This document shows positions 1 to 32,000 of a stretch of 32,000 bases of DNA, one piece after another (within the stretch, counting starts at the first letter, position 1; every line of letters begins with the position of its first letter). The notes beneath the pieces are model-generated. The model saw only the letters and a program-made list of their open reading frames with translations, was not told the origin of the DNA and did not search any database. This DNA is from Vibrio vulnificus CMCP6 (GTDB lineage: Bacteria > Pseudomonadota > Gammaproteobacteria > Enterobacterales > Vibrionaceae). The stretch lies in assembly GCF_000039765.1 (NCBI RefSeq), contig NC_004459.3:2031127-2063126 (forward strand), given 5' to 3'. The position numbers were made by a program, and so were the translations under genes.

Positions 1-473
1 ATTATGAGCAAGAAGAGTACTTCAGCTTGTTTAGTTACCGAAAGCTTTTGAGGCCTTTTCTCGAGACGCATTACTGCATTGATGAACATATTGAGCGTTT
101 TAATAATCAGTCTTATCGAATTTTGAAAATACTAGAACAGGAAGGGAAGGTTGTGCGATTAAGTCCCCCTCGAATAAATAACGCTCAATTTGTTGCAGTC
201 GGAGGCACAAAAGTCACACAAGAAAAGCATAGAGTAGGCCAAGGGTATTTAGAGTCTGAGCTAGTTAGCGAAGAGCGACAATACCAAGATCAGTTGAACA
301 CTAAACTTGTTGAAATTAATGACCAAATAGTTGCGCATAAAGAACTGCTGGATCTATTTCCAGTTCATGGTGAACATTTGAACAACGAAATAGAAAAGCT
401 AGAGCGTGAAGCATTACTTACTGAATATAAGAAAGAAATTATGGGGAAGATTATTAATCAAGAGAAACGCTAA
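1..473 (+). CDS. hypothetical protein, probably 5'-truncated by the window edge
   Basis: Frame 3 is open from nt 3 to the TAA at 471-473. There is no in-frame stop before the ORF tool's TTG at 27, and no ATG or RBS there, so the gene likely starts upstream of the window. The C-terminal part is charged and heptad-like (EIEKLEREALLTEYKKEIMGK). No family recognised. Confidence 0.45.
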   Translation, partial: YEQEEYFSLFSYRKLLRPFLETHYCIDEHIERFNNQSYRILKILEQEGKVVRLSPPRINNAQFVAVGGTKVTQEKHRVGQGYLESELVSEERQYQDQLNTKLVEINDQIVAHKELLDLFPVHGEHLNNEIEKLEREALLTEYKKEIMGKIINQEKR

Positions 474-553
474 TCGTACATAAGGGTGGTTCTCGACCTG
501 CGGTCCGCACTATAGGAACTAGCACCAGGTTCGGAATTGGACTCTCTTTGTAG

Positions 554-575
554 TCATTCCCATGCGTGGGAATGA
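554..575. repeat. hairpin/palindrome tcattccca-tgcg-tgggaatga (copy 1 of a related pair)
   Basis: Perfect 9-bp stem with a 4-nt loop. It shares the core ATTCCCA-NNCG-TGGGAAT with the hairpin at 963-988. Confidence 0.7.
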
Positions 576-962
576 GCCAGCGGTTCGATAGTGATTTGTG
601 AGATGTTATGGGATCTTGCTTTAGTGTGTGGGGTAAATTTCGCAACTTTCAATAAATAAGCTTTGTTCGGCTGCAAACTCTTCGAGAATTGAGTCGACGA
701 TGTTGACGTAGTTGGAATAGCGACTGAAAAAAACGAAACATGAGTCTTCTCACTGTTGAGCATAGCGCGAACCTTGTTCATTCCGTTGTCTACATAAAAT
801 TGACCTTTGCGATCTCACTGGACGACATTTTGTCCATTAAACTTCGTCCTAGATAAAACGTTCAGTATTTCACTTGTGTCCATCTGCGGGGGTGGGGCTA
901 ACTTCTTACGGCATTGAGGCATTGCTAATTTCAGTTATCTCGAATAGATAAGAAGATATCAT

Positions 963-988
963 ACCTATTCCCAATCGTGGGAATAGGT
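963..988. repeat. hairpin/palindrome acctattccca-atcg-tgggaataggt (copy 2); possible terminator of the minus-strand gene ending at 1014
   Basis: Perfect 11-bp stem with a 4-nt loop. It sits 26 nt downstream (minus strand) of the stop of CDS 1014-1805 and has the same core as 554-575. No clean U-run follows it. Confidence 0.6.
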
Positions 989-1013
989 TATCGTGATGCA
1001 AAGTGTATTATTT

Positions 1014-1805
1014 TTAGCTTGGATGCCGTTTGTTGGTAGTTTTAGAAAACTCGCCGCGCTCTTCTAAGCGACCTTCTAAGTTAGCTTTCTTGATAAGCGT
1101 TTCTTGCAAGAGGGCAGCAGTTCGCTCAAGTTCTTTTCTCATATTCTGATTTTCAGATTTAATCTTCGCATTGTTGTCTTCTAAAATCGCGTTTTCACGC
1201 TGTAAGGCAAATGAAGAGTCTGAACTGGCTTGCAAAGTTGAGGCTCTGTTTTCAAGTACGCTCACTTCGGTTTTTAAGCGCTCATTGTCGATCTTTAGTT
1301 CACTAAGTTGCGCAGGTAGTTCTTTCAGCTCATCAAGTTTGTCTTGAAGCTCTTCGACCAGCTCACTGGATTGTAATGCTTGTAGGCGTTTCTGTTCAGA
1401 ACAGTGTTCAGCTATCTTTACTCGACTTTCTACAATACTAGCAATGTCACTCTCTACAGCTTGCCACAAAGCCGCTATGTCGAGTTTTAGTGCAGTTTCT
1501 AGCGGGCTGGAAAACCACTGGGGAACTTCTCGATTATATCGATTCGCATTAGGTTGAGCAGAATCGAGTATTTGAAATGCTATTTGAGCTTTTACATACC
1601 TCCCACCAACCGCGGCTTGTAATTGGGCTGGGTTCTCAAAACATTTTCCTTCCGCTTTTGCAGCTTCGTAAGCGTCAAGCATCACGTCGAAGGTAATGCC
1701 TTTATCGGGATCTTTGTTCGCGTTATGCATCTCTTGAATAAATTGCTGTTTAAGCTTGGTACGTAAGTCTGTAATGTAAGTGCGTTCGTTAGTTTGTATG
1801 TTCAT
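1014..1805 (-). CDS. hypothetical coiled-coil protein (island-encoded, co-transcribed with alpA-like gene)
   Basis: 263-aa ORF that starts 13 nt after the alpA-like stop. The C-terminal half has long heptad-like stretches (ELVEELQDKLDELKELPAQLSELKIDNERLKTEVSVLENR...). No enzymatic motif recognised. Confidence 0.65.
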   Translation of the reverse strand: MNIQTNERTYITDLRTKLKQQFIQEMHNANKDPDKGITFDVMLDAYEAAKAEGKCFENPAQLQAAVGGRYVKAQIAFQILDSAQPNANRYNREVPQWFSSPLETALKLDIAALWQAVESDIASIVESRVKIAEHCSEQKRLQALQSSELVEELQDKLDELKELPAQLSELKIDNERLKTEVSVLENRASTLQASSDSSFALQRENAILEDNNAKIKSENQNMRKELERTAALLQETLIKKANLEGRLEERGEFSKTTNKRHPS

Positions 1806-1818
1806 TCACTTACACCCC

Positions 1819-2025
1819 TTAGTACGGTAGCTCTGTTGTTTGTTCTTCGAGCCATCTTTCAATAGTCTCTCGTTCCCAGCCCACAATTCGCGTGCTGATT
1901 GCACGAGCTGGCGGGAGACGACCTTCTTTGCGCCAGCGCCACACAGTCACTTTACTTATATTTAGGTACGTAGCTAAGTCGCTAACTCTTATAAATTTTC
2001 TATCTATCATTTTTATTATTCTCAT
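1819..2025 (-). CDS. alpA: AlpA/MerR-like excisionase-type transcriptional regulator
   Basis: 68 aa with the typical AlpA helix-turn-helix block: IRVSDLATYLNISKVTVWRWRKEGRLPPARAISTRIVGWERETIERWL. An alternative ATG start lies at 2010. Confidence 0.8.
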   Translation of the reverse strand: MRIIKMIDRKFIRVSDLATYLNISKVTVWRWRKEGRLPPARAISTRIVGWERETIERWLEEQTTELPY

Positions 2026-2115
2026 TTTTGTTTTTATGTTTCTGTCTGATGTAATCGTATGAAAACAAACGCAAGTGTTGTAGATTAAAGAAAAGACACA
2101 ATAGGGTTTACACTG

Positions 2116-3300
2116 ATGGATAAGGTAGCTGCGGTAGTACTTGAAAAGAAACTGGAGGACAACCTTAAGAAACTTGAAGCACGATCTAGAAGTGAAAACA
2201 AAAAGCTAACTCAAAAGAAGAGTCCAAATGGTATATCTGTTATTGAAGCATTTGATGTTGATTTAGAGTTAGAAGTGTCTGAAGTGTTAATGTTAAATCT
2301 TCGTTTTCTTAAGACTTTTGCGGATCGAAAGCCGAATACCATTAAGGAGTTCGTTCGTTTTGCAGGAGGGTTGTCTGCATCAATTGATAAGCTTATTAGC
2401 TTCAGAACCCCAACATCGAATCTCTCACCAAAAGGATTACTTCAAGATCAAAACGATGAAGTTATCGAATACATTGATGTGATTGAGCAAATGCTCGTTA
2501 AAGCGAAGGGATTGACACCTCAAAGGCCATCATCTGACAATACTCAAACAAAACACACTACTTTGGCTTTACCTTTCTGTGCGCTTTGCTACAAACGAGT
2601 GAATCAGTCTCCATACTATTGTCGAGATCATCACTCTTCTAGGAGTGCTTTAGCATATAAGAAAGCCACAAGAAGATTGATTTCTGCCGTCTATCGCCAT
2701 AGTGATGATGAAGATGCGCAAAGTAAGCTAGAAGACTATAAACAAGGTAAAGAACGCTTGGATGCAAGAACTCTTTATTCTTGGCTTAACTTATTCTCAG
2801 TAGAGCCGCGATTGGTGATGTCTGAGCTACTCAAACTGGATCGAGATAATGCAGGCTGGCAAAGCTATGCTGAAGCTGTACTTACATTTACACGGGAGCA
2901 TTACCCCCATGCTTACGAGCAAATTAATGATATCGACAACATTACTTCTTGCTACGACGATTGGATTGTAAACGTTGCAAGGGTGCTAGGAGGGGACGTT
3001 GAGGCAAACTTGTGGAAAATTAAGGATGCTCTGATCTGGTTAAAGAGTGCGAATAACATTCAAAAATCGTTGACACTCCTAAACTGTATACGCAGATATG
3101 AAGCGTTTATGATAGTTAATAATTTCCCCGTTTTAAGCGGAGCGAAACAAGGCACCAATCCTAACATAGCGAAGCGTGAACAGTTGAAACAGCTATTAAA
3201 AGAAAGAGATGATGACCCATCTCTTACGATGAATGAGATTGCGAGAATATTAGGTGTGTCACGAACTGCTGTATACAAATTGAAGAATAAAATTATTTAG
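2116..3300 (+). CDS. hypothetical protein with Cys/His cluster and C-terminal helix-turn-helix (candidate island regulator or replication initiator)
   Basis: 394-aa ORF divergent from alpA. It has a central CALCYKRVNQSPYYCRDHH cluster and a C-terminal HTH-like LTMNEIARILGVSRTAVYKLKNK. Iteron-like repeats lie about 215 nt downstream. No family recognised. Confidence 0.7.
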   Translation: MDKVAAVVLEKKLEDNLKKLEARSRSENKKLTQKKSPNGISVIEAFDVDLELEVSEVLMLNLRFLKTFADRKPNTIKEFVRFAGGLSASIDKLISFRTPTSNLSPKGLLQDQNDEVIEYIDVIEQMLVKAKGLTPQRPSSDNTQTKHTTLALPFCALCYKRVNQSPYYCRDHHSSRSALAYKKATRRLISAVYRHSDDEDAQSKLEDYKQGKERLDARTLYSWLNLFSVEPRLVMSELLKLDRDNAGWQSYAEAVLTFTREHYPHAYEQINDIDNITSCYDDWIVNVARVLGGDVEANLWKIKDALIWLKSANNIQKSLTLLNCIRRYEAFMIVNNFPVLSGAKQGTNPNIAKREQLKQLLKERDDDPSLTMNEIARILGVSRTAVYKLKNKII

Positions 3301-3514
3301 CACTAGAGGGTCAACTATAATAATTTGATTGCCAAATAGGTAAATAACTAAATGTATTCATGCTGGCAAGCAGCATGATTTTTCGTGGAATAGTGTCTCT
3401 ATTAAATGCCTTGAGTTTTCTTGTTTGAATAATAATTGTTTTTATATTGTCGTTTTTATTCAATGGATTATTAATCCTTGGACCTAAATAAGGCTACATT
3501 CCCTCAAAAAAATA

Positions 3515-3577
3515 TGTTATAACCATTATGACTGTTATAACTATTATGACTGTTATAACTATTATAACGGTTATAGC
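3515..3577. repeat. iteron-like tandem repeat, 18-bp unit x3.5 (TGTTATAACYATTATGAC), equivalent to seven TTATRRC heptamers at 9-bp spacing
   Basis: Units at 3515-3532, 3533-3550 and 3551-3568, plus a partial unit at 3569-3577. Heptamers start at 3517, 3526, 3535, 3544, 3553, 3562 and 3571. An AT-rich stretch at 3420-3514 precedes them. Confidence 0.9.
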
Positions 3578-3616
3578 TTTAATATAAGGAGCAAGACTGA
3601 AAAATTAAAAACAAAT

Positions 3617-3646
3617 GAGCAAAGTTTGCTCTTGTTGATTTTTTTT
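3617..3646. terminator. bidirectional rho-independent terminator-like hairpin
   Basis: The gagcaaa-g-tttgctc hairpin (3617-3631) is preceded by aaaaattaaaaacaaa and followed by ttgttgatttttttt, so a U-run is available on both strands. Confidence 0.55.
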
Positions 3647-3921
3647 CGTTGTCGCAGAGAGCAATTGCTGTGTCGCAAAAGACAGTTTTAGTGCTTCGTG
3701 TGACACTTCTTTATTTGTTCGCACGTAGCGAAAGCTTTCGTGCAGAGACGTTTGTCTGCTTCGTCTGCAATGTAATTTTCGTGCATCAAAAAATTTCGCT
3801 TTGTAATTCAATGATTTTTTGGTTCGCTGTGGCTGTTTTCTGCTTCTAGAAAGCATTCATCCTGCCGATCGATTTGTATTGTTGTGGGGGATATAAAGGT
3901 TAAACTCAGGACTAAAATTTT

Positions 3922-3935
3922 CAGAACAGTGTTCA
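3922..3935. repeat. CAGAACAGTGTTCA palindromic motif (GAACA-G-TGTTC), copy flanking the heptamer tract on the left
   Basis: Identical 14-mer also at 1397-1410 (inside CDS 1014-1805). A 12-mer AGAACAGTGTTC copy sits at 4036-4047. Confidence 0.85.
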
Positions 3936-3959
3936 AACATAACTTGTTTTTTCATATTT

Positions 3960-4012
3960 AAAAAACAAAAAACAAAAAACAAAAAACAAAAAACAAAAAA
4001 CAAAAAACAAAA
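3960..4012. repeat. heptanucleotide microsatellite (AAAAAAC)x7 plus AAAA
   Basis: C residues at 3966, 3973, 3980, 3987, 3994, 4001 and 4008. All seven units are perfect. Confidence 0.95.
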
Positions 4013-4035
4013 TTTAATGTAGTTATGAATTTATG

Positions 4036-4047
4036 AGAACAGTGTTC
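4036..4047. repeat. AGAACAGTGTTC palindromic motif, copy flanking the heptamer tract on the right
   Basis: Same GAACA-G-TGTTC inverted repeat as at 3922-3935 and 1397-1410. Confidence 0.85.
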
Positions 4048-4160
4048 TTGATAACCGCGATAATTATTTAATCTGACCTTATCTTCACGGAATTTATTGA
4101 ATGCATATACCCCATCATTTCAAGTGATACCATATCTATTTAAGAGAGCGGTTAGCTAGG

Positions 4161-4187
4161 CTACAGAGCTGTGCTCTGTAGATTTTC
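4161..4187 (+). terminator. terminator-like hairpin ctacagagc-tgt-gctctgtag followed by attttct
   Basis: Perfect 9-bp stem with a 3-nt loop and a short T-rich tail on the plus strand. No annotated plus-strand gene ends here. Confidence 0.35.
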
Positions 4188-4547
4188 TATTAAGAGTGAA
4201 CATTGCTCTACTTCGTTAGTCAGTTAATCCTAGCTTAGATTCAAACTCTTTTTTGGACAAAACCTTGTTAGATCATCTGCCCTAATATCGATAACTCGAA
4301 TAATTTGAGGCATCATGAATGACTTACGATATCCCATCTCTAATGCATCTCTCACGCTTGATTTGGGTAGAAGCATGTATTCAAATAATCAGTTTAGTCA
4401 TCTAAAACATTCATAAATATCGACATTTTATACGCCATCACAATCCGATTTCTTTGCGGACTTATCGCGTTTTTGGAAAAAATGCACTAAAGTACTATCG
4501 TCTAATTGAGTTAGTAAAATAGTTAATACAATTCCATTTTCATATCA

Positions 4548-5855
4548 TCATATAAGATGCATAAGTAGTTCAGTGAGTATATCTTTTTTCAACTTTCCCA
4601 AGGTCTCTTCTTTTGCGTTTTCTGGAATAACCATTTGTAGCAATGAGCGTTTTAAATTTCCAATTGATTGAGGTGTTATAATCTGTTGTTCTCCTTTAAA
4701 CAATTTAACGATAGACTCAATGGCAGTATCAGGGTACTTTCTAACCATATTTAGGCTGGTGATAAGCTCTTTATCATGATGACTATAATAACCTTCAAGC
4801 CCATTTTCAGTTGCCACGGCTAACTTATATATAGACAGGGAGTTAGTAACTTTGAAGGGTAAGTTAGGCTCAAGAGCTATCTGTAATTTTTCTTGAGAAT
4901 TGTAATCAAAAAATATACCAATATCTTGGGCCTTATTTTTTATAGTAAATACTTTCCTTTCGCTAAGGTCATCTTCTACCAAATACGGATGTGATATGTT
5001 ATAAGACAAGTTTCCTCGAGCGTCGATATTGATCACATTGTAGTTACCTTTGGTATGATTACAATTGTGGCAAGCAGGTATCAGGTTATAAAAAGAAACA
5101 GCAAACATCGGAAACAGTGACTTAGGAATAAAATGATCAAGCTCAGGTCTTGCCTCATCATTTTTATCTATGACAACAACTGGAGTAAAATTCCGATTAC
5201 AATAAGGGCAAATCCTAGGCGCTACATACTTGGTCAATGAGTACGCACACCATTCCAAACTTTTTTCTCTAAACAGATCGTAATCAAACACTGCCTTACA
5301 TTCCACATAGCAGGTAATTAGCCTTTCATTAAGGTAAGGATTTAATTTTGACGCAAGAATTGTTACTGTTTTTCCAGATCTAAGATTCTTACTTTTCCTC
5401 TTATATTCACTGAGTTTTTGGCGATTTAAAGTATGTATATCTAAGTGACATTTCAATTGATAATCAATGTTATCTAAAGCTTGAATAGCATAATCTATGT
5501 TGGCATTAGTTCCAAGATGGTTGTCCAGCGCATCCCAAAATGATCTTAGTGATATAGGGCATTCAAAAGTAAGCTCAACATCAATAATTTTTCCGCTTTT
5601 TTTCTTGATACCACTAATATGAACATATTTGTGTTTAAGTTGATCTGAGATAGGTAAACTGACTAAGTCATCTTTAATTTTGTCAAAAAAACCATTAAGA
5701 ATTTTCAATAAAGTTTCAGGCGTGCCAGTTATTATTTCTTCAAAATTTCTAGATAAATAAACCGTATAGATATTTATTTGAGATGGTCGTTGATTAAAAT
5801 GCGCTTTGTGTTTTTTTATTGCATCGATAATGGTTGCATTGTTAATAAGAAACAT
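4548..5855 (-). CDS. zinc-HNH nuclease-domain protein, PtuB-like but much larger (435 aa)
   Basis: Central block at res 216-270 (nt 5046-5210): CPYCNRNF...ELDHFIPKS...NLIPACHNCNHTKGN. This gives CxxC...CxxC plus catalytic His241, Asn257 and Asn266/His267, a beta-beta-alpha-metal fold signature. The gene begins 8 nt after the upstream ATPase gene ends. The flanking ~215 aa (N-terminal) and ~165 aa (C-terminal) are unrecognised. Confidence 0.75.
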   Translation of the reverse strand: MFLINNATIIDAIKKHKAHFNQRPSQINIYTVYLSRNFEEIITGTPETLLKILNGFFDKIKDDLVSLPISDQLKHKYVHISGIKKKSGKIIDVELTFECPISLRSFWDALDNHLGTNANIDYAIQALDNIDYQLKCHLDIHTLNRQKLSEYKRKSKNLRSGKTVTILASKLNPYLNERLITCYVECKAVFDYDLFREKSLEWCAYSLTKYVAPRICPYCNRNFTPVVVIDKNDEARPELDHFIPKSLFPMFAVSFYNLIPACHNCNHTKGNYNVINIDARGNLSYNISHPYLVEDDLSERKVFTIKNKAQDIGIFFDYNSQEKLQIALEPNLPFKVTNSLSIYKLAVATENGLEGYYSHHDKELITSLNMVRKYPDTAIESIVKLFKGEQQIITPQSIGNLKRSLLQMVIPENAKEETLGKLKKDILTELLMHLI

Positions 5856-5863
5856 GATTATAT

Positions 5864-7672
5864 TTATTCATCTATTGATTTGATACGAGCTAAAAGTTGC
5901 CTTTCGTCTAAGCCTTCATCCAGAAGAGATAAAATACGCCCTTTAATAGATCTAGGATGTATTTTAACTCGATCGAGTCGGGATTGTAATTCCCTTTTTA
6001 GCAGTGGGTCTCCGACTTGATCCACTACTAACTCTATCGTTTTAATAGTTTCTAAGTTGTACTCTTCACAACTGTTAGTATCTAAATCTTCTAATTGAAC
6101 GGCTATCTTTTTTATAATATTTGCCGCATGCTCTCCGATTGAACGCTGTAAAATAAATTGAGACTTTAATATGTCATGAATATTTGCTGCAAATGTATTT
6201 ACATTGATATCATTATGATTCCCTAATGAAAGTGTCTTTTTATTTAGGATGTCAGATAAAATAAACGGAGAATGCGTAGCTAACACCACCTGAGGTTGTA
6301 CTCTCTTATTTTCGAACACTTTAATAAGTGTATTTATTAATAAGCGTTGCCACTCTGGGTGAAACGTGTGTTCAACTTCGTCAAAAATCACAATAGGCTG
6401 AATATTAGTAAAATAGTCGAGTTTCTCCTCAAGATTTCCAATGAAGTTGATGATATTCATTTCACCTGAACTCAAACCATCGATACAGACAGAGGAGAAA
6501 ATATTATCACCGCTGATCTCGTAAGTTCCTAACTCTTCTAACTCATTTCCATCAACTAGGTGTTTAAGTAAATCAAGCTTTCCAGGCTGATTGAAGGGGA
6601 TAATGATACAACCACCATAAACTTCGTTTTCTTGAAAACAATCAGAAATGAGATCTAATTTATGTCTAGTTTGGCCTACATACTTATGAAACTCAATATA
6701 ATGGCTTTGAAGGCCGAGATCTTCCAAAAAAGATTGAGCTTTATCTTGGGCATTTTTAATATTATCATTATTAATACCAAATCTAAGTATTGTAAATAAT
6801 AATGAAATGTCATCTTTGTGATATTTTAACTTAGTTCCATTAATTTGTTCTCTTTCAATGAATTTTGTAGCGAAAAGGAAAAAATAACAAATATAAAAGT
6901 AGTTAATGCTAAACTTATCATCATCTAATATTTTTCTCGTCTCCGTTTTGAGTTCTCTAAACCACTTATGTCTTATCGCATTGCCCCCAATCCCCATTGC
7001 AGATAAGTATGAACTAACCTTATTTTTAATTTCCTCATATTGCAGTACATAACTTGCGTGAGAGTTCTTGAAAATCTGTTCAAATATGTCGTAATTACCA
7101 ATACTTTCTTTAAAACTTGCGAATTGCTTTACATTGTTTGTGGTACTAGAATTTTTGAACTTATTATGTACGGGATCACCTCCAATACGATATAGGTTTC
7201 TTCCATCTATCTTTATATTTATTGGCCTGTGATTTTCATCTATTGGATTGTAATAAATGGCTTTTTTTTCTGTAAAATTAATGTTATTTGAAATTTCACC
7301 ATTCTTAAATGTGTAATCATTGTTATTAGTTATCATAACGAGATCCGAGTCACACCCAGAGTTATACCGTTCAATGATCAGAAAACCTGAGGCATTGTTC
7401 CCGTCTGAGGGGAACTCATTTAGACAAACTAAATGCGTAAGTACTTCTAAAACGTTAGATTTTCCTGAGCCGTTAGGCCCAACTATCGCACTAAAACCAT
7501 CCAAACCTGAGAGCGGATTTTTGACAGGATCGCTTGAACCAAAGTCACTGGAGGTTACAGTGACACAGTGTTGGTCAATTTGGATGTTGTAGTCGAGTGT
7601 AAAGCGAATACCTTTGTTTTGAACATTTTTATACTGATCAATCCGAAGATAAATAAGTCGGTAGTCATTCAT
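5864..7672 (-). CDS. ABC/RecF/AAA_15-type ATPase, PtuA-like (602 aa)
   Basis: Walker A GPNGSGKS (res 65-72, nt 7457-7480), signature-like LSSGE (400-404), Walker B IVIFDEVE (427-434) and ATHSP (465-469). About 330 aa are inserted between Walker A and the signature motif. Confidence 0.8.
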   Translation of the reverse strand: MNDYRLIYLRIDQYKNVQNKGIRFTLDYNIQIDQHCVTVTSSDFGSSDPVKNPLSGLDGFSAIVGPNGSGKSNVLEVLTHLVCLNEFPSDGNNASGFLIIERYNSGCDSDLVMITNNNDYTFKNGEISNNINFTEKKAIYYNPIDENHRPINIKIDGRNLYRIGGDPVHNKFKNSSTTNNVKQFASFKESIGNYDIFEQIFKNSHASYVLQYEEIKNKVSSYLSAMGIGGNAIRHKWFRELKTETRKILDDDKFSINYFYICYFFLFATKFIEREQINGTKLKYHKDDISLLFTILRFGINNDNIKNAQDKAQSFLEDLGLQSHYIEFHKYVGQTRHKLDLISDCFQENEVYGGCIIIPFNQPGKLDLLKHLVDGNELEELGTYEISGDNIFSSVCIDGLSSGEMNIINFIGNLEEKLDYFTNIQPIVIFDEVEHTFHPEWQRLLINTLIKVFENKRVQPQVVLATHSPFILSDILNKKTLSLGNHNDINVNTFAANIHDILKSQFILQRSIGEHAANIIKKIAVQLEDLDTNSCEEYNLETIKTIELVVDQVGDPLLKRELQSRLDRVKIHPRSIKGRILSLLDEGLDERQLLARIKSIDE

Positions 7673-8126
7673 GTGAATTTTATTATTTATAGAGGTTAAG
7701 CCAATAAGGTAATATACCCAAATTTTTGTTTGTAGCCCAACAAAACAAATACCGTTGACAGACTATCAGCTCTACTACAGTGGGTAAAGAAGCACAAATA
7801 TAGTTCAAATAGTGACTACTTGTCATTGCGCAATGTTGGCTCTCAAGCCCACCATCACTACATAATTTTAGGCATGACAAATCAACATGAACAGCCTATG
7901 AATGAGTCCCAACTCTAAACGACTTTGGGGCAAAGGTGATTTAGGCAACTAAGAAGGATCTCTTCTGAGTTGCGAACGATAGTGCGCTCTTGAGTTTTAG
8001 CATTACACCAGATATCGCAAACAATGTAGTTGACCTATTTACGACTGATCTATTTCACTAAGTCGTTTTACTTAAAACTCTTGGATGATATGTGCTCTGG
8101 ACAGAGTTCTGACTAACTTCTGCTCA

Positions 8127-8225
8127 TATACTGTTTAGAGTATAAATATTAAATATACTCTGTGAAGTATATTGCTTTAATATACCCCATAGAGTATATT
8201 TTTACTGTATACTCTATAGGGTATA
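8127..8225. promoter_or_regulatory. four phased TATAC-N8-GTATA operators upstream of hipB (predicted HipB/HipBA binding sites overlapping the promoter)
   Basis: Perfect inverted repeats at 8127-8144, 8154-8171, 8181-8198 and 8208-8225, exactly 27 bp apart. This parallels the four TATCC-N8-GGATA operators of E. coli hipBA. Confidence 0.7.
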
Positions 8226-8264
8226 CAATGCACGCTGTCTCCATATCTAACTAAGGGTATCATA

Positions 8265-8504
8265 ATGCTAGTTAACACACCGACAGTCCTCGGCAATGCG
8301 TTACGCGAAGCCCGAAAGGACAATGGCCTAAAGCAAACAGATCTTGGTCTGCGACAAGCAACAGTATCTAATTTTGAAAGCAACCCTGAAAAATCCACGA
8401 TAGAAACATTGTTCAAGCTCCTGTCTATCAATGGACTAGAAATGCATATTGTGCCGAAAGGCAAGCACATTACTGAAACTAAAGGGGCTGTTGACGAATG
8501 GTGA
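8265..8504 (+). CDS. hipB: HipB-like XRE-family HTH antitoxin
   Basis: 79 aa with an XRE HTH (LGNALREARKDNGLKQTDLGLRQATVSNFESNPEKSTIETLFKLL). The stop overlaps the hipA start in ATGGTGA (8498-8504). Confidence 0.8.
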   Translation: MLVNTPTVLGNALREARKDNGLKQTDLGLRQATVSNFESNPEKSTIETLFKLLSINGLEMHIVPKGKHITETKGAVDEW

Positions 8505-9826
8505 ATCGACTTCATGCTTACATGAATGGCGTAAAGGTTGGGGTACTTGAAAAGCGCACAAACGGCGCACATGTTTTCACTTACGATTCGGGTTGGGTTT
8601 TAGCACCAAATGGTCGTCCTATCTCGCTTTCTATGCCTCTCAGGAAGGATGCGTATACTGGCAGTGAGGTTATTAACTTCTTTGATAACTTACTGCCAGA
8701 TAATCAGCAGATACGAGATAGAATAGCTGCTCGCTATAAAGCAGATACTAAACAGCCATTCGACCTATTAGCTAAGGTTGGTCGAGATGCTGTAGGTGCT
8801 ATCACGCTAGTTCCAGAGGGCTTTGATGTAGATGATCATCGAACCATAACCGCAAAGGCGTTATCCGAAAAGGAATTGGTTAGAATCCTAAAGGGATATA
8901 TGGAGGACGCTCCTTTGGGGATGCTGAAAGAGGAAGATGATTTTAGGATCTCGATAGCGGGAGCGCAGGAAAAGACAGCCTTACTGTTTCACGATGGAAG
9001 ATGGATGCTACCACAGGGAATGACTCCAACTACGCATATTATCAAGCTGCCAATAGGTGAAATTGTTTCTCAGAACAATGTTATTGATTTGTCTGCTAGT
9101 GTAGATAATGAGTTGATTTGTATGAGGCTAGCAAAGGCGTTCGGCATTCAAACGGCAAACTGTGACATTATTCGTGCTGGTGATGTTCGTGCCTTGTCTG
9201 TTGAGCGATTTGACCGAAAATTATCTTCTGATAACAGCTATTACTTGCGCTTGCCCCATGAGGATTTTTGCCAGGCAAAAGGGATTCCCTCAGCTAGAAA
9301 ATATGAAATTGACGGTGGTATCGGCATAGAAGAATCTATTGATATTTTGCGATACTCATACGAAATCAACGATACCGTTACTTTTGCACGTTCTCAGATA
9401 TTGTTTTGGCTACTAGCTGCCATTGACGGGCATGGAAAGAATTTCTCTGTAAGTATAGCCGCATCTGGTCGATATCAGCTTGCACTACTGTATGACATTA
9501 TCTCGGCACATCCACTGACAGGTGGGCGTGGTTTGAGTGAGCGTAAGATCAAGATGGCAATGAGCTTACGTGGCACTAGTGGGCGAAAATGGAAGTGGCA
9601 CCAACTTCAACCGCGCCATTTCGAAGATACCTTTCACACTATGAACGTCCCGAACATAAGGCGAGAAAAGGTTCGCTTATTGCTTGATGAGTTTGAATCG
9701 ACGGCAAGGGCGGTGATTGATTCTGTCGGAAACTCGCTACCACCTGATATTAATGAAAGCGTAAGAGATAAGATATTTAACGGTGTCTTAAAGACAGTTA
9801 AGAAGATTCAATTGACAAAAAAATAA
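8498..9826 (+). CDS. hipA: HipA-family serine/threonine kinase toxin
   Basis: 442 aa. Motifs: ISIAGAQEKTALL (P-loop-like), DGHGKNFS (catalytic loop, cf. E. coli DAHAKNFS) and LLYDIIS (Mg-binding Asp region). Length is close to E. coli HipA. Confidence 0.9.
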   Translation: MVNRLHAYMNGVKVGVLEKRTNGAHVFTYDSGWVLAPNGRPISLSMPLRKDAYTGSEVINFFDNLLPDNQQIRDRIAARYKADTKQPFDLLAKVGRDAVGAITLVPEGFDVDDHRTITAKALSEKELVRILKGYMEDAPLGMLKEEDDFRISIAGAQEKTALLFHDGRWMLPQGMTPTTHIIKLPIGEIVSQNNVIDLSASVDNELICMRLAKAFGIQTANCDIIRAGDVRALSVERFDRKLSSDNSYYLRLPHEDFCQAKGIPSARKYEIDGGIGIEESIDILRYSYEINDTVTFARSQILFWLLAAIDGHGKNFSVSIAASGRYQLALLYDIISAHPLTGGRGLSERKIKMAMSLRGTSGRKWKWHQLQPRHFEDTFHTMNVPNIRREKVRLLLDEFESTARAVIDSVGNSLPPDINESVRDKIFNGVLKTVKKIQLTKK

Positions 9827-9849
9827 ATCAGTATTTAAAGAAAAGCCTC

Positions 9850-9881
9850 ACAGTCGTGCAAGTTATTGCACGACTGTTTTG
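9850..9881 (+). terminator. rho-independent terminator after hipA
   Basis: acagtcgtgcaa-gtta-ttgcacgactgt (12-bp perfect stem) followed by tttt. Confidence 0.75.
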
Positions 9882-10017
9882 ATATTTTTGGGGATGGTCA
9901 AGCTACCGCTCGCTTTGTTAGTTGTCAGCCACGCCTGTAACTCGAAAGGGCAATGGCTTGGTTGTGATTGAGCTATCGAGTCTTTCTTGGCAGTTATCGT
10001 AGATAAAATTAGTTGTA

Positions 10018-11349
10018 TTAGGAGGTAAGGCTCTTTTTCTTCCAAGGAAGCTCTCTCTCAAAAAATACTAGCTTATAATCTTCAAGGCGTGAATTGAGCG
10101 CCTTTTCCCATAGTTCAAGTCCCAATCGTTTTTCATCAATGTACTCATACATATCATAGTGCCTACCAGATACATCATTGATAGCATGCCCCTGTATACG
10201 ATCACGGTACTCTTTGGGAATCTTGATTTCCCCTCCCAATGTTTTTACTGTTCTCCGAAAGTCCCTAGCGACAAAAGGCCTAATTTTTGTAACTTTTTTG
10301 TAAGTTAGCAGTGCTTGAGCAATAGTGTTGGTAGGCATATGTTCATTTGAATTTGTTTTCTTAAAGAAAACAAATGGGCTACCAATAGTAGCCGTTTGTT
10401 CTCTGATTTCTTCTAGTATTTGGATTGCAGAGTTAGTCAGAGGAAGCATGTGATTTTTCTTTGTTTTTTGGAAAGCTTCGCTGACAAGAACAGTTTTTTG
10501 ATCAAAATTTATGTGCGACCATTTGATCGTTACCACTTCGTGAGGTCGTTGCCCTCCCAAGTAAAAACAAAGCCTTAGCACTTGTCTGGTTTGGTATGCA
10601 AGGTTTAAATCATCAAATCTATGTTCCATGTCATAAAGTAATTGGGTTACTTCATTCCAAGATAGGAAGTGTGAACCAATTTTTTCAGGTTGTTTTGGTA
10701 TTTTCGATATCGGATTGTGGTCAAGAGCGAATTTGGTTTCTCTTTTTCTGAATTTAGGGTTATTTTCGTACCCTAAAGCGAAGTTGAATGCCGCATGCAG
10801 AATGGAGCGAATTTTATTACTCTTGTCCACAAATCCTTCTTCAATTGGGATTGCTAATATGTCCAAAAAATCTTCAGTTTCAAAATCTTTCGCCTTTCGA
10901 TGTATGTCGAGATGAGGGAACACATTTTTCACTATGAGCTGATATTCGTCTTCGTGACTACGATTTCCATTATCTTGTTTGTTCTGCTTATGGAACTCAA
11001 TAAGTTGCTCAAAGGTGCCTAATTGATCTTTTTCACGTTCTGCTGTTTTCTTCTCTTCAGACTGCCTTTCTAGCTCATTTTTTGGATCTAATCCTTTAGA
11101 GAGCATTTCACTGTACTCGTTAGCTAGATCACGTGCTTTAGATAAAGTTAGAGCAGGGAACTTACCCAAAGCGATGAAAACTTCTTTCTTCTCTTTATGG
11201 TATTTGAACTTGAAGATCTTAGAGCCAGCAGGAGTGACTTGGACAGTTAAGCGGCCTGTGCCTCGCTCACCTGTATTGTCTGGCTTGTAGTAAGCGGTTT
11301 TTTTGGCAGGAAGCGCTTTGATTTGATTTACAGTTAACATATGGATCAC
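10018..11349 (-). CDS. int: P4-type tyrosine recombinase/integrase
   Basis: The N-terminal arm-binding (DUF4102-like) region reads LTVNQIKALPAKKTAYYKPDNTGERGTGRLTVQVTPAGSKIFKFKY. Catalytic motifs are LGGQRPHEV (Arg), ARDFRRTVKT (His/Arg-x-x-Arg) and HAINDVSGRHYDMYEY (His...Tyr). The tool's start is GTG at 11349. The ATG at 11340, preceded by AGGTGA, is the more likely start. Confidence 0.9.
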   Translation of the reverse strand: MIHMLTVNQIKALPAKKTAYYKPDNTGERGTGRLTVQVTPAGSKIFKFKYHKEKKEVFIALGKFPALTLSKARDLANEYSEMLSKGLDPKNELERQSEEKKTAEREKDQLGTFEQLIEFHKQNKQDNGNRSHEDEYQLIVKNVFPHLDIHRKAKDFETEDFLDILAIPIEEGFVDKSNKIRSILHAAFNFALGYENNPKFRKRETKFALDHNPISKIPKQPEKIGSHFLSWNEVTQLLYDMEHRFDDLNLAYQTRQVLRLCFYLGGQRPHEVVTIKWSHINFDQKTVLVSEAFQKTKKNHMLPLTNSAIQILEEIREQTATIGSPFVFFKKTNSNEHMPTNTIAQALLTYKKVTKIRPFVARDFRRTVKTLGGEIKIPKEYRDRIQGHAINDVSGRHYDMYEYIDEKRLGLELWEKALNSRLEDYKLVFFERELPWKKKSLTS

Positions 11350-11424
11350 CTTGGATGAACCGCTACTAGCTATATTTTGTAGTCGGCTACGTAGTCGGGT
11401 TACTGTTTAGTCCAGTGTAGCTAA

Positions 11425-11522
11425 ATGTAACTATAAGTGATACAGTTATTTCATTGCTCATCATCAAGTTGTTGATTTTACATGGTAATGTAACTTTAGG
11501 TAATTGAGTGTAATTATGTAAC
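11425..11522. promoter_or_regulatory. three direct ATGTAAC motifs between int and the att core (candidate integrase arm-type sites)
   Basis: taaATGTAACta at 11425-11431, gtaATGTAACtt at 11488-11494 and ttATGTAACca at 11516-11522. All are in the same orientation in the P-arm next to the tRNA fragment. Confidence 0.4.
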
Positions 11523-11529
11523 CATATCA

Positions 11530-11574
11530 CTTCTAAGGATGTGGTCGTAGGTTCGAATCCTACAGGGCGTGCCA
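11530..11574 (+). tRNA. 3' fragment only (anticodon loop to CCA) of a tRNA-Arg(UCU)-like gene; island attachment-site core
   Basis: Reads CTTCTAA (anticodon TCT at 11532-11534), GGATG, TGGTC, then T-arm GTAGG-TTCGAAT-CCTAC, then AGGGCGT-G-CCA. From memory this closely resembles the 3' half of E. coli argU. No matching 5' acceptor, D-arm or anticodon-stem strand exists upstream (the expected CATCC is absent), so this is not an intact gene. Confidence 0.75.
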
Positions 11575-11585
11575 TTTATTCTAAG

Positions 11586-11622
11586 GCCTCAGCATCTCAT
11601 GGTGCTGGGGCTTTTTCGTTTT
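11586..11622 (+). terminator. rho-independent terminator following the tRNA 3' end
   Basis: gcctcagca-tctcatgg-tgctggggc stem (one G-U pair) followed by tttttcgtttt. Confidence 0.7.
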
Positions 11623-12147
11623 GGTCATTTTTCCTTTCATATGGATTGTCCGGGCTTTGTCAGTAATGTCACGATGGTGTCAAAGCGGCCAGCTCATATT
11701 GACTTTACCGCGTCCAAAAAATAGCATGCCGCTCGTTTTTATAGCGCGATGGGCAGCACTCATCGTTTCCTTTTCATTTATTGAGGTACAACAGAAACCT
11801 ATGGACTCGTCGAGTAGTCGAATATCACAAAATGGTTTTTTCGAGCCTTCGAAAATGCCAACGGTTTTCTGCTAGCCTGCCAATCTACACTGTTAGCTTG
11901 TGCTGGGTAGTCGATACCTATTGGCATAAGCGAATACTACTTTTCCTCGTTAATACCATCTCTTTATTGATATATGCCTTCGGCCGTTTGCCGCAGGAAC
12001 GATACGCTTATTGATTTGCCTTAAGTGCTTTGTCGCATCGAGAGCAATAAGCGACGACATGTCATGCGTACAACTTTGCGTCCAATGAAAGGGCGGAGGT
12101 GGCTGCGTGGGTTTCTTTGTCCTGAGCGACACTCAGGAGAGATAACC

Positions 12148-12783
12148 ATGACTCTATTACAGACACAAAAAATCGATAACGCGAACGCACAAGGCGTTTG
12201 TGGCGGTCACGCTGTTCACATCGATACTCACACTAACTTAAAAGATGCGTCTATTTCGATGATGTATCGCAAGCGTGTTTTCTGGTTGGTGCTGCTGGTT
12301 TTCGGCAACGTTTTTTCAGGCGCTGGGATTGCTTATTTTGAGGAGATCATCCAAAGCCATGTGGCACTTGTGTTTTTCTTACCCTTGCTTATCGACAGTG
12401 GCGGTAATGCGGGTTCGCAATCGGCCACTTTAATGGTACGCGCGCTAGCAACAGGAGAAGTGATGGCGAAGGATTGGGCGAAAATGCTCAGTAAAGAGCT
12501 TTGCATCGCCGCTCTTCTTGGTATCACTATGGCTGGTGCGGTGTCACTGCTGGGCTTTGTGAGAGGGGGGTATCACATCGCGCTTGTGGTGGCGATCACC
12601 ATGCAGATTGTGGTGATTGTTGGATCTGTGGTGGGCATGTTGCTGCCGTTTCTGCTCAGCAAACTTCGATTTGATCCCGCCTCTGCAAGCGCGCCGTTGA
12701 TCACGACCATTGCCGATGCGATTGGGGTGATGATCTATTTCTCTGTGGCAAGCGTGTTATTGGATTTACCTACCGTGGGTTAA
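12148..12783 (+). CDS. MgtE-family divalent cation channel, transmembrane domain only (211 aa)
   Basis: Has the MgtE TM-domain hallmark FLPLLIDSGGNAGSQSATLMVRALATGEV and PLITTIADAIGVMIYF. The ATG at 12148, preceded by CAGGAGAG, is preferred over the ORF tool's start at 12025. No MgtE N-domain or CBS pair is encoded upstream. Confidence 0.8.
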   Translation: MTLLQTQKIDNANAQGVCGGHAVHIDTHTNLKDASISMMYRKRVFWLVLLVFGNVFSGAGIAYFEEIIQSHVALVFFLPLLIDSGGNAGSQSATLMVRALATGEVMAKDWAKMLSKELCIAALLGITMAGAVSLLGFVRGGYHIALVVAITMQIVVIVGSVVGMLLPFLLSKLRFDPASASAPLITTIADAIGVMIYFSVASVLLDLPTVG

Positions 12784-12920
12784 CGACCAAACGCCAGTGC
12801 AACGATTGAGTTTTTTCTGAATTTTCGACAAATTTTGCACGGTTAATAGGAATGTTGCATCAAGTTGAGTAGATTATTGGCTTAACTACTTTGGCTTGAT
12901 GTAACAACCTGGACGTACCT

Positions 12921-13973
12921 GTGATCATTCGAGTAATTGAGAAGTGGCTTAACCTGAGCCGCTGGCATGAAGATTTTAGGGAGAGCTCATTTGTTTTTAT
13001 TGCGCTCTCTTTTTTAACGGCGATATTTTCGTTTTTTCTCTACTACAACATTTTTATTGTCCCTTTTCCTCCGATGATTTTGCTCGATGGCCTAGGTGTG
13101 TTGGGCTGTTTGGTTGGCTTCTATTTTCTTAAAGATAATCGGCGTTCCCGTTTAGCGGGCATCATTGCGGTGGTTGTGATGATGGTGATCAGCTTGCTTT
13201 ATATCGCTGATACGGGAAATGAGGAATTTGCCCTTGCATTTACTTTAAGTATTCCAGTGATCTCCATTTTTGTTGTCGGTTATCGCTTGGGGGCGACGTT
13301 TAGCGTACTCAATTTTGCTATCATCGCTTGGATCTGTTTTAGCCAAATGCCGAACTGGACGGCAGTGCCTTTCGACAACATCAGTTTTATCCACTTAACG
13401 GTCATCTATTTTACTTTGTTTGCTATCGCTTATTTTTACGATTCCGGCCGCAGGCAAACCATGGCGTTGCTCAAAGAGTCCAATGCAAAACTGCAGCAGA
13501 TTTCAGTAACGGATGCACTCACTCAACTACCTAACCGTTTGTATATTGAAGAGTTTCTCATCAACTCAAACCAAGTGCATTGGATTGTGATTCTCGATAT
13601 CGATGATTTTAAGAAAATCAACGATCGCTATGGGCACGATGTTGGTGACAAGGTATTGCAGATTGTGGCGCAGAAAATTGAAAGCTGTGTTGGTGGCAAT
13701 GGCGTGGCTTGTCGCTGGGGAGGAGAGGAGTTTCTCATGGCTTTTTATCTGCAAGAGATTGACGTCATAGAGGGCAAGATTTTCCGTCTGCAGCAAGAGA
13801 TCGCGACGTTTGAGTTTGGTTTACGTAGCCCGATCACCTTCAGTTGTGGCGGGGCGCCGCATCAGCCTAAACATTATCGCAAAGCGTTTCGTCAAGCGGA
13901 TGAAGCACTCTATCGAGCCAAAAAAGCAGGGAAAAACAGCTTTGTTTACGATGTGATTGCCAGAGTTAGTTAG
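12921..13973 (+). CDS. membrane-anchored GGDEF diguanylate cyclase
   Basis: The N-terminal ~190 aa has several hydrophobic helices. The C-terminal GGDEF domain shows LTQLPNR, DIDDFKKINDRYGHDVGD, RWGGEEF and ALYRAKKAGKN. GTG start. Confidence 0.85.
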   Translation: MIIRVIEKWLNLSRWHEDFRESSFVFIALSFLTAIFSFFLYYNIFIVPFPPMILLDGLGVLGCLVGFYFLKDNRRSRLAGIIAVVVMMVISLLYIADTGNEEFALAFTLSIPVISIFVVGYRLGATFSVLNFAIIAWICFSQMPNWTAVPFDNISFIHLTVIYFTLFAIAYFYDSGRRQTMALLKESNAKLQQISVTDALTQLPNRLYIEEFLINSNQVHWIVILDIDDFKKINDRYGHDVGDKVLQIVAQKIESCVGGNGVACRWGGEEFLMAFYLQEIDVIEGKIFRLQQEIATFEFGLRSPITFSCGGAPHQPKHYRKAFRQADEALYRAKKAGKNSFVYDVIARVS

Positions 13974-14175
13974 TGTATTGCGCTAATTTTTAGCGAATGG
14001 CGTAGTGATTTATCTTGTTCTCCAATATTTTTGCTGAACAAATTTGGTTTTTTTGTTGTTTTTTTAGTCCGATTGTTTTATAAATAATTGCGATGCGTCT
14101 CATTTATAAAATATGAAATTGTTATGAATTGATTGCATAAGCTATTCTCCAGCTTTATTTGGCTAGAGTAACTTT

Positions 14176-14640
14176 ATGAAAACTAAAATCATTTTATGTT
14201 CAGCGGTACTAGCAGTACTTTCTGGTTGTGCGTCAGTACCTATGGTTGATTCTGAACTCTCCGATCAAGCGAAACAGTTTGAAGCGCCAACCGAAGGTAA
14301 AGCGGGTGTTTACGTTTATCGCCCAGAATCTGGCATTGGTGGTGCGCTGAAAAAAGATGTGCATATTGATGGTGAATGCATTGGTGAAACGGCACCGGGT
14401 GTTTTCTTCTACCACGAAGTGGATGGCGATAAAGAGCACATTGTCAGTACCGAATCTGAATTTTCTCCAAATGAAGTCACCTTGTTTACTGAGCAAGGAC
14501 GTCTCTATTTTGTTCAGCAATACATCAAAATGGGGGCATTTGTTGGCGGTGCGGATTTAGTGGTTGTCGATGAGTCAACGGGTAAATCTGACGTTTACAA
14601 AACAAAAATGGCGATCAAGGGCAACTGCTCAGCCAAGTAA
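14176..14640 (+). CDS. lipoprotein (DUF2846-like)
   Basis: Signal peptide with lipobox MKTKIILCSAVLAVLSGC. 154 aa, followed by a terminator. Confidence 0.75.
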   Translation: MKTKIILCSAVLAVLSGCASVPMVDSELSDQAKQFEAPTEGKAGVYVYRPESGIGGALKKDVHIDGECIGETAPGVFFYHEVDGDKEHIVSTESEFSPNEVTLFTEQGRLYFVQQYIKMGAFVGGADLVVVDESTGKSDVYKTKMAIKGNCSAK

Positions 14641-14660
14641 TTCGACGCTCTCGTCTACAG

Positions 14661-14687
14661 ACCCAAGCTTTGTGCTTGGGTTTTTTC
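14661..14687 (+). terminator. rho-independent terminator
   Basis: acccaagc-tttgt-gcttgggt followed by tttttt. Confidence 0.8.
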
Positions 14688-14859
14688 TATCTACGATAAA
14701 GAGGCCATAGGTTCAGAGTTTATAGGCGAAGAGGTTATTTCTGTCGCATTCCGTCGCTTTTGTTTGTTATTCCTACTGTTTTTTATGTCTGGTTATTAAA
14801 TCTTTTGCATTTGTTGCCGATAACAAGGTTTTCTAAGTGTCTGTTATATGGGGTAAGTT

Positions 14860-16731
14860 ATGAAGTTTAGTCAAAAAGTCATACTGGCTTCTTCTGTGTT
14901 GTTGCTTATCAGTATCGTATTGCTGTCCGTTCAACAATCGCTATTGGTCAAAGACAAAGTCGAAAAATTGGTCGAAAGCAGCCTGATGGAGCTGGAGCAA
15001 GGGGTGCGAGATGCCGTCAGTGCGCAGATGGAAAGTAAACGCGCTTTGGCAAAATCTACGCAAGAAATCATTGAACTTGCGCCACTTGATCAAGGCTATG
15101 TGGCGGATGTGCTTGAAACCTCCGTCGTAAAACAAGGTTTTATCGCCGTGGGGCTTGGCTACGAGCGTGATGGTTTGGTGGTTGAAAATGACGATGCATG
15201 GGAAGTGGAATCCAGCTATGACCCAAGAACTCGCCCTTGGTATCAACAGGCAAAAGCACAAAATCGTTTGGTCGTCACAGAGCCCTATGTAGACTCAACC
15301 ACGAAACAAGTGGTGATTTCTATCGGTGCCCCTGTGCGATCTCAGGGGCAGTTCATCGGTAGTTTGTTTTACGATGTGGATTTAGGTGGCTTAGCAAAAT
15401 TGGTCAATCAAACCAATCTGTTTGATGCGGGTTACCTCTTCATTGTTACCCCAGACGGCACCACCATTGCGCACCCAGACGTCAACAAAAATGGTGAAAA
15501 TATCTCCAGCTACCTTCCTCAGGTTCGTATTCAAGAAGGAGAGCAACGCTTTGAAAAAGAAGGCGTGTCCTACCTCGTGCGTTTAACCAAGGTTGGCAGT
15601 GAAGGTTGGTTTGTTGGCGCTGTGCTCAATGAATCGACGGTTTATTCAGCGATCAGCGAAATGCGCAGCAGCTCCTTGATTTACGTGGTAATCGCAGTGG
15701 TACTGAGTGTGTTGGCTCTTTCTGTGTTAATGAAAGCGTTAATGCGTCCTTTAGGGGCGTTGAACGCCGCCATTCAGGATATTGCCAGTGGCAATGGCGA
15801 TTTAACTAAGCGCCTTGATACCAATACCGATCCAGAATTTGCGGAAATGGCGTGTGGTTTTAACCGCTTTACTGAAAATCTTCAGCAGCAGGTGATTCAA
15901 TCGAAAGCGATCAGTGCCGACATTCTCAATGGAACCGAAATGTCGGTGATGGGGGCTGAGCGTGCTTCTTCCGCCGTTGGTAGCCAGCTTCAAGAACTTG
16001 AACAACTGGCGACAGCCATGCATGAGATGTCGGTCACGGCGCTCGAAGTGGCAAACAATGCACAAAGCGCGGCACATGCCGTGAAAGAAGCAGATCAAGT
16101 GACGTCGGCCGGGTCGAAAGTGGTCAGTGATACAACCAATGCCATCAGCCAACTGTCACTGAGAATCGATCAAGCGGTAGAGGAAGTGCAGGGCTTAGAA
16201 AGCGCGACCACCAATATCGAAACCATCTTGAAAGTGATTAATGAAATTGCCGAACAAACGAACCTCTTGGCCTTAAACGCCGCGATTGAAGCCGCGCGTG
16301 CGGGTGAGTCGGGACGCGGTTTTGCGGTGGTGGCTGATGAAGTTCGCACTTTGGCATCACGCACGCAAGAATCCACTACGCAAATTCGCAGCATGATTGA
16401 ACAGTTGCAAGCAGGGGCGAGTTCAGTCTCTTCTGTGATGGGCGAGAGTAAAGCTACTACGGATGTGGCAGTGACGCACGCACAGCAAGCTGATCATGCC
16501 TTACAAGAAATCCGCGAGATCATGCAACGCATTACCGATATGAACCTGCAAATCGCGTCTGCCGCAGAAGAGCAAAGCCTTGTTGCGGAAGAGATCAACA
16601 GCAATACGGTGAGAATTAAAGATCTCTCAACCGAAGTGTCTCAGTTGGCGGCTCAATCGAACGACGCCATGGCGCAGCAAACGGTGTACGTGCGACAGCA
16701 AGATGCCCTGTTAAATAAGTTTATTGTTTGA
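14860..16731 (+). CDS. methyl-accepting chemotaxis protein with Cache-like periplasmic sensor
   Basis: Two TM segments flank a ~240-aa periplasmic domain. HAMP region is [25 protein letters not shown]. The signalling hairpin is [38 protein letters not shown]. Confidence 0.9.
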
Positions 16732-16761
16732 TGTCATTCTGAATCACTCTTTTGAAGATAT

Positions 16762-16790
16762 GCCCAGCCCATAGCGGCTGGGCTTTTTTT
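16762..16790 (+). terminator. rho-independent terminator
   Basis: gcccagcc-catagc-ggctgggc followed by ttttttt. Confidence 0.85.
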
Positions 16791-17035
16791 GAAATCAAGT
16801 TTGGCTGAGTACGTTGGATAGCCAATGCCGGCCAAGTTCTTTCTCTTTAGCCATTTGCACATTTCGTCTTTGCGCTACGTCGCTTTTTCGCCTGATTAAA
16901 CCGCGAAACTTAGTTTACGTTTTTCGCGGCTATCATTCTTAGGTGAACAGGCGTATCGGGCTTATAATCTCGCCCTCATTGGGTGAGAGAGCCTCTCTGT
17001 ATCCAATGCTATCTGCCTGATACAAAGAGCGTTCT

Positions 17036-18610
17036 ATGATTGGAATCTATTTTCAAATCAATGACTGGGTTTTGTGCATTGATGAGAACAAGCTGTATCG
17101 ACAAGATAGGGAAGTCTCCGTCGAGCCACGTCTAATAAATTTACTGCATTTCCTTGCTGAACACGTTGGAGAGGTGTTTGGTCGCGAGGAACTGATCCAG
17201 CACGTTTGGGATGGGGCCATTGTCACCGACCAAGTGGTGACGCAATCCATTTTTGAGCTCCGCAAATTACTGCGTGATGGGCGAGAAGAAAATCTCAGCT
17301 ATGTGGTGACCGTACCAAAGCGCGGTTACAAGCTGGTGGCCAATGTTGAGCGTTTAACGGCCAATCCTTATTTGTTGCGTCAGGCAGAACCTGCCGAGGT
17401 TGAATTGTTGGAGCCAGCAATGACCGAGCCATTAATCGCGGTGCCAGAAGCCCCCAGCGCAAATGAAATGGTTTTTCCAGCAGGGCCGCTCACACGCGCC
17501 ATGTGCCACAGTCAGCAACAGAAAAAGCCGAATCGACCCAATATCTCTCGTTGGCGTGTGAACGCATTCAACGCGCTGTGGATTGGTTTGGTGATCATTG
17601 CGATGGGCTTTTTTACCATCAAACAATCACAAGTGCGCATTACGCAAGTCGTGGATACTCATCTGATTGAATTCATGTTTCAAGATGACTATCACGCCCA
17701 AGCGTTAAGCCACGATCTGGCCGATGGTATTGCACAGAAGCTGATGGCCGACATCACTCAAGTGACCGACTATCGCGTGATGTTGAGTAAAACCGCGTTT
17801 ACGTCTGGCATTTTGCCCGGTAAATCGATCATGGTTCGAGTGAGCGATAAAGAAGGTCACGCCTTTATTGAACTGGAGTTAAAAAACAACTCCTCGGGCG
17901 CGGTGTTGTTTAGCCGCCAATACCCTTTGGACACCTCGCATCTTGCGTCGGTTTTGCACCGAGCGGAAGTCGACATTATGCAGGCGTTACGTTTGCCAAA
18001 CGCAGAGCAACAAGCGCAAATCTTGTTGGTGGATTTTCCTCAGCAGCCAGCGGCGTTGGCCTTGTATGTGCGAGCGAATCACTACCTCAATCTCTCTGAT
18101 CAACAGCAGGTACAAAAGGGGATTGATTTGCTTGAACAGGTGCTTAACTTAGAGCCGAACAATCATTACGTTCAGGCGGAGCTCTTGATTGCTTACCATG
18201 TTCAGCAAGCCTTGTCTGACATGCCGACGTTAAACCAAGAACGCATTTTATTGCTGAGCAGCAAATTGCAAAGCGCCAGTGAAGCACTGGACGCAGTGGT
18301 TCAACCCAGAATTTACGAAGCGTTAGCGCTGCAAGCGACGGTGGATGAAGATCTGCCCTCGGCTGAGCGGTATTTAGCCAAAGCGCAGCAATTGCGTGAG
18401 TCGGTGCTCTCTTATGTACTGCAAGGAAAACACGCTGAATTGCGTGGTGATCTTGATGGTGCCAGTGATGGTTACAGCGAAGCTTTTTATATGGACACAT
18501 CACTAGAAACCTATTTGTTGTGTGAGAGGCTGGTATTTCAATCGAATCTAAAATCGATTGACTACGCCATGTATCGCTCAGTGCATCCTTCGGTGGTGCG
18601 TTTAATGTAG
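17036..18610 (+). CDS. cadC: CadC, ToxR-like membrane-bound transcriptional activator of cadBA
   Basis: The N-terminal winged-helix region is colinear with E. coli CadC as remembered (VEPRLINLLHFLAEHVGEVFGREELIQHVWDGAIVTDQVVTQSIFELRKLL...VTVPKRGYKLV). It has a single TM (ALWIGLVIIAMGFFTI) and a periplasmic C-terminal domain, and sits upstream of cadBA. Confidence 0.85.
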   Translation: MIGIYFQINDWVLCIDENKLYRQDREVSVEPRLINLLHFLAEHVGEVFGREELIQHVWDGAIVTDQVVTQSIFELRKLLRDGREENLSYVVTVPKRGYKLVANVERLTANPYLLRQAEPAEVELLEPAMTEPLIAVPEAPSANEMVFPAGPLTRAMCHSQQQKKPNRPNISRWRVNAFNALWIGLVIIAMGFFTIKQSQVRITQVVDTHLIEFMFQDDYHAQALSHDLADGIAQKLMADITQVTDYRVMLSKTAFTSGILPGKSIMVRVSDKEGHAFIELELKNNSSGAVLFSRQYPLDTSHLASVLHRAEVDIMQALRLPNAEQQAQILLVDFPQQPAALALYVRANHYLNLSDQQQVQKGIDLLEQVLNLEPNNHYVQAELLIAYHVQQALSDMPTLNQERILLLSSKLQSASEALDAVVQPRIYEALALQATVDEDLPSAERYLAKAQQLRESVLSYVLQGKHAELRGDLDGASDGYSEAFYMDTSLETYLLCERLVFQSNLKSIDYAMYRSVHPSVVRLM

Positions 18611-18640
18611 CGACCCAGTTTGGGTTTGCCTTTCACCTTT

Positions 18641-18680
18641 GCTCTCAGACATCGCTGCGTCTGAGAGCGGTTCATTTTCT
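18641..18680 (+). terminator. terminator-like hairpin after cadC
   Basis: gctctcagac-atcgctgc-gtctgagagc (10-bp stem) followed by ggttcatttt. The U-run is imperfect. Confidence 0.5.
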
Positions 18681-18739
18681 TATCTTTCCCTTCTTTGCGT
18701 ATGAACCTCATTGTGAGTTGTACGTCTTGTTCCATCGTC

Positions 18740-18883
18740 TATACCCTTTCTACTTGAAGCTGCAGCGGTGTTGGCTACGCTCGTTCACTGGCACGCCAGC
18801 CCGGCCCAATCACATAGTCTGTCTATGTTCATGGGGATGACCTCACTTGCCGCCTACCTGCAACTCCAAGTAGTTTGGGTATA
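18740..18883. repeat. ERIC/IRU-like imperfect palindromic intergenic repeat
   Basis: Terminal inverted repeats are tataccctttctacttgaagctgcag and ctgcaactccaagtagtttgggtata. Internal blocks ...cgctcgttcac..., ...catggggat... and ...cacttgccgcctacctgcaactc... resemble the ERIC consensus as I remember it. It is about 17 bp longer than the canonical ~127 bp. Confidence 0.55.
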
Positions 18884-18905
18884 TTCTCTTATTCTTTTCC
18901 TATTT

Positions 18906-18937
18906 TACTCTTTTACTCTTTTACTCTTTTACTCTTT
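18906..18937. repeat. octanucleotide microsatellite (TACTCTTT)x4
   Basis: Perfect units at 18906, 18914, 18922 and 18930. Degenerate related sequence lies just upstream (tctcttattcttttcctatt). Confidence 0.9.
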
Positions 18938-18940
18938 TCC

Positions 18941-19008
18941 TAGCTTCCTAGCTTCCTAGCTTCCTAGCTTCCTAGCTTCCTAGCTTCCTAGCTTCCTCGC
19001 TTCCTCGC
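18941..19008. repeat. octanucleotide microsatellite (TAGCTTCC)x7 followed by TCGCTTCC and TCGC
   Basis: Perfect units start every 8 nt from 18941 to 18989. A variant unit is at 18997-19004. Confidence 0.95.
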
Positions 19009-19415
19009 ATTTCGGCTTGGATAAATTCGATATCAACGCATTATCAACTTCCCCCTTAATGGCAAGTTGATTGACTTGATGGCTAACGAAAGAGCAGGTT
19101 GATAATTTTATTGCTATGAGTTTATGTTTTTAGGTTTTTTCTTAACTATCTGAAAACGTTGATTTATGTATTGGGTGTTTATCACCTTGATATCAAGAAA
19201 CTCATTTTTGTCTCATCATTTTATTGATAATCGTAAGTTTATTTTTTTTATCTGCTTTGGGCGTAATCTCCACTTCGAACATTAACGGGGTCACGGAGAA
19301 AGTTTTCTCTCTATCGCGTTAATAACATCAAAAGAGCAGCGACAAGGTTGCTTCGCGTTGCGGTTATTTATTCGTTTGAGTTTTGTAACTTAAGTTGAAT
19401 CGAGTTGGAGATGTT

Positions 19416-20753
19416 ATGTCATCTAATACTAAGAAAATCGGCCTAATTGCCTGTACAGGTGTCGTGGCTGGTAACATGATGGGCAGTGGTATTGCCTTAC
19501 TTCCTTCTACACTGGCGAGTGTAGGTTCTATCTCTATTTTTAGTTGGGCGATTTGTATTGTTGGTGCATTGAGCCTGGCATTCGTGTTTGCTCGTTTGGC
19601 AACCAAAAACCCTCAAGAGGGTGGCCCTATTGCGTATGCAGGTGAGGTGTCACCAGTGTTTGGTTTCCAAACGGGCGTGCTTTACTACCACGCGAACTGG
19701 ATTGGCAACTTAGCCATTGCCATTACCGGTGTTTCTTACTTATCGGTTTTCTTCCCAGTACTGAATGACCCAATTCCAGCAGGCCTTGCGACCATCGCTT
19801 CTGTTTGGGTGTTCACGCTGGTTAACTTGCTCGGTGGTAGCTGGGTAAGCCGACTCTGTACCGTTGGTTTGGTACTGATTTTGGTTCCAGTATTAGGTAC
19901 AGCGCTCTTTGGTTGGACGCACTTCGACAGCGCTATTTACAGCCAAAACTGGAACGTTTCTGCAGGTAGCGATGGCCATGCGATCATCACTGCGGTACTT
20001 ATCTGTCTATGGTCTTTCGTGGGTGTGGAATCTGCGGCGGTATCATCAGGTATGGTTGAGAACCCAAAACGCACAGTACCACTTGCGACTATGCTAGGTA
20101 CTGCGATTGCCGGTGTGATTTACGTGCTGTCTACTCAAATGATCAGCGGTATGTTCCCAGCTTCTGAAGTGGCTGCATCAGGTGCACCATTTGCGTTGGC
20201 GACCACTGAACTGTTCGGTAGTTGGACTGCGCCATTTGTCTCTGCGTTTACTGCGTTGGCGTGTTTCACCTCTCTTGGCTCTTGGATGATGTTGGTGAGC
20301 GAAGCGGGTAAACGTGCCGCAAACGACGGTAACTTCCCTAAAGTGTTTGGTGAAACCGACAAAAACGGCGTGCCTAAGAAAGGTTTGGTTATCGCGTCTA
20401 GCATGATGACGATGTTGATGTTGGTACTGATGTTCTTTAGCTCAGAAACCGCGCACGCTTCAGACATGTTTAACCAATTAACCACTGACGCAGTACTACT
20501 CACCATGCTGCCTTACTTCTACTCAAGCATTAACTTGATTCGCTTCGAAGGTATGACAACTCGCAATACATTCGTGATGTTGTTCTCGGGCATTGCTAGC
20601 TTGTTCTGTATGGTTGCCCTAGCAGGTGCAGAAGGTTCAACCCTCACCGCAACCTTCATCATGTCTCTCATCATCTTGATGTTCTACAGCAAGAAAACAG
20701 GCTTGGCACAATACATGGCTGCCCATCCTGAAGAAGCTTCGGCTCAACACTGA
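19416..20753 (+). CDS. cadB: CadB lysine/cadaverine antiporter
   Basis: Colinear with E. coli CadB as remembered (MSSNTKKIGLIACTGVVAGNMMGSGIALLP...GGPIAYAGEVSP.FGFQTGVLYYHANWIGNLAI...NPKRTVPLATMLGT). The ATG at 19416, preceded by GGAG, is preferred over the tool's start at 19395. Confidence 0.95.
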   Translation: MSSNTKKIGLIACTGVVAGNMMGSGIALLPSTLASVGSISIFSWAICIVGALSLAFVFARLATKNPQEGGPIAYAGEVSPVFGFQTGVLYYHANWIGNLAIAITGVSYLSVFFPVLNDPIPAGLATIASVWVFTLVNLLGGSWVSRLCTVGLVLILVPVLGTALFGWTHFDSAIYSQNWNVSAGSDGHAIITAVLICLWSFVGVESAAVSSGMVENPKRTVPLATMLGTAIAGVIYVLSTQMISGMFPASEVAASGAPFALATTELFGSWTAPFVSAFTALACFTSLGSWMMLVSEAGKRAANDGNFPKVFGETDKNGVPKKGLVIASSMMTMLMLVLMFFSSETAHASDMFNQLTTDAVLLTMLPYFYSSINLIRFEGMTTRNTFVMLFSGIASLFCMVALAGAEGSTLTATFIMSLIILMFYSKKTGLAQYMAAHPEEASAQH

Positions 20754-20866
20754 TTGATTCCGCTGGCGGACTGCCACGCCAGCGCTTCCTAATTTCATCA
20801 CGGCGCTCGTCTTACTCACTGTGACTAATCACAGAGAGCGCCCTTTTTCGTCTTGGAGATGTCCAA

Positions 20867-23002
20867 ATGAATATTTTCGCTATCTTGAACCACATGGGTG
20901 TGTTCTTTAAAGAAGAGCCAGTTCGCCAATTGCATGCAGCACTTGAAAAAGCCGGTTATGAAGTTGTTTATCCAGTGGATGACAAAGATTTGATCAAGAT
21001 GATCGAAATGAACCCGCGCATTTGTGGTGTGCTGTTTGACTGGGATAAATACTCGCTTGAGCTTTGTGAGCGTATTAGCCAAATCAACGAAAAACTGCCA
21101 GTACACGCGTTTGCTAACGAGCAATCAACGCTGGATATTTCGCTTACCGATCTACGCCTAAACGTGCATTTCTTTGAATACGCATTGGGCATGGCGGACG
21201 ACATCGCCATCAAGATCAACCAAGCGACACAAGAATACAAAGACGCAATTACACCACCATTCACCAAAGCGCTGTTTAAATATGTGGAAGAAGGCAAATA
21301 CACCTTCTGTACTCCAGGTCACATGGGTGGTACGGCTTTTCAAAAAAGCCCAGTCGGCAGCATTTTCTACGATTTCTACGGTCCAAATACTTTCAAAGCG
21401 GACGTGTCGATTTCTATGCCAGAGCTAGGCTCACTGCTTGACCATTCAGGTCCACACAAAGAAGCGGAAGAGTACATTGCGCGTACGTTCAACGCTGACG
21501 CATCGTACATCGTGACGAACGGTACTTCGACGTCAAACAAAATTGTCGGCATGTTCTCTGCGCCAGCGGGCAGCACGGTATTGGTTGACCGTAACTGTCA
21601 TAAATCATTGACTCACCTAATGATGATGACGGACGTAACACCTATTTACTTCCGCCCAACCCGTAACGCTTACGGCATTCTTGGTGGTATTCCACAAAGT
21701 GAATTCAGCCGTGAAGTGATCGCAGAAAAAGTGGCTAAAACACCAGGTGCGAGCGCGCCAAGCTACGCGGTGATTACCAACTCAACTTACGATGGTTTGT
21801 TGTACAACACACAATTCATCAAAGAGTCTCTCGACTGTAAACACATCCACTTTGATAGTGCGTGGGTGCCTTACACTAACTTCAACCGTATTTACGAAGG
21901 CAAATGCGGCATGAGTGGCGAAGCGATGCCAGGCAAAGTGTTCTACGAAACACAATCCACTCACAAACTGTTGGCGGCGTTCTCGCAAGCGTCAATGATT
22001 CACGTAAAAGGTGAATTTGACCGTGAGTCGTTCAACGAAGCCTTTATGATGCACACTTCCACCTCGCCTCAATACGGCATTGTGGCATCAACAGAAACCG
22101 CGGCGGCAATGATGCGTGGTAACACGGGCCGTAAGTTGATGCAAGATTCAATCGACCGTGCGATTCGTTTCCGTAAAGAGATCAAACGCTTAAAAGGTGA
22201 AAGTGACGGTTGGTTCTTCGATGTTTGGCAACCAGAGAACATTGAGACAACCGAATGCTGGAAACTTGACCCTAACCAAGACTGGCATGGCTTCAAGAAC
22301 ATGGACGATGACCACATGTATCTTGACCCAATCAAAATCACTTTGCTGACTCCTGGAATGAGCAAAGATGGTGAGTTGGAAACCAGTGGTATTCCTGCTT
22401 CATTGGTGGCGAAATATCTTGATGAACGTGGCATTGTGGTAGAAAAAACAGGCCCTTACAACTTGTTGTTCTTGTTCTCAATTGGTATCGACAAATCAAA
22501 AGCGATGCAATTGCTACGTGGTTTGACTGAGTTCAAACGTGGTTACGATCTGAACCTAACGATTCGCACCATGCTGCCTGCGCTGTACCGTGAAGATCCT
22601 GCGTTCTACGAAGGCATGCGTATTCAAGAGCTGGCACAAGGCATTCACGATCTGACTCGTAAGTATCGTCTACCAGAATTGATGTACAAAGCGTTCGATG
22701 TGCTACCAGAGATGAAAGTCACGCCACACGCAGCTTGGCAACAAGAGCTTCGTGGTCAAACCGAAGAGATCTTGCTGAATGATATGGTGGGCCGCGTGAG
22801 TGCCAACATGATCCTTCCTTACCCTCCAGGTGTGCCTCTAGTGCTACCAGGTGAAGTGGTGACAGAAAGCTCTCGTCCAGTACTGGATTTCTTGGAAATG
22901 TTGTGTGAAATCGGCGCACATTACCCAGGCTTCGAGACCGACATCCACGGCCTATACCGCCAAAAAGATGGCCGTTACACCGTAAAAGTACTGAAAGACT
23001 GA
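20867..23002 (+). CDS. cadA: CadA inducible lysine decarboxylase
   Basis: 711 aa and near-colinear with E. coli CadA as remembered (MNIFAILNHMGVFFKEEP..., FCTPGHMGGTAFQKSPVGS, PLP-lysine motif ETQSTHKLLAAFSQASMIHVKG, ...GAHYPGFETDIHG.YRQ.DGRYTVKVLK). Confidence 0.95.
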   Translation: MNIFAILNHMGVFFKEEPVRQLHAALEKAGYEVVYPVDDKDLIKMIEMNPRICGVLFDWDKYSLELCERISQINEKLPVHAFANEQSTLDISLTDLRLNVHFFEYALGMADDIAIKINQATQEYKDAITPPFTKALFKYVEEGKYTFCTPGHMGGTAFQKSPVGSIFYDFYGPNTFKADVSISMPELGSLLDHSGPHKEAEEYIARTFNADASYIVTNGTSTSNKIVGMFSAPAGSTVLVDRNCHKSLTHLMMMTDVTPIYFRPTRNAYGILGGIPQSEFSREVIAEKVAKTPGASAPSYAVITNSTYDGLLYNTQFIKESLDCKHIHFDSAWVPYTNFNRIYEGKCGMSGEAMPGKVFYETQSTHKLLAAFSQASMIHVKGEFDRESFNEAFMMHTSTSPQYGIVASTETAAAMMRGNTGRKLMQDSIDRAIRFRKEIKRLKGESDGWFFDVWQPENIETTECWKLDPNQDWHGFKNMDDDHMYLDPIKITLLTPGMSKDGELETSGIPASLVAKYLDERGIVVEKTGPYNLLFLFSIGIDKSKAMQLLRGLTEFKRGYDLNLTIRTMLPALYREDPAFYEGMRIQELAQGIHDLTRKYRLPELMYKAFDVLPEMKVTPHAAWQQELRGQTEEILLNDMVGRVSANMILPYPPGVPLVLPGEVVTESSRPVLDFLEMLCEIGAHYPGFETDIHGLYRQKDGRYTVKVLKD

Positions 23003-23065
23003 TTTGCCTGAAATTAGGTCAATGATTTAACGCAACGTGACTACCCCAATAGACGCGTGACCCAA

Positions 23066-23097
23066 AGAGAGCCAAACAAATGGCTCTCTTTTTTTTT
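23066..23097. terminator. terminator between convergent cadA and GGDEF gene
   Basis: agagagcca-aacaaa-tggctctct followed by a run of T (plus-strand orientation). Confidence 0.8.
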
Positions 23098-23116
23098 GCA
23101 CGGCAGATCCCAACGA

Positions 23117-24103
23117 TTAATGAGAGAGGAAGTGAACGGTGCCTCGTTGGGTGTTTTTGGCGTTAAACAGCGCTTTATCCGCTTTGGAAATAAACTGCTC
23201 GAGGTCTTGGCTATCGCCCGTTAGGCTGGGATAAAACTGAATGCCGATGGTGAGGGTTAGGGTGTCGGCCACATGAGAATGTTGATTAGGAATGGCCAGT
23301 TTCTGAATCGACTGTTGCAGTGAATGCGCCCTAGACTGGCATTCCTCTTGCGAAATATCTTGGATGAAAACCAAGAACTCATCGCCGCCATAACGAAAGC
23401 AAATGCCATTGTGACCACTCCAGTTTTTTAGCGCCAGCGAGACCATGCGTAATGCTTTGTCGCCAGTAAGATGACCATAGGTGTCGTTGAGATCTTTAAA
23501 ACAATCAATATCAACCATAAAGAGCGCGGCACTTTTGCCAGATTGTGCGGTATTGGCAATGGCGCTAGGAAGGTGCACTTCAAGTGCATAGCGATTGTAG
23601 AGTTGAGTTAAATGATCAAGGCAGGAGAGTTTCTCCAACTCCAGTTGTTGCCGTTCCAGTTTCTGCAGCGCCGTTTTGTATTCAGTGATGTTGCGCACGG
23701 TCCACAGCACCTTGTTTTCTCCAAATACCGGAATGACAAAGGCACTAAAATATTGCAACTCAGTCGGCCCCGCGACACCTTCAAAACAGTTGAGATCTTT
23801 CGGATGCAGCGCGTACTCCAACTCTTGTGGAGCTTGGGATTCGATCACTTGCGCGATCACGTCAGAAAACCATCGAGCTTTATCGTGAGGGAGCACTTCG
23901 AACTGATTTAAGCCAATCACATTGGCTGGGTCGTGGTGACGAGAAGTGTCGGTACCACCCCAAGCCTCAATGTAATAGCCATCGCCATTGATTAAGAAGG
24001 TTGGTTCAGGAAGCGCATCAAAAATGTGGTGAATGACCGCCGGGTTGTTGGCGATAACACGCGAAAAAATGGACTGTTCTACCATGCAGCGTACTCCTAC
24101 CAT
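23117..24103 (-). CDS. PAS-GGDEF diguanylate cyclase
   Basis: The N-terminal ~150 aa is PAS-like. The GGDEF domain shows LTQLYNRYAL, VDIDCFKDLNDTYGHLTGD, RYGGDEF and ALFNAKNTQRG. The second ATG at 24085 has the better RBS (AGGAG 8 nt upstream) and may be the true start. Confidence 0.85.
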   Translation of the reverse strand: MVGVRCMVEQSIFSRVIANNPAVIHHIFDALPEPTFLINGDGYYIEAWGGTDTSRHHDPANVIGLNQFEVLPHDKARWFSDVIAQVIESQAPQELEYALHPKDLNCFEGVAGPTELQYFSAFVIPVFGENKVLWTVRNITEYKTALQKLERQQLELEKLSCLDHLTQLYNRYALEVHLPSAIANTAQSGKSAALFMVDIDCFKDLNDTYGHLTGDKALRMVSLALKNWSGHNGICFRYGGDEFLVFIQDISQEECQSRAHSLQQSIQKLAIPNQHSHVADTLTLTIGIQFYPSLTGDSQDLEQFISKADKALFNAKNTQRGTVHFLSH

Positions 24104-24298
24104 TTCATTAACTTATAGCTCAATAGTGTGAGCGCCGCGTGACGGGGAACAAAATATTTGTCTTATTTGTAGTACAAGCTCGATCTAATCATTGATAGGT
24201 GAGGCCAATAAAGAAAATTGCCGATTCCTATTTAGTAAAAACAAGAAATTAGACGACACTTAAAGAAAGGGCAAAATGACACCGCAAAGGAGCACGCG

Positions 24299-24715
24299 AT
24301 GAACTCACTCAAAGTAAAAGATTACATGACCCTACAAGCCGTCACCTTCACAGTTGACATGTCTTTAAGTGCCGCATTGAACAAAGTCATGAAAAGCGTG
24401 GTCATGGGTGGTCCGGTGATCAATGAAAAAGAAGAAGTGATAGGTTTCCTTTCAGAGCAAGACTTGCTGGATAAACTGGTGAAAGCCAGTTATCACTGCC
24501 AAGATTCGTACACCGTTGGTGAGTGCATGCACAGTGATGTGTTATCGGTTTCGTCTGATATGTCGATCATCGAACTGGCCGACATGATGAAAGTCGGCAA
24601 ACCGAAAATGTATCCGGTGGTCGACAACAAAAAATTGGTTGGGGTGATCACCCGTCGCGATGTGTTAAAAGCGATTGGCCAAAGCCTCGATGATTGCTTC
24701 AAACATCCGGTTTAA
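24299..24715 (+). CDS. CBS-pair domain protein
   Basis: 138 aa with two CBS-like repeats (VKDYMTLQAVTFTVDMSLSAAL...VINEKEEVIGFLSEQDLL and VGECMHSDVLSVSSDMSIIELADMM...YPVVDNKKLVGVITRRDVL). Confidence 0.8.
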   Translation: MNSLKVKDYMTLQAVTFTVDMSLSAALNKVMKSVVMGGPVINEKEEVIGFLSEQDLLDKLVKASYHCQDSYTVGECMHSDVLSVSSDMSIIELADMMKVGKPKMYPVVDNKKLVGVITRRDVLKAIGQSLDDCFKHPV

Positions 24716-24800
24716 CCTTCATCTTAACCTTCCTTCTTACGATGAGCCCTCTAACGAGGGCTTACTTTTATAGCCGATTCCTTGCGGAGTGAAATAACGC

Positions 24801-24832
24801 TTGACCTTGGAGCTGACTCTAAGGTTTATGCT
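24801..24832 (+). promoter_or_regulatory. MerR/ZntR-type promoter-operator of zntA
   Basis: -35 TTGACC (24801-24806) and -10 TATGCT (24827-24832) are separated by a 20-bp spacer. The dyad ACCTTGGAG-CTGA-CTCTAAGGT begins inside the -35 hexamer and fills most of the spacer. It closely resembles E. coli PzntA (cttgactctggagtcgactccagagtgtatcct) as remembered. Confidence 0.7.
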
Positions 24833-24862
24833 TACGCTGTACTCACCAATAAGGAAAATGTT

Positions 24863-27175
24863 ATGTGCTCAAAACATACTGCTTGTCAGTCAAATAAAAT
24901 CATTGCCAAACCGGCTGCGGTATCGAGCTGCAGCCCGAGCTTAGCCGCTAGCAAAATGACCGCAATTTCATCGGTAGCAGACAGTTGTTGCAGCTCAGAT
25001 GCGTGCTCAAGCTCAGATCCGAATGAAGAGAGTGAGCGGCGAGAGGCCCCCTTAGCTCAAAGCGCGTCGGAGCGACAAAGTTGGCTCATCTCCGGTATGG
25101 ATTGCCCGTCTTGCGCTCAGAAATTGGAAAAAGCCGTCTTGGGTGTGGCCGGAGTTCAGCAGGCGAAAGTGTTGTTTGCCACCGAGAAGTTGGTGGTGGA
25201 TTTCGCTTCTACGTCATTAATGGCAGAGATTGAACAAGTCGCGGCAAAAACAGGTTTTCCAATTACGCTCGTTGGTTCATCGGCAGCGAAGGCAACTACG
25301 GCGCCTCAACCTCAAGGTTGGCTCGGTTTTGTTTACGCCAACTGGCACATTTTAGCCATTGCCTTTTCCATGGCTATCGCCGCTCTATTGGCGACGGTTT
25401 CCGAACCGTTAAGTAATGGTTTATTTGTTCTAACCTGTTTGGCGGGTTTATACCCTGTGGCGAAGAAAGCCGTGCGCCTTGCTCGCAGCGGAACCCCTTT
25501 CGCCATTGAGACGCTGATGAGCGTGGCGGCCATTGGTGCACTTTATCTTGGTGAAAGCGTGGAAGCGGCCATGGTTTTACTGCTGTTTTTAATTGGTGAG
25601 AAATTGGAAGCGTACGCCGCCTCAAGAGCAAGAAGTGGCGTTCAAGCGTTAATGGCCTTAGTGCCGGAAAACAGCATTAAAATTGTCGATGGTCAACGAG
25701 TAGAAGTGGCGGCAAGTGAGTTGATGCCAGGTGATGTGGTTGAAATTGCGCCCGGTTCTCGTTTGCCTGCGGATGGCTTGCTCCTTACGCTAACGGCCAG
25801 TTTTGATGAAAGTGCGTTGACGGGAGAATCGGTGCCCGCAGAGCATACCTCTGGTGCGAAGCTGATGGCGGGTGTGGTGGCTGTCGATAAAGTCGTGCGC
25901 ATCGAAGTCACCTCAAAACAAGGTGAAAATGCGATAGATCGTATTTTGCATCTCATCGAAGAGGCGGAATCGCGCAAAGCACCACTGGAGCGTTTCTTAG
26001 ACAAATTCAGCCGTTGGTACACACCATTAATGATGTTGGTGTCGTTGGCCGTGATCGTCGTACCGCCAATGTTCTTCGCCCAGCCTTGGGAAACGTGGGT
26101 GTATCGCGGTTTGGCTTTGCTACTGATTGCTTGTCCTTGTGCTTTGGTGATCTCAACGCCGGCAGCAATTACTTCTGGCCTTGCTGCGGCAGCCAAACGT
26201 GGCGCCTTGATCAAAGGTGGCGCGGCGTTAGAACAGCTTGGTAAAGTCGAAGCGGTTGCCTTTGATAAAACCGGCACACTTACACAAGGCAAACCGCAAG
26301 TGACAGATGTGGTGTCATTCCTCTATGACGATGAAACCTTGTTGAGTTTGAGCGCAGCGGTGGAAGTGGGTTCGAGTCACCCTTTAGCGGTTGCGTTGAT
26401 TAATCACACCGAGAGTTTGGGTTACACCATTGCGGAAGCAACGGACAAAATGGCTCAAGTTGGGGCGGGCGTTTCCGGTTTCGTTGATGGTAAAAGCGTG
26501 GAGCTGGTGGCCCCTTCACGAGCCCAATTTCCACTCTCCTTGCAACTAGAAAGAGAAATTGTCCGCTTAGAAGGGCAAGGGAAAACCGTGGTGATTGTGC
26601 GTCATGATAGTGAGGCCATCGGGCTCATCGCATGGCAAGATACATTGCGCAAAGACGCAGCTCAAGCGGTGGTCGCGCTGGGTAAACTGGGCGTTTCTGC
26701 GGTGATGTTGACAGGTGATAACCCTCGCAGTGCTCAAGCCATTGCTCAGCAGATTGGCATTGATTACCAAGCGAGCTTATTGCCAGCAGACAAAGTCCAC
26801 TATGTGGAGCAGTTTGCCGCAAGCAAGACCGTTGCCATGGTTGGAGATGGCATCAACGATGCGCCTGCCATGAAAGCGGCGAGTATTGGTATCGCCATGG
26901 GCGGAGGAACCGACGTCGCCCTTGAAACGGCGGATGCTGCGCTTACGCATAATCGCTTGGTTGAGTTGCCAAGCATGATAGAGCTCTCACGCGCCACAAT
27001 GAGCATCATCCGTCAAAATGTCGCGTTGTCATTGGGTCTAAAAGGGGTGTTTCTTGTCACCAGCTTGCTTGGCATCACCGGGTTATGGGTGGCGGTATTA
27101 GCGGACAGTGGCGCAACGGCATTGGTCACACTAAACGCACTGCGATTGTTACGATTCCGTTCCTCAAATGAATAA
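24863..27175 (+). CDS. zntA: ZntA-type Zn/Cd/Pb-translocating P1B-ATPase
   Basis: Has a Cys-rich N-terminus, a GMDCPSCA metal-binding domain, the CPC motif (IACPCALVISTP), phosphorylation site DKTGTLT, MLTGDN and VGDGINDAPA. The ATG at 24863, preceded by AAGGA, fits the promoter. The tool's start at 24782 lies upstream of the -35 box. Confidence 0.9.
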   Translation: MCSKHTACQSNKIIAKPAAVSSCSPSLAASKMTAISSVADSCCSSDACSSSDPNEESERREAPLAQSASERQSWLISGMDCPSCAQKLEKAVLGVAGVQQAKVLFATEKLVVDFASTSLMAEIEQVAAKTGFPITLVGSSAAKATTAPQPQGWLGFVYANWHILAIAFSMAIAALLATVSEPLSNGLFVLTCLAGLYPVAKKAVRLARSGTPFAIETLMSVAAIGALYLGESVEAAMVLLLFLIGEKLEAYAASRARSGVQALMALVPENSIKIVDGQRVEVAASELMPGDVVEIAPGSRLPADGLLLTLTASFDESALTGESVPAEHTSGAKLMAGVVAVDKVVRIEVTSKQGENAIDRILHLIEEAESRKAPLERFLDKFSRWYTPLMMLVSLAVIVVPPMFFAQPWETWVYRGLALLLIACPCALVISTPAAITSGLAAAAKRGALIKGGAALEQLGKVEAVAFDKTGTLTQGKPQVTDVVSFLYDDETLLSLSAAVEVGSSHPLAVALINHTESLGYTIAEATDKMAQVGAGVSGFVDGKSVELVAPSRAQFPLSLQLEREIVRLEGQGKTVVIVRHDSEAIGLIAWQDTLRKDAAQAVVALGKLGVSAVMLTGDNPRSAQAIAQQIGIDYQASLLPADKVHYVEQFAASKTVAMVGDGINDAPAMKAASIGIAMGGGTDVALETADAALTHNRLVELPSMIELSRATMSIIRQNVALSLGLKGVFLVTSLLGITGLWVAVLADSGATALVTLNALRLLRFRSSNE

Positions 27176-27195
27176 TAGACAGTGTGAATCTATAG

Positions 27196-27223
27196 AGCCC
27201 GCATTTATGATGCGGGCTTTTTG
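27196..27223 (+). terminator. rho-independent terminator after zntA
   Basis: agcccgcat-ttatg-atgcgggct followed by ttttg. Confidence 0.8.
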
Positions 27224-27317
27224 TTGGCATTTCTTATGCAATTTGGCTGAAAATTGCAGACAAAGTGTGATGCAAACCGGTTTTTCTAAGTAATAAGTTT
27301 TTGTTACATTCTTTCAT

Positions 27318-27333
27318 TGTGACTCTGATCACT
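27318..27333. promoter_or_regulatory. candidate CRP site upstream of udp
   Basis: TGTGA-ctctga-TCACT matches TGTGA-N6-TCACA at 9 of 10 positions, about 95 nt upstream of the udp ATG. E. coli udp is CRP/CytR controlled. Confidence 0.45.
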
Positions 27334-27426
27334 CCAAGTTGTGGGGAGGTTGAGTAAAGTGCATTTTTAGACCCCTACAAATTTATCTGAGCTTATTTTC
27401 AAGTAAGCCGCAATAAGGAGTGACTT

Positions 27427-28185
27427 ATGTCTCAAGCTGTTTTCCACTTAGGTGTTACTGAAGCAGATCTTAACGGTGCAACGCTAGCGATCATCCCAGG
27501 TGATCCTGCGCGTGTACAAAAAATTGCTGAAGAAATGGAAAACCCAGTATTTCTAGCTAGCCATCGTGAGTACACCTTGTACCGTGCAGAGCTAGATGGC
27601 AAACCAGTGGTTGTTTGTTCAACGGGTATCGGCGGTCCTTCTACTTCTATTGCGGTTGAAGAGTTGGCTCAACTGGGTGTGCGTACTTTCCTACGTGTTG
27701 GTACAACGGGTGCGATCCAGCCGCATGTTAACGTGGGTGACATGATCGTCACGACAGGCTCTGTTCGTCTAGATGGTGCGAGCTTGCACTTTGCGCCAAT
27801 GGAGTTCCCTGCAGTAGCTGACTTCGACGTGGCAACGGCAATGAAAGCGGCAGCACAAGAGAGTGGTGCAACGGTTCACACTGGTGTTACTGCGTCAAGT
27901 GATACCTTCTACCCAGGTCAAGAGCGTTACGATACCTTTACGGGGCGCGTAGTGAGCCGTTTCCAAGGCTCAATGAAAGAGTGGCAGGACATGGGCGTAC
28001 TGAACTTTGAAATGGAATCAGCGACGTTGTTGACCATGTGTGCAAGCTCTGGTCTACGCGCGGGTTGTGTTGCGGGTGTTATCATCAACCGTACACAAAA
28101 AGAGATCCCAGATCACGCGACGCTAAAAGAGACGGAAGCTCGCTCTATCAAAGTGGTTGTCGAGTCTGCACGTAAAATGCTGTAA
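27427..28185 (+). CDS. udp: uridine phosphorylase
   Basis: 252 aa and near-colinear with E. coli Udp as remembered (VFHLG.T..DL.GATLAI.PGDP.RV.KIA...[49 protein letters not shown]...). Confidence 0.95.
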
Positions 28186-28210
28186 TCACATTGCACTGAT
28201 TGAATGAAGA

Positions 28211-28244
28211 AACCCCGAGGCAATCGCTTCGGGGTTTTTGTTTG
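28211..28244 (+). terminator. rho-independent terminator after udp
   Basis: aaccccgagg-caatcg-cttcggggtt followed by tttgtttg. Confidence 0.75.
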
Positions 28245-28294
28245 TCGGTTGAAAAAACAATTGGTCTTTTAAGCCCCTCCAAGCAAGACGGGAA

Positions 28295-29455
28295 TTAGAT
28301 CCCGTCGCTACCACCTGCTTGTGCAAACCACTCTGTGAGATGCTTTTTCAAATCTTTCAATTCATCAGGGCCGATCAGCGCTAAGCCAAGATCCTCTGCA
28401 CGGGTAATATCGTTGTGACGCAGTGGACGGAAGCTTACCAACATGGCTCTTGCTTGTAGGCCACCGAGTAGGTCACGCAGTGATTCAAGCTTATAAAGCG
28501 TATCGTCGCCGTCATCACGCATGCCCTTCGTCTTACATTCAATGATGTGCAGTTTATTGTTAACCACAGAGGCGACATCAAGCTCATTACGCACTTCGCG
28601 CTCACCAAGTTGACGATAGACCTGAACATTGAGCGAGTGGTCTTGAATGGTGGGCATGTCATCTTGGATCTGTTTGACGGTGCTGTGAACCAGTGTCTCT
28701 AACCATTCGCCATTGGAGAAACGACGAGCGTCTTCATTGGCAAAGGTAAGAATGCCGTTTTCGTAAGTGGCGATCTGCGCTTCCACCAAATCTGCCAGCA
28801 GCATATTCAGCTCGCGATAGCCTTGCTGCTTTTCAGATAACTCTACATCCAGCTTTTGCTCTTTGCGGCATGTCGTAGCGAGATAGTTTAAAGTCGCCAA
28901 ACCAGGGCCTAATTCCAAAGCGTGACTGGCCCAACGCTCGCCGAGTTCATGCAATTTTTGGTCAAGTTGAGGTGGCAGTTCGACCTCATTGAACTCACCG
29001 CGCGCACCAAAGATAGTGAGATAATCAGCAACGGTAATGCGGTCTTGTACTTGAGTGTCTTCACGGCCATCAGGATAGAGCCAGCACAGTTTGTCGCTGT
29101 TTGGTTCAACCACAAAAATTGGCCAATGGTAAGTGCGGAATACCTCATAAACAGAAAGAAGGCGATGACGCAGGCCACAACTGGCGTTCAGTTTGACATC
29201 TTCCCCGCGGCTTTTGAGATCTTCAGCTAAGGCCTGAATAGATTGTTTGATCAAACGAGTATCGACGACAGAGGGGATGACAAACAGTTCGGAAGTGATA
29301 TCACGCTGAGCAAGCACAGAATGAAGTCTTTGATACATATCGCGTTGAGACTCATCACCGATAAACACGATATGAGTGCTGACGGTACGCAGATCGAGGA
29401 GAGGAGTCACCAGTCTGACAGGGTCCTGATCAATGATACCAACGTGTACAGCCAT
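28295..29455 (-). CDS. DUF1887/Card1-like protein: CARF-like N-terminal domain fused to a PD-(D/E)xK nuclease-like C-terminal domain
   Basis: 386-aa ORF. The C-terminal part has GEWLETLVH followed by ELDVASVVNNKLHIIECKTKG (D-x13-E-x-K, a restriction-endonuclease-like core). The N-terminal Rossmann-like beta-alpha pattern starts with VHVGIID. The family assignment is from motif memory only. Confidence 0.55.
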   Translation of the reverse strand: MAVHVGIIDQDPVRLVTPLLDLRTVSTHIVFIGDESQRDMYQRLHSVLAQRDITSELFVIPSVVDTRLIKQSIQALAEDLKSRGEDVKLNASCGLRHRLLSVYEVFRTYHWPIFVVEPNSDKLCWLYPDGREDTQVQDRITVADYLTIFGARGEFNEVELPPQLDQKLHELGERWASHALELGPGLATLNYLATTCRKEQKLDVELSEKQQGYRELNMLLADLVEAQIATYENGILTFANEDARRFSNGEWLETLVHSTVKQIQDDMPTIQDHSLNVQVYRQLGEREVRNELDVASVVNNKLHIIECKTKGMRDDGDDTLYKLESLRDLLGGLQARAMLVSFRPLRHNDITRAEDLGLALIGPDELKDLKKHLTEWFAQAGGSDGI

Positions 29456-29540
29456 AACATTTCCTTCTCAGTACGGCTTGCAAAAAATGAGGATGTGAAA
29501 GAGAGTGCAAGCGCCTGATCTCCATATGTAGACACAGCGC

Positions 29541-29577
29541 ATAAAAAACAAGGGCAACTTTGTCAAAAGTTGCCCTT
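29541..29577 (-). terminator. rho-independent terminator of the minus-strand MCP gene
   Basis: aagggcaactt-tgtcaa-aagttgccctt is a perfect 11-bp stem. On the minus strand it is followed by gtttttttat. Confidence 0.85.
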
Positions 29578-29619
29578 ACCGGATGACTTTCCCCCGTTTG
29601 AGGGGATTTCTGTTGAAAT

Positions 29620-31611
29620 TTAGAGCTTAAAGCGATGCACCAATTCAGTCTGTTGACTCGCTAAGCTAGAGAGGCTCTCGCTGGTGGCTGCGATTTCCGC
29701 CATCGCATGGTAACTACGGTCTGCGATGTTATTGATGTCTTCCAAGCTACGTGCAATAGAGGTTGACGTTTCGCTCTGTTCTGCGGCCGCTTGTGAAATG
29801 TGCGTACTCATTTGGCTGATTTCGATGATCAACGCCTGAATCTCTTCCATCGCGCCGTTGGCTTTCGAGGCTTGCTCTACCGACATCTCCATATCACTCA
29901 TGCAACTTTGAATCACATGGCTTGCCGACTGCGAGCTAGACTGCAGATTGCTGATCATCGATTCAATTTCAGTGGTTGATTGGGTGGTCTTCGATGCGAG
30001 TACTCGAACTTCGTCTGCAACCACCGCAAAGCCGCGGCCTTGCTCGCCCGCACGCGCAGCTTCAATTGCCGCGTTGAGGGCAAGGAGGTTGGTTTGCTCT
30101 GCAATGTTGCGAATCACATCGAGAATCGAGCCAATTTGACCACTCATGCGTTGCAATTCAGAAACCGCGCTGACCGACTCGTTTAGGCGAGTCTCCAATT
30201 GATTGATGGTGGAGATATTGCTACTCATGATGGTACGGCCAGATTCAGATGCCGATTCCACTTTTTGCACCATTTCCAACGAACCTTGCGCGCTCTGGGC
30301 CACTTCTTGAACGGAGTGACTCATTTCGGTCATTGCAGTGGCTACGCTGGCGGTTTGCTCGCGTTGTGCATTCAGTTGGTTTTGCGCGTTGCTCGAGGTA
30401 CGTTCATTGTTTGCTGCGGTGTCGGTCAGATTTTCTGCCGCATCATTCAATTTCACCAAAATGTCGTGCAGGCTATCTGCCAGTGTATTGATGTGGCCAC
30501 TCACTCGACTGAACTCGTTGTTGTAACGAATTTCGATACGCTGCGTCATATCACCGTTGGCAAGCCCTTCCAAAGTGGAAAGAATACGTGTTAACGGCTC
30601 ACGAACGCTGTGGGCAATGTGATAGCCCACAGCGGCGGCAAAAATGGTCACCGCAATGCCAATCACAATCGCTTTGAGCAAGCCTTGGTCGTACACTTCG
30701 CCTGCTTCAACCAAAGAGGTGTTGAGGTTGTCGGTTGCTGTTGTAGTAAAGGTTTCCAACAATCGCATCGCAGAGTCAACTTTGACCGCTAGGTTGGCGA
30801 TGTTGTCATACAAAGCAGCTTTGGCTTCAAGGTAGCTGGCGTGTTTATCCAACACCCCGCCTTTTTGGCCCACGTCCTGAGTGAACTGCTCGACAGATGC
30901 ATTGAACACATCTTTCAGTGATGGCAGTTGGGTAGTGAGGCCACGATAAGCGTAATTAAGGTGAGTGACCGCTTTCTTGTTTTTGTTCACTGCCTTTTTC
31001 ACAAACTCAAGGTCTGAGCTAGCCAAGGCGTCTGAGGTGATCACTTCAGCATCTTTTAACTTAATGAAATAGCTTTTTGCCATCACTTTGACAGAAATGC
31101 TGGATTGGTCATCGACGTACTCTTTCATACCAACCGTCAGTTCGGTGTGAAGTTTTTGGAAGCGACGTGACGATTTTTGCACTTCTGCTTGTGCAGCAAA
31201 CATCGCTTCATAGTTGTTCATTGCTTCATTGGCTTCCGCAAAGTAGCTGTTTTCAATTTCTCTGAGTTGAGCTAAAGACTCTGCGAGTGCAGGGTAGGCC
31301 TTGCTCGCGTTTTCCAGTTCGTTGAGCGTTTGGTTAAACTCAGTTTGCGATCTACCAAATTCGCTGCGCATCTGCGTCATGCGATCTTGGTTCTGCGTGG
31401 TGAGAAAATCTTTAAAAGATTTATCCGCAGATAACAACTCAACACTGGTTTGGTTGGATAACGAAACCAAAGGCAGTGAATTTTTCGAAACGGTTTCGAA
31501 GTTGGAATGAATTTGATTCATGCCATTGGTCATAATGGTGACTGTAACGGCAAACAAGACGATTATCAGCGCGAAGCCGGCATACATCCTTTTAATGACT
31601 GAGCCTTGCAT
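29620..31611 (-). CDS. methyl-accepting chemotaxis protein
   Basis: Starts [27 protein letters not shown] (signal-anchor), with GGAGAG upstream of the ATG at 31611. Has a helical periplasmic domain, a second TM, HAMP ([23 protein letters not shown]) and signalling hairpin [37 protein letters not shown]. The tool's 119-aa N-terminal extension to 31968 is rejected. Confidence 0.9.
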
Positions 31612-31851
31612 ACTTTGAGCCCTCTCCCACATGTAACAAAAGAAAAAAAGAAACGGAACCCGTCTCAAAAAACTAACAAAATTGTCATCATTGTATTGAG
31701 ATTGAGATGAGCATTTTGTGGCGAGGGCTGCAAAAAAGACTTTATAGCAGGATGTTCTGTTGATAATGTTACGTGAACACTGTTTTTTATTGAGATGCAC
31801 ACAACGTTGGCGCATACTTATCCGGTTAAACAGCGACGTTATGGAGTACAC

Positions 31852-32000
31852 ATGGCCGAAGAAACTATCTTTAGCAAAATCATTCGCAAGGAAATTCCTG
31901 CTCAGATCCTTTTCCAAGATGATCTTGTCACCGCATTTCGTGACATCAACCCACGAGCACCGAAGCACATCCTAATTATTCCAAATAAACTCATTCCGAC
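31852..32000 (+). CDS. hinT: HIT-family purine nucleoside phosphoramidase (HinT), 3'-truncated by the window edge
   Basis: The ATG at 31852 is preceded by GGAG. The translation [49 protein letters not shown] is nearly identical to the E. coli HinT N-terminus as remembered. This ORF is not in the supplied track because it runs off the window. Confidence 0.85.

Follow-up and report, generated by a model that had tools for sequence, protein, structure and literature searches.

A probable anti-phage ATPase–nuclease pair of the long-form Septu branch on a low-GC integrative island

Two neighbouring genes in the 32,000-nucleotide stretch of DNA analyzed here (the window) encode an ABC-type ATPase and a zinc-HNH nuclease, and the question that they raise is whether the pair belongs to the Septu anti-phage systems and, if so, whether it constitutes a subtype of its own, as the original prediction had proposed. 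Both open reading frames start with ATG and are read from the minus strand (coordinates from the ORF list are collected in Table 1), the ATPase gene (602 aa) preceding the nuclease gene (435 aa). The predicted arrangement, two co-directional genes 8 nt apart in the most AT-rich part of the window, was confirmed: the spacer, ATATAATC, is 8 nt long, and the GC content across positions 3000–7500 is 0.32–0.33, the minimum of the window, compared to 0.45–0.53 from ca. position 12,000 onward. No recognizable Shine-Dalgarno sequence precedes the start codon of either gene. Consensus promoter-like sites were found on the minus strand at positions 7826–7797 and 7704–7677, unenriched relative to shuffled sequences. 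Since promoter-like sites in the scan were scarcer than in the shuffles (16 vs 23.5), no promoter claim is made.

Table 1. Features of the ATPase–nuclease pair and of its surroundings, with positions in the window.
Feature	Position	Strand	Basis
Zn-HNH nuclease gene, PDC-M62B clade, long-form PtuB-like	4548..5855	-	ORF; PADLOC, AF2, hhalign
Candidate ATPase-binding C-terminal domain (CTD) of four helices, res 361–435	4551..4775	-	AF2 helices 361–434
Post-HNH beta-rich region, res 272–360, homologous to PtuB body	4776..5042	-	alignment, AF2, hhalign
CxxC...DH...N...CxxCN zinc-HNH (beta-beta-alpha-Me) core, res 216–271	5043..5210	-	Pfam HNH 2.9e-5
Hypervariable lineage-restricted insert, res ~59–180	5316..5681	-	alignment occupancy 0.2–0.7
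Family-conserved N-terminal segment, res 1–58	5682..5855	-	alignment occupancy 0.8–0.98; H16 near-invariant
PtuA-like ABC/SMC-type ATPase gene, PDC-M62A clade	5864..7672	-	ORF; PADLOC, Pfam, AF2, Foldseek
Helical C-terminal extension, res 501–602, candidate nuclease docking site	5867..6172	-	AF2 helices 514–601
H-loop ATHSP, res 465–469	6266..6280	-	H467 invariant
Walker B IVIFDEVE, res 427–434	6371..6394	-	D431 near-invariant, E432 invariant
ABC signature LSSGE, res 400–404	6461..6475	-	motif and family alignment
Walker A GPNGSGKS, res 65–72	7457..7480	-	K71 invariant
Divergent intergenic region, ATPase gene/hipB; candidate promoters, palindromic boxes close to hipB	7673..8264	.	sequence reading
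hipB (8265–8504) and hipA (8498–9826), toxin–antitoxin pair	8265..9826	+	Pfam HTH_3; HipA_C 1.2e-43; Couple_hipA 5e-28
P4-type tyrosine integrase of the island	10018..11349	-	Pfam Arm-DNA-bind_3 and Phage_integrase; phrog_1 integrase

All four ATPase motifs (Walker A, signature, Walker B, and H-loop) were present exactly as predicted, and the insert between Walker A and the signature, expected to be ~330 aa long, measured 327 aa. Residues K71, S401, E432, and H467 are invariant in the family alignment. Pfam matches to AAA_21 (1.3e-17) and AAA_15 (6e-10) were obtained, along with weak sub-threshold matches to SMC_N (Pfam) and RecF (NCBIfam). The AF2 model of the protein was graded confident (pLDDT 83.9). 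When this model was compared to the PDB with Foldseek, the top 30 matches were all PtuA chains (3.8e-9 to 1.5e-6, at low TM-scores of 0.2–0.33), the best of them from a type I-A retron (9n69_B, 3.8e-9), followed by E. coli Septu 8EEA (1.3e-6), and PtuA chains outranked AriA, RecF, Rad50, and OLD. Sequence similarity to solved PtuA proteins is limited to the stretch from the signature to the H-loop. Two regions of the ATPase vary most across relatives, and the C-terminal extension is one of them.

The HNH block of the nuclease contains the predicted motifs, CPYC (residues 216–219), ELDHFIPKS (238–246), and NLIPACHNCNHTKGN (257–271); its coordinates had been given one codon short, as 5046–5210 (residues 216–270) instead of 5043–5210 (residues 216–271). 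Columns C216, D240, H241, N257, C265, and N266 are invariant in the HNH family. In the post-HNH region, H289/P290 and Y357 are near-invariant and H360 is invariant, while K421 and D425 of the C-terminal domain are near-invariant. The motifs of both proteins are thus beyond chance, since the columns that they occupy in the alignments of these large families do not vary. The nuclease is 100% identical to a V. parahaemolyticus "HNH endonuclease" in NCBI.

The nuclease had been described as oversized, with unrecognizable flanks on both sides of the HNH block. At 435 aa the protein is no outlier, because lengths of 302 to 457 aa occur within the family; the PtuB size assumed in the prediction (~215 aa) fits the retron/E. 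coli short form. As for the flanks, the description held for residues ~59–180 only, while residues 1–58, residues 181–215, and the C-terminal 165 aa are conserved throughout the family. The ~120-aa insert formed by residues ~59–180 had the lowest identity of the nuclease in every pairwise comparison (6–25%), and its sequence is recognizable in only a few Vibrio-type relatives. Inserts of such length were seen only in marine gammaproteobacterial members, from Vibrio, Aliamphritea, Shewanella, and Pseudoalteromonas. A search with the N-terminal 190 aa returned just three matches among 1.84e9 representatives.

The relationship of the nuclease to PtuB emerged at the level of profiles. PDB sequence searches, whether with the single sequence or with a profile, returned chance-level matches alone, phmmer against solved PtuB gave an E-value of 0.83, and a Foldseek search of the confident AF2 model (pLDDT 92.1) against PDB and BFVD returned nothing at E < 0.1, PtuB included. 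Alignment of the HNH-family profile to a 39-sequence PtuB profile with hhalign gave a probability of 94.3 (E 1e-7) over 131 columns, matching nuclease residues 199–372 to PtuB residues 29–171. The supposedly unrecognizable C-terminus of ~165 aa therefore resolves into a part homologous to the PtuB body, up to residue 372, followed by a PtuB-like helical C-terminal domain.

To which branch the pair belongs is indicated by the PADLOC models. Among 89 families, the ATPase matched PDC-M62A (PDLC04737) best (1.1e-34, residues 6–568 vs HMM positions 3–572 of 601), with a partial match to PtuA1 at ~1e-16, and the top match of the nuclease was PDC-M62B (PDLC04743; 1.5e-42, residues 15–432 vs HMM positions 32–325 of 328). 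The PtuA and PtuB models matched both proteins as well, partially and well behind PDC-M62. The ATPase and nuclease genes lie side by side in the same orientation, as in PDC-M62, and the layout is that of Septu in the broad sense: an AAA_15–AAA_21 ATPase with intact Walker A and B, signature, and H-loop upstream of an HNH gene. Scores for the NCBIfam equivalog models lay far below cutoff (PtuA, NF041760, 46.6 vs 500 bits; PtuB, NF041761, 14.4 vs 150; TIGR02646, 19.2 vs 52.15), and Pfam has no power to separate long from short PtuB forms. Homolog pairs from Bacillus and Sphingobacterium belong to core PDC-M62, and in a published survey the PDC-M62 loci of Bacillus were the same loci that DefenseFinder called Septu.

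The long-form family was found in at least 554 species from many phyla, in a patchy distribution. Of 80 loci from diverse phyla, 77 have a co-oriented ATPase gene directly upstream of the nuclease gene; one of the remaining three has a 640-nt gap, and in the other two the contig ends just upstream. These 80 loci are species-representative, and no V. parahaemolyticus locus is among them.

The profile searches proposed with the original prediction thus returned AAA_21/AAA_15, HNH, and PDC-M62, together with partial PtuA/PtuB matches and a sub-cutoff TIGR02646 score, while Foldseek led from the ATPase to PtuA chains but not from the HNH model to PtuB. The view of the genes as a Septu-like pair is supported by the Foldseek ranking of PtuA chains, the 94% PtuB profile alignment, and the partial PADLOC PtuA/PtuB matches. 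The suggestion of an undescribed subtype was not supported: both proteins match PDC-M62A/B over their full length, and Bacillus loci of that family are Septu to DefenseFinder. The pair is a member of an already catalogued, widespread Septu branch and, it follows, a fairly ordinary new member rather than a new kind of system.

The surroundings of the pair are those of a mobile island. Next to it are hipBA and the integrase gene (Table 1), and blastn homology to islands of other strains ends at position 11,588, which places the right end of the island at about that point. The island is strain-variable and occupies different chromosomal insertion sites in other V. parahaemolyticus strains. Neither a reverse transcriptase ORF nor a retron ncRNA was found near the pair among neighbouring ORFs or in an Rfam scan of positions 1–12,500, in agreement with the prediction; the same scan returned no RNA gene of any sort, and ARAGORN found no tRNA. 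No match to the locus turned up when E. coli genomes and plasmids were searched with megablast, and the core-genome part had only trivial megablast matches in plasmids.

Because of this island context, a housekeeping role in DNA repair or recombination, with the ATPase and nuclease acting in the manner of RecF, Rad50, or SbcC, is very unlikely indeed. The ATPase model does match RecF and Rad50 folds (3.7e-6 to 2.7e-5), and the sub-threshold SMC_N and RecF matches point the same way, but PtuA chains rank above these folds, the 0.33-GC island varies in its site of insertion, the family is scattered patchily across phyla, and the 80 species-representative loci contain none from V. parahaemolyticus.

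That the pair travels with hipBA beside an integrase on a mobile island is also what would be expected of an addiction, stabilization, or inter-element competition module, in which an HNH toxin is restrained by the ATPase and has no anti-phage role; over-expressed Bacillus Septu is indeed costly (bioRxiv 10.1101/2023.11.30.569366). We consider this improbable. Family loci lie in defence islands or mobile elements, one of them at a prophage edge (L004), but many members reside in integrase-free chromosomal defence islands, such as the Aliamphritea locus L001 and locus L002, the latter with Shedu-like SduA_C, QatB/KAP, and RES. Homologous short-form systems protect against phage, and their Walker and HNH mutants lose defence (PMC13096335). 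Addiction and anti-phage roles are, besides, compatible with each other.

In L001, hsdM-hsdS-hsdR lie ahead of the pair, co-oriented with it and separated from it by 17 nt, and the version of the island in other V. parahaemolyticus strains has a type I hsdR gene ~5 kb from the pair. The pair could accordingly be an accessory or guard module of type I restriction–modification (R-M) systems which, in the manner of PrrC/RloC, is held latent and fires when a phage inhibits restriction. The best NCBIfam match of the ATPase, TIGR04435 "restriction system-associated AAA family ATPase" (1.4e-19), and the cleavage of tRNA-Tyr by short-form Septu (PMC13096335), which is what anticodon nucleases do, are in line with such a role. 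However, the TIGR04435 match is partial (70.3 bits vs a cutoff of 300), the neighbours in the window are hipBA and the integrase gene rather than R-M genes, and HsdM/S/R homologs lie no further than 6 kb away in just 5 of the 80 loci. An obligatory association with type I R-M is rejected because R-M genes are so rarely nearby, and the guard role itself is distinctly improbable. Most probably, the pair is a Septu-superfamily module of two genes that acts against phage, belongs to the long-form PDC-M62 clade, and is carried as cargo by a low-GC integrative island.

How such a module would work can be proposed from short-form Septu and retron I-A PtuAB, in which the PtuB CTD is sandwiched by PtuA dimers between their C-terminal extensions (PMC12819146), and ATP regulation of the nuclease and DNA nicking have been reported (PMC12819146; PMC13096335; PMC12065111). 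By this analogy, the likely course of events would be as follows. The nucleotide-binding heads and inserted domains of the ABC ATPase would mediate its oligomerization. Its helical C-terminal extension, a candidate docking site for the nuclease judging from the PtuA–PtuB contacts in solved complexes, would act in pairs to clamp the C-terminal helical domain of the nuclease, itself a candidate ATPase-binding domain by analogy to the PtuB CTD, and so hold the nuclease in a latent state. Either a cue from the phage or an altered nucleotide state would then shift the conformation of the ATPase and license the nuclease, whose zinc-stabilized HNH site (D240/H241 as the general base, N257, and N266) would cut nucleic acid, by nicking DNA or by cleaving host tRNA. 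Phage replication would halt, possibly at a cost to host growth. Surfaces for specificity or sensing would most plausibly lie in the nuclease insert (residues ~59–180) and in the ATPase's own variable helical insert.

It is possible, if rather doubtful, that the long-form clade is mechanistically distinct, the hypervariable ~120-aa module of the nuclease being a swappable domain that senses phage or selects substrates, and the helical insert of the ATPase perhaps acting likewise. If so, the nuclease, and not the ATPase alone, would set which phages or nucleic acids are recognized, and the marine gammaproteobacterial version of the module, which has no detectable relatives by sequence or Foldseek, would represent a new fold for this role.

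With this pair, a very widespread branch of Septu gains a divergent marine member; all structural and biochemical work on Septu has so far dealt with the E. coli and retron short forms. The combination of a fixed catalytic core, a hypervariable insert, and an obligate ABC ATPase partner offers a tractable model of specificity diversification in ATPase–nuclease defence. In some of the family at least, a PDC-M62 call and a Septu call refer to one and the same system, which bears on defence-system counts. In V. parahaemolyticus, the integrase-borne island moves hipBA, the long-form Septu pair, and type I R-M between chromosomal sites, a mobility relevant to vibriophage therapy and biocontrol.

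Several known systems invite comparison. In PARIS (AriA/AriB), Gabija (GajA), OLD, and AbiL, an ATPase also controls a bound nuclease (PMC12065111). The window ATPase resembles those of PARIS, OLD, and AbiL in having an ABC fold with insertions (Foldseek, AriA 1.7e-6 and OLD 4.6e-5; AriA and AbiLi HMMs, ~1e-15 to 1e-17). The effector of the window pair is, in contrast, an HNH protein and not a TOPRIM or DUF4435 protein (no TOPRIM was found in the pair by PADLOC or Pfam profiles), and the ATPase scores for these systems lie under those for PtuA and PDC-M62A. PDC-M01, which consists of an ATPase and an HNH protein of ~280 aa, is the second-best family for the nuclease (5.7e-14), and in a B. cereus survey its loci were likewise duplicated with Septu calls; the match, however, covers only residues ~122–390 at a far lower score, and PDC-M01B proteins are shorter.

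With PDC-M62, the window pair has gene order and tight spacing in common, and its nuclease has the same N-terminal segment, HNH core, post-HNH region, and helical C-terminus. It differs in being divergent (1e-34 and 1e-42, where the Bacillus pair scores 1e-216 and 1e-138) and in the ~120-aa insert of its nuclease. PDC-M62 is an unpublished candidate label, under which the literature contains no experimental work, and we know of no experiments on its marine gammaproteobacterial members.

Stand-alone Septu (E. coli ATCC 25922, PDB 8EE4/8EE7/8EEA; EcB88) is likewise a two-gene operon in which the ATPase gene precedes the HNH gene; the ABC fold and helical C-terminal extension of the ATPase (structural match of 1.3e-6), the HNH catalytic residues, and the defence-island lifestyle are shared. 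Its proteins are shorter, at ~450–465 aa for PtuA (vs 602 aa) and ~215–250 aa for PtuB (vs 435 aa), and the distance from the Walker A lysine to the Walker B aspartate is 273 residues in EcB88 (K43–D316) vs 360 in the window ATPase (K71–D431). Sequence similarity is restricted to the C-terminal ABC motifs and the HNH core, and the mechanism, comprising a 6:2 complex, ATP-regulated nicking, and tRNA-Tyr cleavage, is known only for short-form Septu. From the PtuAB of type I-A retrons (Ec78/Eco7, Ec83), the window pair differs in having no adjacent reverse transcriptase or msr/msd ncRNA and in scoring far under the NF041760 and NF041761 cutoffs, but it is a chain of this PtuAB that forms the best PDB match of the window ATPase, and its PtuB whose residues 29–171 align with residues 199–372 of the window nuclease.

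The two minus-strand ORFs of the original prediction, an ABC ATPase gene followed after 8 nt by an HNH nuclease gene, were recovered at exactly the predicted coordinates. Every predicted motif was found at its assigned residue number, save that the HNH block ends one codon later, at residue 271 (nt 5043–5210). The catalytic residues of both proteins are all intact, and no obvious Shine-Dalgarno sequence precedes either gene. GC content is 0.32–0.33 over ~3000–7500 and 0.45–0.53 from ~12000 on, which bears out the impression that the pair occupies the AT-richest part of the window. In agreement with the original prediction, no reverse transcriptase accompanies the pair: a domain search found no such domain in any neighbouring ORF, and scans of positions 1–12500 with ARAGORN and Rfam detected neither a tRNA nor a retron ncRNA nor any further Rfam family.

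Coordinates of features in the window and of segments in the nuclease
Feature	Position	Strand	Basis or remarks
263-aa island protein	1014–1805	minus	
394-aa island protein	2116–3300	plus	
18-bp repeat array	3515–3575		3.4 copies of TGTTATAACTATTATGAC
Heptamer tract	3960–4012		7.6 perfect tandem copies of (AAAAAAC)
HNH nuclease gene, 435 aa	5855–4548	minus	ORF
ATPase gene, 602 aa	7672–5864	minus	ORF
Palindromic boxes	8140–8235		repeated TATACTCTATGGGGTATA and TATACCCTATAGAGTATAC
hipB/hipA toxin-antitoxin, overlapping genes	8265–9826	divergent from ATPase gene	HipA_C 1.2e-43, Couple_hipA 5e-28
P4-type tyrosine integrase, right border of low-GC island	10018–11349	minus	domain search
Partial tRNA-like match	11499–11563		Rfam
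Nuclease: conserved N-terminal segment, H16 near-invariant	res 1–58		family alignment
Nuclease: variable insert, column occupancy 0.2–0.7	res ~59–180		family alignment
Nuclease: conserved core	res 181 to C-terminus		family alignment
Nuclease: Zn-HNH centre	C216, D240, H241, N257, C265, N266 invariant; C219, C262 near-invariant		family alignment
Nuclease: β-rich region	H289/P290, Y357 near-invariant; H360 invariant		family alignment, predicted model
Nuclease: four-helix C-terminal domain			predicted model

The pair belongs to the Septu superfamily, and within it to the long-form clade that PADLOC-DB lists as the candidate system PDC-M62. The best PADLOC-DB matches of the ATPase were PDC-M62A models (1.1e-34, residues 6–568, 601-position model), while PtuA models reached only ~1e-16 with partial coverage. 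Likewise, the nuclease matched PDC-M62B models best (1.5e-42, residues 15–432), followed by PDC-M01B (1e-14) and by PtuB models at ~1e-8, the latter over the HNH core only. Pfam recognised AAA_21/AAA_15 in the ATPase and a marginal HNH in the nuclease; scores against the NCBIfam retron-type equivalogs and TIGR02646 were far under the cutoffs. The homologous pairs of Bacillus pacificus (1e-216 and 1e-138) and Sphingobacterium belong to the core of PDC-M62. PDC-M62 is an unpublished PADLOC candidate label, named in one paper, which surveyed 6354 genomes of the Bacillus cereus group and reported that 203 of the 244 duplicated PADLOC Septu calls fell on loci also called PDC-M62; in its supplementary tables, the same two proteins are "Septu" by DefenseFinder and "PDC-M62" by PADLOC. 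The family has a catalogue entry already, and current tools would probably detect the locus. The new element is modest, namely a divergent subclade of marine gammaproteobacteria with an orphan insert of ~120 aa in the nuclease.

The predicted ATPase model (pLDDT 83.9) has a PtuA-like fold, since its best 30 PDB matches by Foldseek were all PtuA chains (retron I-A 9N69, 3.8e-9; E. coli Septu 8EEA, 1.3e-6), with AriA, RecF, Rad50 and OLD ranking below them. TM-scores were low (0.2–0.33), as expected because the ATPase is a multi-domain protein with larger inserts. The nuclease model was very confident (pLDDT 92.1, pTM 0.89) and gave no Foldseek match in PDB or BFVD; a direct search against PDB sequences returned chance-level matches only. 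Profile–profile comparison of 87 family members with 39 short PtuB proteins aligned nuclease residues 199–372 with PtuB residues 29–171 of 216 (94% probability, E 1e-7, 131 columns). Homology therefore reaches well beyond the ββα-Me core into sequence that had been thought unrecognisable, and the body of the nuclease is PtuB-like. Both proteins have helical C-termini in the models.

The nuclease had also been called oversized; at 435 aa, it falls within the 302–457 aa range of the aligned family members. The insert was the fastest-evolving segment in all comparisons: it shares 77% identity with the closest relative, versus 96% for the HNH core, and 6–25% with same-length Shewanella, Pseudoalteromonas and Vibrio proteins. 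The first 190 residues alone matched only three proteins among 1.84 billion representatives. In the ATPase, conservation is highest in the nucleotide-binding head, and the helical insert and C-terminal extension are most variable. Outside the HNH motif, H360 (nt 4776–4778, ~95 residues further on) is present in 87 of 87 members; through it, the post-HNH region could supply a further active-site residue or metal ligand.

When each species was represented by a single genome, a scan revealed a relative in at least 554 genomes, among them members of Bacteroidota, Bacillota, Campylobacterota, Pseudomonadota, Spirochaetota and Fibrobacterota. Linkage of the two genes is obligate: of the 80 loci examined, 77 have the ATPase gene immediately upstream of the HNH gene and on its strand. 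In one of the other loci a gap of 640 nt separates the genes, and the remaining two have too little contig upstream of the HNH gene. Inspected neighbourhoods were defence islands or mobile elements. An obligate partnership with type I restriction-modification was rejected, such genes lying within 6 kb in only 5/80 loci; the arrangement in Aliamphritea hakodatensis (229–9320 of its locus), where hsdM-hsdS-hsdR directly precede the ATPase and HNH genes, co-oriented and only 17 nt away as if in an operon, is therefore a co-location. This gene order is rare in the family, and functional coupling could exist in the Aliamphritea lineage.

In the window, the context of the pair is mobile and defence-related. 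Both proteins are 100% identical to public-database Vibrio parahaemolyticus proteins, and the cassette recurs in V. parahaemolyticus genomes at 93–99.9% DNA identity, in the order integrase, hipAB, ATPase, HNH, 394-aa protein, AlpA-like protein, further genes and type I HsdR. Comparison of window positions 1–11588 with these loci showed that the island extends leftwards past the window into the AlpA-like gene, type I HsdR and a Polbeta nucleotidyltransferase; homology (blastn) stops at 11588, which therefore marks the island end, and genes with core functions (MgtE, a GGDEF protein, a chemoreceptor) follow from 12025 on. In those V. parahaemolyticus genomes, the neighbours are instead an ApeP/ketoacyl-synthase cluster or a BrxR/WYL regulator. 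Such varying neighbours and bounded homology identify the pair as strain-variable mobile cargo and rule out a housekeeping locus. The island resembles a satellite-like or integrative defence island that uses more than one insertion site, and hipBA, placed between the integrase and the pair, may be its second defence or persistence cargo. Just inside the boundary, beside the integrase, the weak partial tRNA-like match (E 0.38 at 23.5 bits, covering model positions 10–63) may derive from a tRNA 3' end and be what is left of an att site; ARAGORN called no tRNA gene in the window. The 394-aa and 263-aa proteins are kept in all island copies; neither matches a PHROG or reaches the curated cutoff of any Pfam family, and the former shows a weak C-terminal HTH_11 only.

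Several repeats lie between the island genes. Just downstream of the 394-aa protein gene, the 18-bp unit, built of 9-bp half-units TGTTATAAC, varies in copy number between strains (blastn breakpoints 3515/3581); the array looks like iterons, and so may be an island replication origin or a regulator-binding array. The heptamer tract, which lies in 1.2 kb of gene-free sequence downstream of the HNH gene, is polymorphic in copy number among V. parahaemolyticus strains (breakpoints 3977–3995) and may therefore be slipped-strand or phase-variable. The boxes directly upstream of hipB are likely HipB operator sites; as the ATPase gene borders the same intergenic region, expression of the defence operon might likewise respond to HipB.

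By analogy with short-form Septu and retron I-A PtuAB (PMC12819146, PMC13096335, PMC12065111), the ATPase would form an oligomer, in which paired C-terminal extensions would grip the helical C-terminal domain of the nuclease. Nucleotide state and a phage cue would govern release or activation of the nuclease, whose HNH site would nick DNA and/or cut host tRNA, aborting infection. The variable inserts of the nuclease and of the ATPase (the helical one) are, speculatively, the obvious candidates for specificity determinants.

The original prediction of a Septu-like pair thus holds, while its suggestion of an undescribed subtype with unrecognisable domains largely falls away, given the catalogued PDC-M62 and the PtuB-like body. 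The pair differs from retron-type PtuAB, an identity ruled out by sub-threshold equivalogs and the absence of RT and ncRNA, and from PARIS, Gabija and OLD, which are excluded by the missing TOPRIM domain. Bacillus Septu systems were reportedly validated in 2018. If these lie outside PDC-M62, the whole clade is still without experimental validation; if they fall within it, the window pair is no more than a distant homolog of Septu.
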